Of a stretch of 64,000 nucleotides of DNA, positions 1 through 64,000 are shown in pieces. The stretch's first letter is position 1, and each line of letters starts with the position of its first letter. Where the stretch lies: contig CAWJFL010000007.1 of assembly GCA_963842185.1 (NCBI GenBank), positions 145,176 through 209,175 of the forward strand, read 5' to 3'. The stretch comes from an uncultured Verrucomicrobiae bacterium. Lineage in GTDB: Bacteria > Verrucomicrobiota > Verrucomicrobiia > Palsa-1439. The notes beneath the pieces were generated by a model. That model was not told where the DNA came from and did no database searches. It saw only the letters and a list, made by a program, of their open reading frames with translations. The position numbers and the translations under genes are program-made.

Positions 1-1196
1 TCAGCAACGAGGAAGGTCGGGAGTTGGAGCGGTATTCGGTGGTGGTGGGCGCTGAAATCGCGGCCGCTGATGGCGGTCGGGTCAAGAAGGGCGACGTTTT
101 CGTTCAGTGGGATCCGTACAACGTCCCTGTGCTTTCGGAAGTCGCGGGCGTGGTCAAGTTCCACGACCTGATCGAAGGCATCACGGTCAAGCGCGAGCTG
201 GATGAGGCCACCGGCCTCATGGGCACGGTCGTCATCGAACACAAGGAAGACCTGCATCCACAAGTCAACCTCGTGAACGACGTGGGCGAAGTGATCGCCT
301 TCTACGCGATTCCCGCGGGGGCGCATATCGTGGTGGAAGAGGGCGTCCGCACCGAGCCGGGCGCGCTCGTCGCCAAGACGCCGCGAAAGGTTTTCAAGAC
401 CAAGGACATCACAGGTGGTCTGCCGCGCGTGGCGGAATTGTTCGAGGCGCGCCGTCCCAAGGACGCGGCCGAGATCGCCAAGATCGATGGCATCGTGGAC
501 TTTGCCGGCACCGTACGCGGCAAGCGCCGGATTATTGTGAAGGATCCGAAGACCGGGGCGGAGGAAGAGCATCTCATTCCGCACTCGAAACACATCATTG
601 TGTTCCGGGGCGACTCCGTGAAGAAAGGTCAGCAACTCACCGAGGGCCCCGTGGTTCCGCACGAAATCCTCGAAGTGTGCGGGCCGCAGGATTTGCAGGA
701 GTATCTTGTCAACGATGTCCAGGAGGTCTACCGCCTCCAAGGTGTCGAGATCAACGATAAGCATATCGAGATCATCGTCCGCCAGATGCTGCGGAAAGTT
801 CGCATCGTTGATCCCGGTGACACTCGCTTTCTCTGGGGTGACCAGATCGACAAGGTGACGTTTGAAGAAGAGAACAAGCGAGTGGCGGAAGCGGGCGGCA
901 AGCCAGCCGAAGCCCAACCTGTGTTGCTGGGTATCACCAAGGCGTCATTGGAAACAGAGTCGTTCATCAGTGCGGCATCGTTCCAGGACACCACGCGCGT
1001 CCTCACCGAGGCGGCGACGCTTGGACGGGTTGATCACCTGCGCGGGTTTAAAGAGAATGTCATCATGGGGCACTTGATTCCAGCCGGAACGGGCTTTGGG
1101 AAGCATCGGGGGCTCAAATTGGTGCCCTTGGCGGAGCCGGTCGAGCCGCCGCGGGAAGAGCGGATTGAGCCCCTAGCAGAGGAGGCGGCCATCTAG
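1..1196 (+). CDS. rpoC: DNA-directed RNA polymerase beta' subunit, C-terminal part (5' end lies outside the window)
   Basis: The frame is open from the window edge. The C-terminal motifs [31 protein letters not shown] and [12 protein letters not shown] are typical of RpoC, and the gene sits upstream of rpsL. Confidence 0.9.
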
Positions 1197-1290
1197 CGGG
1201 TGCCGCAAAAGGGCTTGCGTATGAGGAGTGTGTGTGATAGTTTTCGCGCTCCTTGCCTCACCCGCATGGAGGCGGTCAAAGGATTAAGAA

Positions 1291-1683
1291 ATGCCGACAA
1301 TTAACCAACTGGTTCGCAAGGGGCGGCGCCAACTAAAGGCGAAGTCGAAGGCGCCGGCGCTGGGGTCGTGTCCCCAACGGCGGGGGGTGTGTCTGCAGGT
1401 CATGACGCGCACGCCGAAGAAGCCGAACTCGGCGTTGCGGAAAGTCGCCAAAGTGCGTCTGACGAATGGCGTGGAAGTGATCGCGTACATTCCGGATGAA
1501 GGCCACAACCTGCAGGAGCACTCGATTGTGCTCGTGCGCGGTGGACGCGTGAAGGATTTGCCTGGAGTGCGGTATCACATTGTCCGTGGCACACTGGACG
1601 CGATGGGGGTCGAGAAACGCCGGCGGAGCCGGAGCAAGTATGGCGTCAAACGTCCGAAGGACACAGGCGCGAAGGCTGCCTGA
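1291..1683 (+). CDS. rpsL: 30S ribosomal protein S12
   Basis: [39 protein letters not shown] is the canonical S12 sequence. Confidence 0.97.
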
Positions 1684-1704
1684 CAGAATTGAGATATTTC
1701 GAGT

Positions 1705-2175
1705 ATGCGTAGACGACGAGCAGATCGACGACCGAGAATCCGTGACGTTCGCTTTAACAGCGAGACGGTGACGCGGTTGATCACGTGTATCATGCAGAGC
1801 GGAAAGAAATCCGTGGCCGAGCGCATCGTGTATGGCGCGTTTGACCGCATTGCGGAGAAGGCCAAGGACAAGAATCCTCTCGACGTGTTGCAGACGGCGT
1901 TGGAGAATGTGAAGCCGAGGCTCGAGGTCAAATCGCGCCGCGTCGGTGGCGCGAATTATCAGGTGCCGGTCGAGGTTTCGACCGACCGCCAGGAAGCCCT
2001 GGCGATGCGCTGGATGATCCAGTATGCGGGTGCCCGCAAGGGCACGGCCATGACCGATGCCCTGGCGGCAGAAATTTTGGACGCGTCCAATAATACGGGC
2101 GCATCCGTCAAAAAGCGCGAAGACACGCACAAGATGGCGCAGGCCAATCGTGCGTTTGCCCACTACCGCTGGTAG
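1705..2175 (+). CDS. rpsG: 30S ribosomal protein S7
   Basis: 156 aa with GKKSVAERIVYGAF, VEVKSRRVGGANYQVPVEV and a KMAQANRAFAHYRW tail. It holds the str operon position. Confidence 0.95.
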   Translation: MRRRRADRRPRIRDVRFNSETVTRLITCIMQSGKKSVAERIVYGAFDRIAEKAKDKNPLDVLQTALENVKPRLEVKSRRVGGANYQVPVEVSTDRQEALAMRWMIQYAGARKGTAMTDALAAEILDASNNTGASVKKREDTHKMAQANRAFAHYRW

Positions 2176-2265
2176 TCCGGAGGGAATTCAACTCTGTGGG
2201 ACGAGTCACGGTTGTGCTTTCGTGTCATTTGGTAGAAAACGAAGAGTCGTACAAATAAAGAAACA

Positions 2266-4422
2266 ATGCAGGCCGTGTTAGAACAACCGAAACAGACAGC
2301 CCAGCAGAAGGCGAGATCGACGCCGGGCAGACTGGTGCCGTTGGAACGCACCCGAAACATCGGGATTTGCGCGCACATCGACGCCGGCAAGACGACGACG
2401 ACCGAACGCATCCTGTTTTACACCGGTAAAGTGTACAAGGTCGGTGAGGTGCACGAAGGCACGGCGACCATGGACTGGATGGAGCAGGAACGCGAGCGCG
2501 GAATCACGATCACCAGTGCGGCGACGACCTGCTTCTGGCGCGAGCATCGCGTCAATATTATTGATACACCCGGCCATGTGGATTTCACCGTCGAAGTCGA
2601 ACGCAGTTTGCGCGTGCTGGATGGCGCCTGTGCGGTGTTCTGTGCCGTCGGCGGTGTCGAACCCCAGTCCGAGACAGTTTGGCGTCAGGCCAACAAGTAC
2701 AAGGTGCCGCGCATCGCGTTCGTCAACAAGATGGATCGTACGGGCGCGGACTTTGAGGCTGCGGTCGCCCAGATGCGGGAGCGTTTGGCAGCCAATGCGG
2801 TGCCCATTCAGATCCCGATCGGCAAGGAAGCGGATTTCAAGGGAATCATCGACCTCGTCAAGATGAAGGCTGTGACCTGGTCGGGCGAGGAACTTGGCGC
2901 GCAGTTCGACGTCGTGGACATTCCGGCCGACCTGAAGGCTGCCGCCGATGCGGCGCACGCCAGGCTCGTCGAAGCGGTTTCCGAAAAGGACGAGGAGTTG
3001 ATGCACCTGTTCCTGGAAGGCAAGGAGATCAATCAGCAGCAACTTCAGGCGGGAATCCGCCGGCTGACGATCAACAACGAATTGGTGCCCGTGATTTGTG
3101 GCGCCGCTTTCAAGAACAAGGGTGTGCAACCCCTGCTCGATGCCGTGGTCGATTACCTGCCTTCGCCCCTCGATATTCCTGACATTGTTGGCACCAATCC
3201 AGATTCCAAACAGCCGGAGACGCGCTCGTCCGATGACAACGGCCCGTTCTGTGCGTTGGCATTCAAGATCTGGACCGATCCGTACGCGGGCCGATTGATT
3301 TTCTTCCGTGTCTACTCCGGCAGGGTGACCAAGGGCATGACGGTTTACAATCCGCGCAACAACAAGCGGGAGCGCATCGGCCGCCTGCTGGAGATGCACG
3401 CCAACCATCGGCAGGAAATCGACGTGTGTTACTCGGGTGACATTGGAGCGCTCGTAGGTCTAAAGAACGTCACGACGGGCGACACGGTTTCGGACGATGA
3501 CCATCCGATCCTGCTGGAGTCGATCACGTTTCCCGAACCTGTTATTTCCATGGCCATCGAGCCGAACACGAAGGCGGACCGCGACAAGATGTCCACCGCG
3601 TTGCAACGACTCGCCGAAGAAGATCCCACGTTTCGCCTCACGACCGATCAGGAGACCGGCCAGACCATCATTTCCGGGATGGGCGAGTTGCACTTGGACA
3701 TTATCAAAGATCGCATGTTTCGAGAGTTCAACGTTGGCGCTACGGCAGGCAAACCGCAGGTCGCCTATCGCGAAACCATCACCAAATCCGCCGAGGCTGA
3801 AGGCAAATTTATCCGCCAATCGGGTGGTCGTGGGCAATACGGACACGCCGTCGTCACCGTCCAGCCTGGTGAAAAGGGCAGCGGCATCGTAGTTGAGGAT
3901 GAGATTGTCGGCGGCGCAATTCCGAGGGAATACATTGGCGCCGTTGAAGACGGCATTATCGAAGCCGCGCAGACAGGTGTGCTGGGCGGGTATCCGATGG
4001 TGGACATTAAAATCCAGATTATCGACGGCACATTCCATGAAGTCGACAGTTCCGAGATCGCGTTCAAGATGGCGGGGAGCTTTGCCTTCAAGGAAGCCGC
4101 CCGCAAGGCGGGGGCGATCATGCTCGAGCCAATCATGGACGTTGAAGCCATCACGCCCGAGGAGCACATGGGCGATGTGGTGGGAGACCTCAACAGCCGC
4201 CGCGGCAAGATCAGCCATATCGAGTCGCGTGCGACCTCGACAATTGTTCATGCGACGGTTCCGTTGGCCGAGATGTTCGGATATGCCACGGCATTGCGGT
4301 CGTTGACCAAGGGGCGCGCCAGTTATTCGATGGAGCCGGCCGCCTTTGAAAGAGTGCCCGAAAGCATTCTCGCGCAGATCCTCGACCAGAACGGCACTCC
4401 GAAGGGCGGAACAAAGAAATGA
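2266..4422 (+). CDS. fusA: Elongation factor G
   Basis: [24 protein letters not shown] and DTPGHVDFT GTPase motifs, with full-length EF-G similarity. Its stop overlaps the rpsJ start (ATGA). Confidence 0.97.
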
Positions 4423-4727
4423 ATAATCAGCGTATCAGAATCCGTCTCAAGGGCTACGACCATCGATTGCTCGATCAGTCGGCGCACGACATTGTGGAAA
4501 CAGCCAAGCGGACCGGCGCCAAGGTGGCGGGACCGATCCCGTTGCCCACGGACATTTGGCGGCACTCGGTCAACCGCTCGCCGCATGCCGACAAGAAGTC
4601 GATGGAGCAATTTGAAATGCGGACGCACAAGCGATTGCTCGACATTATTGATCCCACGGCCAAGACAGTGGACGAATTGAAGAAACTGAACCTTCCCGCC
4701 GGGGTCGATATCACCATCAAGATTTAG
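4419..4727 (+). CDS. rpsJ: 30S ribosomal protein S10
   Basis: [33 protein letters not shown] is canonical S10. Confidence 0.97.
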
Positions 4728-4729
4728 TC

Positions 4730-5386
4730 ATGGAACTACTCGGAACAAAAATTGGCATGGCGCAACTGTTCGACGCGAACGGCAATTTCGTCGGGGTTAC
4801 GGTGATTGAGTTGGGACCATGCACGGTGCTGCAGAAAAAGACGCCCGAAAACGACGGTTATCACGCCGTGCAAATCGGCTTGGGAACACGCAAGGAGAAA
4901 AGCGCCTCCAAGGCATTGGTTGGTCATTGCAAGAAAGCCAACGCTACGCCCGCTCGGTTTATTCGTGAGTACCGCACGGAGGAGCCCGTACAATTTAGTG
5001 TCGGCGATAAAATCACCGTGAAAGAATTTCAGCCCGGTCAATACGTGGACGTGATTGGAACGGGGAAAGGCAAGGGCTTTCAGGGTGTTGTCAGACGGCA
5101 TAAGTTCGCCGGTGGCGATATGACTCACGGCGCGAAGGGTTGGCATCGCCGGTCGGGCGCGATCGGGCAACGTTTGTTCCCCGGGCGGGTGTTCCGAAAT
5201 ATGAGGATGCCAGGTCACATGGGGGATCGCACCGTGACGACGCAGAATCTGCGCGTGGTTCAGGTACGTGAATCCGAGAATTTGCTCCTCGTGGAGGGTG
5301 CGGTGCCAGGGGCGACAGGCGCGTTTGTCGTGGTTCGTCACGCCATAAAGAAAACGAAGCCGGCAGCAAAGGCAGCGAAATCATGA
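4730..5386 (+). CDS. rplC: 50S ribosomal protein L3
   Basis: LLGTKIGMAQLFD..GKGFQGVVRRHKFAGG matches L3, and the S10 operon order fits. Confidence 0.95.
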   Translation: MELLGTKIGMAQLFDANGNFVGVTVIELGPCTVLQKKTPENDGYHAVQIGLGTRKEKSASKALVGHCKKANATPARFIREYRTEEPVQFSVGDKITVKEFQPGQYVDVIGTGKGKGFQGVVRRHKFAGGDMTHGAKGWHRRSGAIGQRLFPGRVFRNMRMPGHMGDRTVTTQNLRVVQVRESENLLLVEGAVPGATGAFVVVRHAIKKTKPAAKAAKS

Positions 5387-6021
5387 AGCTGTCCGTCATT
5401 AACACATCCGGTCAGGCCAAGGGCGAAGTAGAATTTGCTGACGAGTTGTTGGTCAAGGACGGCAAGGGAACTCAGGCAGTCCATGACACGGTGACAGCGT
5501 ACATGGCAAACCAACGCCTCGGCACGGCCAGCACGAAGCAAATCAGCGAAGTGCACGGTAGCGGTAAGAAACCATGGAAGCAGAAGGGCACGGGCCGGGC
5601 ACGGGCGGGATCGTTCGCTTCCCCGTTGTGGCGTGGTGGCGGTGTGGTGTTCGGGCCGAAACCGCGCGATTACACGATCAATGTCCCGAAGAAGGTTAAG
5701 GCATTGGCCTTCCGCAAGGCGCTGAGCGAGCGCCTGCTGGCTGGTGATGTTGTGGTGGTTGACGAACTGAAGCTGGCCAGCCACAAGACCAAGGATTTTG
5801 CAGGAATCATGGCAACGATCGGCGCGAAGGACAATGCGCCCACGCTCGTCGTGACGGATCAGGTGGACCGCAACCTGAAGCTGGCGTCGCGGAACGTACC
5901 GAATGTCCAGATCGAACCGGCCGATTCTGTAAATGTCTATGAGCTGTTGCGCTTTGAGAGAATTGTTACGACGAAAGCCGCGCTCGACAAACTGGGTGCT
6001 CGTTTGGGGCAGGGCCGATGA
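5383..6021 (+). CDS. rplD: 50S ribosomal protein L4
   Basis: KKPWKQKGTGRARAGS..PLWRGGGVVFGPKPRDY is the L4 core. The start overlaps the rplC stop. Confidence 0.93.
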   Translation: MKLSVINTSGQAKGEVEFADELLVKDGKGTQAVHDTVTAYMANQRLGTASTKQISEVHGSGKKPWKQKGTGRARAGSFASPLWRGGGVVFGPKPRDYTINVPKKVKALAFRKALSERLLAGDVVVVDELKLASHKTKDFAGIMATIGAKDNAPTLVVTDQVDRNLKLASRNVPNVQIEPADSVNVYELLRFERIVTTKAALDKLGARLGQGR

Positions 6022-6302
6022 AGGATCCCTATACAGTGGTCAAGACCGTGCGCGTCACGGAAAAGGGCAGCGCCCAAACGGAAGCACTGAACCAATACCA
6101 GGTCGTGGTCGAGAAGCACGCGAACAAGATCGATGTTAAACGCGCGGTCGAGCAGTTGTTCAAGGTGAAGGTGCTGCGCGTGAACACGCTGAACGTTCGC
6201 GGCAAGGCACGGCGGGAGCGCACCGTGCAGTTTGGACGAACTCCTGCCTGGAAAAAAGCGATCGTCACTCTCAAAGAGGGTGACAAGATTGAATTGGCAT
6301 AG
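6018..6302 (+). CDS. rplW: 50S ribosomal protein L23
   Basis: 94 aa with a VRVTEKGS..KAIVTLKEGDKIEL pattern, in the position between rplD and rplB. Confidence 0.93.
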   Translation: MKDPYTVVKTVRVTEKGSAQTEALNQYQVVVEKHANKIDVKRAVEQLFKVKVLRVNTLNVRGKARRERTVQFGRTPAWKKAIVTLKEGDKIELA

Positions 6303-6308
6303 CGATTT

Positions 6309-7145
6309 ATGGGACTTAAAACTTTCAGACCGTTGACACCGTCGCTACGCGGCACCGTGTTGTCTGATTTCTCGGAAATCACGAAGCACACGCCGGAAGC
6401 GAAGCTGACAGTGGCCAAGCGCAAGACCGGCGGCCGCAACAACGTCGGACGCATGACGGCGCGCGGCATTGGCGGCGGCCACAAGCAACGCTACCGGATC
6501 ATTGATTTCAAGCGCGACAAGATGGGCGTGGAGGCAACAGTCGAAGCGATCGAGTACGATCCGAACCGTTCGGCTCGCATTGCGTTGTTGAAGTACAAGG
6601 ATGGCGAGAGACGCTACATTTTGGCACCGATTGGTCTCGCCGTTGGTGCCAAAGTGATGAGTGGCCCGGACGCCGAACTGTCGGTCGGCAACGCACTCCC
6701 CTTGAAGAAGATCATTCCCGGAATGCCGATCCATAATATTGAACTGCACCGTGGACACGGCGGACAGATTTGCCGCAGCGCGGGTGGGGCGGCGCAAATC
6801 ACCGCGAGCGAAGGCGACTTTGTGACGGTCAAGTTGCCGTCGAGCGAGATTCGCCTCATCAACCGCGAGTGCTACGCGACGATCGGCCAGATTGGCAACA
6901 CGGATCATATCAATATCATGCTGGGAAAGGCCGGACGGAACCGTTGGTTGGGCCGGCGCGGCATTTCCCGCGGTATGGCCCGCAACCCGGTCGATCACCC
7001 GATGGGGGGTGGCCAGGGCAAGAGCAAGGGCGGTGGCGGATGGCATCACCCGTGTTCGCCGTGGGGCCTGCTGGCAAAGGGCGGCAAGACGCGCCGACGG
7101 AAGAAGTATTCGAACTCGATGATCTTGGAGAGAAGGAAGAAATAA
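6309..7145 (+). CDS. rplB: 50S ribosomal protein L2
   Basis: [54 protein letters not shown] is canonical L2. Confidence 0.97.
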
Positions 7146-7424
7146 ATGGGACGTTCCCTAAAAAAAGGCCCGTTTGTCGACGATCATCTGATGGAGAAGG
7201 TCGAGACCATGCGGACGAGCGAGAAGAAGCCGATCAAGACGTGGTCACGGCGGTCGATGATTGTTCCGGAATTTGTAGGGCACACATTTTTGGTTCATAA
7301 CGGCAAGGTGCACACGCCGGTGTTCGTGACGGAAAACATGGTCGGGCATCGTTTGGGCGAGTTCGCGCCGACGCGCACGTTCCGCGCCCACGGAGCCCAC
7401 ACTGAGAAGGCGGTCGCGAAGTAG
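7146..7424 (+). CDS. rpsS: 30S ribosomal protein S19
   Basis: [48 protein letters not shown] is canonical S19. Confidence 0.97.
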
Positions 7425-7436
7425 CGCGGCCGGGAG

Positions 7437-8216
7437 TTGGTTGTGCCCGCACCTGGCACACGAACGGGAGTTTATGCGGTTTGCTTGTTCTTTATAGCGG
7501 TAGGGCTGTTGGCAGCCGAGGAAGCGCAGTTGTCATCGGCGGCGACAAATGCAGCCGTCGATGAGTTGCGTGCGCTGGTGAACAACCTGGGTGCCGACAA
7601 CCAGCGTCTCAAGACGGATTTGGAGCAGCGCGAGACGATCATTCGGCTGTTGACGGAGAATCTGGCTGTCGCACGGACCGAGAGCGAGCTGTTCCACAAG
7701 AAGTGGAGCGAGGCGCAACTGCGCGCGCAGACACTCGGCGTTGATTTTGCCGATAACAACGCGGCGCAGACGCAACGACAGTTGGCCGAGAGCGTACGCG
7801 CGTTGTATCTCGCGGACGTTGAGCGGCAACGGTTGGTGGCGCAGGTGCAGCGGCTTATCGAAGCCTTGCAAAAGCCAGGAGACGTCGCGGGTGAATTAGC
7901 CCGTACTAGGGCGCTGTTCGAGGCTGCGGATCGGTCGCTTTCGGGACGTACGACGAACAGCCAGACCCAGGGAGGACTGGGCGCTGCGACGGTGCTCGAT
8001 GTGAACCCGGACCTGCGGCTGGTAGTGTTGAATATCGGCCAGCTTCAGGGAGCGCGAATCGGGATGCCGATGGTGGTGATGCGCGGGGAACACGTTGTGG
8101 CGGAATTGAAAATTGTGGAAGTGCGACAGCGGATTTGCGGCGCGCTGATCGAACAGGTGAAAGAGGGCGTCACGCTAAAGACGGGAGACGTTGCCCGCGT
8201 GGCCAGGAACTCGTAA
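7437..8216 (+). CDS. Hypothetical membrane-anchored coiled-coil protein with a small C-terminal beta-rich domain (not a ribosomal protein)
   Basis: The ORF fills the entire rpsS-rplV gap on the operon strand. It has a non-ATG start (TTG 7437 or GTG 7443, the latter 6 nt after GGGAG). It has an N-terminal hydrophobic anchor VYAVCLFFIAVGLLAA, a long Q/E/R/L-rich helical segment, and a C-terminal module LRLVVLNIGQLQGARIGMPMVV..GDVARV. I recognise no family. Confidence 0.6.
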   Translation: MVVPAPGTRTGVYAVCLFFIAVGLLAAEEAQLSSAATNAAVDELRALVNNLGADNQRLKTDLEQRETIIRLLTENLAVARTESELFHKKWSEAQLRAQTLGVDFADNNAAQTQRQLAESVRALYLADVERQRLVAQVQRLIEALQKPGDVAGELARTRALFEAADRSLSGRTTNSQTQGGLGAATVLDVNPDLRLVVLNIGQLQGARIGMPMVVMRGEHVVAELKIVEVRQRICGALIEQVKEGVTLKTGDVARVARNS

Positions 8217-8231
8217 GTGTACATGTGATTT

Positions 8232-8567
8232 ATGGAAGTGAGAGCGACAACTAAATATGCGCGGATGAGTCCGTACAAGGTGGGCGAAGTGACGCGGCTG
8301 ATCCAGGGTTTGAGCGCATCAAATGCGTTGGAAGTGTTGCGGGCGATTCCGCGGAAGTCGGCCCGAATGATCGAGAAGACGCTGAAATCGGCGATTGCGA
8401 ACGCGACCAACAACGCCAGCCTGGCAGCGGACGCGCTGACAGTGAAGGAAGCGGTGGCCAACGAAGGGCCGCGTCTGAAACGTTGGCAGCCCAAGGCGCG
8501 AGGCAGCGCGGGACCGATTATCAAGCGGACCACACATATTCAGATTGTATTGACGGACGGACAATAA
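8232..8567 (+). CDS. rplV: 50S ribosomal protein L22
   Basis: ARMSPYKVGEVTRLIQG.. and GPRLKRWQPKARGSAGPIIKRTTHI are L22 motifs. Confidence 0.95.
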   Translation: MEVRATTKYARMSPYKVGEVTRLIQGLSASNALEVLRAIPRKSARMIEKTLKSAIANATNNASLAADALTVKEAVANEGPRLKRWQPKARGSAGPIIKRTTHIQIVLTDGQ

Positions 8568-8570
8568 TTT

Positions 8571-9254
8571 ATGGGACAAAAGACGAATCCAATAGGTTTT
8601 CGCGTGTCAGTCACCAAAGACTGGCTGTCGAAGTGGTATGCCGACAAGAAGGACTACGCGACGCTGTTGTTGGAAGACATCAAGATCCGGGAAATCGTAA
8701 AAAAGAAGCTGGCCTCGGCCGCCGTACCGAAAATCGCGATCGAGCGGTATGCGAACCGGGCCCGGATCACCATTTCGACCGCGCGCCCGGGGATTGTCAT
8801 CGGTCGCAAGGGCGCGGAAATCGACAAGTTGAAGGAAGAACTGACCGCGTTGACTGGTAAGGAAGTCTACGTGGATATCGTCGAGGTGAAGACGCCGGAA
8901 ACGGATGCCCAGCTCGTCGCGGAAAACATCGCTCTGCAACTGGAACGCCGGATCAGTTTTCGCCGCGCCATGAAGAAGGCTGTGCAGACCGCCATGGATT
9001 TCGGGGCGCAGGGCATCAAGGTGGCGTGCGGTGGACGGTTGGGAGGCGCCGAACTGGCCCGCCGCGAAAAGTATCGCGTCGGGAAAATCCCGCTGCACAC
9101 GTTGCGCGCGGATATCGATTACGGTTTTGCGGAAGCGCTGACGGTGTACGGGAAGATCGGCGTGAAAGTCTGGGTCTGCAAAGGCGAGCGACCCCTGCGG
9201 CCAGCGGTACAACCCCCGGCAGCGGTGCCCGTTGGTCCGGGCCCGGCGGCGTAG
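8571..9254 (+). CDS. rpsC: 30S ribosomal protein S3
   Basis: [12 protein letters not shown].., a KH-domain [11 protein letters not shown], and [11 protein letters not shown] are canonical S3. Confidence 0.97.
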
Positions 9255-9286
9255 CACGGACGAATTGATAGAAGGATTTCAAGACC

Positions 9287-9697
9287 ATGGCAATGATGCC
9301 CAGCAGAGTGAAGTATCGGAAATCCCAGCGCGGAAGCCGGACCGGCGTCGCGTGGCGCGGGGCCTCGGTTGCATTTGGGGAATATGGTTTGCAGGCGCTG
9401 GAGCGCGCGTGGGTGACCACGACGCAGATCGAGGCCTGTCGTGTCGCCTTATCGCGCAATATGAAGCGGCGTGGCAAGTTGTGGATCCGGGTGTTTCCGG
9501 ACAAGCCGATCACCAAGCGCCCGCCAGAGACGCGCATGGGCAAAGGCAAAGGTCCACCCGAGACCTGGGTGGTTGTCGTGCGACCGGGAAATGTGCTGTT
9601 TGAACTGGGTGGTGTGACGGAGGTCCTGGCCCGCGAGTCATTTCGGCTGGCGGCGTCGAAGTTGCCAATTGCAACGCGTTTTGTAGCAAGGCGATAG
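9287..9697 (+). CDS. rplP: 50S ribosomal protein L16
   Basis: [22 protein letters not shown] is canonical L16. The true start may be one of the first Met codons. Confidence 0.96.
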
Positions 9698-9705
9698 CGA
9701 ACGAC

Positions 9706-9918
9706 ATGAAAGCCAAAGAAATCCGTGAGTTGACAGATGCAGAGGCGCAGGCCAAACTGCGTGATCTTCGGCAGGAAATGTTTAACCTGCGGCTCCAGCA
9801 GCAAACGGCTCGTCTCGAGCGTCCCAGCCGGATTCGCGAAGTGCGACGGGATATGGCGCGGCTTGAGACCGTATTGAGAGAGCGGCAGCTTCGACCGGCG
9901 ACGACGCCGGCCAAGTGA
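9706..9918 (+). CDS. rpmC: 50S ribosomal protein L29
   Basis: 70 aa with [18 protein letters not shown], in the position after rplP. Confidence 0.93.
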
Positions 9919-10241
9919 TGACGCGAACAGCCGAACAATTTGGATTTATTATGGTGGAGACAGCGACAATCGAAAGCAAGAAGCGGGAATTGGTGGGCGA
10001 AGTTGTTGGCGACAAGATGGAAAAGACCATCGTGGTCGAAGTTGCCCGACGCGTTCGTCATCCCCGCTACCAGAAGGTCATGACGACCTACAAGAAGTTT
10101 TACGCACACGACGAAAAGAGTGAGGCGGGTATGGGGGACAAGGTGCGGATCGTTGAGTCGCGGCCCCTGAGCAAGCTCAAACGCTGGCGGTTGGTCGGCG
10201 TGGTGCAGAAGGCCGCGAGGATCGAGAAGGTCGACGTATGA
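9915..10241 (+). CDS. rpsQ: 30S ribosomal protein S17
   Basis: [48 protein letters not shown] is the S17 core. An alternative ATG at 9951 would give a more typical length. Confidence 0.93.
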
Positions 10242-10603
10242 TTCAGATTCGGACCCATTTGGACGTGGCGGACAATACCGGCGCGCGCGTAGCCTGGGCG
10301 ATCGGCGTTCTGGGACACCAGAAGCGGTATGCGCGGATCGGTGACGTCATCAAGGCGCACGTCAAGGAGGCCTCGCCCGATGGGACCGTAAAAAAGGGCG
10401 AGGTCGTGACCTGTGTGGTGGTGCGGACGAAGTCGCCCTTGCGACGCAACGATGGGTCCTACGTGCGATTCGACAATAACGCCGTGGTGATTATTGACGA
10501 CCAGTTGAATCCGAAAGGGACACGCATTTTCGGTCCCGTGGCGCGTGAGTTGCGTGACAAGAATTTTACAAAAATTATTTCGCTTGCTCCCGAGGTACTC
10601 TAG
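10238..10603 (+). CDS. rplN: 50S ribosomal protein L14
   Basis: [39 protein letters not shown] is canonical L14. Confidence 0.97.
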
Positions 10604-10606
10604 GCC

Positions 10607-10888
10607 ATGAAGAATCTGGCAGTCAAAAAGGACGACATGGTTGTGGTGCTTTCGGGGGAGGACAAAGGGAAGGTCGGCCGGGTGCTGGCGGCATTTCCCG
10701 AAAAGCAACGCGTGTTGGTCGAGGGTATAAACGTGATCAGCAAGGCGTTGCGCAAGAGTCAGAACAATCCCAAGGGCGGCATCATTACCAAAGAAGGTCC
10801 GATTCACATTTCGAAAGTGATGAAACAGGATCGCCATGAAGCGCGGAAGAAGAAGCATGGGACCGCGCCCGCGGCCACAGAAGTATAA
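10607..10888 (+). CDS. rplX: 50S ribosomal protein L24
   Basis: A KOW motif ([21 protein letters not shown]) and spc operon order. Confidence 0.93.
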
Positions 10889-11434
10889 GTGAGCGATATG
10901 GCGCAGCTATACGAACATTATAAGAAGAGCGTCGTGGAGCAGCTCATGAAGGGCGGCCATTACACCAACCGGATGCAGGTGCCGAAGGTGGAGAAGGTGG
11001 TCGTGAACATGGGAGTGAACGCGAATCACGACAAAGACGTGATCAACGAAGCCCAGCAGGAATTGGCCACACTCACTGGGCAAAAGGCATTGGTCACGAA
11101 GGCGAAGAAGAGCATTTCGAACTTCAAGGTCCGCAAGGACATGCCCGTGGGTGCAAAGGTGACGTTGCGGGGTCAGCGGATGTACGAATTTCTGGAGCGG
11201 TTCTTCAACGCTGCGTTGCCGCGGATTCGCGACTTTCGCGGGGTCAACCCGCGCGGGTTCGATGGCCGCGGCAGTTACACGATGGGCGTGAAGGACCAGA
11301 CGATTTTTCCCGAAGTGGAACTCGACAAGATCAAGCATAACCTCGGGATGGACGTGACGATTGTGACGACGGCCAACACCGATGCCGAGGCCAAGGAGCT
11401 CCTCAAATTGCTCGGGATGCCGTTCAGCAGTTAA
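10889..11434 (+). CDS. rplE: 50S ribosomal protein L5
   Basis: GTG start. VPKVEKVVVNMGV..ITGQKALVTKAKKSISNFKVR..FRGVNPRGFDGRGSYTMG is canonical L5. Confidence 0.96.
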   Translation: MSDMAQLYEHYKKSVVEQLMKGGHYTNRMQVPKVEKVVVNMGVNANHDKDVINEAQQELATLTGQKALVTKAKKSISNFKVRKDMPVGAKVTLRGQRMYEFLERFFNAALPRIRDFRGVNPRGFDGRGSYTMGVKDQTIFPEVELDKIKHNLGMDVTIVTTANTDAEAKELLKLLGMPFSS

Positions 11435-11445
11435 AGGATTGAGTT

Positions 11446-11631
11446 ATGGCGAAAGTTACCTGGGAAGTGAAGCAGCGGCGGCCGGCCAAGTTCAAAGCGC
11501 GGCAGTACAATCGCTGCCAGAACTGTGGACGGCGCCATGCGTATATCCGGCGGTTCAAGATTTGCCGGATTTGCTTTCGTGAACTGGCCAGTCAGGGCAA
11601 GATCCCGGGTGTGGTGAAGGCGAGTTGGTGA
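11446..11631 (+). CDS. rpsN: 30S ribosomal protein S14, short zinc-binding (type Z) form
   Basis: 61 aa with [16 protein letters not shown], i.e. two CxxC pairs, and a C-terminal KASW. Confidence 0.95.
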
Positions 11632-11632
11632 A

Positions 11633-12034
11633 TTGATGAACGTGACCGATTCCATTGGCGATATGCTGACGCGGATTCGCAACGCGAACTCCGCGCTCAA
11701 GCCGGACGTACTCGTGCCGTATTCGCGACTGAAGGCGGAGATTGCAAAAGTGCTGAAGCGCGAAGGATACCTGGCGGATTTCTATGCGGAGAAGCTGGAG
11801 AACGGCCGTCAGGTATTAAAGATTCAGTTGAAGATCGTCGGCAAAGAGCGGGCGATTGTTGGAATCAAGCGCGTGAGCCGTCCCGGACTGCGGCGGTATG
11901 TCGGTTCGACGGATATTCCGCGCGTACTGGGCGGGATGGGAATATCGATTCTGACAACGTCGCGTGGCGTGATGACCGGTCACGAAGCCAAGAAGGCGAA
12001 ATTGGGCGGTGAACTGTTAGCCTACGTGTGGTGA
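11633..12034 (+). CDS. rpsH: 30S ribosomal protein S8
   Basis: TDSIGDMLTRIRNA..GMGISILTTSRGVMT..GGELLAYVW is canonical S8. Confidence 0.96.
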   Translation: MMNVTDSIGDMLTRIRNANSALKPDVLVPYSRLKAEIAKVLKREGYLADFYAEKLENGRQVLKIQLKIVGKERAIVGIKRVSRPGLRRYVGSTDIPRVLGGMGISILTTSRGVMTGHEAKKAKLGGELLAYVW

Positions 12035-12040
12035 CGCATT

Positions 12041-12601
12041 ATGTCGCGAATTGGAAAAAAGCCCGTTGAGATTCCCGCCAAGACCAGGGTCGAAGTGAAG
12101 GGCCAGGCGATCTCTGTCGAAGGGCCGAAAGGCAAGCTGGAGTGGACCGTACCATCACCGATCAAGGTCGAGGTGAAGGATGGCAAAGTGCTCGCGAGCA
12201 CGACACAGGTGGACCGGGTCGGCAAGTCGCGTTGGGGTTTGTCGCGAAGCCTTATTGCGAACATGGTCAAAGGCGTCAATGAGGGGTACGTAAAGAAGCT
12301 GCTGGTGGAGGGCGTTGGTTTTCGCGCCGCGGTGCAGGGGACAAATTTGCAGATGTCCCTGGGGTATTCCCACCCGATTATTTTCGCCATTCCGAAGGGC
12401 GTGAAGGTTTCGGTGGCTGACACGCAGGACAAGAAGCCGGAGATTACGATTGAGGGACCAGACAAACAAATGATCGGGGAAGTAGCTGCCCGAATTCGGC
12501 AGTTCTATCCTCCCGAGCCGTACAAAGGCAAGGGGATCCGCTACGTCGGGGAGCAGGTACGACGGAAGGCGGGCAAGACCGTTACGACCGCTGGCGGTTA
12601 A
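12041..12601 (+). CDS. rplF: 50S ribosomal protein L6
   Basis: [39 protein letters not shown] is canonical L6. Confidence 0.96.
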
Positions 12602-12615
12602 TTTGGTGTTACGTT

Positions 12616-12972
12616 ATGATTCCACGAACAAGAGTTGAAGCGCGATATCGGCGGCACCTGCGGCTGCGGAAAAAAGTGGGCGGCACGGCGCAGCGTCCGC
12701 GGATGAGTGTCTGCATGACCGGCAAACACATCTATGTACAGTTGATCGATGATGTCAACGGCGTGACCCTGGCATTTGTAAGCACGGCTGGCTCCGACTT
12801 GAAGGGGACGAAAGCGACGGTCGAAGGCGCGAAGAAAGTTGGCCAACTCGCGGCGCAGAAGGCGAAAGCCAAGAACATCACCGAGGTCATTTTTGATCGC
12901 GGCGGATTGCGGTATCACGGACGCGTCAAAGCATTGGCGGATGCGGCGCGCGAAGCGGGATTGAAATTCTAA
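12616..12972 (+). CDS. rplR: 50S ribosomal protein L18
   Basis: [20 protein letters not shown].. and [26 protein letters not shown] are L18 motifs. Confidence 0.95.
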
Positions 12973-12973
12973 T

Positions 12974-13561
12974 ATGGCACCTGAAAAGAAACCAAAGATT
13001 GCAAAGCCGATCGCGTCCAAAGGTAAAGAAGCGTCGCCGGTGGCCGTAGTCGAGGAACTGGGAGTCGAGACCGATCGCCAGGGCGGTGAAATTACCGAAA
13101 AGGTCGTCTACGTCAACCGCAGCGCGAAGGTTGTGAAGGGCGGACGTCGATTCCATTTCAGCGCGTTGGTGGTCGTCGGCGACCGTCGCGGGCACGTGGG
13201 CTGGGGCTTTGGGAAGGCCAACGAGGTTGCCGATGCCATCCGCAAGGGCACTGATCAGGCGAAGAAGGCCATGGTATTTGTGAATTTGAAAGACGCGACG
13301 ATTCCCCACGAAATCGTCGGGATCTTTGGCGGCGGACGCGTGTTACTGCGTCCAGCGTCGCCGGGCACTGGCGTTATCGCGGGCGGCGGCGTGCGCGCGG
13401 TCATCGAGGCTGCGGGGGTGCGTGACGTGTTGACGAAGTCGCTGGGGTCGAGCAATGCCGTCAACGTGGTGAAAGCGACGATTGATGCCTTGCTGAACCT
13501 GCGTCCGCGCGAGGAAATCATGCGGGTGCGTGGGCTGACCCGACCCACCACCGCCGGGTGA
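12974..13561 (+). CDS. rpsE: 30S ribosomal protein S5 (with a Lys-rich N-terminal extension)
   Basis: [34 protein letters not shown] is the S5 core. Confidence 0.96.
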
Positions 13562-13567
13562 GCTAAC

Positions 13568-14086
13568 ATGACGATGCGACTGCACAATTTAAAGCCCCGT
13601 CCGGGTGCCAAGCACCGCACGAAACGGTTGGGCATTGGCGAGAGTTCGGGTCACGGCAAGACCAGTGGACGCGGGGGCAAGGGGCAGACGGCGCGTTCCG
13701 GCGGTACGGTTCGTTTGGGGTTTGAAGGCGGCCAGATGCCGCTGCTGCGCCGTATTCCGAAGCGTGGATTCAACAACGCGAACTTCCGGACGATCTATGC
13801 GATTGTCAACGTCGAGCAGTTGAATGAGTTCAACAATGGTGCGACGGTCACGCCTGAGGCCCTGGTGGAGGCGGGACTGGCCGACAGGCTTGTTGACGGA
13901 GTGAAAGTGCTCGGCAATGGCGCGCTGAAGAAGAAGCTGACTGTCAGGGCCCAGAGGTTTAGCGCGTCGGCGCGGGAAAAGATCACCCAAGCCGGTGGCC
14001 AATGCGAAGACCTGCCACTACGAAGTATCCATCACAAGCCGGCGCCGCCGGCCGCAGCACCGAAGGCACCCGCAGGAGAGAAGTGA
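13568..14086 (+). CDS. rplO: 50S ribosomal protein L15 (with an Ala/Pro-rich C-terminal tail)
   Basis: [43 protein letters not shown] is canonical L15. It directly follows rpsE, so there is no L30 gene. Confidence 0.94.
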
Positions 14087-14106
14087 CGCGCAATCGCTGA
14101 CGACCC

Positions 14107-15453
14107 ATGTTCTCCGCATTCCTCAACTGCTGGAAGATTCCCGAACTACGGCGTCGCATCCTGTTTACGCTGGGTATGGTCGCGATCGCGCGATTGGGCG
14201 CGAACATTCCCTGCCCGGGGGTGGATCCCTCGGAGTTAAACCAATACATGGCGCAGATCCAGCAGCGGGTAGGCGGCAGCTTCATGGGATTGGCGGACAT
14301 GATGACCGGGGGCGGCCTGCAGCAATGCGCGGTGTTCGCGCTGGGTGTGATGCCCTACATTAGCGCGTCGATCATTATGATGTTGTTGCCGGCAGCCATA
14401 CCGTCGCTGGAGAAACTCAAGCAGGAAGGCGAGTCGGGCCGGACGAAGTTGATCCAGTATTCGCGTTACATGACGGTGGGGCTGTGCATCGTTCAAAGCT
14501 GGTTGTTGGCGAAGGCGTTCGAACATCCGGAGCAAATGTTTACCGGCTTCACGGGTGTATTGGTGGTCAATCCCGGAGTCGGTTTCGAGTTGTTGACGGT
14601 GCTGACCATTACCAGCGGCACGGTTCTGTTGATGTGGATCGGCGAACAGATCACCGAGCGGGGAATCGGCAACGGGATGTCGATTATCATCACCGTAGGC
14701 ATCGTGGACCGTCTGCCGCGGGCCATCAACCAGGCGTTCCGACTGTTTGTCGGGCCGGAGAGCCAGTTCAACGCCCTTCATGCGATTTTGTTGCTGGTAA
14801 TGGCGGTGGCGGTAACGGCAGTGGTGGTGGCGGTCACAGAAGCGGAGCGAAAGATCCCGGTTCAGTACGCAAAACGGATGGTGGGACGCAAAATGCTGGG
14901 AGGCGGCCAGACGTTCATGCCGCTAAAAGTCAATTACTCGGGAGTCATGCCGATCATTTTCGCGCAGGCGATCCTGTTGTTTCCGGCAAAAATTTTTTCC
15001 ATGTTGCAGATGCCGTTTTTCCAGAATCTGGCGCGCAGTCTGACGGAGGGAGAGTCGCTATATCTTACCGTGTACGGCGCGATGATCCTCTTCTTTTCTT
15101 ATTTCTGGGTGGCGACACAATTCAATCCGTTGCAAATTGCGGACGATTTGAAGAAGTACGGTGGATACCTCCCGGGGATTCGGCCGGGTCGGCCGACGGC
15201 GGAGTATCTGGATCACACCATGACACGCATTACACTGGCCGGCTCCGTATTCCTGACGGGGATCGCGGTCGTCCCGTACATTTTGTCGCACAACTTTCGG
15301 CTGCCGTATTTGACCGCGAGCTTCTTTGGTGGAACGAGCCTGCTCATTAACGTTGGCGTCATGCTGGACACGATGCGTCAGGTCGAGTCGCATCTGGTGA
15401 TGCGTCATTACGACGGGTTCTTGCGGAAAGGCCGATTGAGGGCCCGGTTCTGA
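14107..15453 (+). CDS. secY: Preprotein translocase subunit SecY
   Basis: 448 aa and multi-TM, with GVMPYISASII, WIGEQITERGIGNGMSIII and GGQTFMPLKVN motifs. Confidence 0.97.
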   Translation: MFSAFLNCWKIPELRRRILFTLGMVAIARLGANIPCPGVDPSELNQYMAQIQQRVGGSFMGLADMMTGGGLQQCAVFALGVMPYISASIIMMLLPAAIPSLEKLKQEGESGRTKLIQYSRYMTVGLCIVQSWLLAKAFEHPEQMFTGFTGVLVVNPGVGFELLTVLTITSGTVLLMWIGEQITERGIGNGMSIIITVGIVDRLPRAINQAFRLFVGPESQFNALHAILLLVMAVAVTAVVVAVTEAERKIPVQYAKRMVGRKMLGGGQTFMPLKVNYSGVMPIIFAQAILLFPAKIFSMLQMPFFQNLARSLTEGESLYLTVYGAMILFFSYFWVATQFNPLQIADDLKKYGGYLPGIRPGRPTAEYLDHTMTRITLAGSVFLTGIAVVPYILSHNFRLPYLTASFFGGTSLLINVGVMLDTMRQVESHLVMRHYDGFLRKGRLRARF

Positions 15454-15465
15454 CGGCCGGGGAAG

Positions 15466-16125
15466 GTGACGATGAGTCACCACCGTATTGTATTTTTGGG
15501 ACCGCCAGCGTCAGGCAAAGGCACGGCGGCGATGGCGTTGAGCGCGGCGCTCGGCGTGCCGCATGTGTCGACCGGTCAGATGTTTCGGGCGGCGATCCGC
15601 AAGGGTGGCCCGATTGGCGACGCGGCGAAGCAGTTCATTGACAAAGGGCAACTGGTGCCCGACGAGATCACGATAGCGGTCGTGCGCTTGTTGCTTGACG
15701 AGCGGGGATCGGTCGGCGGATTTATCTTCGACGGGTTTCCGCGGACGCGAACCCAGGCGGAAGCATTCGACAGGGTGCTCCAAGACAGAGGGATGCCCCT
15801 GACCGCGGCCATTCTCCTGGATGCAAGCGAGGCCGATATCCTGGAACGTGTGCTGGGACGACAGAGTTGCGAAAAATGCGGCGCGTTGTATCATCGAAGG
15901 TTTGTGCCCCCGCGGCAGAGTGGGATGTGCGACCGATGCGGTGGCAAGCTGACGCAGCGCGCCGATGACACGGCGGAGACCGTACAGAAACGGCTTGAGG
16001 TTTATCGGCAAGTAACGCTGGACGTGGTGGGCTACTACGAGAAGGCAGGTATCTTGAAGCGTGTCGATGGCGGCCAGCCGAAGGATAAGGTGTTTGCAGA
16101 CATTGTGGGATTACTGCGGTCGTGA
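15466..16125 (+). CDS. adk: Adenylate kinase with a zinc-type LID
   Basis: P-loop GPPASGKGT, and LID cysteines CEKCG..CDRCGG. Confidence 0.95.
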   Translation: MTMSHHRIVFLGPPASGKGTAAMALSAALGVPHVSTGQMFRAAIRKGGPIGDAAKQFIDKGQLVPDEITIAVVRLLLDERGSVGGFIFDGFPRTRTQAEAFDRVLQDRGMPLTAAILLDASEADILERVLGRQSCEKCGALYHRRFVPPRQSGMCDRCGGKLTQRADDTAETVQKRLEVYRQVTLDVVGYYEKAGILKRVDGGQPKDKVFADIVGLLRS

Positions 16126-16898
16126 TTGTTATCAAGACGCCAGAAGAGATTGAACGAATGCGGGTTGCATGCAACGCGGCCGCACAGATCCTGAATGCCG
16201 TGGCGCGTGAGGTCCAACCGGGGCGCACGACCGCGGAGTTGAATAACGTGGCCGCGGGGTTGATTGAAAAGCTGGGCGGGAAGAGTCCGTTTCTCGGGTA
16301 TAAAGGTTACCCGGGACATATTTGCGTCTCGGTGAACGAAGAAGTGGTTCACGGCATCCCGAGCCAGCGTCGAGTCCAATATGGCGACATCGTGAGCCTG
16401 GATGTGGGAATCGTCGTGAATGGGTTTGTGGGAGACAACGCGACCACGGTCGCCGTGGGAGTGGTGGAAGGTCGGACCCAACAGTTGCTGCAGGTGACCG
16501 AACGGGCGTTGTACGCGGGGATTGCGGCGGCGCGGGCGGGAAATCGAGTTTCCGATATCTCGCGGGCAGTCCAGACCCTGGTCGAGTCGAACGGGTTTTC
16601 TGTCGTGAGAGAATTTGTCGGGCATGGAGTAGGTCGGAAGATGCACGAAGAACCGCAAATCCCGAACTACGTGGGTTCGGGGCCCGACCCGAAATTGAAG
16701 CCGGGAATGACATTGGCGATTGAGCCGATGATCAATGCAGGTGCGAGTGATGTGATGATGTTGAGCGATGGTTGGACCGTGGTTTCGGCCGATGGGGCGC
16801 CCAGCGCCCACTTCGAGCATACGGTTCTGGTAACGGATGGAGACGCCGAGATTTTGACGTGGCTAAAGAAGAGCCCATACGAGTCGAAGGCACGGTAG
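16122..16898 (+). CDS. map: Type I methionine aminopeptidase
   Basis: [35 protein letters not shown] are the metal-ligand motifs. Confidence 0.96.
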
Positions 16899-17083
16899 TC
16901 GAGTTGCTGCCGAACACGATGTTTCGGGTGGAGTTGCCGAATAAGCATCGTATTCTGGCGCATATTTCGGGTAAGATGCGGCTGCATTTTATCCGGTTGC
17001 TGCCCGGCGACAAGGTGATGATCGAGATGTCACCATACGATTTGAGCAAGGGCCGAATTACGTTTCGGCAGAAAGAGCAGTAA
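16859..17083 (+). CDS. infA: Translation initiation factor IF-1
   Basis: The ORF-track entry 16772..17083 contains [41 protein letters not shown] trimmed it to the in-frame GTG at 16859, which gives the usual ~74 aa. It then overlaps the map 3' end by 40 nt. Confidence 0.93.
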
Positions 17084-17098
17084 ACAGGCAGGACAAAC

Positions 17099-17212
17099 AT
17101 GAAAGTAAAACCTTCCGTAAAACGGTTGTGCGAACGCTGCAAAGTGGTGCGGCGCAAGGGAGTGGTGCGCGTGATTTGCACCAACCCGCGGCACAAACAA
17201 CGTCAAGGCTAG
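17099..17212 (+). CDS. rpmJ: 50S ribosomal protein L36
   Basis: Absent from the ORF track because it is under 60 aa. Manual translation gives [37 protein letters not shown] with a CxxC..C..H zinc motif, in the canonical infA-rpmJ-rpsM position. Confidence 0.92.
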
Positions 17213-17222
17213 AGGTATCGGC

Positions 17223-17612
17223 ATGGCACGTTTGATTGGTGTGGAAGTACCGGACCAGAAACAAATCGGGATCGCGCTTCGCTACATTTATGGTATCGGG
17301 CCGACGACCGCGCTCCAGGTATGCGCGAAAGCGAGCGTGGATCCGCATGTGCGGGCGAAAGACCTGAACGACGAACAGCTCTCGCACCTGACGACGGTGT
17401 TGCAGGGCTTTCGCATCGAAGGCGATTTGCGACGGGAAGTGCAAACGAACATCAAGCGCCTCATGAGCATCAATTGCTACCGCGGGATCCGGCACAAGAA
17501 GGGCTTGCCGGTGCGCGGCCAGCGCACGTCCACCAACGCGCGCACCCGCAAGGGCCCGCGTAAGACAGTCGGCGTCGTTCGCAGCAAGGAAGCGAAGACC
17601 GGCAAGGTTTGA
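17223..17612 (+). CDS. rpsM: 30S ribosomal protein S13
   Basis: [39 protein letters not shown] is canonical S13. Confidence 0.96.
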
Positions 17613-17638
17613 TCGCAAGGGAAATTTGAAGGAGCACA

Positions 17639-18190
17639 ATGGCTAAAGAAGCACCCAAGAAATCCGAAGAACCGAAAGCGAAACCGGCCGCCGAGGCAGG
17701 CACGCCCGCCTCAAAACCAGAAGCCGCCGTCGATGCGGCCGCACCGGCCGCAGCGGGGGCACCCACGGTGCCCACCACGGCTGCGGAAGCATTGGCCGAG
17801 GGCGAGGTCGCGAAGAAGGTTGTCAAGGCCAAGCACAGCAAGAACGTGTTTCAGGGCATCGCCCATATCATGGCGACGTTCAATAACACCTGTGTTTCGA
17901 TTACGGATTTGAAGGGCCGGGTGATCGGTTGGTCGAGCGCCGGGCGCGTCGGCTTCAAAGGCTCGCGCAAGAGTACGGCCTACGCGGCGCAGTTGGTCGC
18001 GCAGGACGCCGCCCGGCAGGGGATGGCGCACGGTTTGAAGGAAATCGAGGTGTGGGTGAAAGGGCCGGGTTCCGGGCGCGAGGCAGCGATTCGCGCGTTG
18101 CAGGCGATCGGCCTGGATATCACCGTGATCAAGGATGTGACGCCCGTCCCGCATAATGGATGCCGGCCGCCGAAGCGCCGCCGCGTGTAG
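17639..18190 (+). CDS. rpsK: 30S ribosomal protein S11 with a ~50 aa Ala/Pro/Lys/Glu-rich N-terminal extension
   Basis: The core [62 protein letters not shown] is canonical S11. Confidence 0.95.
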
Positions 18191-18207
18191 CAGGAGATTT
18201 CGTTACC

Positions 18208-18819
18208 ATGGCACGATACAAAGGACCACGAGTTCGCATCAGCCGACGATTTGGACAGCCGATATTCGGCCCGTCGAAATATCTGGAGCGCCGCGCGTAT
18301 CCACCCGGCGTACACGGCCCGAAGAAGGCCCGCCGCAAGCAAAGTGATTACGGCGTCGGCCTGGCAGAAAAGCAGAAACTGCGTTACCAGTACGGGTTGT
18401 TGGAACGCCAGTTCCGGCGCATGTTCAACAAGGCGCTGAAAAAGCGCGGCGTAACGGGCGAGACATTGCTGCAATTGCTGGAGACGCGCCTCGATAACGT
18501 TGTGTTTCGCATCGGGTTTGCCACCACGCGCCCGTTCGCCCGGCAAATGGTCAGCCACGGGCACATTCGGGTGAATGGCCGCAAGGTTTCGTCGCCTTCG
18601 TACAACGTGAAGCCCGGGGATGTTGTGGAAATCCGCGACACCGCGGCGACGCGGCAGTTGGCGGCAAAAAGTTTGGAATCCGCGCAGATTCGGCCCGTGC
18701 CGGACTGGATTACATTCAGCCGTGATGCCCTGCGAGCGCAGATTGGACGGATACCGTCGCGGGACGATATTCAGCCAATCGTGAACGAACAATTGATCGT
18801 CGAGTTTTATTCTAGATAA
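18208..18819 (+). CDS. rpsD: 30S ribosomal protein S4
   Basis: Trimmed to the ATG at 18208, giving MARYKGPRVRISRRFG. S4 domain: LETRLDNVVFRIGFATTRPFARQMVSHGHIRVNG. Confidence 0.95.
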   Translation: MARYKGPRVRISRRFGQPIFGPSKYLERRAYPPGVHGPKKARRKQSDYGVGLAEKQKLRYQYGLLERQFRRMFNKALKKRGVTGETLLQLLETRLDNVVFRIGFATTRPFARQMVSHGHIRVNGRKVSSPSYNVKPGDVVEIRDTAATRQLAAKSLESAQIRPVPDWITFSRDALRAQIGRIPSRDDIQPIVNEQLIVEFYSR

Positions 18820-18912
18820 CCAGAATCCGCGTCCCTAATCCGGGCGCGACAACGAGCCGTCGGTCCGCGATTCTAGAGCGCGGGAAACCCGGCTCACAGG
18901 AGGAAGTACACC

Positions 18913-19962
18913 ATGCCAGTTCGTCTGGGTCGATTTGAAATGCCGAAGCGGTTGACGCGTGAGGACGCCACCGCGACGCCGACGTATGCCAAATTCATTG
19001 CGGAGCCGCTGGAAGCCGGCTACAGCCACACCATCGGGAACTCGATTCGACGCGTGTTGCTCAGTTCCTTGGAAGGAGCGGCCATCAGTTCTGTCAAAAT
19101 CGAGGGCGCGCCGCATGAGTTCACCAGCGTTCCCGGCGTTGTCGAGGACGTGACGGACATCGTGCTCAATCTGAAGAAGGTGCTGCTGAAGTCTCACAGC
19201 CGGGAGCCGCACGTGATCTATCTCGTGGCGAACAAGGACGGCGCCGTCACGGCGGCGGACATCAAGAGCGACCAGGTCGTCGAAGTTCTCAACCCCGACC
19301 AGCATATCTGTACGCTCGACAAGAAGATGCATTTTGAGATCGAATTGGAAATCAAAGTGGGACGCGGCTTCTGCCCGGCGGAGGAAAACAAGAAGCCCGA
19401 GCAACCCATCGGGGTGATCGCGATTGATTCGCTGTTTTCGCCGGTTCGCCGCGTGCGATACAGCGTGGAGGACACCCGTGTCGGACAGCGTACGGATTAC
19501 GACAAGCTCATCATCGAGGTGTGGACAGATGGACGCATCACCCCGGAAGACGCGATGGTCCAGTCCGCAAACATTCTGCGACACCATCTCGATGTGTTCT
19601 GCGATTACGACAAGAACATCGTGGTCGAGTTCGAGGAAGCCGGTGAGAAAGTCAGCGCCGAGCAGGCCAAGCTGAGGAAGGTTCTCAATATGAGTGTCAA
19701 CGAGATCGAACTTAGCGTGCGTGCGGCCAACTGTTTGAACAACGCCAACATTACGACCGTCGGCCAGCTGGCAATGAAGACCGAACAAGAAATGCTCAAG
19801 TACCGGAATTTCGGGAAGAAATCGCTCAACGAGATCAAAGAGAAATTGTCGGCGTTGGGGCTTACCCTGGGCATGAAGTTCGATGCGGCATTACTGGAAG
19901 CGCCCGACGCCAACAAGGGCGTTGAGGCGGTCCTGTCCGGTGCAATACCGGTGCCCGAGTAG
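18913..19962 (+). CDS. rpoA: DNA-directed RNA polymerase alpha subunit
   Basis: LEAGYSHTIGNSIRRVLLSS.. and the C-terminal domain ELSVRAANCLNNANITTVGQL..NFGKKSLNEIKEKL. Confidence 0.97.
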   Translation: MPVRLGRFEMPKRLTREDATATPTYAKFIAEPLEAGYSHTIGNSIRRVLLSSLEGAAISSVKIEGAPHEFTSVPGVVEDVTDIVLNLKKVLLKSHSREPHVIYLVANKDGAVTAADIKSDQVVEVLNPDQHICTLDKKMHFEIELEIKVGRGFCPAEENKKPEQPIGVIAIDSLFSPVRRVRYSVEDTRVGQRTDYDKLIIEVWTDGRITPEDAMVQSANILRHHLDVFCDYDKNIVVEFEEAGEKVSAEQAKLRKVLNMSVNEIELSVRAANCLNNANITTVGQLAMKTEQEMLKYRNFGKKSLNEIKEKLSALGLTLGMKFDAALLEAPDANKGVEAVLSGAIPVPE

Positions 19963-19989
19963 GGCTGGGCAGAGGGAGGACACATCGCC

Positions 19990-20463
19990 ATGCGACACCG
20001 AAAACGAACAGCCAAGTTGGGGATGAAATCCCAGCATCGGCGCTCCACACTGGCCAACCTCGTGTGCAGCCTGATCGAATACAGCCGGATTACGACGACG
20101 GTCGCCAAGGCCAAGGTGGCCCGCCGGTATGCGGACAAGATGGTAACCCTGGCCAAGAAAGGCACGCTGCACCACCGACGCGAGGCCTTGGCGTTTCTGC
20201 GACATAAGCCGGCGGTCACAAAATTATTCGCGGAGATTGGGAAGCAACACGGTGACCGCAACGGCGGTTATACCAGGATTGTCCGGGTCGGACAGCGACT
20301 GGGAGACGCCGCGCATGTAGCCATTCTCGAATGGACGGGCACCGTGACGGCCACGCCCGAACCGGAAACGGGCAAGAAGGCAGAAGAGCCGAAGTCCAAA
20401 GAAGTAAAGACCAAAGAGACGAAGGCGGACGAGAAGAAGGAACAAGTCGCCTCCGTCTCGTAG
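19990..20463 (+). CDS. rplQ: 50S ribosomal protein L17 with a Lys/Glu-rich C-terminal tail
   Basis: MRHRKRTAKLG...HRRSTLANLVCSLIEYSRITTT..KAK..YADKMVTLAK is canonical L17. Confidence 0.95.
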   Translation: MRHRKRTAKLGMKSQHRRSTLANLVCSLIEYSRITTTVAKAKVARRYADKMVTLAKKGTLHHRREALAFLRHKPAVTKLFAEIGKQHGDRNGGYTRIVRVGQRLGDAAHVAILEWTGTVTATPEPETGKKAEEPKSKEVKTKETKADEKKEQVASVS

Positions 20464-20492
20464 CGGTCTCGGGACAACAGTTGGAAACGGCG

Positions 20493-20526
20493 CGGCCTCC
20501 CTGGGTGGGAGGCCGTTGTCATTTTA
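20493..20526. terminator. Stem-loop between the convergent rplQ and dUTPase-like genes, a likely bidirectional intrinsic terminator
   Basis: Perfect 9-bp GC-rich stem CGGCCTCCC/GGGAGGCCG with a 5-nt loop (20493-20515), followed by TTGTCATTTTA. Confidence 0.55.
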
Positions 20527-20587
20527 TGAAGAGCCAGTTTGGGATCTGGCTGACAAGGATAGAGCGGTTGTGGCGCAGATTGTCGCG

Positions 20588-20983
20588 TCAGATGTGCTTG
20601 CTGTCGTGCTCGTCTTTGGTGTGGTAACCGCTGTCCTGTCGGGCGAGATTCACCTGATGTTTCTTGGCATAGGCATCGTAGAAGTCGGCAGGGGTCATCT
20701 CCAGGACCTGCGCAATGGAAATGAGGAAGTGGAGCAGATCGATGACTTCAACACGGGCATTCTGTTTATCGAACTTCTGGTACTTGGCCCACCATTTCCA
20801 CGGCACACTGTCCGTCAATTCGGCGACCTCCTGGGTCAACGCCCGGCAGTAGTTCAACACCCACTGCTGCCGCTGCTCATCGGTCATATGGGCCGTGTCG
20901 ACGCCGATTCGCTTATTAAGCTGTTCTTGGAGACGAAAGATCTCTTCGAGTTTGTCGGGTGCATTCATAAGGCTGGTCGACAT
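20588..20983 (-). CDS. All-alpha NTP pyrophosphohydrolase, dimeric dUTPase-like (MazG superfamily)
   Basis: The 211-aa ORF was trimmed to Met81 (MSTSLMNAPDKLEEIFRLQEQLNKRIG..). The pattern L..Q..L..RIG, then ALTQEVAEL...WKWW, then VEVIDLLHFLISIA matches dimeric dUTPase/MazG-like helices. Confidence 0.6.
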   Translation of the reverse strand: MSTSLMNAPDKLEEIFRLQEQLNKRIGVDTAHMTDEQRQQWVLNYCRALTQEVAELTDSVPWKWWAKYQKFDKQNARVEVIDLLHFLISIAQVLEMTPADFYDAYAKKHQVNLARQDSGYHTKDEHDSKHI

Positions 20984-21047
20984 TATCGAGAGAATGTGGT
21001 GAAAAATCACTGCTTTTCTGCTATAGAATAGAGGTGGCCGGCTGACG

Positions 21048-23651
21048 ATGAAAATTCCTGATGGCACGGTATCCGGATCGAAGCCGTTGCGTGACCCGCG
21101 ACTGACGGCGATCAATTTCGTCTCCGATGCTGTCAACCGGACCCTTGATCTCAAGGAGATCGCGGACAACGCACTGGACTCTGTGCTGGCCGTGATGAAG
21201 GTGGACGCGGGGTCTGTATACATCTGGCAGGATACGGATCAGGCCCTTCATCTGTTCGCCTGCCGCGGCCTGAGCGAAACCTTTGTGCCCAAAATCGCGA
21301 TCCTGCAAAAGGGCACGGAGGTCATCGACGCCGTGCTCAATGGGGAGGCCCGTGTCATCGACGATTTCCCGGTAAACCCGAGAGGCACGGGTTCCGAAGC
21401 GGTACGGGCTGGATTTGAGTCCGCGGTGCTGGTTCCCATTCGGGCGCACGGGTACGTCGTTGGTGTGTTGGGGTTGGGGACGTACCAGAAGCGCAAATTC
21501 GACGAACCCGACGTGGATCTGATCGAGGCCGTCAGCAACCAGATTGGCAACGCCATGGTGCACGCCCAGTTGCAAACGGATTTGCGGGCGAGTGAGGAAC
21601 AATACCGGGCCTTGGTGGAAAACTCGGACGATGCGATTTATATCGCCGATTCCTTGGGGCGGTTGCGGTTCGCCAACAACGCGTTCTCCCGGGTGTTCGG
21701 ATACCGGCTTTCCGACGTGGCGCGGACGGATCTAATGGCGCACGTGCACACGGAAGACATCGATATCGTCTGGCGCGCGGTTGACGGCTTGTTGCGGGGA
21801 GAGCCGATTCACAATCTGGAATACCGATTTCGGCGCAAGGACGGGGTGTGGATCGATCTCCAATGTAACGGCAGTGTATTTTCTCGTGAGGGAGAGCAGG
21901 TGACCCAGGTTCAGTTTGTCGTCCGTGATATTACGCAGGCGCGACAGCGCCACCAACAGTTACTTCGACGGAATCAGCAACTGGGGGCGCTCACGACGTT
22001 GGCCGAGGTGGCCAACTCGTCCCTGAATATTGACGAGATTGCCCGTAACACTCTTGAGGTCGCCCTGGAAAGCACGGGAATGAGTGGCGGCGCGATCCAC
22101 TTGGCGGACGCGAAACAACAGGCGCTTCACCTGTACATGCAGTCCGGATTGCCGGATGAATTGGTCGCCGACATTCGTACGCTGAAGTGGGGTGAGGCTG
22201 TGCCTGGTTTCGTTGCCGCGTCGGGGCAAACCGTGGTGGTGGACGATATGACAATTCGGACACCCGCGGCGCCATCCCCCGCTGCACGACACGGCTTCCG
22301 GTCGACGATTGTGGTGCCGGTCAAAACGAAAGGGGAAATACTCGGTACGCTCGGCCTGTTGAACCGGCAGGAGCTGGAATTCACGACCGAGGTGGTGGAA
22401 ATGGTCACGGCCATGGGAAACCAGCTGGGGATTGCGGTTGCCAACGCACGGCTGTATCAAAAGCAACTGCGGGAAAACGAGAAACTGGCGGCGTTGGTGG
22501 ACATCAGCAGCGGCAGCGCGCAACAACTGGAACTGGAACTGTTGCTCCAACGGATCCTGCAGCGCGCGGCGACGTTGCTTCGAGCGGATGCAGCGTACAT
22601 TTCCCATTACAGTGAGGCGTCGGAACAGGTGGAAACTGTGGCAGCCAGCGCCAATTTCACCCAACTCATTGGCGTGCCGTATCCGGCAACCCGCGGGCTC
22701 TTTGGGCAGATTCGCCCGACCCGGCAGGGGCGGATTTTTACTCGTGAAGAAGTCAAGGCGCACGGGTACAGCGCGGTGCTCCGTGAGTCGGACGTCCGGT
22801 CCGCGTTGGTAGTTCCGTTGATCTCGCGGAACCAGCTGATCGGCGCACTCAGCCTGACGCGACACGGAGAGAACGCGGCGGAGTTTACGGCGGCCAACCT
22901 GGAACTGATGGAGGCGTTTGCCAGCCGCGCGGCGGTGGCGATCGACAACGCGCAGTTGTTGAAAGACCTCGAGCGCAAGAACAAGCTTCTCCAGTTGCTC
23001 ATTGAGGAAGCCCACCACCGGATCAAGAACAATCTGCAGATGGTGTCGGGTCTTCTGCAATTGGAGGCCGAGTCCGTCCCAATCGAGTCATCGAGGGGAC
23101 TTCTACAGACGGCGATCACGCGAATCCAGGCGATTGCCCAGGTCCACAACTTGTTGAGCGAAGAAACGCCGGAAAAGGTGGACGTCAACGCATTGATCAC
23201 GACCATCGTGCACATGCTGGTTGGTTCGGCGACGGGGACGCACGGGATGCCGGACGTTACGGTGGATGTCGACCACGTGTGGCTCGGGGCCGAGCAAGCC
23301 GTCCCACTCGCGTTGATCGTGAACGAGTTGGTCTCCAATACCTTCGTGCACGGTCGATCTCCCCGGGGGCAGCCGTTGCGTGCCCGAATTCAGTGCCGAC
23401 AACAGGGTGGCCTGATCGAACTGGTGGTTGCCGACAACGGGGGTGGGTTTGCAGACGGCAACGACTGGCGGGAGCGTGAGGGGCAGGGGATGAACATTGT
23501 GGCGCAATTGGCGCAAGTCAATCTTCGTGGCCATTTGCGGATCGATTCTCGTGACGGAGGTATTCGCGCGGAATTGCGGTTTGAGATTGTTCCGCATGGG
23601 CCGGGGCCAGGCGCGCGTGTCCCGTCGGCGCTGGCCGCCACACGAGCTTGA
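21048..23651 (+). CDS. Multidomain sensor histidine kinase (GAF-PAS-GAF-GAF-HisKA_2-HATPase)
   Basis: There are three GAF-like segments (e.g. VMKVDAGSVYIW.., GMSGGAIHLAD.., LLRADAAYISHY..) and a PAS segment (EEQYRALVENSDDAIYIAD..EYRFRRKDGVWI). The phosphoacceptor box EAHHRIKNNLQMVSGLL is HisKA_2/HWE type, and the ATPase motifs are NELVSNTFVHG and DNGGGF. Confidence 0.85.
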   Translation: MKIPDGTVSGSKPLRDPRLTAINFVSDAVNRTLDLKEIADNALDSVLAVMKVDAGSVYIWQDTDQALHLFACRGLSETFVPKIAILQKGTEVIDAVLNGEARVIDDFPVNPRGTGSEAVRAGFESAVLVPIRAHGYVVGVLGLGTYQKRKFDEPDVDLIEAVSNQIGNAMVHAQLQTDLRASEEQYRALVENSDDAIYIADSLGRLRFANNAFSRVFGYRLSDVARTDLMAHVHTEDIDIVWRAVDGLLRGEPIHNLEYRFRRKDGVWIDLQCNGSVFSREGEQVTQVQFVVRDITQARQRHQQLLRRNQQLGALTTLAEVANSSLNIDEIARNTLEVALESTGMSGGAIHLADAKQQALHLYMQSGLPDELVADIRTLKWGEAVPGFVAASGQTVVVDDMTIRTPAAPSPAARHGFRSTIVVPVKTKGEILGTLGLLNRQELEFTTEVVEMVTAMGNQLGIAVANARLYQKQLRENEKLAALVDISSGSAQQLELELLLQRILQRAATLLRADAAYISHYSEASEQVETVAASANFTQLIGVPYPATRGLFGQIRPTRQGRIFTREEVKAHGYSAVLRESDVRSALVVPLISRNQLIGALSLTRHGENAAEFTAANLELMEAFASRAAVAIDNAQLLKDLERKNKLLQLLIEEAHHRIKNNLQMVSGLLQLEAESVPIESSRGLLQTAITRIQAIAQVHNLLSEETPEKVDVNALITTIVHMLVGSATGTHGMPDVTVDVDHVWLGAEQAVPLALIVNELVSNTFVHGRSPRGQPLRARIQCRQQGGLIELVVADNGGGFADGNDWREREGQGMNIVAQLAQVNLRGHLRIDSRDGGIRAELRFEIVPHGPGPGARVPSALAATRA

Positions 23652-23710
23652 CTTTGCCCGTAGCCGTTCTAAGATACAGCCACGAAGCGCGAGAAGAAGT
23701 TTGGAGACAG

Positions 23711-24334
23711 ATGAAATCTCTTCGAGTCCTCATTGCTGACGACGACGGTCTGACGCTGATGGTGTTGCGGAAGATACTGGTAGCGACGGGGCACACGGTC
23801 GTTGGCGAGGCGGGGGACGGGCAGCAGGCTGTAGCGCTGGCTCGCGAGGCGAATCCGGACTTAATTATACTGGATATCCGCATGCCCAAGATGGACGGCT
23901 TGGAAGCCGCCCGTCAGATCCGGGACCGGTGTCCCACGCCGATTATCGTTCTCAGCGCCCACTCCGAAGCGGGTCTGGGGAGTGAGGCGGTTGGAGCCGG
24001 GGTCAATGCGTATCTCGTCAAACCATTCACCGGCGAGCAGCTCAAGCCGGCGATTGAACTGGCATTGGCCAGCTCGGAGAAATCCAAGGAGATGGCTGCC
24101 GAAATTCGGCAGATGAAGGAAGCATTGGAGTCGCGGAAGATCGTCGAGCGCGCCAAAGGTATTCTCATGCGGCAGACCAAAATGGATGAGGAAGCCGCCT
24201 ACCTTAAGCTTCAAAAGACCGCCCGTAATGAAAACCGCAAGCTGGTGGATGTTGCCCGAGCGATCATCATGGCTGAGCAACTTCAGCGCGACGGCAACAA
24301 GACGCCAGTTCCGCGGGGACACGGACGCCCCTAA
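23711..24334 (+). CDS. Response regulator with an ANTAR RNA-binding output domain
   Basis: Trimmed to the ATG at 23711. REC domain: RVLIADDD..DLIILDIRMPKMDG..LVKPF. ANTAR helices: LESRKIVERAKGILM...EEAAYLKLQKTARNENRKLVDVARAII. Confidence 0.88.
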   Translation: MKSLRVLIADDDGLTLMVLRKILVATGHTVVGEAGDGQQAVALAREANPDLIILDIRMPKMDGLEAARQIRDRCPTPIIVLSAHSEAGLGSEAVGAGVNAYLVKPFTGEQLKPAIELALASSEKSKEMAAEIRQMKEALESRKIVERAKGILMRQTKMDEEAAYLKLQKTARNENRKLVDVARAIIMAEQLQRDGNKTPVPRGHGRP

Positions 24335-24425
24335 TCCATGGGCCTTGCCGCAGGTTCGGCGTTGACCGCTCCCGCAACTTCCCGTTAGTCTCGTGCATCC
24401 TATCTCGGAGAACGGAACATCACAC

Positions 24426-25358
24426 ATGGAAAATGTCGTCATTATCGGTTCTGGCTGCGCGGGTTGGACCGCGGCACTGTACACGGCACGGGCGAATCTG
24501 AAGCCGCTGTTGCTGACGGGAGAACAGCCCGGTGGTTTGCTGACGACCACGAGCGTCGTGGAGAACTATCCCGGGTTTCCTGAGGGGATCGACGGGACAG
24601 ATCTCATGGTGCGGATGCAAAAGCAGGCGGAGCGCTTCGGCACACAGACCCGATACGGTGTGACCGTAACAAAGGTGGATTTCAGTCGTCGACCGTTCCA
24701 GCTGTGGTTGGACGAGGAGATCATCGAGACCAGGAGCGTGATCATCACAACGGGCGCTTCGCATCGGCACTTGGGGATCAAGAACGAGGAACTGTTGGAA
24801 CGCAAAGGGGTGACCTATTGCGCGACATGCGACGGGGCATTGCCCATGTTTCGCGGCAAGGAACTGGTGGTTGTTGGCGGAGGCGACTCGGCCTGCGAAG
24901 AGGCAACGTATCTCACGCATTTCGCCTCGAAGGTCTATTTGGTGCATCGGCGCGACCAGCTTCGCGCGTCGAAGATCATGGCCGAGCGGGCGCTATCCAA
25001 TCCCAAGATTCAGCCGGTGTGGGATTCCGCGGTCACGGATGTGTACGATGTCAGCAAGGACATGGTCACGGGTGTGCAACTCAAGAACCTCAAGACCGGT
25101 GCGACGTCGGACCTGCCCTGCGCGGGTGTGTTCGTGGCGATCGGTCATGAACCGTCGACGGGGCTGTTCCGCGGCCAGATCGACAGGGATGAGCAGGGGT
25201 ACATAATCTGCAAGAAGGGGACGTCCACAAATGTGCCGGGCGTGTTTGCTGCCGGAGATTGCGTGGATCGTGTGTATCGTCAGGCCATTACGGCGGCGGG
25301 GACAGGGTGTGCGGCGGCGATTGATGCCGAGCGGTATCTCGCCTCTCAGCACGCGTAA
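24426..25358 (+). CDS. trxB: Thioredoxin-disulfide reductase
   Basis: Trimmed to MENVVIIGSGCAGWTAALY. Redox-active CATCDG and second dinucleotide motif VVGGGDSACEEA. Confidence 0.93.
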   Translation: MENVVIIGSGCAGWTAALYTARANLKPLLLTGEQPGGLLTTTSVVENYPGFPEGIDGTDLMVRMQKQAERFGTQTRYGVTVTKVDFSRRPFQLWLDEEIIETRSVIITTGASHRHLGIKNEELLERKGVTYCATCDGALPMFRGKELVVVGGGDSACEEATYLTHFASKVYLVHRRDQLRASKIMAERALSNPKIQPVWDSAVTDVYDVSKDMVTGVQLKNLKTGATSDLPCAGVFVAIGHEPSTGLFRGQIDRDEQGYIICKKGTSTNVPGVFAAGDCVDRVYRQAITAAGTGCAAAIDAERYLASQHA

Positions 25359-25382
25359 AGTCGGACCGTTGACTATCGACCC

Positions 25383-25874
25383 TTACGATTCGGCGGCTTC
25401 GATGATCTTGATGAACGCAGCGGCGTCGGGCGCCTCAAGCAACTGCTGGCGAAGTTCGTCCTGACGGAGGAGGCGCGCGAGTGTGCCCACGACGCGAAGA
25501 TAATCCGTGACCATTTGTTTGGGTGTGCCAATCAAGAAAATCAACCGTACGGGTTGACCGTCTTTTGCCTCAAAATCGACACCCTCACGGCTGCGCCCGA
25601 CGGCAATCAAAATGTCCGAGCACTGGTCCGTCCGGGCATGAGGAATGGCGACGTCGTGGCCCAGTGCTGTGTTGCTGACGCGCTCCCGCTGGAGGATTTC
25701 GTTGAAGAAGGCTTCAAAATTACCCACACACTTGCTTTGGGCCAGCAACTCGGCCACCTCACGCAATGCGGGAACTTTCTGGCGGCTTTGTAGCTCCAGT
25801 CGGATCGCATCGGCATTCAGCAGCGACGTGATTTTCGATGGAGAAGCTTTGGGTCCGTTAGACATTGGCTCCAC
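25383..25874 (-). CDS. ptsN: PTS EIIA(Ntr)-type nitrogen regulatory protein
   Basis: An EIIA type-2 pattern with the phosphorylatable His context GHDVAIPHAR, plus PVRLIFLIGTP. The start may be Met4 (25865). Confidence 0.8.
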   Translation of the reverse strand: MEPMSNGPKASPSKITSLLNADAIRLELQSRQKVPALREVAELLAQSKCVGNFEAFFNEILQRERVSNTALGHDVAIPHARTDQCSDILIAVGRSREGVDFEAKDGQPVRLIFLIGTPKQMVTDYLRVVGTLARLLRQDELRQQLLEAPDAAAFIKIIEAAES

Positions 25875-26737
25875 TCCATTTCAGTTTCTCTCGCAACACT
25901 TCAAAATACGAATGATCCTTCGGTGTGACCAGCTGCACAGTTTGAGGGGACCGATGAACTTCGACTTCATCGCCCACTTCCATCCGTAATTGCACTTGTC
26001 CGTCGACTGTCAGCAGCAACTCCGCCGCCGCCTCGGCCACCTGGCAGCGAATGACCGAGTTCTCCCCCGCAATGACGGAGCGGTTGCTCAGCGCGTGCGG
26101 ACAGATGGGCGTAATAATCAGTGCCCGCGACGTCGGCACCAAAATCGGCCCACCCGCACTCAATGAATACGCCGTCGAGCCCGTTGCCGTGGCGAATATC
26201 ATGCCGTCGCAGACATATTCTGTCAACAACTCGCCGTCGACAAATAATCGCAACCGGACGATGCGGGACAGCGCCCCGCGGGAAACCACCACGTCATTCA
26301 GCGCGCGGTGGGCGGCCCGGCGCTTCCCGCTGCGAATCAGGGTGGTTTGGAGCGTGTGCCGCTGGCTGATTTCGTACTGGCCGCGCAAAATATCGCGGAC
26401 AGGACCCTGGAGACGGTCGCCATGAACACTGGTCAGGAACCCCAGGTTGCCCAGGTTCACGCCGAGGATCGGGGTGGCCGGTCCCTCCAGTTCGCGAGCG
26501 ACGCGGAGGATTGTGCCGTCGCCCCCGAGTACGATCACCATGTCGGCAGCCCTTCCAATTGCCCGCAGCAGGCGAGCCAGCTTGGGCTTGCCGGCGAGAG
26601 CGGCCGCTTCACGTTCCAGCAGAGACGGCGACGTGATGTTCACGGAGCACGGTCAGAAGCTCCAGGAGACGGCCCCGGGCTTCGGGCTTGCCCGAGTGCA
26701 CGACGACACCAACCGTCTTGGGAATACGCGATTTCAC
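25858..26737 (-). CDS. nadK: NAD kinase. The reading frame is broken once near 26623, so this is either a frameshift or an assembly indel
   Basis: The main ORF 25858..26643 carries GGDGTILR, GVNLGNLGFLT and NDVVV. The expected N-terminus (GTG at 26737 overlapping the tlyA stop: MKSRIPKTVGVVVHSGKPEARGRLLELLTVLREHHVAV) lies in another frame and stops at 26609-26611. The total length of 880 nt is not a multiple of 3. Confidence 0.8.
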
Positions 26738-27486
26738 GGTTTGCGCAGGGCGATGAGAAATTCCTTGTTGCCGGCCGGGCCGAGCAGGGGTGATTCCGTC
26801 ACTCCCACCTGCGTCAGCCCCAGCGTCTGTGTGGCGAACTCCTGGATCATATTGGTCACGGCCTCGTGCACGCGTGAGTCTCGCACAACCCCGCCTTTTT
26901 TCACGAGCTTTTTTCCGGCCTCAAATTGCGGTTTGATGAGGGCAATGAGCGTGCCGCCGGGTTTCAACATGGAGACGGCCGATGGCAGCACTTTCGTCAG
27001 CGAAATGAACGAGACGTCGATCGTCACAAGATCAACGAGCTCACCAAGATCACGCGTCGTCAGGTGACGCGCATTAATCTCATCGTGGACGACGATGCGT
27101 GGGTTCTGGCGCAGTTTCCAGTCGAGCTGTCCCTTGCCAACATCGACCGCATGGACGCGCGCGGCGCCGCGTTGTAACAGGCAATCCGTAAATCCTCCCG
27201 TGGAAGCACCGAGGTCGGCGCAAACGAGGCCGTCGCACGAGATATGGAACCGGTCGAGTGCTTGTTCCAACTTGTGGCCTCCGCGACCGACATATTTCTC
27301 CGCTGCCTCGACGACAAGGATGGCGTGATCATCAACCAGTTCGCTGGGTTTGTGAGCGAGTTGGCCGTTGACGCGTACGGCTCCTGCGAGAACCAGCCGC
27401 TTGGCCTTCTCCCGGCTATCGGCCAGGCCACAGGCCACAAGTTGCGTGTCGAGCCTGGCGCGCAGGGCGGCAGCCATGAGATTCAC
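26734..27486 (-). CDS. tlyA: TlyA-family rRNA (cytidine-2'-O)-methyltransferase (S4 + FtsJ domains)
   Basis: RLDTQLVACGLADSREKAKRLVLAGAVRVNG is the S4 domain. DLGASTGGFTDCLLQRGAARVHAVDVG is the SAM-binding motif. Confidence 0.9.
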   Translation of the reverse strand: MNLMAAALRARLDTQLVACGLADSREKAKRLVLAGAVRVNGQLAHKPSELVDDHAILVVEAAEKYVGRGGHKLEQALDRFHISCDGLVCADLGASTGGFTDCLLQRGAARVHAVDVGKGQLDWKLRQNPRIVVHDEINARHLTTRDLGELVDLVTIDVSFISLTKVLPSAVSMLKPGGTLIALIKPQFEAGKKLVKKGGVVRDSRVHEAVTNMIQEFATQTLGLTQVGVTESPLLGPAGNKEFLIALRKP

Positions 27487-27507
27487 ATGGTTGTGATAGA
27501 GGCTGCG

Positions 27508-29448
27508 TTACGCTGTTCGGGCGGTGGCGCCCAACACGCGAAACTGCGGTGGTTTGGCCCGCTCTTCGGAGGCTTCCAGCAGCAAGTCCTTCACCTTGGC
27601 GATGGCCGTCTTGGAATTCAATCCGTACTTGTCCTGCAGATCCTTGTTGCTGCTGGCGTGTTCGATAAAGTTGTCGGGCCAACCGACACGGGCCACCGGC
27701 GTATCAATCCGCAGGTCATCCAGTGTTTCGAGCACGGCGCTGCCGAATCCGCCCATGAGCACGTGGTCTTCGATTGTGCACAACACCTTGCAGATGCGTC
27801 CGTATTTCTCAATGACGTCGCGATCGATTGGTTTGCAGAATCGGGCGTTGATGAGGGCCACGGACAAACCTTCCGCCTGCAATGCCGTGACGGTTTCATG
27901 AGCCATCTTCGACACCGCACCATAGAAGAACACGGCGACATCGGTTCCGTGCTGCAGCACCTCGGCCTTGCCGAGTGGCAGGATGGCGGGCCGTTCTTTG
28001 ATGGGAACGCCCTCGCCGGCGCCGCGTGGATAACGGACAAAGATCGGGCCGTGGTTCTGCAGCGCGGTCCAGAGCATGTCGACCAATTCATCCTCGTCCT
28101 TGGGCGCCATCAGGATGGCGCGTGGAATGCATCGCGCGTAGGCAATATCGAACACACCGTGGTGTGTGGGGCCGTCGTTGGCCGACAGGCCGGCTCGATC
28201 CATGGCAAAGATCACGTCCAGGTTCTGCAGCGCGACGTCGTGGATGATGCAATCGTACGCGCGCTGGAGAAACGTCGAGTAGATCGCGCAGACGGGCCGG
28301 TACCCCATGGTCGCCATGCCCCCGGCGAAAATGACCGCGTGCTCCTCGGCAATGCCGACATCGAAATACCGATCCGGTTTGGCCTTTTGCAACTTGCCCA
28401 GGCTCGTGCCGCTGGGCATGGCGGCGGTAATGCCGACGAGCTTGCTGTTCACGTCGCAGAACCGGACGAGGGCGTCCGCAAAGACATCCTGGTAATTGGG
28501 CGGGGCACCTTCCTTCTTCGCCGGCGATTTGCCCGTGGCGATGTCGAACGGTCCGCACCCGTGGAACGTCTGGGGGTCTTCGAGGGCTTTCTCGTACCCC
28601 TTGCCCTTCTTGGTGAGGATGTGGAGGAGAACGGGCACGTCCTGCTTCTTGGCCCATTGCAGCGTGTCGATCAGCAGGGCGGTATTATGGCCGTCCATCG
28701 GGCCAATGTAACGGAGGCCGAACTCTTCGAAGAGCAAGCTGGGCACGATAATGCCTTTGACAGCCTCTTCGACCTTGTGACCGATCTGCGCCAACTCTGC
28801 GCCACGGGGCAAGCGACCCAGAAAATGCTCCATCCGCTTGTGGGCGGCGGCGTAGGATGGGTGACGGACGATTCGGTTGAGGTAATCGGAAATGGCGCCG
28901 ACGTTCTTGGCGATGCTCCACTCGTTGTCGTTCAGGATAACGATCAGGCGCTTGGTGGAGTTCTTAATGTTGTTGAGAGCCTCGTAGGTAATGCCGTTGG
29001 TGAGCGCAGCATCACCCGCGATGCAGACCACGTGCTCGTCGGTCTTGGCGTGGTCACGGGCCGCGGCCATGCCGAGCGCCGCGGAAAGCGCCGTGCCAGC
29101 GTGGCCGGCCCCGAAACAGTCGTACGGGCTCTCGGAGCGGAAGGCGAATCCCATCGGGCCACCGGACTGGCGAATCTTGTTAAAATTCTCACGCCGACCG
29201 GTGAGTAATTTGTGCACGTACACCTGGTGGCTGACATCCCACACAAACCGGTCCTTCGGTGATTCGAAGACCCGGTGCAGGGCGATGGTCAGTTCGACGA
29301 CCCCGAGGTTGGGACCGAGGTGGCCGCCGGTCTTGCTGAGCACGGTGATCAGCTCGTCGCGGATTTCCTGTGCCAGCGTTTGAAGCTGGTCCAGCGTGAG
29401 CAGCTTCACATCCGCCGGCGTGTTAATCATGTCGAGATAACGTCCCAT
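27508..29448 (-). CDS. dxs: 1-deoxy-D-xylulose-5-phosphate synthase
   Basis: GGHLGPNLGVVELTIALH, DVSHQVYVHKLLTGR and GDAALTNG (the ThDP motif), with full-length DXS similarity. Confidence 0.97.
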   Translation of the reverse strand: MGRYLDMINTPADVKLLTLDQLQTLAQEIRDELITVLSKTGGHLGPNLGVVELTIALHRVFESPKDRFVWDVSHQVYVHKLLTGRRENFNKIRQSGGPMGFAFRSESPYDCFGAGHAGTALSAALGMAAARDHAKTDEHVVCIAGDAALTNGITYEALNNIKNSTKRLIVILNDNEWSIAKNVGAISDYLNRIVRHPSYAAAHKRMEHFLGRLPRGAELAQIGHKVEEAVKGIIVPSLLFEEFGLRYIGPMDGHNTALLIDTLQWAKKQDVPVLLHILTKKGKGYEKALEDPQTFHGCGPFDIATGKSPAKKEGAPPNYQDVFADALVRFCDVNSKLVGITAAMPSGTSLGKLQKAKPDRYFDVGIAEEHAVIFAGGMATMGYRPVCAIYSTFLQRAYDCIIHDVALQNLDVIFAMDRAGLSANDGPTHHGVFDIAYARCIPRAILMAPKDEDELVDMLWTALQNHGPIFVRYPRGAGEGVPIKERPAILPLGKAEVLQHGTDVAVFFYGAVSKMAHETVTALQAEGLSVALINARFCKPIDRDVIEKYGRICKVLCTIEDHVLMGGFGSAVLETLDDLRIDTPVARVGWPDNFIEHASSNKDLQDKYGLNSKTAIAKVKDLLLEASEERAKPPQFRVLGATARTA

Positions 29449-29465
29449 GTCGCTCTCCTTGTGGG

Positions 29466-29780
29466 TCAGAACAGCTTGCCGCCTTCATCATCAGGCTTGT
29501 CGTCTTCGCTGCCGTCCGGCTCCGTCTCGAACGGTTCCAAGGCGACGGATCCATCGGTTTTCTTGGTCAAAACCTCAATCTTCTTTTCCGCTTCCTCCAG
29601 CTTTTGGTTGCAGAAGCGGACCAAACGGGTGCCTTCTTCGTATTTCTTCAGGACATCCTCGAGAGGCAATTCGGCGGCCTCCATGTCGGCCACGATTCTC
29701 TCGAGGCGATCAATGGCTTGCTCAAACGTCAACGCGTTCCTGTCCAGAACGGGCGCGGCACTCTTTTTCTTCGGTTTCAT
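29466..29780 (-). CDS. xseB: Exodeoxyribonuclease VII small subunit
   Basis: [46 protein letters not shown]. It overlaps the xseA stop. Confidence 0.9.
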
Positions 29781-31141
29781 CCTGCGTCCGGCGTTAAAGA
29801 TACCACAGAGCCGAAGGTGCCATCAAGCACCTTGGTCGAAATGTTAGTGCCTGGTTGGACGTGGGTTACGCTGCGGACAATGCGTCCGGTCTCGGGGACG
29901 ACCGTGATGCTGTAACCGCGTTGTAACGTGGCGTTGGGGCTGAGAAGATCCAGTTTGGTGCTGGCCTGGCCGAGGCGGTGGCGGGTTGCCTGTGTGGATC
30001 GTGCCCAAGCAGCTTGGAAACGTTGTTCGTGGGAACCGAGACGTTGTCGCCAGCTAACGAGAAGGGCTTGCGGCCCGAGCAACTTGAACTTCTCGGCGAC
30101 GGTTTCCCAGCGGGCGCGATGCGCCGCCACGGTCGCGCCGGGAGCGCGACGGAGTCGATGAGCGTAATCGTCAAGCTGCTGCTGGTATTGTCGAATGGTC
30201 TCGGTGGGGCGGCGGAACACGTAGCTGGACGCGAGCGTCGAGAAACGCTGGCGGGCTTCAGCGAGTTGTAGCCGCAGGTCTTTTTGCAGCCGTGCCTGAT
30301 ACTGTTTGATCTGTCGGGCGTATTCGTCCTTGGCTTTCACGACCAGTTCCGCGGCAGCGCTGGGGGTTGGAGCACGAAGGTCCGCGACGAAATCGGAAAT
30401 GGTAAAGTCGATTTCGTGGCCAACCGCGGAGATGGTGGGAATTTTTGAGCGGGCCAGCGCGCGGGCGACCACTTCTTCATTGAATGCCCACAAATCCTCA
30501 AGCGAGCCGCCACCGCGGGTCACGATCAGCACGTCGAGGGGCAAACGGCCAGCGGCATGCAACGCGTTGAATTCGTCGATGGCAGCGGCAATTTCGTTCG
30601 CAGCGCCATCGCCCTGCACCCGCACGGGATTAATGACGATGTGCACGTTGGGGAAACGGCGGTTGATGATATTCAGGAAATCGCGGATGGCCGCGCCCGT
30701 GGGTGAGGTAACCAGGCCGATGCGCTGGGGAAGGGTGGGAATCGGTTTCTTGCGCGCCGCGTCGAACAGACCCTCCTTTGCGAGGCGCTGCTTGAGTTCT
30801 TCGAAGGCGAGTTGCAGCGCGCCCAGACCTTTCGGCAAGAGCTGGCGGGCGACGAGTTGGTACTGGCCGCTCCTCTCATAGACGCTGACATCGCCGAACG
30901 CGATGACCTGTAGTCCGTCTTTGAGTGGAAATCCGACCTTGGCGGCGACGCCACGAAACAGCACAACGGCCAGTTGGGCGTTGGCGTCCTTTAACGTGAA
31001 ATAGACGTGGCCGGAAGACGGCGAGCGGAAATTGGAAACCTCACCTTCGACCCACAAGCTCGGAAACTTCTCTTCGAGGAGGTCCTTGACGCGTCGCGTC
31101 AGGTCGGTAACGCTGAGAACTTGCGCGGGAGGCTTAGGCAT
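29777..31141 (-). CDS. xseA: Exodeoxyribonuclease VII large subunit
   Basis: An OB-fold N-terminus ([35 protein letters not shown]) and [16 protein letters not shown]. Confidence 0.95.
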
Positions 31142-31148
31142 CGGTCGG

Positions 31149-31913
31149 TCAGTTCAGATGGGGTTTGACCCGCGAAAGGTTTTGGCGGGCGAGGTTCCAA
31201 TAATAGTCGTCGGTGACCCATGCCCGGGGCATGGCGAGCGCGGCTTCCAGATTATCGTTGGCTTCCTGCCACCGGTGGGCAGCGGCCAGCGTGATACCGA
31301 GTTCGACGCGGTGGGGAACGATGTGTGGGGCGATTTGACTGGCCCGCTCAAGGTCGTGGATCGCATCGTCCAGAGACGCCGAGGGAAATTTCCCGTACAG
31401 CAACTCGGCGAACTTGCGCAGCACCCAGTTGAGCTCGACCATCTCGCGGTTCCAGACACCCAAGACGTGATAAGCCAGGTCTTCCTTGTCGTCGAGTTTG
31501 ACGGCGCGTTCGGCCTCCTTTTTCACTTCACTGGCGAGGGAGACTTTGCGTTTGCCGCCTTCGTAGAGGGCGAGCTTGCCGACGGCGACAGCGAGGTACG
31601 CGTGACCCTTGGAGTCATCCGGATTGAGCTTCACGGCAATTCGGGCCAGTGCCTCGGCTTCGACGCAACACTGCTTCTGTTGGTCCGCATCCTTCGAAAG
31701 GGTGCTCGTATCGATCAGCGCCCGCGCGAGTTTCCATGTGGCTTCGTAATCATCGGGTGCGTGGATGTGCGCGGCGCGGTAGGCCTTCAACGCGGAGTCG
31801 AGATCAAATCTGGCGAGGGCGGCGTCGCCCATCGCGACGCCCTGTTGGGCTTGCGCCCGGGCGACGATCCCGAACAGACAAAGAGCCAGCCAGAGGCTAC
31901 GGCTCATAGTCAT
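31149..31913 (-). CDS. Secreted all-helical (TPR-like) protein, function unknown
   Basis: Signal peptide [22 protein letters not shown], followed by repeated helical-hairpin-like segments. Confidence 0.6.
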
Positions 31914-32247
31914 CCGCGGGGAATTCCGGCTTCATGATCGGCTTGTAGCCATGTGGAAATGGGACCGGGAACGTGACCACGTCGTAGACCCCCGTGACTT
32001 CGCGTCCCATCCAGCGCGCGAAGCCTTTGCCCACACCGTAGGTGACACCAGCGCCACCGCCGTGTGCCGCCGTGGTCTTGGTGATCTGATTGGGCATTTC
32101 CACGATGCCGAACAGGACATTGGCGAAGCCGCGGCAAAGTTTGCGGAGAGCATTCTGGCCACGCGGAATGTCTTCGGTATCGGCCATGGCACGGAAGGGG
32201 AGAACGAGGGCCAAGACCATGAACAAAGCGAAGAGTTTGGCTTTCAT
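31897..32247 (-). CDS. Small secreted protein resembling the exosortase-system-associated TIGR04073 family
   Basis: Trimmed to MKAKLFALFMVLALVLPFRAMA (signal peptide). The core KLCRGFANVLFGIVEMP..GVGKGFARWMGREVTGVYDVVTFP matches my recollection of that family. This was not verified by a search. Confidence 0.55.
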   Translation of the reverse strand: MKAKLFALFMVLALVLPFRAMADTEDIPRGQNALRKLCRGFANVLFGIVEMPNQITKTTAAHGGGAGVTYGVGKGFARWMGREVTGVYDVVTFPVPFPHGYKPIMKPEFPADDYEP

Positions 32248-32330
32248 GTGCCCACTGTAGCCGGTCTTCGGCCGTTGTTCAATTTCTTTCCCTTGCAGGC
32301 GTCGGTGAGGCTTCGGTAAGCTGGTTCGCG

Positions 32331-33074
32331 ATGAAGCTGAGAGGCAAGACGGCACTGGTGACGGGCGCAGGGAAGCGGGTCGGGCGGGAAATTGCGCTCG
32401 GCCTGGCGCGACACGGGGCCAATGTCGTGGTGCATTACAACACGTCGGCGGGGGACGCGCGACAGGTGGTGGGGGAGATCAAAGCACTTGGCGTGGACGC
32501 CATCGCGGTGAAGGCGAACCAAGCCAGTGCGCGCGAGGTGCGAGCGGCGGTCAACAAGGCCGTGAAACATTTTGGCGACATCCACGTCCTTGTGACCAGC
32601 GCGGCGGTGTACAAGAAGACGCCGTTCGACACGCTCACCGAAGAGGATTGGGATTTCCACATCGATGCAAACCTGAAAGGGCCGTTCCTGTTTGCGCTCG
32701 AAATCGGGCGGCGCATGAAGGCGCGGGGGATCGATGGGAAGATTATTACGTTCGCCGACTGGTCGGCGATCCGGCCGTACGCGAATTATTTGCCATACTG
32801 CGTTTCGAAGGCGGGCGTGATCTGCCTGACCAAGTCACTGGCCAAGGCGCTCGGGCCGAAGGTGCAGGTCAATGCCATCGCGCCGGGCCCGATCTTGCTT
32901 CCGCCGGATCTGACGGAGGAGGAGAGGCAGGAAGTGGTTGAGGCGACGGTCGTCAAGCGCATCGGCTCGCCGCAGGACATCGTCAACTCCGTTCTGTTTC
33001 TCATCGAGGGCAGCGATTTTATCACCGGCCACACGTTGATGGTGGATGGCGGGCGGTTGATTGCGGGGGTATGA
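32331..33074 (+). CDS. Short-chain dehydrogenase/reductase, pteridine reductase (FolM/PTR1)-like
   Basis: The cofactor motif TGAGKRVGREIA fits TGx3RxG rather than TGx3GxG. Catalytic YCVSK. Adjacent to a PTPS/QueD gene. Confidence 0.8.
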   Translation: MKLRGKTALVTGAGKRVGREIALGLARHGANVVVHYNTSAGDARQVVGEIKALGVDAIAVKANQASAREVRAAVNKAVKHFGDIHVLVTSAAVYKKTPFDTLTEEDWDFHIDANLKGPFLFALEIGRRMKARGIDGKIITFADWSAIRPYANYLPYCVSKAGVICLTKSLAKALGPKVQVNAIAPGPILLPPDLTEEERQEVVEATVVKRIGSPQDIVNSVLFLIEGSDFITGHTLMVDGGRLIAGV

Positions 33075-33077
33075 ACC

Positions 33078-33479
33078 ATGTTTCGGGTGACGAAGCACAT
33101 CGAGTTTTGTTACGGGCATCGGTTGCTGAACTACGACGGGAAGTGTCGGCATTTGCATGGCCACAACGGGCGGGTGGAGGTGCACATCGAGGCCGACAAG
33201 CTGGATGCGCGCGGGATGGTGCACGATTTCGCCGGGATCAAGGAGACGATCAAGAACTGGATCGACGAAACTCTCGATCATCGGATGTTGCTGCACAAGG
33301 ACGATCCGATTGTGCCGGTGCTGAAGCAGCGTGGGGAAGTGTTCTACACCATGGACGAAAATCCCACCGCCGAGAACATTGCGAAACTTATTTTCAACCA
33401 CGCGCGATCGAAGGGATTGCCGGTCGTGGAAGTACAACTGTGGGAAACACCCACGTCATCAGCCAGTTACCGTGGCTGA
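33078..33479 (+). CDS. queD: 6-carboxytetrahydropterin / 6-pyruvoyl-tetrahydropterin synthase family protein
   Basis: FCYGHRL.. and CRHLHGHN (the Cx3HGH zinc/catalytic motif), then DHRMLL. Length 133 aa. Confidence 0.88.
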   Translation: MFRVTKHIEFCYGHRLLNYDGKCRHLHGHNGRVEVHIEADKLDARGMVHDFAGIKETIKNWIDETLDHRMLLHKDDPIVPVLKQRGEVFYTMDENPTAENIAKLIFNHARSKGLPVVEVQLWETPTSSASYRG

Positions 33480-33593
33480 GTTTTCGGCGCTGGATTCTCC
33501 GTTGCCGTCGTCGGGCGTGCTTTTGATGTGCCCTCCTTGCGCCATGCGGTGACCTGCATTAAGTTGTATGCAGGTGACACGCATGAACGGGCC

Positions 33594-33612
33594 ATGGCAA
33601 ACGGTTTGCCAT
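33594..33612. promoter_or_regulatory. Perfect 9+1+9 palindrome ATGGCAAAC-G-GTTTGCCAT, an operator-like site
   Basis: Read directly from the sequence. It lies in the intergenic region and ends 15 nt upstream of the ATG at 33628. Confidence 0.3.
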
Positions 33613-33627
33613 TCGTCAGGAACCACA

Positions 33628-34236
33628 ATGGTCGGGGTCTTGGCGGCGGGGGCTGTGTACCTTGGGTTGCTTTCCCGGACGTTCGCGCAAGCGGCCCAAA
33701 CCAATCCACTGGTGGAATACGTTTCGCCGTCTCGTCCATCTTCGGACGCGACGCCAAATTCTATTACGCAGACGAACATCGGCGATTCCGGCTCCATCAC
33801 CGCTCCCTCGTGGGGGGATGCTCTCAAGCCCAACATCAGGACTTCCTCTGGTGATCGTTTGGTGAGCTTCGAACAGGAATACGGCATGGGCGAAGAAAGC
33901 AGTTCCACGTTTGGGAAGGTGCTCCAGGCGGCCAAGTACGGGCTGGACAAGACGTGCTTTACGGTGCAGGAGGCGGCGAAGAAACTGGAATTCAAATACG
34001 ACACATCGGAAGCCAGTTCGGGTGTTCTTGGAGGCGACGCGGGCGAACCGCAGTACTCCCTGCCCGTGTTTGGCCGGTTCAGCCACGCGCAACTACAGAC
34101 GCAGGTCACGGTGCACGATCCGCAGACTGGCCAGGTGTTTATCGGCGTGAAACTGGCGATACCGTTCGGGCCAGGTGGACAAGAGGCCGTCGTGTCGCCT
34201 CGTAGCGAGACGCGCCAACGTCAACCCGCAAGCTAG
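33628..34236 (+). CDS. Hypothetical secreted protein
   Basis: Trimmed to Met21, which gives a signal-peptide-like MVGVLAAGAVYLGLLSRTFAQA. The rest is Ser/Thr/Gly-rich with no recognisable domain. Confidence 0.5.
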   Translation: MVGVLAAGAVYLGLLSRTFAQAAQTNPLVEYVSPSRPSSDATPNSITQTNIGDSGSITAPSWGDALKPNIRTSSGDRLVSFEQEYGMGEESSSTFGKVLQAAKYGLDKTCFTVQEAAKKLEFKYDTSEASSGVLGGDAGEPQYSLPVFGRFSHAQLQTQVTVHDPQTGQVFIGVKLAIPFGPGGQEAVVSPRSETRQRQPAS

Positions 34237-34328
34237 ATTGACTGAGGCAAGCGTTACGGCCTTCTTCAGCGCTTCTCATCTGCACCAAGAGGTTTCGGCT
34301 CGACCACGCTACTGTCGCGCGTCAGCTT

Positions 34329-35156
34329 CTATTGTGAAAGCCAGACGGGTTTGCCGTGGAATTTGATCCCTTTATTATCCAGCGCCTTGAGGAGCTTGCT
34401 CAACCAGTGCACGAAGGTGTTGAAGCGCCGCAGCACGGCATCTTCGGATTTCTTTGTCGATTCATCGTCGCTGCTCAGGAGAGACGTGGGGCCGCCTTCG
34501 CGAACATGGATGCCGCGGGCGCGCCGGGCCAGTTCCACTTTCCAACGCTCCAAGGCGACCATGCGACCATCGAGCGTGTAATCCGCGGGCCGGATCTTCT
34601 TGAGCACTTCCTTATCGGCGGTGTTCAACAGCCCGTGTTTGACGAACAGGTCGACCACAACCGAACACAACCGCTCGGCCGCTTCGAGATGCTCGAAGGC
34701 GGGTGGTACGGCAATGGTTTCGGCGTCGACAGCCGTCGACGGCGTGACGGCAGCGGGTGGGGCCACCTTGACGGGCTCCGGGGACGGACCAAACGAGCGG
34801 ATAATTCGCGACGTCCCTTGATGGCCGCCGACATGAAGCACCTTGACGGCGGTGTGTTCGGTTTTCAATTCGCTTTCGATTTCCTCCCGGGCCGCGACGG
34901 AGAGCAGCACGGTCTGGGTCGGGAGATCCACGGAGGCTCGCAGCGACTTTCGCATGAGCAGGTCTTGCACAATCTCGACCGAGTGGGCGTTCTGGATGTC
35001 CAGCAGGTCATGGATCGTCATCGCATCGATGGCGGCCAAGACGTCTTCACCGGGTGGACCGATCTGCAAGCCGAGATTGTTCTGGATGGAGTGGGAAAGG
35101 TTGTCGAGATTCGGATGCTTCTGACCGCCGCCGAACATTCCGCCGAATAGTGGCAT
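34329..35156 (-). CDS. Hypothetical protein (275 aa), no recognisable domain
   Basis: The 424-aa ORF was trimmed to the Met preceded by GGAGG (MPLFGGMFGGGQKHP..). The upstream part of the long ORF is Arg/Pro-rich and overlaps acyP on the other strand. There is a central Pro/Ala-rich linker. Confidence 0.55.
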   Translation of the reverse strand: MPLFGGMFGGGQKHPNLDNLSHSIQNNLGLQIGPPGEDVLAAIDAMTIHDLLDIQNAHSVEIVQDLLMRKSLRASVDLPTQTVLLSVAAREEIESELKTEHTAVKVLHVGGHQGTSRIIRSFGPSPEPVKVAPPAAVTPSTAVDAETIAVPPAFEHLEAAERLCSVVVDLFVKHGLLNTADKEVLKKIRPADYTLDGRMVALERWKVELARRARGIHVREGGPTSLLSSDDESTKKSEDAVLRRFNTFVHWLSKLLKALDNKGIKFHGKPVWLSQ

Positions 35157-35330
35157 AGTGCTCCTCCCGGGGTGACAGAGTGAATCTAAACCCGGTGGCC
35201 GCCAAAATGCAAGCCCGAGAATGGGACGGGTGTGCGCCGGGCCGACTGTGGGATCGGTTCCACACCGGTATCGGTTGAGCCGTTCACTTGACTGGTTTGC
35301 GGTTTGTCGATAGTCTGGTTGCCTGACTGT

Positions 35331-35606
35331 ATGGTGAAACGCGCGACGGTCTTTTATACAGGGAGGGTGCAAGGGGTTGGGTTTCGGTACACCGCGCGTG
35401 AAATTGCTTGCGGATATGACGTGACGGGATACGTTCGCAATCTGCCTGATGGACGGGTGGAGGTGGTTGCCGAGGGAGCCGAAGAAGAGGTCCGGGCCTA
35501 TGCCGAGGCCCTGCGGGCCAGCCAGCTCGGAAGCCACATACGAAATGCCGACATGAATTGGAGCGATGCCACGGAAGAATTCCGCGGCTTCGAAATACGA
35601 CATTGA
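35331..35606 (+). CDS. acyP: Acylphosphatase
   Basis: VFYTGRVQGVGFRYTA..GYVRNLPDGRVEVVAEG is the canonical acylphosphatase signature. The stop overlaps the next start (ATGA). Confidence 0.88.
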   Translation: MVKRATVFYTGRVQGVGFRYTAREIACGYDVTGYVRNLPDGRVEVVAEGAEEEVRAYAEALRASQLGSHIRNADMNWSDATEEFRGFEIRH

Positions 35607-36469
35607 TGGATGCCATTCGAACAGAACAACTGACGAAGAAGTACGATTTGGGCTGGCGGAAGGGGAAACTGCTGGCGCTGGAAAAACTCAACTTGCACGT
35701 GCGGGAAGGTGAAGTGTACGGGTTGCTCGGTCCAAACGGTTCGGGAAAGAGCACCACGCTCAAGCTGGTGCTTGACCTCGTGGTCCCCACCGAGGGGAAT
35801 GCATGGATTTTCGATGTCCCCTGCAGCAAGGTGGTATCGCGGCTGCACGTTGGGTTTCTTCCTGAAAATCCGTACTTCTACCGCTACCTGACCGGCACCG
35901 AGACGCTCGAATTTTACGGGAAACTGTGCGGCATGCGAGGCGCCGCACTGAACAAACGGATCGGCGAATTGTTGGATCTGGTTGGCTTGGGCCGCGCGCG
36001 CGGCCGTCGACTGGCGGGATACTCGAAGGGCATGCTACAACGCATTGGCCTGGCGCAGGCGCTGATCCATGATCCCAAACTGCTGTTGCTTGACGAACCA
36101 ACGGCCGGTGTGGATCCCATCGGCAGCAAGGACATTCGCGATCTCATCTTGCGGTTGAAAGGCATGGGCAAAACAGTCCTGCTTAGTTCGCATTTGTTGG
36201 CCCAGGTACAGGATGTTTGCGACCGTATCGGCGTTCTCAACCGCGGGCAGATGATCCTGGAGGGCGACGTCCAGACGCTCATCAGCGATCAAAAGCGGCT
36301 GAGCATTACGGTACAGGACCTGCCAGAAGCGGCCAGGGCCCGGGTCGAAGAGGCGGTGCGAGCTGCGGGGGCGTCGATTGTGTCGGTCGGACATCCGCAG
36401 ACGACGTTGGAGGCGTTGTTCCTGGAGGCCCTGAGAAAGGATCAGCGAGGAGAAGGTGAACATGACTGA
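35606..36469 (+). CDS. ABC transporter ATP-binding protein
   Basis: Walker A GPNGSGKST, signature YSKGMLQRIGLAQAL, Walker B LLLLDEPTAGVD. Confidence 0.92.
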   Translation: MDAIRTEQLTKKYDLGWRKGKLLALEKLNLHVREGEVYGLLGPNGSGKSTTLKLVLDLVVPTEGNAWIFDVPCSKVVSRLHVGFLPENPYFYRYLTGTETLEFYGKLCGMRGAALNKRIGELLDLVGLGRARGRRLAGYSKGMLQRIGLAQALIHDPKLLLLDEPTAGVDPIGSKDIRDLILRLKGMGKTVLLSSHLLAQVQDVCDRIGVLNRGQMILEGDVQTLISDQKRLSITVQDLPEAARARVEEAVRAAGASIVSVGHPQTTLEALFLEALRKDQRGEGEHD

Positions 36470-37361
36470 GACCGCCACTGCCGCGCCATCCGCGAGCCGG
36501 GAACGGGTTGGGTTTTCCGCGCACCGGGTGAGTGTGATTGCCGTCAACACGCTTACCGAAGCGGTTCGCCAAAAGGTGTTCATCCTGTTCTTGCTGATCG
36601 GGTTGGTGTTCATCGCCTCAGCGGTTTTTTTCGCCCAATTTACCTTCGGGGAACAGATGAAGTTCATCAAAGACACCTGTCTCGGGGTGATCTCGGTCAT
36701 CAGCACGTTGATCGCCATTGTGGGCACGGCGCAATTGTTGCCGAGCGAAGTAGAGAATCGAACCATCTACACCATCCTCGCGAAGCCCGTGAGGCGCTTC
36801 GAGTTTCTGCTCGGGAAATTTTGCGGCAGCTTGTTGTTGCTGTTGTTGAGCATGGCCGCCATGTGTATTTTGTTCGCCGCGGTACTCTGGATCAAAGAGC
36901 AGGGAATGATCCGGGAGTTGAGCCAGACGTACGTAGGCGAGTCGCCGGCCGCCCACGTGGAGGCGCAGAACCAAATCACGCAGGTCCAAACCGAGGTGCT
37001 CGATGTGGAGTTGGTGAAGGCATTGGTCGCCGATCTGGCGAAGGCGACCCTTGTCGCTTCGGTTACACTTCTCGTGTCGACATTTTCCACCTCGCTCGTG
37101 TTCAACGTCGTTGTCCCCTTCATGGTGTTTGTCGCGGGAATGCTGCGGGGAAGCGCGGCGGAGATGTGGGGCGCTCACCGATTGTTTATGGCGGTCTTGG
37201 CGGTGATACCAGATTTTGGATTGTTCAGCATTGCCGATGAGATCAACCTCGGGAAAGCGGTTCCCTGGGCTCACATTGGCCAGATTGTCATTTATGGGGT
37301 GGCGCGGACCCTGGTGATCGTGGTCGCCGCCCATCTGGTCTTCTCGCGGCGGGAGATTTAG
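36456..37361 (+). CDS. ABC-2 type transporter permease
   Basis: A multi-TM protein overlapping the ATPase gene, with a large loop between TMs as in ABC-2 exporters. Confidence 0.75.
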   Translation: MNMTETATAAPSASRERVGFSAHRVSVIAVNTLTEAVRQKVFILFLLIGLVFIASAVFFAQFTFGEQMKFIKDTCLGVISVISTLIAIVGTAQLLPSEVENRTIYTILAKPVRRFEFLLGKFCGSLLLLLLSMAAMCILFAAVLWIKEQGMIRELSQTYVGESPAAHVEAQNQITQVQTEVLDVELVKALVADLAKATLVASVTLLVSTFSTSLVFNVVVPFMVFVAGMLRGSAAEMWGAHRLFMAVLAVIPDFGLFSIADEINLGKAVPWAHIGQIVIYGVARTLVIVVAAHLVFSRREI

Positions 37362-37370
37362 AAAGCGCGC

Positions 37371-38162
37371 ATGAGACTGCTCGTGGCCATCATACTTTTC
37401 GGCATCGGGTTTGCCCTCCTGCCGTTGGAGAACTCGGTGCGAACCGAGCGGCTCCAAATGAAGTATGGGGGGGCGCACGTGACGTTCCAGTTGCGCGAAG
37501 CCATCGGGCAGAACCTCGCCATTGCGCTACTGGCAGGAATGCGCGGCATCGTCGCCGATTTTTTGTGGATCCAGGGCCACAGCTTCTGGGAGAAAAGGGA
37601 GTGGCTGCGACAATACCGCGATATCGAAATCGTCGTTACCCTGCAACCACAGTCGGTCATGTTTTGGGACCTGGGCCAGTGGCACATGGCCTGGAACATC
37701 GGCTACGGCGCGTATTCGGATCCAAAGAACCGAACGAAAGCCGAGGGGATCAAGCGGGAACGGGAATGGCACGAAAAGGCACGGGAATTTATCACCCGTG
37801 GAATTGAGAATATACCGAACCGGTACGAGTTGTATTTCACCATGGGCTGGCTTTATTTCGAAAAACTGAGCAAGGACTGTGACAACCCGCCGTGCCGTGA
37901 CGCATTTTGCAAGAGCGCTGAATACCTCGGAATGGCCTCGAGTTTCCCCGATGCGCCGCAGTTTGTCCCCCGCTTGTATGCGCGAGCCCTCGAGAAGTGC
38001 GGCGACCTCAGTGCCGCGTATGCGGAGTGGAAACGCCTGTGGTACCTGGATCATTCCACGACCCAGCAGGCGTGGAGCATTATTGAACGGGAAATTCGCA
38101 GGCTGGAAAATAACCTGCAAATCCCCAACCAACAACGCGTGTTTCCCCAACCGACACCCTAA
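37371..38162 (+). CDS. Hypothetical membrane-anchored helical protein following the ABC-2 genes
   Basis: N-terminal TM LLVAIILFGIGFALLPL, then a second hydrophobic segment, then a W/Y-rich helical region. No family recognised. Confidence 0.55.
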   Translation: MRLLVAIILFGIGFALLPLENSVRTERLQMKYGGAHVTFQLREAIGQNLAIALLAGMRGIVADFLWIQGHSFWEKREWLRQYRDIEIVVTLQPQSVMFWDLGQWHMAWNIGYGAYSDPKNRTKAEGIKREREWHEKAREFITRGIENIPNRYELYFTMGWLYFEKLSKDCDNPPCRDAFCKSAEYLGMASSFPDAPQFVPRLYARALEKCGDLSAAYAEWKRLWYLDHSTTQQAWSIIEREIRRLENNLQIPNQQRVFPQPTP

Positions 38163-38164
38163 CC

Positions 38165-38905
38165 ATGGCCAGCCCCGCTATACGCTACGCGATCCTCAGT
38201 GACATTCATGGGAACCTCGAAGGGCTCGATGTGGTTCTGAAGGATGCGCGGGAGCAGAAGTGCACGCACTACGTCTGTCTCGGCGACATTGTCGGTTACG
38301 GGCCGAACCCGAGGGAATGTCTCGACGTGGTTCGTCGTCTGGAGTGCCCCGTGATCATGGGCAACCATGACGAATACTGCGCCTCGGAGATCGAACTTAC
38401 CGGGTTCAATCCGATGGCCGCCGAGGCGATCCGCTGGACCCGCACCCAGTTGAGCGCCGAGGAGAAGAACTGGTTGCGCGACCTCAAGTATGTTCGGCAT
38501 GTCGAATCGTTCACGATCGTTCACGCCACGCTCGATCTGCCGGAAAAATGGGCGTATGTCTTCGACCGGCTGGCCGCGCAGGCCAGTTTCAATTATCAGC
38601 ACACACCCGTGTGCTTCAATGGCCACACCCACGTACCGGTCGCATTTGTCCGCGGTCCCAGCGGGTTGCAAGGTGGTCTGTACTCGAAGATTAAAATCGA
38701 AGTCGGCCGCAAGTATTTCATCAACGTTGGTTCCGTCGGCCAACCGCGGGATCGCAGCCCGAAGTCGGCCTACGTGGTGTTCGATCTGATGAGCAATCTC
38801 ATCGAATTGCGCCGCGTGGAATACGACATCGGTATGACGCAGAAGAAGATTCGTGCCGCCGGATTGCCCGAGTCGCTCGCCGAGCGCCTGGCACACGGAC
38901 GGTAG
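38165..38905 (+). CDS. Metallophosphoesterase (calcineurin-like, YfcE/MJ0936-type)
   Basis: Motifs ILSDIHGN, GDIVGYGP, GNHD and GHTH appear in the canonical order. Confidence 0.85.
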   Translation: MASPAIRYAILSDIHGNLEGLDVVLKDAREQKCTHYVCLGDIVGYGPNPRECLDVVRRLECPVIMGNHDEYCASEIELTGFNPMAAEAIRWTRTQLSAEEKNWLRDLKYVRHVESFTIVHATLDLPEKWAYVFDRLAAQASFNYQHTPVCFNGHTHVPVAFVRGPSGLQGGLYSKIKIEVGRKYFINVGSVGQPRDRSPKSAYVVFDLMSNLIELRRVEYDIGMTQKKIRAAGLPESLAERLAHGR

Positions 38906-38916
38906 AACGTCGCTCA

Positions 38917-38936
38917 CCGGTCCGGCGACGGACCGG
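38917..38936 (+). other. GC-rich stem-loop with a GCGA tetraloop, function unknown
   Basis: CCGGTCCG-GCGA-CGGACCGG is a perfect 8-bp stem 12 nt after the phosphoesterase stop. No U-tract follows, so it is not a classical terminator. Confidence 0.25.
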
Positions 38937-38991
38937 AGCAGCCAAAACCGGCGCTTCACAGAAGCGCGGACACGTCGTAAGCTCGCGCACG

Positions 38992-39951
38992 ATGCGGATT
39001 CTCATCATCAAACCCAGTTCGCTCGGGGACGTCGTCCAAGCGCTGCCGACGGTCAATCTCATCCGCCGGAAATATCCCCAGGCGCACATCTCGTGGTTGG
39101 TGAACGACACCCTCACGTCACTGCTCAAACACTGCCCGATCATTGACGACATCATTCCATTCGAGCGGCAGCGCTTTGGTTCACTGACGCAGCTTCCGCG
39201 TTTCGGAAACTTCCTTGCCACGCTCAAAGAGCGGCATTTCGACATCGCCATCGACCTGCAAGGGCTGCTGCGCAGTGGCATCATCAGTTGGGCGACCCGG
39301 GCGCCGCGTCGCATCGGGTTGAGTGACGCCCGCGAAGGCGCGAGATTGTTCTACAACGAGATCGTGAGGGTCCCGCGCGCGCACGCCGTGGATCGGTATC
39401 TCCTGACCGCGCAGCACCTGGGTTGCGATTCCGCTCCCATTGAGTTTCCGCTGGGGGTGCCCAGATCGGTGACATCCGAAGGCCTGATTGCCGTGAACCC
39501 GTCCGCGCGTTGGGCAACGAAGCTGTGGGGCAACGACAAGTTTGCCGAACTCATCCGTCGCCTCCCCTCCGAGCGCGTCGTGTTGACGGGTTCCGCAGCC
39601 GAACGCGAGCAAATCGACACGATTGCCCAGGGACGACGAAATCTGGCGGGCCAGACCGACCTCTTCCAACTGGCGGAGCTCTATCGCCGTTGTCAGGTCG
39701 TCATCACCAACGACAGCGGCCCGATGCACCTCGCGGCAGCGGTGGGCACTCCCGTGGTCGCGATCTTTGGGCCGACCGATCCGGCGCTGACCGGACCGTA
39801 CGGCGACCATCATGTTGTGCTGCGCGCCGGCATTCCCTGTTCCCCGTGTTTCAAGGACCACTGCACCAATCGGGTCCGCATGGAGTGCATGAATCTGGTC
39901 TCGGTCGAGCAGGTCCTGAAGGCAGCCGAAACCTTCATCGCGAAGGAGTGA
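38992..39951 (+). CDS. Glycosyltransferase family 9 (LPS heptosyltransferase-like)
   Basis: MRILIIKPSSLGDVVQALP.., VITNDSGPMHLAAAVGTPVVAIFGPT and C-terminal CSPC are typical of GT9. Confidence 0.85.
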   Translation: MRILIIKPSSLGDVVQALPTVNLIRRKYPQAHISWLVNDTLTSLLKHCPIIDDIIPFERQRFGSLTQLPRFGNFLATLKERHFDIAIDLQGLLRSGIISWATRAPRRIGLSDAREGARLFYNEIVRVPRAHAVDRYLLTAQHLGCDSAPIEFPLGVPRSVTSEGLIAVNPSARWATKLWGNDKFAELIRRLPSERVVLTGSAAEREQIDTIAQGRRNLAGQTDLFQLAELYRRCQVVITNDSGPMHLAAAVGTPVVAIFGPTDPALTGPYGDHHVVLRAGIPCSPCFKDHCTNRVRMECMNLVSVEQVLKAAETFIAKE

Positions 39952-40002
39952 ATTGCATTCGCGGCCCGTCACGATTATAAATCGCCCCGAGGGATTCAGT
40001 AC

Positions 40003-41034
<1,032 letters not shown>

Positions 41035-41038
41035 GGAT

Positions 41039-42538
41039 ATGTGGATCTCTCACTTAACTGCGGAGAATGTTCGCTCCTTTCCGGAGGTCGAAGTCGCCTT
41101 CTCACGCCGGATCAACGTTCTCATAGGACAGAACAACTCCGGCAAGTCCACAATCTTGCGGATTCTGCTCGGTTTGCAGGAAAGTCTTCCCGGTCTAGAC
41201 GCTGCCGATCTTCGGAAGGGGGCGGACAAGGGAGGTGCAGCAGTCACGTTCGACCTAGGGAAAACAAGCTTTCAGCCGAATGATCTCCAAGCAGTTACCT
41301 TTGAACTTGCTAACGGCGTAATATCGCAAAAGAAGTTGCTCCACTCTGGGGACCCAGGGCACCCTAATTCTTTTTCGAATCGAGAGCCTAAGAATTTTAT
41401 CTATCCGTTTCTCACCAAGCGGAAGGTTACAGGATTGGATGAGGCAATCAACGAGGACGTTGCTGCGCAAGTCCCTGCCAATTTTCAGCGACTGAACGCG
41501 AAAATCGACCGAGTCTCAAATCCAGATTTCGTACCGGCCAGTGAGATGTACGAGCGGGCCTGCCGAGACATACTTGGTTTTAGGATTACTTCGGCTCAGT
41601 CAGGGAGTGGGAAAAGAGCCGCCTACACGGTGAGAAACTTTGTCAATATCCCTCTCTCTTCAATGGGTGAGGGAGTGATGAATACTCTGGGGCTTGTTGT
41701 GGATCTTTGTGTGGCGGAGGAAAAGCTTTTCTTGGTCGAAGAACCCGAGAACGACATCCATCCACGGGCTCTCAAAGCCCTAATGAAATTCATATGCGAG
41801 AGGGCTGAGAAGAATCAATTCATCATTACCACGCATTCGAACATTGTGGCCAAGTACTTGGGTGCCCAGGCAGACACCAAGTTGTTTCACGTAACCGTCA
41901 GTTACCCAGACCGCGTTCCGACCTCAGAGATCAAGGAGGTAAGCAACTCCTCCGAAGCCCGTCTGGCAATCTTGGAAGACCTAGGCTACGAACTTGGCGA
42001 TTTTGACCTCTGGGAAGGTTGGCTCTTTCTGGAGGAGTCGTCGTCGGAGAAAATTATACGGCAGTATCTAATACCGTGGTTTGCTCCCAGACTGTCTGGC
42101 CGGCTGCGTACGTTCTCCGCACGGAGCCTGAGCGAGGTCGAGCTGAAGTTCGACGACTTTAACAGTCTGTTTGTATTCCTTCACCTGTCTCCTGCTTACA
42201 AGAACAAGGCATGGGTTATCCTCGACGGGGGTCAAGCCGAGGCCGGAGTCGTCAAGAAGCTGCAAGAGACGTATGGCCGTAGCGGTTGGCGGGCGGACCA
42301 GTTTCTCCAATTCACCCAACACGATTTTGAATCGTACTACCCGAAAGGATTTGCAACCGAAATTGCTGACGCCCTCGGCGAGAAAAACGTCGAGGCGAAG
42401 CGCGCGAAGAAAAAGGCTCTCCTCGATAACATCGAGCAGTGGATAGCGAAGAATGAAGAAGCGGCCAAGAAGGAATTCGCCCTATCCGCAGCAGAAGTGA
42501 TTCAAAGGCTTCAGGCAATCGCAAAGGTCATTTCCTAG
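41039..42538 (+). CDS. ABC/OLD-type AAA ATPase with a C-terminal Toprim-like (DUF4435/OLD-like) region, a putative defence-type NTPase
   Basis: Walker [10 protein letters not shown] at residues ~30-38, Walker B/D-loop [13 protein letters not shown] and H-loop ITTHSN. The C-terminal ~190 aa contain [13 protein letters not shown] and [11 protein letters not shown], which resemble Toprim E and D motifs. The region is clearly AT-richer than the flanks. Confidence 0.75.
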
Positions 42539-42539
42539 C

Positions 42540-44837
42540 ATGAAATTCACTTACAACTGGCTGAAACAATACGTCGATGTTGATTGGTCGCCATCGGAAT
42601 TGGCCGACAAACTGACCTTTGCGGGAATTGAAGTGGAAGACATCACAACTGTTGGGGGCGGCCTGCTCCAGCAGGTCGTCGTCTGCCAGGTTCTGTCCAG
42701 CGACAAGCATCCAAACGCGGACAAGCTTTCGGTATGCCGGGTCAGTGACGGCCACGGCGAACGCCAGATCGTGTGCGGCGCGAAGAATTACAAGGTCGGC
42801 GACAAAGTGCCGTTGGCGTTGCCCGGCATAACCATGGCCAACGGGATGACGATCAAGGAGACGAGGCTGCGGGGTGTGGAATCGCAGGGCATGATGTGCT
42901 CAGCCGAAGAGTTGGGCCTTCCGAAAGGCGAAGACGGGTTGCTGATTTTGCCAGTCGACACGGCTGTTGGCATCACGCTTAGCGATGCCCGCGGCGGCAC
43001 CGACACGGTGTTTGACATTGAGGTCACGCCGAACCGGCCCGACTGGCTCAGCGTCATCGGCATTGCGCGCGAGATCAGCGCCCTGACGGGAAATCCGGTG
43101 AAACGTCCGCATGTTGTCGTCCATGAATCCGGCGAAAACATCGGCAAACTCACTTCGGTCACGATTGAGGCACCCGACCTGTGCCCGCGTTACACGGCGC
43201 GCGTCATCCGCGGCGTGAAAATCGGTCCCAGCCCGGCGTGGTTGAAACAGCTTCTGGAAAAAGTCGGGTTACGGCCGGTCAACAATGTGGTGGATGTAAC
43301 CAACTACGTGCTGCTCGAATGCGGGCATCCGTTGCACGCGTTCGATTACAACCGGTTGGCGGAACATCGGATCGTGGTGCGCCGCGCGGCGAAGGGTGAA
43401 AAGCTCCTGGCCATCGACGACAGTGCACATGAGTTGAGCAACGACATGCTGGTGATCGCCGATGCGAACCGCGCGGTGGCGCTGGCGGGCATCATGGGCG
43501 GCAAGGAGAGCGAGATCCACGATGGCACGACGGACGTATTGCTGGAGAGCGCCTGGTTCCTACCGGCGAACGTTCGCAAGACCTCCAAGCAGTGTGGATT
43601 GTCGAGCGATTCGAGTTATCGATTCGAGCGCGGCGCGGACATCGATGGCGTCATCTGGGCGAGCAACCGCGCGGCGCAATTGATCCAACAATTGGCCGGC
43701 GGACAGGTGGCGACCGGGATCATCGACACACTCGCGAAACCGATTGAGAAACGGCGGGTGCGCTGCCGGTATGCCCAGGTGAACCGTCTGTTGGGTATCG
43801 AGGTGCCGTCCGAGACGGTGAAGAAGATTTTCACGGGGCTGGGACTTTCTATGGTCGGCTCGGCGGGAGCCTCGCCCTCCCATGACTTTGTTGAAGCCGA
43901 AGTGCCGACGTTCCGCGTGGATTTGGAACGGGAGGTCGACCTGATCGAGGAGGTGTGTCGCATTTATGGCGTCGAGAAGATACCGGCAAAGAGGCTGCCG
44001 GCAATTGCCGCGGTGTCCGAGTTCGACACGAAATGGGATGCCCTCGCAAAAGTGCGGCGGGTGTTGACCGCGCTGGGATTTCACGAGGCGCAGAACCAGA
44101 CACTGGTGGGCGAGGGCGAGTTGAAGCTGCAGAATCCATTGAGCGCGGATCAACAGGCGTTGCGAGCGAAGCTTGAGCCCGGCTTGTTGGCGAACCTGCG
44201 CACGAACGTCTCAAGACATCAGTTCGACGTGAAACTGTTTGAAATCGGCCGCGTGTTCGCGTCGGATGGGAAAGAATCGTTGCACGTAGCGCTGGCAGTC
44301 ACCGGGCGGCGCCAACCGGATTCCTGGGAGACAGGCACACGGGAGGCGAAGCTGGATTATTATGACGTGAAGGGCGCGCTGGATGAGGTGGGAGACGCAT
44401 TGGGTGTGCCGCCCACGACCGAGATTCGACAGATTTCGCCCATTCAGGCAAAAAAGCTTGACCTGCGTGATGCGGTGTATGTCGCGGAGTTGGAGCTGGG
44501 ATCCTTGCTGGCGGCGCAAACGCATGAAAAGACATTCCGTGAATTGCCCAAGTTTCCCGCCGTGGTGCGCGATATGGCCTTGGTGGTGGATAAGACGGTG
44601 TCACATGCCGAGATCGTGGCGGCCATCGATAAGGGTCGAAATAAAGTCTTGGAACGGGTCGAACTTTTTGATATATATATGGGGAGTTCGATACCGACGG
44701 GAAAGAAATCAATGGCGTACTCGTTGACGTTCCGCGCGGCGGACAGGACGCTGACGGATGCGGAGGTTAACGGGGCGCATGAACAGTTGAAACGTTCGTT
44801 GGTGCAAACGTTGAAGTGTGAGATTCGCGAGAGCTGA
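42540..44837 (+). CDS. pheT: Phenylalanine--tRNA ligase beta subunit
   Basis: [13 protein letters not shown].., the tRNA-binding domain [12 protein letters not shown], and B3/4, B5 and FDX-ACB regions. Confidence 0.96.
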
Positions 44838-45248
44838 TGTACATGAGCAGGGTAATTAAGCGACGACCATTAAAAGTGACTGGAATATTCTTGAATTCGA
44901 TCGGGACAAATGTTACAAGGGAAGCAAGCGGGCGACGATGGTCGCCGATGTTCTTTGCCAAGGCAAGATTTTGGAAATACCCTGCCATGTTCGTAACAAA
45001 CGACACTTCTTTGAGCCAACACCGTCATTGACGGAGCTCGGTGTTCGGTTGTGGATTGCATGCCTTCACTGGAAGCATGAAACAGCCGGCAGAGCCCCCT
45101 ATTAGTAAGGGGTTCAAAGATATCGTTTAGACGGCATTACGGCGGGGTATTTCCGTTTTGGTGCCCAGCCTCGCGGGGCGTTCGGGCTCCTGTCGGTCTA
45201 ACGCCACAGATCACACGCGGCTCAGAATCCGGGGCCAGATTGGTGGTC

Positions 45249-46584
45249 ATGACCGAGAACCTGTTTTCCAACCAATCCCTGAGACCCGCCGCCACGGCGG
45301 AGGCTGGCGACCTCGCCACCGCTCCATTGGCCACCCGAATGCGCCCGCGCACGCTGGAGGAGTTCGTCGGGCAAGGCCACATACTCGGGCAAGGCAAGCT
45401 CCTCTGGCGTGCGATCAAGGCCGACCGCATCAGTTCCATCATCCTCTATGGCCCGCCGGGAACGGGCAAGACATCGCTTGCCCGGGTCATCGCCAACGCC
45501 ACCAAAAGCAAGTTCGAAAGCCTCAGCGGCGTGGAATCGAATGTCGCGGACATCCGTCGCGTCATCGCCACCGCCGCCAATCGTCTGGCCAACACGGGCC
45601 AACGCACGATCCTGTTCATTGACGAGATTCACCGGTTCAACAAATCCCAACAGGACGTGTTGCTACCCGACGTGGAGAACGGGACGATCCGGCTGATCGG
45701 CGCGACAACCCATAACCCGTCTTTCTATATCAACTCACCGCTCGTGTCGCGCTCGCAGATTTTCCAACTCAAACCGCTGACACCGGCCGACATCAAGGAA
45801 TTGATGCGGCGGGCGTTAGCGGACAAAGAACGTGGTCTCGGCGCCAAGAAAATCAAAGTGGACGCCGGCGCACTGGATTTTCTTGCCACGGCGTGTGATG
45901 GCGACGGACGCAAGGCGCTGAACTCCTTGGAAATCGGCGTCCTGACAACCCCGTCGGGACATATCACCAAACAGATTGCCGAGGAATCCATCCAGAAGAA
46001 GGCCGTGGTCTACGACGCGGACGAGGACGAGCATTACGACACGATCTCGGCCTTCATCAAGTCGATGCGCGGCAGCGATCCCGACGCCGCGTTGTACTGG
46101 CTGGCGAAAATGGTGGTTGCCGGGGAAGACCCCCGGTTCATCGCACGACGGATCGTGATCCTGGCCGCGGAAGACATCGGCCTGGCGGACCCGCAGGCGC
46201 TGGTTCTGTCGGTGGCGGCGCATCACGCGGTGGAGTTCATTGGCTGGCCCGAAGGCGAGTTGCCGTTGGCGGAAGCGACGGTCTATTGCGCGACTGCGCC
46301 GAAATCGAATGCCAGCGCGAAAGGGATTTGGAGCGCCAAAGCCGACGTCGAGCAGGGACGAACGCTGGAAATCCCCGCGCACCTCAAAGACACACATTAC
46401 AAGGGCGCGGCCCGGCTTGGCCACGGGGAAGGTTACAAGTACGCCCACGATTTCGAAGGGCACGTTGTCGAACAAGACCACCTGCCCGGAGCATCGCAAG
46501 TATTACGAGCCGGGCGACCAGGGCTTCGAGATCAAGGTCCGCGAACGAATGGACAAATGGAAGCAACTGCTCAAGAAAAAGTAG
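45249..46584 (+). CDS. rarA: Replication-associated recombination protein A (AAA+). It needs a +1 frame change near 46485-46489 to reach its canonical C-terminus
   Basis: PLATRMRPRTLEEFVGQ, GPPGTGKTSLA, FIDEIHRFNKSQQD and GYKYAHDF lie in frame 0. The canonical tail YYEPGDQGFEIKVRERMDKWKQLLKKK* lies in the +1 frame and ends at 46584. As given, frame 0 instead reads through into the next gene, producing the 636-aa ORF. Confidence 0.85.
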
Positions 46585-47150
46585 CGTTGCGGGAACAGAT
46601 GCGCGCGCGCCTGGCCGGGCAGGGCGCGGCCGACGTTCGCGCGAAGAGCGCGGCCATTTGGGAGCGGCTCTCGGTCCTGAAAGAATTCGCAATCGCCCCG
46701 CGGCTGCTGGTGTACGTGTCCACGGGAAACGAAGTGGATACGCAGGGACTGATCCGTCAGTTGCTCGCGATGGGCCGACAGGTATGCGTGCCGCGGTTTG
46801 AAACGGCGACGCAACACTACGCCGCATCCGAGTTGCATGATTTTGATACCGAGTTGACAACAGGCAAATTTGGAATTTTAGAACCGAAACCCGGGGCAGT
46901 ACGACCGGCGGCGCTCGATCAAATTGACGCCGTGCTGGTGCCCGGGTTGGCGTTCGACGAAACGGGAAACCGATTGGGCCGCGGATTGGGTCATTTCGAC
47001 CGCTTGCTGGGACAAACCAGCGGTGTCAAGATTGCGCTGGCCTACGATTTCCAGGTATTGGACGAGGTCCCGGCGGAAGCGCACGACGCCCGCATGGACT
47101 TCATTGTGACGGAAACACGAGTGGTCAACCCCAGGGGTAACCGACAATGA
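46557..47150 (+). CDS. 5-formyltetrahydrofolate cyclo-ligase
   Basis: An internal ATG gives MEATAQEKVALREQMRARL.. (197 aa), with the motifs LVPGLAFDETGNRLGRGLGHFDR and HDARMDFIVTE. Confidence 0.85.
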   Translation: MEATAQEKVALREQMRARLAGQGAADVRAKSAAIWERLSVLKEFAIAPRLLVYVSTGNEVDTQGLIRQLLAMGRQVCVPRFETATQHYAASELHDFDTELTTGKFGILEPKPGAVRPAALDQIDAVLVPGLAFDETGNRLGRGLGHFDRLLGQTSGVKIALAYDFQVLDEVPAEAHDARMDFIVTETRVVNPRGNRQ

Positions 47151-48688
47151 CCTATATCATGATCGGTCTCATCACCCTGGTCGTCGGCGTCGCGGTTGGC
47201 TGGTTCGTTTGCCAGGCCAAGGCGAAAGCGGACACCAAAACGGCTGGTGGGATCATTGAGACCGCGCGGAAGGAAGCGGAAGAAACGCTTCGGGATGCGC
47301 GGGTAAAAGCGCAGGAAGAAACATTCAAATCACGAGAGCAGTTTGACAAGGAAAGCAAGGATCGACGGCAGGAACTGCAGGAAATGGAAAAGCGGGTCAT
47401 GCAGCGCGAGTCCAATTTGGATCGCAAGGCGGATTTGCTCGACCGAAAGACGGAGGAGGTTTCCAAGAAGGAAGTGACGGTTGTGGAACGCGAAAAGGAA
47501 CTTCACAAGATTCAGACCGACATTGACGACCTGAAAAAGCTGACCCAGCGGGAGCTGGAACGGGTAGCGGGTCTCAGCGCCGAGGAAGCCAAGAAGGGAT
47601 TGCTGATGCAGCTTCAGGAGGACGTACGTGGTGAAGCCGCCGCGATGACCCGACGGATCATCGATGAAGCCAAGGAGCAGGCCGACCGCGAAGCCAAGCG
47701 GACCATCATCGTCGCCATTGAGCGGTGCGCGTCGAGCTACGTCCAGACGGCGACAAACTGTACGATTGCGCTCCCAAGCGAAGAGATGAAAGGGCGGATC
47801 ATCGGCCGCGAGGGCCGGAACATTCGCGCCTTTGAAGCTGCCACGGGGATCAACGTGCTCATTGATGACACGCCCCAGGCAGTGGTGCTCAGTGGGTTCG
47901 ACCCCGTCCGTCGCGAGTTAGCCCGGCAGACGTTGGAACGCCTCATCGCCGATGGCCGGATCAACCCGGCCCGCATTGAGGAGGAGGTCGCGAAGGTCCG
48001 TGAAGAACTGGACGGGCTGATCCACAAAGCAGGTGAGGAAGCGGTGATTCGGGTCGGGTTGCAAAAGGTGCATCCCGAAGTAACCCGGTTGCTTGGACGA
48101 CTTCGATTCCGCCACAGTTTTGCCCAGAACGTGCTGGATCATTCAGTGGAAGTCGCCGAGATTGAGGGCATGATGGCGGCGGAACTCGGCCTCAACCAGC
48201 AGATCGCCAAGCGCGTGGGCCTGTTCCACGACATCGGCAAGGCGGTGGACCACGAAGTCGAAGGATCGCATGCCAAGATCGGTGCGGAACTTCTCCGGAA
48301 GTACGGCGAGCCGGACGAGGTGTGGCAGGGGGTGGCTTGTCACCACCACGAAGTTGAGCCGACCACCACGTACGGCGTGCTGGCGAGTGCGGCGGACGCC
48401 ATTAGCGCGTCGCGGCCCGGCGCCCGCAGCGAAAGCATGGATCTGTACCTCCAACGCCTCGAGAAGCTCGAAACCGTCGCCAACGCTTTCCCCGGTGTCG
48501 ATAAAAGCTACGCACTTCAGGCGGGGCGGGAGATTCGCGTATTTGTGCAACCGAATAGTGTCACCGACGACGAAGCGGTTCAGATGGCGCGCAACATTAG
48601 CAAAAAGATCGAGCAGGAGTTGCAGTACCCCGGCCAAATCAAGGTCACCGTGGTTCGTGAAACACGGGCCGTGGAGTATGCCAAATGA
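47147..48688 (+). CDS. rny: Ribonuclease Y
   Basis: N-terminal TM, a coiled coil, a KH domain (MKGRIIGREGRNIRAFE) and an HD domain (VGLFHDIGKAVDHE). Confidence 0.95.
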   Translation: MTYIMIGLITLVVGVAVGWFVCQAKAKADTKTAGGIIETARKEAEETLRDARVKAQEETFKSREQFDKESKDRRQELQEMEKRVMQRESNLDRKADLLDRKTEEVSKKEVTVVEREKELHKIQTDIDDLKKLTQRELERVAGLSAEEAKKGLLMQLQEDVRGEAAAMTRRIIDEAKEQADREAKRTIIVAIERCASSYVQTATNCTIALPSEEMKGRIIGREGRNIRAFEAATGINVLIDDTPQAVVLSGFDPVRRELARQTLERLIADGRINPARIEEEVAKVREELDGLIHKAGEEAVIRVGLQKVHPEVTRLLGRLRFRHSFAQNVLDHSVEVAEIEGMMAAELGLNQQIAKRVGLFHDIGKAVDHEVEGSHAKIGAELLRKYGEPDEVWQGVACHHHEVEPTTTYGVLASAADAISASRPGARSESMDLYLQRLEKLETVANAFPGVDKSYALQAGREIRVFVQPNSVTDDEAVQMARNISKKIEQELQYPGQIKVTVVRETRAVEYAK

Positions 48689-49476
48689 GGATCCTGTTCA
48701 TTGGCGACGTCGTCGGCAAACCCGGGCGGCGGGCAGTCGCCAGCCTGGTGCCGCGCCTGCGTGAGGAACGGGCAATCGACTTCGTCATCGCCAACGGCGA
48801 AAACAGCGCGCACGGAGCCGGCCTGACCGCATCAACCGTGGACGCGTTGCTCACAAGCGGGGTGGACGTGATCACCTCGGGCGACCACGTGTGGGACCAA
48901 AAAGAGGTCTACGAAGTCATCGAGCGCGAACCGCGGTTGCTGCGTCCGTTGAACTTCCCGCCCTCCGCGCCGGGGAAGGGATCGACCGTGGTCCGATTGG
49001 ATGGATTGCCGCCCGTCGGGGTGCTCAACCTGATCGGCCGGGTATTTATGCCGAACACGGATTGTCCGTTTCGCGCCGCAGAAGCCGAGGTCGCGCGGTT
49101 GCTTACACAGACGAAAATCATCATTGTGGACTTGCATGCCGAAGCCACGAGCGAGAAAATTGCCATGGGTCGGTTCCTGGATGGAAAGGTAAGCGCGGTG
49201 ATTGGAACACACACACACGTGGCGACGGCCGACGAACGCATCCTGCCCAAGGGCACGGCGTACCTGTCGGACGCGGGCATGTGTGGGCCGCATGATTCGG
49301 TGCTCGGGCGGGACGTTGGCGCGGTGCTGCAGCGGTTCCTCACGCAGATGCCACAGAAGATGGAGGTTGCGGAGGGTGACGTCGCGCTGTGCGGCGCGAT
49401 TGTCGACGCGGACGAGACGACCGGTCGCGCCCGCTCCATCGAACGAATTCGAATCCCTTGTGACGAGAGAGAATGA
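48685..49476 (+). CDS. ymdB: YmdB-family metallophosphoesterase (TIGR00282)
   Basis: MRILFIGDVVGKPGRRAV..NGENSAHGAGLT..DLHAEATSEK..GTHTHV. It forms the conserved rny-ymdB pair. Confidence 0.9.
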   Translation: MRILFIGDVVGKPGRRAVASLVPRLREERAIDFVIANGENSAHGAGLTASTVDALLTSGVDVITSGDHVWDQKEVYEVIEREPRLLRPLNFPPSAPGKGSTVVRLDGLPPVGVLNLIGRVFMPNTDCPFRAAEAEVARLLTQTKIIIVDLHAEATSEKIAMGRFLDGKVSAVIGTHTHVATADERILPKGTAYLSDAGMCGPHDSVLGRDVGAVLQRFLTQMPQKMEVAEGDVALCGAIVDADETTGRARSIERIRIPCDERE

Positions 49477-49480
49477 CGTG

Positions 49481-50704
49481 ATGATCTTACGAGCGCGATA
49501 CGTATTGCCGATGGACCAGCCGCCGATCGAAGACGGTGCGGTGGCCATCGAAGGCGACACGATTGTGGCCGTGGGCAAGACCGCGGACGTGCGGGCGGCG
49601 CACACGGGCGAGGTTCGCGACGTCGGCGAACGAGCGCTGGCGCCGGGGTTGATCAACGCGCATTGCCATCTCGACTACACGCGGCTTCACGATGAGGTCC
49701 AGTGGCGCGGCAGTTTCACCGAGTGGCTTCTGCAATTGATTGCCGCCAAGAAACTCCACCCCGAGAAAGAATACCTCGGGGGAATCCAAATGGGCCTGGA
49801 CATGCTGGCGCGGTCCGGGACGACCACGGTGGTGAACATCGAGTCTTTCCCGCGGTTCATCGAGCAGATTCCGCCGCCCCAGTTGCGGGTGTGGTGGTGC
49901 CTGGAAATGATTGATTTCAATCATCCCGAAGGCGCCCGCGAAGTGGCGGCGCAGGCGTTGGAGTTTATCGCGGGCCATTCCGTTTCGCGTGGAGGTTTTG
50001 GGTTTTCGCCGCATGCGCCCTACACGGCGACCGCGGAGCTGTACCGGCTCTGCGCTCAATACTCTCGCGGGCGCAACATTCCTTTGACGACGCACCTGGC
50101 CGAGTCGGAGGAAGAAGACGACATGATTCGCCGCGGCACGGGGCATATGTATGACTATTTTTTGCGCGCGGGACGCGACATGTCCGACTGCAAACGCGCA
50201 AGTCCGACCCAATTGCTGTCCGAGTGCGGCGTGCTGGGCCCCAACTGCCTCGCCGCCCATGCGAATTACCTCACACCGCTGGACGTCACACTGCTCAAGC
50301 AGACGGGCACCCATGTGGTGCACTGCCCGAAGACGCATCGCTTCTTCGGCCGTGGCAGCCCCCCGCTGGGCACATGGAAAGAGCATCGGATCAATACCTG
50401 CCTCGGTACTGACAGCATGGCCAGCAACGATACGTTGAGCATGCTGGGCGAAATGCAAGCGCTCGGGCATATGTTACCGCGGATATCAGCCCAGGAATTG
50501 TTGACCCTGGCCACGGTCAACGGGGCCAAGGCGTTGAATCTCCGTGACAAGCTGGGACGAATCAGCGTCGGCGCCTGGGCCGACCTGATCGCGGCCCCGA
50601 TGGATGGAGCCGGCGGAGACCCCTACGAGGCAATCGTTTACGCCGACAAGCAGGTGAGTTTCTCAATGGTGGGGGGCAAGGTGGTCATCGATGAGACGGA
50701 ATAA
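49481..50704 (+). CDS. Amidohydrolase-family deaminase (MTA/SAH or aminofutalosine deaminase-like)
   Basis: Trimmed to the ATG at 49481 (MILRARYVLPMD..). Metal motifs INAHCHLDY, THLAESEEE, HANYL and LGTDSMASN. Confidence 0.8.
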   Translation: MILRARYVLPMDQPPIEDGAVAIEGDTIVAVGKTADVRAAHTGEVRDVGERALAPGLINAHCHLDYTRLHDEVQWRGSFTEWLLQLIAAKKLHPEKEYLGGIQMGLDMLARSGTTTVVNIESFPRFIEQIPPPQLRVWWCLEMIDFNHPEGAREVAAQALEFIAGHSVSRGGFGFSPHAPYTATAELYRLCAQYSRGRNIPLTTHLAESEEEDDMIRRGTGHMYDYFLRAGRDMSDCKRASPTQLLSECGVLGPNCLAAHANYLTPLDVTLLKQTGTHVVHCPKTHRFFGRGSPPLGTWKEHRINTCLGTDSMASNDTLSMLGEMQALGHMLPRISAQELLTLATVNGAKALNLRDKLGRISVGAWADLIAAPMDGAGGDPYEAIVYADKQVSFSMVGGKVVIDETE

Positions 50705-51290
50705 CGTAGCGGTCAGGTGCATCGGTCTTCTGGGGCTAACCAGTTTGTTGTTCTTCACACGGGTCGCGGTCGCGGGTACGGAGACCAACACGTCCCTGCG
50801 CGCCGACGAACAGGCGGTGATCTTTTTGGAGCGAACGGGCCGGTATGACGAAGCCGAGGCGCGTAGCATACAGATGTTGCAGCAGAATCCGAATGATGTG
50901 AATGCCAAGCGGTTGCTTGCGGAGGTCGAAGATGCGAAACACAAGCCCCATCCCTCTACGGCGCTGAGAGAGACTTTGGATGAAATCATCATCCCCGAGG
51001 TAGACTTCCGTGGGGTGGGGGTGGCGGACGCCATTGACTTCTTGCGAACGGAAAGCCAGAAGATTTCGGGCGCGGATTACCCGATCAACTTCGTCTGGCA
51101 GGCGTCAGAGAGTTTCAAGACCGCCAAGGTCACGTTGAATCTTCGCAGTGTCCCGCTGGCGGATGTGCTGAAGTATGTGACGGAGAGTGCCGGGCTGCGC
51201 TACCGCGTCGATCCGCGTGCCGTGGTGATTTATCAACCGCTGCCCGCCGCGCCGACGGGATCTTCCCCATCGAATGTCAAGTCTCCGTGA
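50691..51290 (+). CDS. Secreted protein with a TPR-like N-terminal part and a secretin-N/STN-like C-terminal domain
   Basis: Signal peptide VRCIGLLGLTSLLFFTRVAVAG. The C-terminal pattern VDFRGVGVADAIDFL..VTLNLRSVPLADVLKYVTESAGLRYRVD..VVIY resembles STN/N0 modules. Confidence 0.5.
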   Translation: MRRNNVAVRCIGLLGLTSLLFFTRVAVAGTETNTSLRADEQAVIFLERTGRYDEAEARSIQMLQQNPNDVNAKRLLAEVEDAKHKPHPSTALRETLDEIIIPEVDFRGVGVADAIDFLRTESQKISGADYPINFVWQASESFKTAKVTLNLRSVPLADVLKYVTESAGLRYRVDPRAVVIYQPLPAAPTGSSPSNVKSP

Positions 51291-52440
51291 TCAACTCGGC
51301 GCCGAGCTGGACAAGACACGCGGGGAAGGATTGTACCGCACTCTGCGGACCGTGGCATCCGCGCAAGGACCGCGCATCCAGCTCGATGGCCGCGAGCTCC
51401 TGAACTTTTCCAGCAACGATTACCTCGCCCTGGCCAACGACCCGGTATTGAAACAGGCGGGGCTGGATGCGATGGAGAAGTACGGGGTCGGGGCCGGTGC
51501 GTCGCGCCTCGTGTCCGGGAACCTGCAACCTTACGAGGACCTGGAGCGCAGACTCGCGGCGTTCAAAGGGAAGGAAGCCGCGCTGGTTTTCAGCAGCGGT
51601 TATGCGGCCAATGTCGGCACCATTACCGCGCTGGTCGGTGAGAAGGATGCGGTCATCCTCGACAAGCTGGACCATGCCAGCATTATTGATGGCGCGCGTC
51701 AGAGTGGGGCGACGATTCGCGTCTATCCACACAAGAACGTGAAAAAGCTCGAAGCGATTCTCCAGCAGAGCGGCTCGTTTCGACGGACGCTGATTGTGAC
51801 CGAGACAGTATTTTCCATGGACGGCGATCTGGCACCGCTGGCGGAGATCGTCGAACTGAAAGAGAGATACGGGGCCTGGCTGATGATTGATGAGGCGCAC
51901 GCGACCGGATTGTATGCGAGGAATCGCCGTGGCCTCGCCGAGGCCGCGGGCGTGGAGGACAAGATCGATATTACTCTCGGGACGCTCAGCAAGGCGCTCG
52001 GGTCCCTGGGCGGATTTGTCGTCGGATCGCAGGTATTGATCGACTTCCTGCGAAACCGGGCGCGCAGCCTGATTTATTCGACGGCGTTACCGCCAGCGGT
52101 GTGCGCGGCGTCCGCGGCGGCGGTGGATTTTGTGATGAGTGAGCGCGGACAGGAACGTCGCGACCGGCTGTGGCGCAATGTGAGCCTCATGAAGAATGGA
52201 TTGTCGGCGCTGGGTATCCAAAACGACTCGCGCAGTCCCATCATCCCGGTCATTATCGGTAACGAGGCGGCCACTGTGGAAGCTTCACGGAGGCTGTACG
52301 AGCGCGGCATCTTCGTGCCGGCGATTCGTTTTCCAACCGTTCCGAAGGGCAAAGCGCGCCTGCGGGTCACGGTGACCGCGGCGCATGAACAATCCGATGT
52401 CGAACAATTCGTGGCGGAGTTCGGTGGAATCACGCGCTGA
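51274..52440 (+). CDS. bioF: 8-amino-7-oxononanoate synthase
   Basis: NFSSNDYLALA.., DEAHATGLY and the PLP lysine context TLSKALGSLGG. Confidence 0.9.
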   Translation: MSSLRDQLGAELDKTRGEGLYRTLRTVASAQGPRIQLDGRELLNFSSNDYLALANDPVLKQAGLDAMEKYGVGAGASRLVSGNLQPYEDLERRLAAFKGKEAALVFSSGYAANVGTITALVGEKDAVILDKLDHASIIDGARQSGATIRVYPHKNVKKLEAILQQSGSFRRTLIVTETVFSMDGDLAPLAEIVELKERYGAWLMIDEAHATGLYARNRRGLAEAAGVEDKIDITLGTLSKALGSLGGFVVGSQVLIDFLRNRARSLIYSTALPPAVCAASAAAVDFVMSERGQERRDRLWRNVSLMKNGLSALGIQNDSRSPIIPVIIGNEAATVEASRRLYERGIFVPAIRFPTVPKGKARLRVTVTAAHEQSDVEQFVAEFGGITR

Positions 52441-53704
52441 CAAGGACCATCGCTACCTCTGGCATCCGTTCACGCAGATGAAGGACTGGATGGCGGAAGA
52501 ACCGGTCATCATCGAGTCGGGGCAGGGCGCAATTCTACGGGACGTGAACGGGCGCGAGTACATCGACGCGAATTCCTCGATCTGGACGAATCTCCATGGT
52601 CACCAGCACCCAAGGATTACGCAGGCCATCAAGGATCAGCTCGACAGGATCGCCCATTCTTCATTCCTGGGCTTATCGAATGAGCCCGCCATTGAGCTGG
52701 CGGAGAAACTGGTGGCGATTGCGCCGCCCGGGCTGACGCGCGTGTTCTATTCCGACGATGGCTCGACCGCGATGGAGGTGGCTATCAAGATGGCCCTGCA
52801 ATATTGGCAGCACCGGAAACAGCCGCAGCGCACGAAGTTTGTGGCGTTTGCTGACGCGTACCACGGCGACACGCTCGGCGCGGTCAGCGTGGGCGGGATT
52901 GATTTGTTTCATGCGGCGTTCAAGCCGCTATTGTTTGACGTGCTTCGGGTGGGTGATGTATCGAGCTTGGAGAGGATGTTTCACGGGCATAAGGACTCGA
53001 TTGCGGCGGTTGTGATCGAGCCGCTCGTGCAGGGCGCGGCAGGAATGAGACTCTGGAAGCGCGGCTTGCTGGGTGAATTGCGGCGTCTATGCACCGAGCA
53101 TGGGGCGTTGTTGATCGCCGATGAAGTGATGACCGGCTTCGGACGCACGGGAACGATGTTTGCCTGCGAGCAGGAAGGTGTGACACCCGACCTGATGGCG
53201 GTGGCGAAGGGCCTCACCGGTGGTTATCTGCCGCTGGCGGCGACGCTGACGACCGAGGAAATTTTCGACGCATTTCTTGGCGATTACGGCGAGTTCAAGA
53301 CGTTCTTTCACGGACACAGCTACACTGGCAACCAACTCGGCTGCGCGGCGGCGCTGGCGAATTTGCAGGTGTTCGAAGAAGAGCAAACGTTGAAGGCACT
53401 GAAGCCAAAGATTGAACGACTGCACGCGGGGCTCGACGCCATGAGTTCACTCCCACACGTTGGAGACGTGCGTCACATCGGGATGATCGGCGGCATCGAA
53501 TTATTTCAGGATGTTGCCGCGAAGAAACCGTTCCCGCTGACCGACAGGATGGGCATCAAGGTGTGCGGGGAGATGCGGCAGCGGGGCGTGCTCACCCGGC
53601 CCATTGGCAACACCATCGTGCTGATGCCGCCGTACTGTATCCGCGGTGAGCAACTGGATCACGTATTAAGCGTACTTGCGGAATCAGTCCAATCCGTGGC
53701 ATAA
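52385..53704 (+). CDS. bioA: Adenosylmethionine-8-amino-7-oxononanoate aminotransferase
   Basis: YLWHPFTQM.., HGHSYTGN and ADEVMTGFGRTG. The start is uncertain (ATG 52385/52397 or GTG 52424), and it overlaps the bioF 3' end. Confidence 0.92.
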   Translation: MNNPMSNNSWRSSVESRADKDHRYLWHPFTQMKDWMAEEPVIIESGQGAILRDVNGREYIDANSSIWTNLHGHQHPRITQAIKDQLDRIAHSSFLGLSNEPAIELAEKLVAIAPPGLTRVFYSDDGSTAMEVAIKMALQYWQHRKQPQRTKFVAFADAYHGDTLGAVSVGGIDLFHAAFKPLLFDVLRVGDVSSLERMFHGHKDSIAAVVIEPLVQGAAGMRLWKRGLLGELRRLCTEHGALLIADEVMTGFGRTGTMFACEQEGVTPDLMAVAKGLTGGYLPLAATLTTEEIFDAFLGDYGEFKTFFHGHSYTGNQLGCAAALANLQVFEEEQTLKALKPKIERLHAGLDAMSSLPHVGDVRHIGMIGGIELFQDVAAKKPFPLTDRMGIKVCGEMRQRGVLTRPIGNTIVLMPPYCIRGEQLDHVLSVLAESVQSVA

Positions 53705-53740
53705 TACACTTACGTAGTAGGTGGCCGGAAAGGGAAGGCC

Positions 53741-54559
53741 GTGATTCGTCAACCAGCGGTGGCCGGGCAGTTTTACCCGGCAGATGCGTCGGAGATTGGT
53801 GCGGCGCTCGACGCACTGATTCCTTTGGCCGTCCCAAAGCGGAAAGCCATCGCCGTTGTTTGTCCACACGCGGGCTGGATGTATTCCGGCCACACGGCGG
53901 GGCTTGTTTACTCCTGTGTGGAAATCCCCGACCGTGTGATACTCGTCGGCCCCAATCATCGTAATGCCGGCAGCCACTACGCCGTGTATAGTTCGGGCGC
54001 ATGGCATACGCCCGTTGGAGATGTGCCGGTGGCCGAGCCGTTGGCATTGGAGCTTCTCGACAATTGTGAATTACTTGCCGAAGACATCAAGGCTCACGCC
54101 CAGGAGCATTCACTGGAAGTGCAATTACCGATGCTGTTGCGGGCGAACGCGAATGTCCACATCGTCCCGCTTCTGATTGGTGGAGGCTGGCCCGAGAGCG
54201 GCGGGCGTCGCGAACTCAAAGAAATCGGCCGTGCTGTGGCACAATCTGTAAAGGAGTACGGCAAACCCGTGCTGCTTGTTGCCTCGACCGATCTCAATCA
54301 CTACGAGAACCAGGAAGCGTCCCACATAAAAGACAAACTCGTCTTGGACGCCGTCGTGAAGCTGGATCCCGACGCGCTGATGGACCGGGTGATCGACGTC
54401 GGGGTTTCCATGTGCGGCGTGGCGGCCACGTATATCGTATTGTGGGCGGCCAAGGGCCTTGGTGCCAAGCGCGCCGAACTCCTCGAATACCGCACCAGCG
54501 GCGATGTGAGCGGCGATTTCGCGCGGGTGGTGGGTTATGGCGGGGTCGTCATCGAATGA
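53741..54559 (+). CDS. AmmeMemoRadiSam system protein B (Memo-like)
   Basis: GTG start. RQPAVAGQFYPAD.., VCPHAGWMYSG, HSLEVQLP and STDLNHY. Confidence 0.85.
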   Translation: MIRQPAVAGQFYPADASEIGAALDALIPLAVPKRKAIAVVCPHAGWMYSGHTAGLVYSCVEIPDRVILVGPNHRNAGSHYAVYSSGAWHTPVGDVPVAEPLALELLDNCELLAEDIKAHAQEHSLEVQLPMLLRANANVHIVPLLIGGGWPESGGRRELKEIGRAVAQSVKEYGKPVLLVASTDLNHYENQEASHIKDKLVLDAVVKLDPDALMDRVIDVGVSMCGVAATYIVLWAAKGLGAKRAELLEYRTSGDVSGDFARVVGYGGVVIE

Positions 54560-54626
54560 GCGGAGGCAGGTTTGACAGCGTGGCGGGGGCTTGGTACAGT
54601 TAGTGTGCAGTTTGGTGGTGACGAAA

Positions 54627-54944
54627 ATGATTACACTTACGGAAAACGCCACGAAGCATATCAAGACATTGCTCGCTGATCCGGGCGCGCAGGGGAAGCC
54701 ATTGCGTGTGTACATCGAGACGGGCGGTTGTTCGGGTATGGAATACGGCATGGCGTTCGATGACAAGAAGCCCGATGACGAAGTGATCGCGCAGGATGGC
54801 GTGGAAGTTGTGATCGATCCGATGAGCATGAATTTCCTGAAGGGCAGCGAGATCGATTATCAGGACAGCCTGCAGGGTTCGGGGTTCCGGATCAAGAATC
54901 CCAATGCGCATTCGAGCTGCGGGTGCGGGCGTTCGTTCAATTGA
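54627..54944 (+). CDS. HesB/IscA-family iron-sulfur cluster insertion protein
   Basis: Trimmed to MITLTENATKHIK... GGCSGMEYGM and the C-terminal CGCGRSF cysteine motif. Confidence 0.9.
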   Translation: MITLTENATKHIKTLLADPGAQGKPLRVYIETGGCSGMEYGMAFDDKKPDDEVIAQDGVEVVIDPMSMNFLKGSEIDYQDSLQGSGFRIKNPNAHSSCGCGRSFN

Positions 54945-54959
54945 CAATTTCATAGGCAG

Positions 54960-56904
<1,945 letters not shown>

Positions 56905-57077
56905 ATGGCCAAGCCTGTTCTAATGACACGTTCGCTTCAGATTTCGTTCCAGGTCTCGCGAATGTGCGAAATATCACCCGCAACCAAGGCAAGCGATGAA
57001 GAGCATTCTATTTGCCGTTTATCTCCTGCTCGGCTGGAGCGCGCTGCCGGCGTTTTCCTGAGGAGGGCAAACCCCCG

Positions 57078-58130
57078 GTGCGTCTTGCCATCATTGGCCT
57101 CGTTCACACGCATGTGCGGGATTTCCTTCCGCTGGCGCTCACCAACACAGAGGTGCAGGTCGTCGGCATCGTGGAACCGGATCAAATGCTGGTGGCGCAA
57201 GCCGCCCGGCGTTGGCAGCTCAACACGAATTTGTTTTACGCCAGCTTGGAAGAGCTGCTGGCCAAAACCAATGTGCAAGCGGTGGCCACATTCACCACCA
57301 CGTTCGATCATCGGCGGGTCGTGGAAGCGTGCGCGCCTCGCGGCATACATGTGATGATGGAAAAGCCGTTGGCCGTGAACATGGAGCACGCCCGCGCGAT
57401 GGCCGCGGCCGCCAAAAAGGGCGGCATTCATCTGCTCGTCAATTACGAGACGACCTGGTATCCCGCCAATCAGGCGGCGTACAAATTGGTCGGGGAACAG
57501 CATGCGATCGGCGACTTGCGCAAGCTCGTGGTTCATGACGGACATCAAGGGCCAAAAGAAATTGGCTGTCCGCCGGAATTTTTGCAATGGATTACCGACC
57601 CGGTGCTGAGCGGTGGCGGGGCGTTGACGGATTTTGGCTGTTACGGCGCCGACCTGATAACCTGGCTGATGCACGGCCAGCGGCCGACGTCGGTGTTCGC
57701 GGTTACCCAGCACATCCAGCCCGATGTCTATCCGAAGGTGGACGATGAAGCGACGATTGTGGTGACGTATCCCAAGGCCCAGGGAATCATCCAGGCGTCC
57801 TGGAATTGGCCGTACAACCGAAAGGACATGGAGATTTACGGTCAGACCGGGTACGTGCTGGTGCCGCGGAGAGATTTGTTGCGCGTGTTGAAGGGAGACC
57901 AGCTTGAGAAGGAAACTCAGACGACCGTCGCGCCGTTGACCGGCCCGGAGGCCGATCCGATCTCTTATTTGGCAGCGGTTGTGCGCGGGGAGATACAACC
58001 CACCGGCGATCTTTCGTCGCTGGACGTGAACATGACCGTGATGGAAATTCTCGACGCCGCCCGCGAGTCCGCGGCGACGGGAAAACGGATTGATCTACCC
58101 GTGGACACTGTCGAAACGAAGCAGAATTAG
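57078..58130 (+). CDS. Gfo/Idh/MocA-family NAD(P)-dependent oxidoreductase
   Basis: The Rossmann start VRLAIIGLVHTH.., MMEKPLA and a typical C-terminal alpha/beta domain. The GTG at 57078 lies 10 nt after GGAGG. A possible signal peptide lies upstream in a different frame (see findings). Confidence 0.85.
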   Translation: MRLAIIGLVHTHVRDFLPLALTNTEVQVVGIVEPDQMLVAQAARRWQLNTNLFYASLEELLAKTNVQAVATFTTTFDHRRVVEACAPRGIHVMMEKPLAVNMEHARAMAAAAKKGGIHLLVNYETTWYPANQAAYKLVGEQHAIGDLRKLVVHDGHQGPKEIGCPPEFLQWITDPVLSGGGALTDFGCYGADLITWLMHGQRPTSVFAVTQHIQPDVYPKVDDEATIVVTYPKAQGIIQASWNWPYNRKDMEIYGQTGYVLVPRRDLLRVLKGDQLEKETQTTVAPLTGPEADPISYLAAVVRGEIQPTGDLSSLDVNMTVMEILDAARESAATGKRIDLPVDTVETKQN

Positions 58131-58250
58131 GAGCGGGAGCATGGACGTAACGCAAACAGGGCGTTAAGCAGGCGATGGCCGAAGTTGCAGCGCGGCGCAG
58201 TCGTACCGGGAGACTTGCCGGAGAAAGTTCGAAGGACTACCGCGTTTTTG

Positions 58251-59204
58251 CTATTGAAGCTTGCTAAGTGACTTCGCGTTCAAATCCAATTGCTGATAGT
58301 AGACCGGTACGCGAAGCGTTTTCCTTAAAGTGGTGAGGTAACGGCCTGCTTCACTGGTAAGAGGGCTTTCGGAAACGACGATCAACTTTTCTGCAACGTT
58401 GCCGGGTGTCCAGTACGCGTACTCAACAAGTTGGCCAATTGCATCGCGCAAGCATGTTCTAATGCATGAGTCCGACTTGATCTCGTAATATGTGTTCTTG
58501 CCTCTGCGGAGGACGACGACATCTATGCGGCCACCTGTACCAGTAGGAACTTCTGTCCCAACGGAGTTCTTTCCATACCGTCCACAAAGTTTCTCGTACA
58601 ACGCCCTTTGGAGTTTGTTCTCGCGGAGCAGGATCGTTTTTATTTCCGTCTTCGTTTGCGCTTTCGCTGATTCACGCTTTGGGCGACACCCTGGCCTGAA
58701 TGCAATTCCAGGCTCTTGCGGAAGATGGGCCTCTTTCCCAGCCAGCCAGATACCTTCGTCGCCAAGAAGAAATTGAAGCTTTGGATTACGCTTAGCGATC
58801 ATACCTAGCAAACGCCTTGCGACTTTCTTATCGGCCAATAAAGATTTGGGCCAGCCGGGAAAGGGTTTAGTTTTCCACCACTTGTCCAAGATCGTATCGC
58901 TGTGGATGTCAGCTAATGAAATTGGTGAAGCCAGCCAAACTAAAGGCTTAAACTCACAATTGTGCCAACTGCTGTTGTTCTCTCGCTCAGCAGGTCCCCG
59001 AACAACCCCCAGTCCAACCACCGCTCTGGTTGTCCCACCGAACCAGAAAAGATAAAAGTCTCCCCTCTTTGCCGTCTTCTTGCATGTCCACTTTCCCTTG
59101 CGGTTCTTGCATTTTCTCTGAAAACGAACGAGCCGGTTACCCGGCTTGCCCGGATCGTCAACCAGAGTCGGCGCGAAAACAATATCCCTTTTTGATTCTG
59201 TCAT
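58251..59204 (-). CDS. Two-domain protein: N-terminal PUA-like (EVE/ASCH-type) domain plus C-terminal PD-(D/E)xK nuclease-like domain
   Basis: N-terminal pattern KRGDFYLFWFGGTTRAVVGLGVV..FKPLVWLASPISLADI. C-terminal pattern GTEVP..GRIDVVVL..YYEIKSD..AIGQLVEY, i.e. E...D...ExK...Q. This is a domain assignment by eye only. The region is AT-richer than its surroundings. Confidence 0.6.
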   Translation of the reverse strand: MTESKRDIVFAPTLVDDPGKPGNRLVRFQRKCKNRKGKWTCKKTAKRGDFYLFWFGGTTRAVVGLGVVRGPAERENNSSWHNCEFKPLVWLASPISLADIHSDTILDKWWKTKPFPGWPKSLLADKKVARRLLGMIAKRNPKLQFLLGDEGIWLAGKEAHLPQEPGIAFRPGCRPKRESAKAQTKTEIKTILLRENKLQRALYEKLCGRYGKNSVGTEVPTGTGGRIDVVVLRRGKNTYYEIKSDSCIRTCLRDAIGQLVEYAYWTPGNVAEKLIVVSESPLTSEAGRYLTTLRKTLRVPVYYQQLDLNAKSLSKLQ

Positions 59205-60217
59205 TCGCAGTCCCTCAGGCTAGAGATTTTCCTTACCAACGTTTTCCAGCGGGGATCACGGCGCAGACTCCGCAAGTCAGAATCTCGCTGCATGTGTGCG
59301 GCATTGCGAAATCCGTGGACAATCGCCAACTCTAAATTTGCAAAAGCTGCTTCGGTCTTGCGCTCCAAGGCATCCAGGCAAGCCAAGCAGTAATACGTCC
59401 AGCCGTATGTTGAATTAAGGCGCAGCGCCTTTTGAAAATAAGGCCGGGCTTGCTTGTTTTGCTTGAGCCGAGTCAGGGTAACGCCAAGATCGTACCATGC
59501 GTAAGAGCATCGTGGATTGAGTTTCGTTGCTCGCAGGAGAACCTCGACCGCCTCAGCCTTGCGCTTCGTCTCCATCAAAATCGATCCGACCAAGTGGACG
59601 ACCTCTTCCGACTTTGGGGTGAGCAATTCAGCGGCACGGGCAAACGACAAGGCCGTGTCCATGCGTTTCGCCCGGTAGTTAATTCGGCCAAGGTTGTAAA
59701 GGATATTGATGGCGGTTCTCTGTGCTGGCGCTAGAACCTTCGCGGCTTCTTTTGAGCGGCCAAGTTCGTCCTGACACAAGGCGAGATTTGTCATTGAAGA
59801 CAGGTGCAAATCTGAGGAGGCCCGTCTCAGTTGGGGATCGCTGGCAATGATGGCGGCGAACTCCGTACTGGCTTCGTCGTGGTGTCCCAAATGGAAAAGC
59901 GCCAAACCCAAATCATAATGGAAGAGGTTTGTCTTTGGGGAAAGTCCGACAGCTTTGCGGAGGGCGGCGACTGCTTCCTCGAAGCGTTCCAGTGCGAGAA
60001 GGATGTCGCCGTAGTTGTACCAAGCGAGTGCTGATTCGGGATTACTTTTGATCGCCTTATCGTAGAGATCGAGCGCCGCTGGCAAGTCGCCACTCCTTTC
60101 GGAGAGCATTCCGGCGTCGAGGAAGAAGTCGTGCAGTTCGTGAATGTCGCCACCGCTGCGCACGCGCTCTTCCGATTCGTGGCCGTTCCTATCGCCGTTT
60201 CCCGGATACGTGCTCAT
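59201..60217 (-). CDS. Tetratricopeptide-repeat protein (about 8 TPR units), translationally coupled to the downstream nuclease-like gene
   Basis: Repeated A..Y/W..G.....A...F..AL...P patterns throughout (e.g. ALAWYNYGDILLALERFEEAVAALRKAVGLSP). The stop overlaps the next start (ATGA at 59201-59204). Confidence 0.8.
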   Translation of the reverse strand: MSTYPGNGDRNGHESEERVRSGGDIHELHDFFLDAGMLSERSGDLPAALDLYDKAIKSNPESALAWYNYGDILLALERFEEAVAALRKAVGLSPKTNLFHYDLGLALFHLGHHDEASTEFAAIIASDPQLRRASSDLHLSSMTNLALCQDELGRSKEAAKVLAPAQRTAINILYNLGRINYRAKRMDTALSFARAAELLTPKSEEVVHLVGSILMETKRKAEAVEVLLRATKLNPRCSYAWYDLGVTLTRLKQNKQARPYFQKALRLNSTYGWTYYCLACLDALERKTEAAFANLELAIVHGFRNAAHMQRDSDLRSLRRDPRWKTLVRKISSLRDCE

Positions 60218-60303
60218 TTGGTTTCGCTCGCCTTTTGGAGGTTAATGCTGGCGAGTCTACCTCCGACAGAGACTCCTCGACAAGCTCGGAATGAAGCACA
60301 AGG

Positions 60304-60326
60304 AGAGGCCGGGCCTACCGGCCTCT
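60304..60326 (-). terminator. Stem-loop downstream of the MFS gene and upstream of the TPR gene, a candidate terminator
   Basis: Perfect 9-bp stem AGAGGCCGG/CCGGCCTCT with a 5-nt loop. The flanks are only moderately T-rich on either strand. Confidence 0.4.
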
Positions 60327-60458
60327 TAGATTTGATTCTCGCGTTGCTTACTGCGGCGACGTGGGCGCAGATTTCTTGGCGCGTTGTTGGGCGCGCTCGA
60401 TGTGAGCGGCGCTCATCCGTGAACCCTGACGACCGCACCGGCGGGAATCTCGCTGGCA

Positions 60459-62015
60459 CTATTGCGAATCGAGGCGGACGGGCCGGTAGCCGCCGCGGGA
60501 TTTGAACCAGGCAATCAGGGCGAGGTAACAGGCCAGCATGAAGAGCGGAAAGAGCGCCATTTTGCCGAGGGCGCTGAACTGGCCGGTCGCGGTTGCGGCT
60601 TTGATTTGTTCCCTGGAACTGTTGTCGATTACGGTGGCCGCTTTGACCGGGTCAATGGCTTTGTAAGCGCCGAGCAAATAGGTTTTCTCGATGGTCACCG
60701 TTTGATACAGCGCTGGGCTGGACGACAGTTGTTTCGTCGCAGACGATTCCTGCAAATAGCCGATGAACGGCGCGCCGAGAATGCCCACGGCCAGCATGCC
60801 GATGCCACCCATCGCGTTCAAGGTGAGCGCGCCGCCTTTGGGGCATTGTTCCGACGTGAGGCCGAGGATGGTCGGCCAGAAGAAGGTTTTGCCGACACCG
60901 TAGAGTGTCGCGGCGGCAAAAATGGCGAGAATGCCCGCGCCGCTGGTGTGGGAGAGCGCGGCGAGTCCAATCGCGGCCAGCGCCGAGCAGGTCGCCAGCA
61001 GGCCGAGCGGGGAAAGTTTGTGGATCAACGGCCCGGCCGAAAAACGCAGGACCGTCATGATCGCCGACGTGTAGACCAGCACCCAGGCGGGATTGTGTCC
61101 GGCGGCCTGCATGGGGGTTTGCATCAGCGAGGTGATCCAGGCGTCCGTGCCCAGTTCGGTCGTCGCCTGGGGCATCATGATGACAATCAGAACGGCGAGG
61201 ATGAAACGGCCAAAGGATTTGGTCACGACGGCGAAAATGGCGACGACGCCACCGGTGAGGCCCCACACCACACCGCTGCTCCAGCCGAACACTTGTCCCA
61301 GTTGGGCGAACACCAGTCCAAATCCGACAAGCGCGCCAAACGCGCCGAGTTCCTTGAGCATGTCCCGATAACCGACGCCGGCCTGTTCGCGTTCGCTTTT
61401 GGGAAATTTCAAACTGAGGAGAATGAAAAAGAAAATGAATGCGGGAATCAAAATCAACCCGAGCGTGATACGCCAGTCGAGATTGTTGGCCAGCGCAATC
61501 GTGCACAGTCCGCCGAGAACCAGTCCGCCCGGCCAGCCGGCGTGCAGACGATTGAGCCATTTCGTTTTGTCCGTGTTGAACATCGTGGCGACGATCGGGT
61601 TGATGTACGCCTCGACGCTGCCATTGCCCAAGCCCAGAATGATGCTGCCCCAATAGAGCAATTGATAGCCGTGTTTCTGCGCGGCAGTCAGCGCATCGCC
61701 GGTCACGCCGTGAATCGAACCGTACGCCGTCATTGCGAGGGTTGCGTAGGCGAGGTAACTGACGAACGAGAAGATCATCGCGACCTTGTAGCCCACGCGG
61801 TCAATGAACAGGCTGAACAGAATAATGCTGACGCCGAACGGCCAGATGCCCGCGCCCTGCAGTTCGCCGACGGCCACCTTGTCGAGGCCGAAGTCGGTGA
61901 CGAATTGCCCGCCGCACAAAATCATGCGGCTGATGAAGGCGTAACTGGTGGTAATGAGAGCGATGAAGCAGCCCCAGAAGAGGAGTTTGTCGTGGCGGTT
62001 GTTCATGGTTGCCAA
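60459..62015 (-). CDS. MFS-type transporter
   Basis: 518 aa with about 12 or more hydrophobic segments arranged as two halves around a central charged loop (KFPKSEREQAGVGYRDMLKE). Substrate unknown. Confidence 0.7.
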   Translation of the reverse strand: MATMNNRHDKLLFWGCFIALITTSYAFISRMILCGGQFVTDFGLDKVAVGELQGAGIWPFGVSIILFSLFIDRVGYKVAMIFSFVSYLAYATLAMTAYGSIHGVTGDALTAAQKHGYQLLYWGSIILGLGNGSVEAYINPIVATMFNTDKTKWLNRLHAGWPGGLVLGGLCTIALANNLDWRITLGLILIPAFIFFFILLSLKFPKSEREQAGVGYRDMLKELGAFGALVGFGLVFAQLGQVFGWSSGVVWGLTGGVVAIFAVVTKSFGRFILAVLIVIMMPQATTELGTDAWITSLMQTPMQAAGHNPAWVLVYTSAIMTVLRFSAGPLIHKLSPLGLLATCSALAAIGLAALSHTSGAGILAIFAAATLYGVGKTFFWPTILGLTSEQCPKGGALTLNAMGGIGMLAVGILGAPFIGYLQESSATKQLSSSPALYQTVTIEKTYLLGAYKAIDPVKAATVIDNSSREQIKAATATGQFSALGKMALFPLFMLACYLALIAWFKSRGGYRPVRLDSQ

Positions 62016-62018
62016 CTC

Positions 62019-62602
<584 letters not shown>

Positions 62603-62606
<4 letters not shown>

Positions 62607-63304
62607 GGGCTGGCCCGATACCACTCCGAAACGTCGGTGCGCAAGAGGTCGCCGATGTGGTCGATTTGAACATCGGCGGGAGGGTACGTGGCGAGGACTT
62701 TGGGGTCGAGGGCGTAGTGGCCCTGGCGGATGAAGACGGTGGTGACGCGGTCGCGCCAGCGTTTCTTCACGGCGGTCAGGATGCGAAGTTTGTCGTCGAT
62801 GAGGACGTAATGGCGGGCGGGGAACCGCTTTTTCACGTCGTCGAGTTCGTTCTCCTTGTGCACGTAGATGAGCACGTTGCCATCGACGGCGTCGAACAGG
62901 CCCGAGCGATCGACCTTGAGCGGCTGGAACACCACATCGCCATCGGAGAGGATGACCGGCAGTCCCCATTTCTTGACGCGATCAACGACATCGAGCGAGT
63001 TGGGAAACAGGCGGTTGGCGAACGGGTATCCGATCAAGAAACGCGACACGATCAGGAGGCGCAGGTCGCGCGGGTATTTGGCGCGGTAACGCTGCAGGGC
63101 GCCAAGGTAGTCGGCGTACCCGAGCGTCGAGCGCAACGCCTCAAAAATGCACCAGTACTGCCGGGCGCGTTGAGGTCCGACCTCGCGATGCAGGTGCTTG
63201 CGGAGATCGGCGATCACGCGGTCGTTGTCGAGGAGCGTATTGTCGACATCGAACAGAAAGACAACCTTGTTCGACGGGGCGTTGCGGGTGTGGGACGATT
63301 TCAT
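62603..63304 (-). CDS. HAD-superfamily hydrolase
   Basis: Trimmed to Met57. HAD motif I is FLFDVDNTLLD, and a later SDGD and IDDK fit motifs III/IV. The stop overlaps the TMEM175 start. Confidence 0.75.
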
Positions 63305-63320
63305 GGCGATTCGGGCGACC

Positions 63321-63365
63321 GGCGTGAGAATAACGTGATTGCGGGCCGTGTGCAAGGCGTGAGAA
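63321..63365. repeat. 10-bp direct repeat GGCGTGAGAA x2, with copy starts 35 bp apart, in the divergent HAD/pgi promoter region
   Basis: Copies at 63321-63330 and 63356-63365, read directly. A related GTTGAGAAA lies at 63372-63380. Confidence 0.4.
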
Positions 63366-63444
63366 AGGGGAGTTGAGAAAAACGGGGAGGGGGTGTTATA
63401 GTGAATCTGCGGATGGAACAGCCTGAGAGCCGGCCGCAGTCGAT

Positions 63445-64000
63445 ATGACCACGAATAAAACGTCCCTGACACAGCGTCCCGCGTGGAAGGCGCTCGAAGC
63501 GCATTACCAGAGCGTCAAAGACATGCATCTGCGGAAACTTTTCGCGGATGACCCCAAGCGCGGCGAGCGACTGACCGCCGAGGGCGTGGGGCTGTATTTG
63601 GATTACTCGAAGAACCGTGTTACCGACGAGACCATCCAGTTGTTGTTGAAGCTCACGGAGGAGTGCAACCTGCGCGCGCGGATCGACGCGATGTTCCAGG
63701 GCGAAAAGATCAACATTACCGAAGACCGGGCGGTCCTGCATGTGGCCCTACGGTCGCCGCGCGGGCAGTCGATCATCCTGGATGGCGAGAACGTCGTTCC
63801 GAAGGTGCATACCGTACTGGATAAGATGGCCGAGTTTGCCGACCGCGTGCGCAACGGGGCGTGGAAGGGGTATACGGGCAAACGAATCCGCAATATCATC
63901 AACATCGGCATCGGCGGCTCGGACCTCGGTCCCGTGATGGCGTACGAGGCGTTGCGCCATTACAGCATGCGCGAGTTGACGTTTCGTTTCGTGTCGAACG
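63445..64000 (+). CDS. pgi: Glucose-6-phosphate isomerase, N-terminal part (runs off the window end)
   Basis: Absent from the ORF track because there is no stop in the window. Manual translation gives [62 protein letters not shown], which is canonical PGI. Confidence 0.93.

Follow-up and report, generated by a model that had tools for sequence, protein, structure and literature searches.

What is a 499-codon gene doing between pheS and pheT, the genes for the two subunits of an essential enzyme, PheRS? The question is posed by a locus of an uncultured Verrucomicrobiae bacterium (GenBank assembly GCA_963842185.1, contig CAWJFL010000007.1), of which a stretch of 64,000 nucleotides, here called the window, was analysed. 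A first-pass annotation had described the gene as a foreign, stand-alone, defence-like ATPase with a Toprim-like tail, transcribed together with the operon. The reading that we favour, at a probability of about 0.6, is that the gene is mobile cargo of the pheS–pheT junction, is read through with the operon, and encodes a candidate single-gene defence protein resembling the OLD nucleases.

Layout, composition and selection at the locus

The open reading frame list of the 64-kb window contains the gene on the forward strand, with a product of 499 aa (Table 1). Its packing is exactly as first annotated: TAG-ggat-ATG leaves 4 nt after the pheS stop, and TAG-c-ATG leaves 1 nt before the pheT start. 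Among loci in other genomes (L numbers), the upstream spacer varies, being AATT in L090 and ACTACT in L001, while a stop codon followed by 1 nt and a pheT-type start recurs in both (TAG C GTG and TGA C ATG, respectively). The layout is not an assembly artefact, since the same arrangement is present in L002, an independent assembly of the same organism (pheS 100% identical) in which the ATPase gene is split by frameshifts; pheS–ATPase–pheT was also found independently in L090 and in L001/L091, and an artefact was ruled out.

Neither a promoter-like site (sigma-70-type scan) nor a terminator-like site on the + strand was detected from the start of pheS to the end of pheT, which makes the read-through proposed at first pass most likely. 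The ATPase gene, which lacks its own promoter and terminator and is trimmed to the ends of its ORF, would share the transcript that starts at the pheS promoter and be translated serially with its two neighbours.

Table 1. Features of the pheS–ATPase–pheT locus (positions within the window).
Feature	Position	Strand	Support and remarks
pheS (PheRS alpha subunit)	40003..41034	+	Pfam tRNA-synt_2d 1e-98, Phe_tRNA-synt_N; left flank, probable left homology arm
4-nt spacer ggat, pheS stop TAG to ATPase ATG	41035..41038	+	Junction sequence
Cargo gene: solitary ABC-type ATPase with family-specific C-terminal domain, 499 aa	41039..42538	+	ORF, homologues
ATPase head, residues 1-299, OLD/AAA_15/AAA_21 type	41039..41935	+	Pfam, hhalign, Foldseek
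Walker A / P-loop GQNNSGKST (residues 30-38, K36)	41126..41152	+	G30, N32, N33, G35, K36 family-invariant
ABC-signature-like SMGEGV	41660..41677	+	M209, G210, E211, G212 family-invariant
Walker B and D-loop, 14 residues (229-242; E234/E235, H241)	41723..41764	+	Invariant
H-loop IITTHSN (262-268, H266)	41822..41842	+	T265, H266, S267 invariant
C-terminal domain, residues 300-499: four-strand beta-alpha core and helical bundle; candidate divergent OLD-type Toprim	41936..42535	+	Tail-only model
E332-E333-S-S-S-E337, just after beta1: candidate Toprim Glu and metal-B acid	42032..42049	+	E332, E333, S334, E337 invariant
D396-G397-G398, just after beta3, at the Toprim DxD place	42224..42232	+	D396, G398 invariant
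D429-F-E431, following beta4; may correspond to the metal-B S/T-x-E of OLD	42323..42331	+	F430, E431 invariant; H428 nearly so
K458, within the helical bundle; may correspond to Bp OLD K562 / Ts R487	42410..42412	+	Invariant; putative role after PMC7049728
Junction TAG-c-ATG: 1 nt between ATPase stop and pheT start, a termination-reinitiation geometry	42536..42542	+	Sequence
pheT (PheRS beta subunit)	42540..44837	+	Pfam tRNA_bind, B3_4, B5, tRNA_synthFbeta, FDX-ACB; right flank, probable right homology arm
First + strand terminator-like hairpin, 3' of pheT	44931..44946	+	Terminator scan

The G+C counts that had first drawn attention to the gene were reproduced exactly on recomputation (25/60 at 41281-41340, against 39/60 at 40861-40920 in pheS and 39/60 at 42721-42780 in pheT). 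Over whole genes, GC was 0.517 for the ATPase ORF versus 0.616 for pheS and 0.587 for pheT, and the deviation is upheld by GC3, which was 0.598 in the ORF versus 0.72-0.80 in eight neighbouring genes. Stretches of 1500 nt that are equally AT-rich make up 0.9% of those in the 64 kb. The ORF appears to be an intact, selectively maintained cargo gene: between the window copy and L090, dN/dS was 0.15 for the whole gene (head 0.14, tail 0.18), so that head and tail are under equal purifying selection, and in the family alignment the window protein keeps every family-invariant residue.

The pheS–pheT junction in relatives

The junction was compared across relatives. In the close clade, 13 of 26 loci were occupied, by at least nine unrelated cargo types; nine had no insert or a short gap (-1 to 62 nt; the L005 scar described below is counted here) and four were undetermined. 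In L007, L009, L012, L019, L022 and L026 the two genes abut, as they do, with no gene in a gap of -1 to about 300 nt, in every Chthoniobacterales/Udaeobacter outgroup locus in which pheT was found. The junction cargo, 0.5-2.6 kb in size, includes defence-like genes (the ATPase, a NucS-like gene and HicB-like genes) together with genes for a rubrerythrin, a GDSL hydrolase, a GT2 glycosyltransferase, a PEP-CTERM protein and a DUF2806 protein. Because the rubrerythrin, GDSL hydrolase and glycosyltransferase genes are also found there, the junction is not purely a defence hotspot. These comparisons indicate that it is a lineage-specific cargo hotspot of a clade of uncultured peat and soil Verrucomicrobiae, with the ATPase gene as one of its occupants and not a one-off insertion.

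Two close relatives bear directly on the fate of the gene (pheS is 96-98% identical across L004-L007). In L005 (pheS 97% identical) a 32-nt spacer is the remnant of an ATPase-gene deletion, comprising the first 20 nt of the gene (17/20 identical, P = 3e-8) and its last ~9 nt (7/9 identical), with both junctions kept; together these form an in-frame mini-ORF encoding MWITHLAS and a stop. In L004 (pheS 98% identical) the site holds a gene for a 237-aa NucS_C-like protein (GC 0.50), which matches PDC-S18/S11 at 5e-9 in PADLOC, and the replacement was wholesale, the spacers and the pheS stop codon having been exchanged as well. The first-pass proposal that the position makes loss costly was therefore not borne out: a clean in-frame deletion removed the gene from L005, and L004 replaced it.

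The histories of cargo and host also disagree. Between the window and L090, a distant host, the ATPase is 85% identical at the amino acid level with a dS of 0.54, whereas the adjacent pheT is 76% identical with a dS of 1.66, so that the cargo dS is about a third of the flank dS. The window, L090 and L001 junction copies form one clade in a distance tree (98/100 bootstrap), and on a host tree inferred from PheS and PheT, the products of the very genes that flank the cargo, ATPase carriers are interleaved with sisters whose junction is empty.

Had the gene belonged natively to the pheST operon since ancient times, with a PheRS-linked housekeeping role, this would account for its tight packing, for its co-orientation with pheS and pheT, and for the three junction-resident copies forming one old clade at 60% identity. 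It would not account for the lack of the gene in the outgroup and in most close relatives, for its deletion in L005 and replacement in L004 in operons showing no apparent harm, for its atypical GC3, or for a cargo dS a third of that of the flank; moreover, elsewhere the family is unlinked to pheST, in 78/80 metagenome loci. This explanation was rejected on the patchy presence, the L005 deletion, the L004 replacement, GC3 and dS, and we regard it as extremely improbable. Taken together, the patchy distribution, the L005 scar, the low GC3 (0.60) and a dS below that of the flanking pheT indicate that the ATPase gene is foreign to the operon, as first proposed, and mobile. The comparison further shows that it was captured once at the junction and has since been inherited, moved laterally between species to the identical site, replaced and deleted.

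Route of exchange

Loci with more than one insert suggest how such movement could occur. In L001 the order is pheS, ATPase, a pheT stub of 78 nt joined to a pheS stub (the last 26 nt, 24/26 identical, plus the stop), a DUF2806 gene and pheT. In L090 and L017 a pheT 5' stub is followed by HicB-like cargo and then by pheT; the pheT 5' duplications that flank second inserts in L001, L017 and L090 are 57-78 nt long. Because stacked cargo is bounded by duplicated pheS 3' and pheT 5' stubs, we infer that homologous recombination through these conserved gene ends is the probable route of exchange.

The same duplications resemble att-site duplications, and a site-specific mobile element could also be imagined to bring the cargo, through an integrase or transposase supplied in trans and an att-like site in the 5' end of pheT. 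ORF-precise cargo junctions, which are hard to obtain by random insertion, would fit such an element, as would the IS200-like Y1 transposase gene in the L021 junction gap. Against it, no integrase, inverted repeats or attC-like structures were found at cargo ends in the window or the syntenic loci; in L001, nt 78 of pheT runs into a duplicate of the pheS 3' end, a hallmark of a donor pheS-cargo-pheT segment and not of an element end; and in L004 the cargo was swapped whole, including spacers and pheS stop codon. Around the ATPase ORF in the window there are no meaningful direct or inverted flanking repeats and no attC-like sites, and neither an integrase nor a transposase was found in the window neighbourhood or the syntenic loci. 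Transposon or integron boundaries were rejected for the ATPase, and a site-specific element in general appears improbable to us. Recombination through the flanking genes remains our preferred route.

The ATPase head

The N-terminal region is an ABC ATPase of the OLD/AAA_15/AAA_21 type, in keeping with the first-pass assignment. In Pfam the protein matched AAA_15 (4e-24) and AAA_21 (9e-21), both in the head; hhalign gave 97.7% against a P2-Old-type profile over residues 1-309; and an AlphaFold model of the whole protein (pLDDT 90.5) matched Rad50, Ts OLD, GajA and PtuA in Foldseek (E ~1e-13), with alignments spanning the full length for Ts OLD (6p74), GajA and retron Eco8 OLD. All the Walker, H-loop and tail motifs quoted in the first-pass annotation are present. 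The residues of an OLD-type head, namely the P-loop Lys K36, the Walker B Glu E234/E235, the D-loop His H241 and the H-loop His H266, are invariant. In Ts OLD, E276, H283 and H310 are ATPase residues (PMC7049728); the Walker B/D-loop spacing seen here matches that of E276 and H283, and H266 corresponds to H310 (PMC7049728).

With PADLOC, the head scored against the AbiLi and AriA models. The AriA matches are confined to two stretches of the head (best 181-270 and 203-268) and look generic, because models of 373 and 304 positions match the same stretches as AAA_15/AAA_21. The PADLOC and Pfam models used recognise the family only as a generic AAA ATPase.

The family and its gene contexts

More than 1000 full-length homologues were found at about 50% identity, and the tail domain gave 596 matches (~600 clusters at 50% identity), nearly all of about 500 aa among those listed. 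Family members are mostly 494-525 aa long and are abundant in cyanobacteria and Verrucomicrobia. The first-pass view of a stand-alone gene was upheld, in that no conserved partner gene was seen in eight inspected contexts or among 118 flanking ORFs from 60 loci; the neighbours were mostly housekeeping genes, with defence genes a small minority of the 118 sampled. These features suggest a closed family of solitary ~500-aa proteins. Members were not found in 50,697 phage records and one plasmid carries a member, so that carriage by phages or plasmids was rejected as the family's habit.

The C-terminal domain

The model of the tail alone (pLDDT 89.3) contains a four-strand beta-alpha core, with beta-alpha-beta repeats plus helices. 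The two tail motifs noted at first pass, an 11-residue motif (328-338) and VILDGG (393-398), are invariant family signatures, and they overlap strands beta1 (327-331) and beta3 (391-395), with acidic residues just after each strand, as in Toprim. The E-x3-E that follows beta1 has the same spacing as EGKTE in P2 Old and EGYGD in Ts OLD. In the OLD nucleases, metal A is bound by a triad (E377/D431/D433 in Ts OLD), and metal B by a triad made up of an acid four residues past the Toprim Glu and an S/T-x-E, alongside which stands a basic transition-state residue (PMC7049728). Here the metal-A triad is incomplete: E333 and D396 are invariant in the expected places, and the second Asp of DxD is replaced by the invariant Gly398, in agreement with the first-pass remark that a clean DxD is not evident. 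Candidates for metal B are conserved, with E337 in the E-x3-E, D429-x-E431, and K458 as basic residue, these equivalences being drawn from order and spacing alone; the invariance of D429 is limited to the 17-sequence tail alignment. The putative active site of the tail would then comprise E-x3-E after beta1, Asp after beta3, D-x-E after beta4 and an invariant Lys, with Gly in place of the second DxD Asp.

When the tail model was compared with 350,542 PDB chains, the top four were all C-terminal regions of OLD proteins (6njx, 6nk8, 6njv; probability 0.90-0.98), at values below the usual significance (E 0.02-0.05, TM 0.37-0.42, rmsd about 10 Å). Alignments with class 2 OLD structures covered 215-223 columns, including the Toprim core and the helical domain. 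In a viral structure library, an RloB-like protein ranked second (probability 0.44) and a DnaG Toprim was also matched, the probabilities ranging over 0.44-0.51.

Sequence profiles gave a different picture. Neither the tail of the window protein nor those of 17 family members had a Pfam match at E<=10, OLD-like_TOPRIM (PF20469) and DUF4435 included; hhalign of the tail against the P2-Old family alignment gave a probability of 0.07%; and a sequence-profile search of the PDB with the tail found nothing. None of Pfam, PADLOC, NCBIfam, the PDB profile search and hhalign identified the tail as any Toprim, although one tail of the 17 had a faint GajA profile match (E 0.002). A HMMER search with the tail profile against 1.84 billion representatives revealed no bridge to an OLD Toprim among the best 150 of 596 matches. 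As positive controls, P2 Old scored 1e-17 for PF20469, and a P2-type profile aligned to Ts OLD and GajA right across their Toprim domains. The proposed Toprim-like tail thus fared unevenly: its motifs are invariant and its four best PDB matches are OLD proteins, but the E values, a TM of about 0.4 and the lack of a profile match make Toprim a tentative assignment. On the model, the tail most resembles, weakly, the Toprim-plus-helical nuclease region of OLD nucleases.

An alternative is that the gene is indeed mobile cargo and the protein is no nuclease, the tail being a family-specific sensor, oligomerisation or binding domain with a Rossmann-like scaffold on an ATPase switch. Its role could then lie in DNA transactions of the SMC/RecF kind, in regulation, or in a toxin or addiction module, and need not be anti-phage. 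The lack of profile-level Toprim similarity, where P2 Old, Ts OLD and GajA cross-detect one another, speaks for this, as do the invariant DxG in place of DxD, the sub-significant fold matches, and the chromosomal habit of the family (0 of 50,697 phage records, one plasmid, neighbours mostly housekeeping). Conversely, all four top PDB chains are C-terminal regions of OLD nucleases, the invariant acids stand exactly after beta1 (in an OLD-like E-x3-E) and beta3, the head belongs specifically to the OLD/AAA_15 type and has the D-loop His, and the tail is under the same purifying selection as the head. We consider a non-nuclease tail unlikely, yet a serious contender. The preferred reading is of a single-gene OLD-type defence protein in which ATP-dependent dimerisation of the head would gate a metal-dependent nuclease or nickase, predicted to be switched on during phage infection. 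The nuclease and defence parts of this reading are drawn from resemblance, and we regard the protein as a candidate for single-gene defence that is OLD-like without being a proven member of the OLD family.

Relation to known systems

The closest format is that of the class 1 OLD proteins (P2 Old, Ts OLD of Thermus scotoductus, Vc OLD of Vibrio cholerae), likewise encoded by a single gene and about 500-600 aa long. Class 1 has a length cut-off of 500-600 aa (PMC12392090), which places the 499-aa window protein at its lower edge. Shared with class 1 are the N-terminal AAA_15/AAA_21 ABC ATPase with its P-loop Lys, Walker B Glu, D-loop His and H-loop His, and, in the tail, a Glu that follows beta1 in E-x3-acid spacing and an Asp that follows beta3; here too the gene stands singly, with no helicase, reverse transcriptase or second subunit alongside. 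It differs from class 1 in a tail that has no PF20469 or profile-profile signal and carries DxG for DxD, and from Ts OLD in possessing a C-terminal helical bundle (PMC7049728). The C-terminal regions of class 2 OLD proteins (Burkholderia pseudomallei 6NK8, Xanthomonas campestris 6NJX/6NJV) are the best, if sub-significant, structural matches for the tail, and the invariant K458 could correspond to Bp K562.

Other systems are more distant. Unlike Gabija (GajA/GajB), the gene has no UvrD/PcrA-like helicase 3' of it, pheT being 1 nt away, and no GajB-like neighbour was found in the sampled contexts. AbiL/RloA-RloB and PARIS AriA-AriB are conceptually alike, except that here ATPase and Toprim-like effector would be fused: there is no second gene as in RloA-RloB, the RloB-like match of the tail having a probability of 0.44, and in comparison with PARIS (class 4 OLD) there is no DUF4435 in the protein or its neighbours and the AriA likeness is confined to the head. 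Septu differs in its HNH partner PtuB, which is not adjacent here, and the PtuA similarity extends over the head only.

As a genomic site, the junction recalls core-gene hotspots such as cDHS1 of Pseudomonas aeruginosa, which is located next to the pheT-ihfA region, is bordered by merR and a DUF4011 gene, and holds autonomous operons in 1-224 kb; transfer by recombination via conserved flanks has been proposed for hotspots of this type (PMC10250203). Both are fixed, core-gene-bounded sites with variable, lower-GC cargo in relatives and with cargo and host histories that disagree. The slot described here differs in lying inside an operon, between two subunits of one essential enzyme, and in a cargo that is promoterless, ORF-precise and only partly defence-like. 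Integron cassettes are likewise promoterless, co-oriented single genes, driven by an upstream promoter and stackable in tandem; the junction differs in having no integrase and no attC/attI-like inverted repeats, its boundaries being stubs of host genes.

Implications

Accessory and defence hotspots are known between core genes but not, in the literature searched, between two subunits within an essential operon; no cargo between pheS and pheT was found described there, and the Pseudomonas hotspot cDHS1 lies outside the operon (PMC10250203). A bolder and rather doubtful reading would make the junction a promoterless, ORF-precise slot in an essential operon, with the ends of pheS and pheT as homology arms and, as founding occupant, a new DxG-Toprim OLD-like family, a single-gene immune nuclease slaved to PheRS expression. 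Cargo would be swapped, stacked in tandem as pheS3'-cargo-pheT5' modules and excised in frame, across species. More speculatively still, the family may have an affinity for aminoacyl-tRNA synthetase loci (pheST, alaS, leuS), conceivably because it acts on tRNA.

If confirmed, the intra-operon site would guarantee constitutive expression of the cargo, and ready-made homology arms would exist in every relative. Cargo loss would be constrained, with only junction-preserving deletions such as the L005 scar being tolerated, and the locus would offer a testable model for promoterless single genes that spread between species without mobile-element machinery. Should the tail not be a nuclease, it would be a new kind of domain, effector or sensor, attached to an OLD-type motor; if the DxG tail is an active nuclease, it would extend the OLD superfamily and show what the second Toprim Asp is dispensable for.

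An AT-rich ATPase gene fills the pheS–pheT junction

As the first-pass annotation had claimed, an ATPase gene lies between pheS and pheT, its coordinates and spacers matching exactly when the sequence was re-read; the three GC counts given there were likewise exact, and every peptide motif quoted was present in the protein. The 5' junction reads TAG-ggat-ATG and the 3' junction TAG-c-ATG. Whole-gene GC was 0.517 for the ATPase ORF, 0.616 for pheS and 0.587 for pheT, GC3 was 0.598 versus 0.72–0.80 in neighbouring genes, and just 0.9% of 1500-nt windows across the 64 kb were as AT-rich. In L002, a separate assembly of this organism (L-numbers denote homologous loci), pheS, ATPase and pheT are arranged identically. 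The genomes compared are MAGs or metagenome contigs throughout, and one or more indel errors are probable in the window, mgsA holding one; the ATPase ORF nonetheless runs its full length and is collinear with its homologues.

Downstream of pheT, a 636-aa ORF (window 45240–47150, shift near 46456) joins mgsA in frame to a 5-formyltetrahydrofolate cyclo-ligase gene, with the last ~33 residues of MgsA encoded in a different frame. In L005, L007 and L001 they are two intact, separate genes, but both long-read assemblies, L002 and L004, also show them broken; the fusion is probably an assembly indel error rather than real. The sole other region of the window to match the ATPase gene in AT-richness (57700–60300) may be another acquired segment.

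Features of the window and cargo at the pheS–pheT junction of related loci
Locus	Feature	Coordinates	Strand	Remarks
Window	pheS	40003-41034	+	Pfam-confirmed
Window	ATPase ORF	41039-42538	+	499 codons
Window	pheT	42540-44837	+	Pfam-confirmed
Window	First + strand terminator-like hairpin	44931	+	Downstream of pheT
Window	317-aa ORF	58254-59204	-	No Pfam match; in AT-rich region
Window	TPR-repeat protein	59204-60217	-	In AT-rich region
L001	ATPase + DUF2806	9433-10502 (DUF2806)		DUF2806 is second cargo behind pheT 5' stub; stub fused to pheS 3' copy
L004	NucS_C-like gene	8038-8751		237 aa, GC 0.50
L008	GT2 glycosyltransferase		opposite	
L015	Rubrerythrin	8042-8542		
L017	Unknown gene + HicB	8588-9054 (HicB-like antitoxin)		HicB-like gene is second cargo behind pheT 5' stub
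L018	GDSL hydrolase			Alone
L020	Rubrerythrin	7998-8543		With GDSL hydrolase
L021	IS200-like Y1 transposase			
L023	Rubrerythrin	6715-7215		
L024	PEP-CTERM protein			
L090	HicB-like antitoxin	1611-2261		Second cargo behind pheT 5' stub

The junction is variable among relatives

The pheS-to-pheT gap was measured in 80 verrucomicrobial pheS loci. Across the Chthoniobacterales/Udaeobacter outgroup it ranged from -1 to ~300 nt, with no intervening gene at every locus where pheT was found, and in the clade whose pheS shares 78% identity or more with that of the window the junction was highly variable. Scoring related junctions for the insert, as the first-pass annotation had suggested, found them empty in several relatives (L007 and L012, TAGAAAGATG; L009 and L019, a TGATG overlap; L022; L026) as well as in the outgroup. 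The slot fixes ordinary metabolic genes too, beyond defence-like ones, and rubrerythrin fills it across one whole subclade. The NucS_C-like protein of L004, the closest relative (pheS 98% identical), is probably of PD-(D/E)xK type and had ~5e-9 matches to PDC-S18 and PDC-S11, which PADLOC lists as candidate single-gene defence systems. In a PheS+PheT host tree, built from the very genes that flank the cargo, the window grouped with L004 and L005 (~95% identity) with empty-junction L007 as their sister, and L001, the other ATPase carrier, fell in a different subclade beside the empty L009 and L019.

In the close-clade genomes L014, L016 and L025 (and L013), no pheT was seen within 3.5–7 kb downstream of pheS, which was followed by unrelated genes, some on the opposite strand; this points to either a split operon or a much larger insert.

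A deletion scar records loss of the gene

In L005, whose pheS is 97% identical, a 32-nt spacer (GAAT ATGTGGATCACTCACCTAGCTTCATAG C) precedes the pheT ATG. Past the spacer, the first 20 nt of this scar agree with the 5' end of the ATPase gene in the window at 17/20 positions (P = 3e-8), at the window-identical offset from the pheS stop, while the last ~9 nt match its 3' end and stop at 7/9. The scar is an in-frame internal deletion that leaves a mini-ORF (MWITHLAS and a stop) and keeps both junction geometries. The L005 ancestor thus had the ATPase gene and lost it cleanly, which contradicts the first-pass claim that the location makes loss costly; the scar supports the idea that the gene is foreign and dispensable. 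In L004, as close a relative as L005, the gene, the spacers and the pheS stop codon all differ, indicating that cargo was replaced wholesale.

A 62-nt pheS–pheT spacer in L010 (8024–8085) holds a 17-codon mini-ORF starting 2 nt past the pheS stop (ATGCGGACACCTGAAGAG...TTTAA), which may be another deletion scar left by a cargo gene.

Lateral exchange and stacking of cargo

Of 80 metagenome loci recovered with the family alignment, only two were flanked by pheS and pheT: L091, which belongs to the L001 genome, and L090. The ATPases of the window and L090 are 85% identical, and their PheT proteins (residues 1–308) just 76%; the L001 host is as distant in PheT as L090, yet its ATPase is ~60% identical to that of the window. 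Synonymous divergence between the window and L090 was 0.54 for the ATPase gene versus 1.66 for the adjacent pheT, a value near saturation, indicating that the cargo separated far more recently than its flanks. All three junction-resident ATPases (window, L090, L001) form one clade in the family (98/100 NJ bootstrap) and keep 'stop + 1 nt + pheT-type start' at the 3' end. These data point to a single founding capture at this site, followed by descent, interspecies lateral exchange and repeated loss.

Around the ATPase ORF, in the window and in syntenic loci, no meaningful repeats, integrase or attC-like sites were found, and it seems quite unlikely that a site-specific element acting in trans moves the cargo. 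Where cargo is stacked in relatives, the boundaries are stubs, or duplicated end pieces, of the flanking genes. The order in L001 is ATPase stop, 78 nt of pheT 5' sequence, 18 nt, a copy of the final 26 nt of pheS with its stop (24/26 identical), DUF2806 and intact pheT; in L090 and L017 a pheT 5' stub is followed by HicB-like cargo and pheT, the L090 cargo including a 59-aa ORF that overlaps the HicB-like gene by 4 nt, and in L006 a pheS fragment follows the insert. The L001, L090 and L017 stacks are tandem pheS3'-cargo-pheT5' modules. As stub-bounded stacks are the footprints expected of recombination in the flanks, we infer that pheS3'-cargo-pheT5' segments are exchanged by way of the conserved ends of the two genes, with tandem modules in place of replacement arising now and then from an illegitimate join.

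Predicted expression and selection

A scan from the pheS start to the pheT stop detected neither a sigma-70-like promoter nor a + strand terminator-like hairpin. Given the 4-nt and 1-nt spacers, the ATPase gene is most likely co-transcribed with pheS and pheT, and pheT translation probably depends on termination-reinitiation. Relative to L090, dN/dS was 0.15 for the whole ATPase (0.14 for the head, residues 1–299; 0.18 for the tail, residues 300–499), indicating purifying selection on the protein.

A 14-nt inverted repeat (window 42520–42533 and 42610–42623; 13/14 complementary), its arms separated by 76 nt, matches the last ATPase codons, in which lies the AAGG that precedes the pheT start, to pheT codons 24–28. 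It is not obviously kept in L090 or L001, and may have arisen by chance or may form an RNA hairpin that influences pheT initiation.

An OLD-type head with a divergent tail

More than 1000 full-length homologues (~500 aa, ~50% identity) were found in cyanobacteria, Verrucomicrobia, Chloroflexota and Bacteroidota. The head matched Pfam AAA_15 (4e-24) and AAA_21 (9e-21), and profile-profile comparison with the family of the OLD nuclease P2 Old gave 97.7% probability across residues 1–309. Invariant in the family are the P-loop Lys K36, Walker B Glu E234/E235, D-loop His H241 and H-loop His H266, with the spacing of K34, E276, H283 and H310 in Ts OLD (PMC7049728). PADLOC returned no full-length model match for the protein, only head-level matches to AriA, NsnB, GajA, MAD3, AbiLi and PtuA models.

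The tail is conserved as strongly as the head across the family alignment, with E332, E333, S334, E337, D396-x-G398, F430-E431-x-Y433-x-P435 and K458 invariant. Its AlphaFold model (pLDDT 89.3; 90.5 for the full length) runs beta1 (327–331), helix, beta2, helices, beta3 (391–395), helix, beta4 (422–424) and a helical bundle. In this model the invariant acids directly follow beta1 and beta3, as in Toprim domains, and the E333-x3-E337 spacing matches the E-x3-D/E of OLD proteins (P2 EGKTE, Ts EGYGD, GajA EGPSE). When the tail alone was compared with 350,542 chains by Foldseek, the top four matches were OLD C-terminal regions (6njx, 6nk8, 6njv; probability 0.90–0.98), all weak (E 0.02–0.05, TM 0.37–0.42); in a viral library, an RloB-like protein and DnaG Toprim both scored below significance.

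By contrast with a Toprim DxD, the second Asp (a metal-A ligand) is an invariant Gly in the tail. Pfam and PADLOC gave no Toprim, OLD-like_TOPRIM or DUF4435 match for 17 family tails, a PDB profile search with the tail gave no match, and hhalign against an OLD alignment gave 0.07%. As positive controls, P2 Old scored 1e-17 on PF20469 and a P2-type profile aligned through the Toprim of Ts OLD and GajA. An exhaustive tail profile search of 1.84 billion representatives returned only 596 proteins, and nearly all of the best 150 share the same ~500-aa architecture. Because there is no profile-level Toprim match and the DxG Gly is invariant, the family is not filed as an OLD member: it is a distinct family with OLD-like architecture, whose mechanism is probably OLD-like. 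The first-pass proposal of a Toprim nuclease acting in defence is a plausible hypothesis, with the OLD-type head and the weak OLD fold ranking in its favour and the missing profile match and the invariant Gly against it.

The family elsewhere in genomes

In the contexts sampled, the family gene was always solitary, with no conserved partner. The 118 flanking ORFs taken from 60 loci were most often housekeeping genes (e.g. alaS, ilvD, mfd, leuS), with a few Fic, type I methyltransferase, ThsB, HEC-01, DRT and transposase genes. The family was absent from 50,697 phage records and occurred on one Nostoc plasmid. Given these neighbours and replicons, a defence assignment does not come from guilt by association; it would rest on head homology and tail resemblance. 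Median intergenic gaps of 184 nt upstream and 168 nt downstream indicate that ORF-precise packing is special to the pheS–pheT site.

Family members were also seen ~180 nt downstream of alaS (L094, L100 and L103, one from a Scytonema MAG) and 181 nt downstream of leuS (L088), and in L084 thrS-infC lies ~2 kb upstream. Aminoacyl-tRNA synthetase contexts, including pheST, numbered three in ~60 versus ~0.6 expected by chance, with uncertain independence. Among the contexts sampled, only L003 (8001–12313 on a 7.25-Mb cyanobacterial contig) offered a possible partner: directly behind a 58%-identical member, and overlapping it by 4 nt, comes a 1004-aa UvrA-like gene, while upstream of the member there is an ADP-ribosyltransferase (Tse2-like) gene.

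Relation to known systems

The protein's nearest kin are the Class 1 OLD nucleases, which combine ATPase and Toprim in a single gene; structurally it is nearest to Class 2 OLD C-terminal regions. Both P2 Old and Vc OLD act against phages, and the Vc enzyme is a nickase (PMC12392090). For the site, the closest parallel is with core defence hotspots; one of these, P. aeruginosa cDHS1, holds kilobase-scale autonomous systems between merR and a DUF4011 gene, near pheT but not within the operon (PMC10250203); unlike there, the ATPase cargo sits inside the operon, between pheS and pheT. A literature search found no report of cargo at that position. The first-pass reading of a foreign hitch-hiker is well supported by junction variability, the L005 scar, GC3 and the divergence of cargo versus flanks, and it widens to that of a hotspot whose cargo is laterally exchanged, stacked and, as the scar shows, deleted.

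Follow-up and report, generated by a model that had tools for sequence, protein, structure and literature searches.

The locus

The window, as the whole 64-kb stretch of DNA analysed is called here, includes a 2.3-kb islet flanked by two convergent, housekeeping-type genes whose 3' ends face it. The islet carries two genes only, one for a TPR protein and one for a putative nuclease; the flanking genes code for an oxidoreductase, an MFS transporter, ThiC, and TMEM175. The features discussed below are:

57012-58130, plus strand: flanking Gfo/Idh/MocA oxidoreductase gene, convergent with the MFS gene
58133..60433, no strand assigned: inserted 2.3-kb islet (borders from blastn against loci L056 and L010)
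58251..59204, minus strand: gene for a 317-aa predicted EVE-like/PD-(D/E)xK fusion protein (ORF, domain evidence)
58254..58712, minus strand: predicted C-terminal PD-(D/E)xK domain, residues ~165-317 (AF2, Foldseek, PADLOC)
58419..58523, minus strand: putative catalytic block D228, E241-x-K243, Q258-x3-Y262 (alignment A1)
58755..59204, minus strand: predicted N-terminal EVE-like (PUA superfamily) domain, residues 1-150 (AF2, Foldseek, Pfam)
59201..59204, minus strand: ATGA overlap of TPR stop and nuclease start (minus-strand bases 59204-59201)
59201..60217, minus strand: gene for a 338-aa all-TPR protein with a TPR end-of-group C-terminal domain (Pfam, NCBIfam)
60267..60292, minus strand: conserved 26-nt leader ATTCCGAGCTTGTCGAGGAGTCTCTG, 50-75 nt upstream of the TPR start
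60304..60326, minus strand: G+C-rich hairpin of 9 bp, after the MFS stop and ahead of the TPR leader
60459-62015, minus strand: flanking MFS transporter gene, convergent with the oxidoreductase gene

Both minus-strand ORFs are as described in the original prediction, and its finer sequence details were also recovered: the ATGA overlap can be read directly from the minus strand; the 9-bp stem-loop is present in the sequence; the four spot counts of G+C (28, 26, 33, and 35 per 60) were reproduced exactly; and the motifs singled out in the 317-aa protein are at the reported positions, with GDFYLFWFGG at 48, AVVGLGVV at 61, PISLADI at 94, and the nuclease motif at D228-x12-E241-x-K243 with Q258.

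Insertion and composition

At the DNA level, the slot between the oxidoreductase and MFS genes differs among relatives. In L056 it is empty by blastn, with a gap of 6 bp between the two flanking genes; in L010, a closer relative (its MFS gene is 95% identical), it is filled by a different gene, coding for a 415-aa protein with an HNH domain and a match to PDC-M36A at 4e-17. Since the TPR and nuclease genes are both missing from the L056 slot and from L010, both are part of the inserted DNA. The islet has a G+C content of 0.524 vs. 0.588 for the window (z = -3.5, with 0.3% of equal-sized windows equally low). The nuclease gene, at 0.499, is the lowest 954-nt stretch of the 64 kb, with a GC3 of 0.53 vs. 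a mean of 0.70 (sd 0.06; 44 long ORFs), and the TPR gene is mildly low (G+C 0.547, GC3 0.625). Taken together, the composition, the empty site, and the site with an alternative occupant support horizontal acquisition of the islet, first suggested by the spot counts and here compared over the full 64 kb. No mobility genes are found in the islet, a search of its junctions for direct repeats or target-site duplication found none, and nothing in Rfam matches 58100-60500. Because the slot holds another nuclease in a sister genome, it is, on sequence comparison, a very small defence hotspot.

The N-terminal domain

An AF2 model built with 49 relatives of the N-terminal domain is confident over residues 1-150 (pLDDT 84-98); with the 8-sequence alignment A1, the same region fell below 50, since unrelated N-termini were aligned to it. 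The model has a PUA-like beta-barrel superposable on solved EVE structures, and these take ranks 1-6 in Foldseek, including 2gbs (E 9.6e-6), 1zce (1.6e-5), 2ar1, and THYN1 (3eop/5j3e), with E values to 1e-3, probability 1.00, and TM scores relative to the target of 0.41-0.63; ASCH and YTH structures rank next. This modelling supports the EVE/PUA-like fold proposed for the N-terminal 150 residues. At the sequence level the relationship is distant. Phmmer and profile searches with the whole protein and the N-terminal domain found nothing significant among PDB sequences, and a 48-sequence profile of the domain reached the EVE protein 1zce at an E value of 0.75 only. In the profile searches that the original prediction suggested, EVE (PF01878) is the sole match among 24,736 Pfam families, both for the window protein and for a 47%-identical orthologue domain, but it scores below the gathering threshold of 23 bits (17.7 for the full protein, 19.8 for the isolated domain, 19.7 for the orthologue domain); PADLOC matched the nuclease region to an LmuA model and made no type IV call. 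Among 49 members of the N-domain family, 12 match EVE at E<=0.01, the best at 3.7e-6.

This family has 70 representatives, and W39, F53, G66, W109, and P114 are nearly invariant in 48 aligned domains. The window domain is basic, with 30 K+R vs. 14 D+E. Its relatives are fused to HNH (26), HNH_2 (23), NOV_C (2), and Mrr_cat (1) domains. Type IV modification-dependent restriction enzymes typically show such swapping of one N-terminal domain among nuclease modules, and as far as fusion patterns can tell it favors the type IV-like activity put forward in the original prediction.

The C-terminal domain

The C-terminal domain is also modelled well (AF2 pLDDT 80-95), as a restriction-endonuclease-like alpha-beta-beta-beta-alpha-beta core: helix 185-210, strands 215-220, 226-233, and 236-243, helix 248-265, and strand 271-278. 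The catalytic D and the (D/E)-x-K lie on the second and third core strands. D228, E241, K243, Q258, and Y262 are invariant across the eight sequences of alignment A1, whose N-termini are unrelated. The top Foldseek matches are all PD-(D/E)xK nucleases (AF2093, Can2, XisH, Card1, NucS, and R2 RLE), at modest values (E 1e-3 to 1e-2, probability 0.9-1.0). Motif invariance, model, and fold matches all support a PD-(D/E)xK nuclease core in the C-terminal half, as had been read from the motif.

The same domain is found in P0003-P0007, in proteins of Vibrio and Pseudoalteromonas plasmids, and in cassette arrays of Vibrio, alongside TIR, AbiH, and GIY-YIG genes. In P0003, P0005, and P0006 it follows a different N-terminal domain, and these genes directly adjoin MT-A70 or D12 methyltransferases. 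It is a PD-(D/E)xK subfamily without a name, with a QxxxY motif, captured by no Pfam family.

PADLOC, which did not recognise the window nuclease as a type IV enzyme, matched residues 192-263 to the nuclease region of one of its models for LmuA, the Cap4-type nuclease effector of Lamassu (E 4e-7). Membership in Lamassu was rejected, as the match is confined to the nuclease core (positions 519-593 of a 655-position model); the window protein lacks the LmuA N-terminal region, and the islet has no LmuB/SMC partner. The likeness is a superfamily-level similarity.

Orthologues of the nuclease

The nuclease family is extremely rare. A single full-length orthologue was found, P0002, which at 62% identity keeps the full length and all motifs. 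Loci L001 and L002 are one and the same, so orthologue contexts amount to one independent case. At this locus there is neither a TPR gene nor a methyltransferase nearby, and the sole conserved neighbour is a convergent ORF6N gene. Scans of viral contigs, run with the nuclease and with the TPR protein, found no relatives, nor did tblastn match anything in annotated phage genomes.

Rarity of this order, with the lack of mobility genes and target duplications, might suggest a nuclease gene in decay or already non-functional, or one that works outside defence in DNA repair or recombination, with the islet as inert cargo. P0001 and P0013, from another public assembly of the same sequence, do have frame-disrupting differences in both genes. 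Both window ORFs are intact, however, with all catalytic residues conserved, and the conservation of P0002 implies purifying selection. The window's thiC gene also carries a frameshift, pointing to frequent indel errors in these assemblies. Decay, inertness, or a non-defence role is judged very improbable.

A further alternative is a toxin or an RNA-directed nuclease, its EVE domain reading modified RNA, in an abortive infection or toxin-antitoxin system with the TPR protein or another factor as antidote. EVE domains do occur in toxin-antitoxin contexts too and are able to bind modified bases in RNA (PMC7641849), stand-alone EVE proteins whose ligand is unknown are among the closest fold matches, and the EVE-HNH enzyme VcaM4I becomes a toxic non-specific nuclease when its EVE domain is removed (PMC7897488). 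Against this, the C-domain relatives beside DNA methyltransferases imply DNA substrates, the usual partners of the N-terminal domain are HNH, Mrr_cat, and NOV_C DNA nucleases, and no small antitoxin-like gene is conserved beside P0002, where the ORF6N gene is the one conserved neighbour. The likelihood of such a system seems slight indeed.

The TPR gene and its neighbours

The TPR protein matches Pfam TPR_2 (1e-33) and related TPR families, as well as NCBIfam TPR_END_plus (1.3e-20); a match to TPR_15 is weak (E 6e-4) and below the cutoff. A signal peptide is not evident. Its orthologues number >100, are ~340 aa long, and are 45-89% identical; a scan of metagenome contigs with the protein added one weak locus. 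Similarity to the 89% orthologue ends at 59232, ~30 nt before the ATGA overlap. The nuclease start has a GAGGGA Shine-Dalgarno sequence 8 nt upstream, inside the 3' end of the TPR gene; with its start embedded there, the nuclease gene is probably expressed in coupling with the TPR gene.

The original prediction went further, proposing an obligate TPR partner and a possibly undescribed two-component variant in which the TPR protein senses or regulates. In a wider form of this reading, the TPR protein would regulate, sense for, or scaffold the downstream nuclease, and could be shared by interchangeable type IV nucleases. The ATGA overlap and the embedded ribosome-binding site fit such a system, as does the absence of both genes from the L056 slot and L010. 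So do some of the other TPR contexts: in L083, an 88% orthologue is followed after 48 nt by a GmrSD-family type IV enzyme (GmrSD_N 1e-19); in L074, the 89% orthologue likewise has a downstream gene overlapped by ATGA, at a point where three assemblies break; and further orthologues adjoin Shedu-like, WYL/NucS_C-like, and ThiF/Multi_ubiq genes. TPR proteins are also reported to be over-represented near GmrSD/DUF262 genes in defence islands (PMC4619093).

Adjacency of this TPR gene and this nuclease is nevertheless not conserved from either side. None of the eight other TPR contexts examined has the nuclease downstream, where GmrSD-like, surE, dnaB, an unknown gene, or convergent genes are found instead; orthologues are coupled to dnaB by a 4-nt overlap in 22 contigs, and others are followed by surE or by unrelated genes in convergent orientation, GH9 among them. 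In L083, a hairpin lies between the TPR gene and GmrSD. On the nuclease side, where the evidence comes from one locus, P0002 has no TPR neighbour, and the 26-nt leader stands directly ahead of it. The TPR protein has >100 orthologues, the nuclease one. GmrSD and BrxU enzymes are known to act without partners. The same is true of EVE-nuclease enzymes (PMC7897488). The proposed obligate pairing, and with it the expected neighbourhood conservation, did not hold up: judged by its genomic distribution, the TPR gene is a variable neighbour from a large, independently distributed family. A true two-component system is unlikely. As a separate observation, close orthologues of the TPR gene recur beside type IV nucleases.

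Leader and hairpin

The 26-nt leader occurs once in the window (0.02 expected by chance), and is also found upstream of a TPR orthologue (L074-76) and of the nuclease orthologue (L001). It is composed as ATTCCGAGCTTGTCGAGGA-TCT-TG, with the hairpin ahead of it. Its 19-mer core has 49 exact matches in viral contigs, which, L145 excepted, were dismissed as coincidence: 46 are in one ~5-kb contig family, inside a coding region that is conserved and whose flanks are unrelated, and two further ones are within coding sequence.

The hairpin, AGAGGCCGG-TAGGC-CCGGCCTCT, has nine base pairs, seven of them G-C, and scores as terminator-like on both strands. The stem recurs in L074, where the loop differs and a T-run follows. 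A REP- or attC-like repeat was considered and rejected; the hairpin occurs once in the window and is otherwise common only to L074-76.

TPR gene and leader could conceivably form a portable platform, or docking site, for interchangeable type IV nucleases, with the TPR protein as shared regulator or sensor. Nucleases would be inserted directly downstream of the TPR gene and translationally coupled to it, possible examples being the EVE-PD-(D/E)xK enzyme here, the GmrSD-like enzyme in L083, and the unknown gene in L074. Such a platform is decidedly unlikely.

Comparison with known systems

The EVE-nuclease architecture itself is not new, as it is already in the literature (PMC7641849, PMC6765204); Bell, Wolf & Koonin (2020, PMC7641849) count EVE-PD(D/E)XK among the core type IV architectures. 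Like the known EVE-PD(D/E)XK and EVE-HNH enzymes, the window protein is a single polypeptide of ~310 aa that joins an N-terminal PUA-superfamily reader to a C-terminal nuclease, with no adjoining methyltransferase, a reader shuffled among nuclease types, and a fast-evolving EVE domain seen mainly by sensitive methods. It differs in that its reader belongs to a divergent EVE-like clade below the Pfam threshold, and that its nuclease subfamily (QxxxY) elsewhere serves in methyltransferase-linked proteins.

The nearest in plan is VcaM4I, a 5mC/5hmC-dependent enzyme of ~310 aa with an EVE domain at 1-147, a helical linker, and a C-terminal nuclease. Its EVE-HNH arrangement is that of most homologues of the window N-terminal domain, but its catalytic domain is HNH where the window protein has PD-(D/E)xK, and it is absent from the top fold matches of the window domain. 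YenY4I (PUA-DUF3427-PD-(D/E)XK) and the SRA-PD-(D/E)xK enzymes of PvuRts1I/AbaSI type likewise join a PUA-superfamily reader to a PD-(D/E)xK nuclease for modification-dependent restriction. The window protein has no DUF3427, its reader is EVE-like rather than SRA, and its domain order is opposite to that of PvuRts1I; no sequence similarity to YenY4I or the PvuRts1I/AbaSI-type enzymes was detected.

For the TPR gene, the closest parallel is with the TPR proteins linked to GmrSD/COG1479 (Makarova 2011; Machnicka 2015, PMC4619093), in that an all-TPR gene lies beside type IV genes, here and in L083. That association is statistical, derived from TPR_15 proteins, and without a shown function (PMC4619093); the window protein matches TPR_15 weakly, and its orthologues also lie beside dnaB, surE, and GH9.

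A probable stand-alone type IV enzyme

The 317-aa protein is probably a self-contained type IV modification-dependent restriction endonuclease that does not need the TPR protein. A single polypeptide carries both reader and nuclease, the reader is combined with other nuclease types in relatives, and there is no linked cognate methyltransferase in the islet, its flanks, or the P0002 locus. In lacking a methyltransferase, the islet and flanks match the PUA-domain modification-dependent restriction enzymes (MDREs) of Lutz et al. (2019, PMC6765204), which have none adjacent.

In the proposed mechanism, the basic EVE-like domain would flip a modified base out of the incoming DNA so that it enters a hydrophobic pocket; in VcaM4I, the base pocket residues are W82, Y130, Q128, and P24 (PMC7897488). 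By analogy with VcaM4I and THYN1, the target would most likely be a modified cytosine, e.g., 5mC or 5hmC. The predicted helical linker would join this reader to the C-terminal nuclease (D228, E241, K243), which may dimerise and cut the DNA nearby; VcaM4I is a homodimer, active without a partner (Pastor et al. 2021, PMC7897488). The host would be spared if its own DNA has no target modification, with no need for a methyltransferase, and the presumed function is anti-phage. The TPR gene would be co-resident and probably co-transcribed, with the nuclease acting independently of it.

If this prediction holds, it would add to the MDRE catalogue a divergent EVE-like reader clade of ~70 representative clusters, mostly HNH fusions, lying below the Pfam threshold, as well as an unnamed PD-(D/E)xK cleavage module, both from the Verrucomicrobiota, a poorly studied phylum. 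As reagents, MDREs help to map modified bases and to detect phages whose genomes are modified. The recurrence of the TPR gene beside type IV nucleases and the leader shared with the nuclease orthologue make a modest lead; a platform of this kind, if real, would provide a functional reason why TPR genes are enriched beside GmrSD-type enzymes, as has long been noted without explanation. The case also documents a very small putative defence hotspot, occupied by different nucleases in sister genomes.

Gene pair, composition, and insertion site

The sequence features on which the original prediction was built (two ORFs, their ATGA overlap, and a hairpin) are all present, and its four G+C spot counts and every peptide motif it quoted were reproduced exactly on recount:

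58251-59204, minus strand: nuclease ORF, 317 aa
59201-60217, minus strand: TPR ORF, 338 aa
60304-60326: 9-bp, G+C-rich hairpin

In the ATGA, the TPR stop codon and nuclease start codon overlap; the nuclease ribosome-binding site (GAGGGA) is 8 nt upstream of its start, within the 3′ end of the TPR gene. The atypical composition of the pair (G+C z = -3.5 relative to equal-sized windows) is real, and it is uneven: the nuclease gene, at 0.499, has the lowest G+C of any 954-nt stretch in the 64 kb and a GC3 of 0.53 (44 long ORFs average 0.70, sd 0.06), while the TPR gene is mildly low (G+C 0.547, GC3 0.625).

The flanking MFS transporter, used as query for a genome scan, places the source in the Verrucomicrobiota (subdivision 3 / Limisphaerales-like MAGs) and yielded 64 related loci for comparison. 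In L056, the genes for the MFS transporter and the Gfo/Idh/MocA oxidoreductase converge, with 6 bp between the homologous flanks. This makes 58133-60433 an insertion, placed in the spacer where two 3′ ends meet, and the proposed horizontal acquisition stands. No direct repeats or mobility genes were found at the junctions. L010, which has a 95% identical MFS transporter, carries another gene in this slot (11717-12964, plus strand), with a 415-aa product carrying an HNH domain (8.8e-10) and, in its C-terminal region, similarity to the PADLOC candidate defence protein PDC-M36A (4.4e-17). This is thus a different nuclease in the same place, and the site is a small defence hotspot.

In a second public assembly of 58251-60217 (an ENA contig, 46,749 nt), differences disrupt the reading frames of both genes: the nuclease (P0001) has a 1-nt deletion leading to the tail ...GR-TSPL*, with loss of the last 28 aa, and the TPR protein (P0013) is truncated at about residue 236. 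These may be either sequencing error or real decay. Elsewhere in the window, thiC (55133-56904, plus strand) falls into two ORFs that overlap but lie in different frames (343 and 276 aa, both matching ThiC_Rad_SAM), with the break near 56058-56075: either a single-base assembly indel error or a pseudogene. The other low-G+C gene of the window (0.517, GC3 0.60) encodes a 499-aa AAA_15/AAA_21 ATPase (41039-42538, plus strand) and lies directly between pheS (40003-41034) and pheT (42540-44837). In PADLOC it matches AriA best (1.6e-24), followed by NsnB and GajA-like models; from composition, matches, and position, it looks like a second defence-type insertion, inside the pheST operon.

Domains of the 317-aa protein

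Pfam searches with the whole protein returned EVE alone, below threshold (17.7 bits vs. 23), PADLOC a single match, to the nuclease core of one LmuA model (4e-7), and NCBIfam nothing useful. A word-indexed search of 5.8 billion proteins found only seven relatives: the same protein, one full-length orthologue (P0002, 62% identical), and five sharing the C-terminal half alone.

For the N-terminal domain (residues 1-150), EVE is the sole Pfam family both here and in the orthologue (47% identical in this region), at the same part of the profile. An exhaustive phmmer search with this domain found 70 representative clusters, 43 at E<=1e-10; Pfam domains in 49 of these were HNH (26), HNH_2 (23), EVE (12, best 3.7e-6), NOV_C (2), and Mrr_cat (1), so the same N-domain is joined to at least five unrelated nuclease modules. 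The AF2 model made with a deeper alignment has pLDDT 84-98, and its first six Foldseek matches are solved EVE domains, including Rpa0253 (2gbs, 9.6e-6), Atu2648 (1zce, 1.6e-5), Leishmania 2ar1, and human THYN1 (3eop; 5j3e with 5mC DNA), followed by ASCH and YTH. Because a 48-sequence N-domain profile had no significant match among PDB sequences, the EVE assignment rests on fold and transitive family evidence. The domain is basic (30 K+R, 14 D+E), with nearly invariant aromatics W39, F53, and W109.

In the C-terminal half (residues about 165-317), D228, E241-x-K243, and Q258-x3-Y262 are invariant among proteins with unrelated N-termini. The model is alpha-beta-beta-beta-alpha-beta (pLDDT 80-95), and all fold matches are PD-(D/E)xK nucleases (AF2093, Can2, XisH, Card1, NucS/EndoMS, R2 endonuclease, and Avs4), at modest E values (1e-3 to 1e-2) and probabilities of 0.9-1.0. 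Both domain calls of the original prediction, EVE/PUA-like and PD-(D/E)xK, hold. Three of the relatives sharing only this half (P0003, P0005, and P0006) directly adjoin a DNA adenine methyltransferase, MT-A70 or D12, two of them also a BglII-like enzyme; Vibrio plasmid relatives are in cassette arrays with TIR, AbiH, and GIY-YIG genes. From these neighbours, the module is a DNA-cleavage domain of restriction and defence contexts.

Near P0003, L003 8845-11526 includes the BglII/MT-A70 pair, an Abi_C gene, and a transposase, and the contig also has thymidylate synthase with aGPT-Pplase3/ADDT (thymidine hypermodification) genes, which suggests a mobile or phage-derived region.

The TPR gene and its neighbours

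TPRs make up the whole of the 338-aa protein, and its C-terminal domain is of the "TPR end-of-group" kind. In contrast to the nuclease, its full-length orthologues number more than 100 (45-89% identity). Eight contexts were compared:

P0008 (89%): downstream gene of no assigned family, overlapping by ATGA; three assemblies break there
P0009 (88%): GmrSD-family type IV enzyme 48 nt downstream (GmrSD_N 1.2e-19), with a hairpin between
P0010 (82%): surE 16 nt downstream
P0012 (77%): Shedu-like gene, convergent
P0014 (66%): small gene, convergent
P0018 (63%): ThiF/Multi_ubiq genes, convergent; integrase
P0022 (62%): integrase upstream; GH9 gene, convergent
P0043 (53%, 22 contigs; L088-L095): 4-nt overlap with the start of dnaB (replicative helicase)

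Upstream of P0043 is a divergent operon of a WYL/WCX regulator, a 203-aa protein, and a NucS_C/SduA_C-like nuclease. None of the eight has the EVE-nuclease downstream, and no TPR gene is near P0002 in its single context (L001 and L002 are one locus), where an adenine deaminase gene is upstream and an ORF6N gene convergent downstream. With no contexts shared from either side, the idea of an obligate TPR partner, and with it a novel two-component system, fails the co-occurrence test and is not borne out. A functional link between the two proteins seems unlikely, though several things speak for it. The TPR gene belongs to the inserted DNA in the window, has a lower G+C than the DNA around it in several genomes, and recurs beside defence genes; in the literature, TPR proteins are reported as enriched near GmrSD/DUF262 genes, with no explanation given (PMC4619093).

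The convergent gene, whose ORF6N (KilA-N/Rha-like) domain is typical of phage or mobile-element regulators, overlaps the 3′ end of P0002 (L001 3713-4345 and L002 1265-2092, both minus strand).

A shared 26-nt leader

DNA homology between the window TPR module and L074 extends from the hairpin (60326) to 59232, about 30 nt short of the TPR stop; past this junction, TPR C-terminal tails differ among all orthologues. Within the homologous stretch is a 26-nt block, ATTCCGAGCTTGTCGAGGA(A/G)TCT(C/G)TG, found at:

window 60267-60292, minus strand
L074 918-943
L001 2662-2687
L145 1-25

In both the window and L074 it precedes the TPR start by 50-75 nt; in L001, which has no TPR gene, it precedes the nuclease orthologue by 64-89 nt, showing the nuclease alone behind the leader. 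The block occurs once in the window (0.02 chance matches expected), does not occur in the other ~95 loci when up to five mismatches are permitted, and has no Rfam match. Judging by these positions, it probably ties the TPR and nuclease cassettes to one promoter, leader, or boundary element that they share; promoter, operator, and cassette boundary are candidate roles. That the TPR gene and leader form a portable expression or docking site for interchangeable type IV nucleases, with the TPR protein as shared regulator or sensor, is a little less probable even than the functional link.

Exact viral-contig matches to the 19-mer core of the block are almost all coincidental, in coding sequence of one virus family. 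The exception, L145, looks related: a prophage-like IMG/VR contig that ends in the leader, after tail and tape-measure genes.

A probable type IV restriction enzyme

In plan, the protein is an EVE-like reader, a helical linker, and a C-terminal nuclease, in about 310 aa, as in modification-dependent restriction enzymes that have been characterised. One of these, VcaM4I, uses its EVE domain (residues 1-147) to flip 5mC or 5hmC into a hydrophobic pocket; it is active as a homodimer held together by the nuclease domains and needs no partner protein (PMC7897488). No methyltransferase was found near the islet; Lutz et al. seldom found methyltransferase genes close to the ORFs of PUA-domain endonucleases (PMC6765204). 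EVE-PD(D/E)XK and EVE-HNH are core type IV architectures, and EVE domains in defence contexts often need sensitive methods to detect (Bell, Wolf and Koonin, PMC7641849). The match to characterised enzymes, together with these architectures, argues that the 317-aa protein probably acts as an autonomous type IV enzyme. Among the EVE-nuclease type IV restriction enzymes, a known class, it is a divergent new member.
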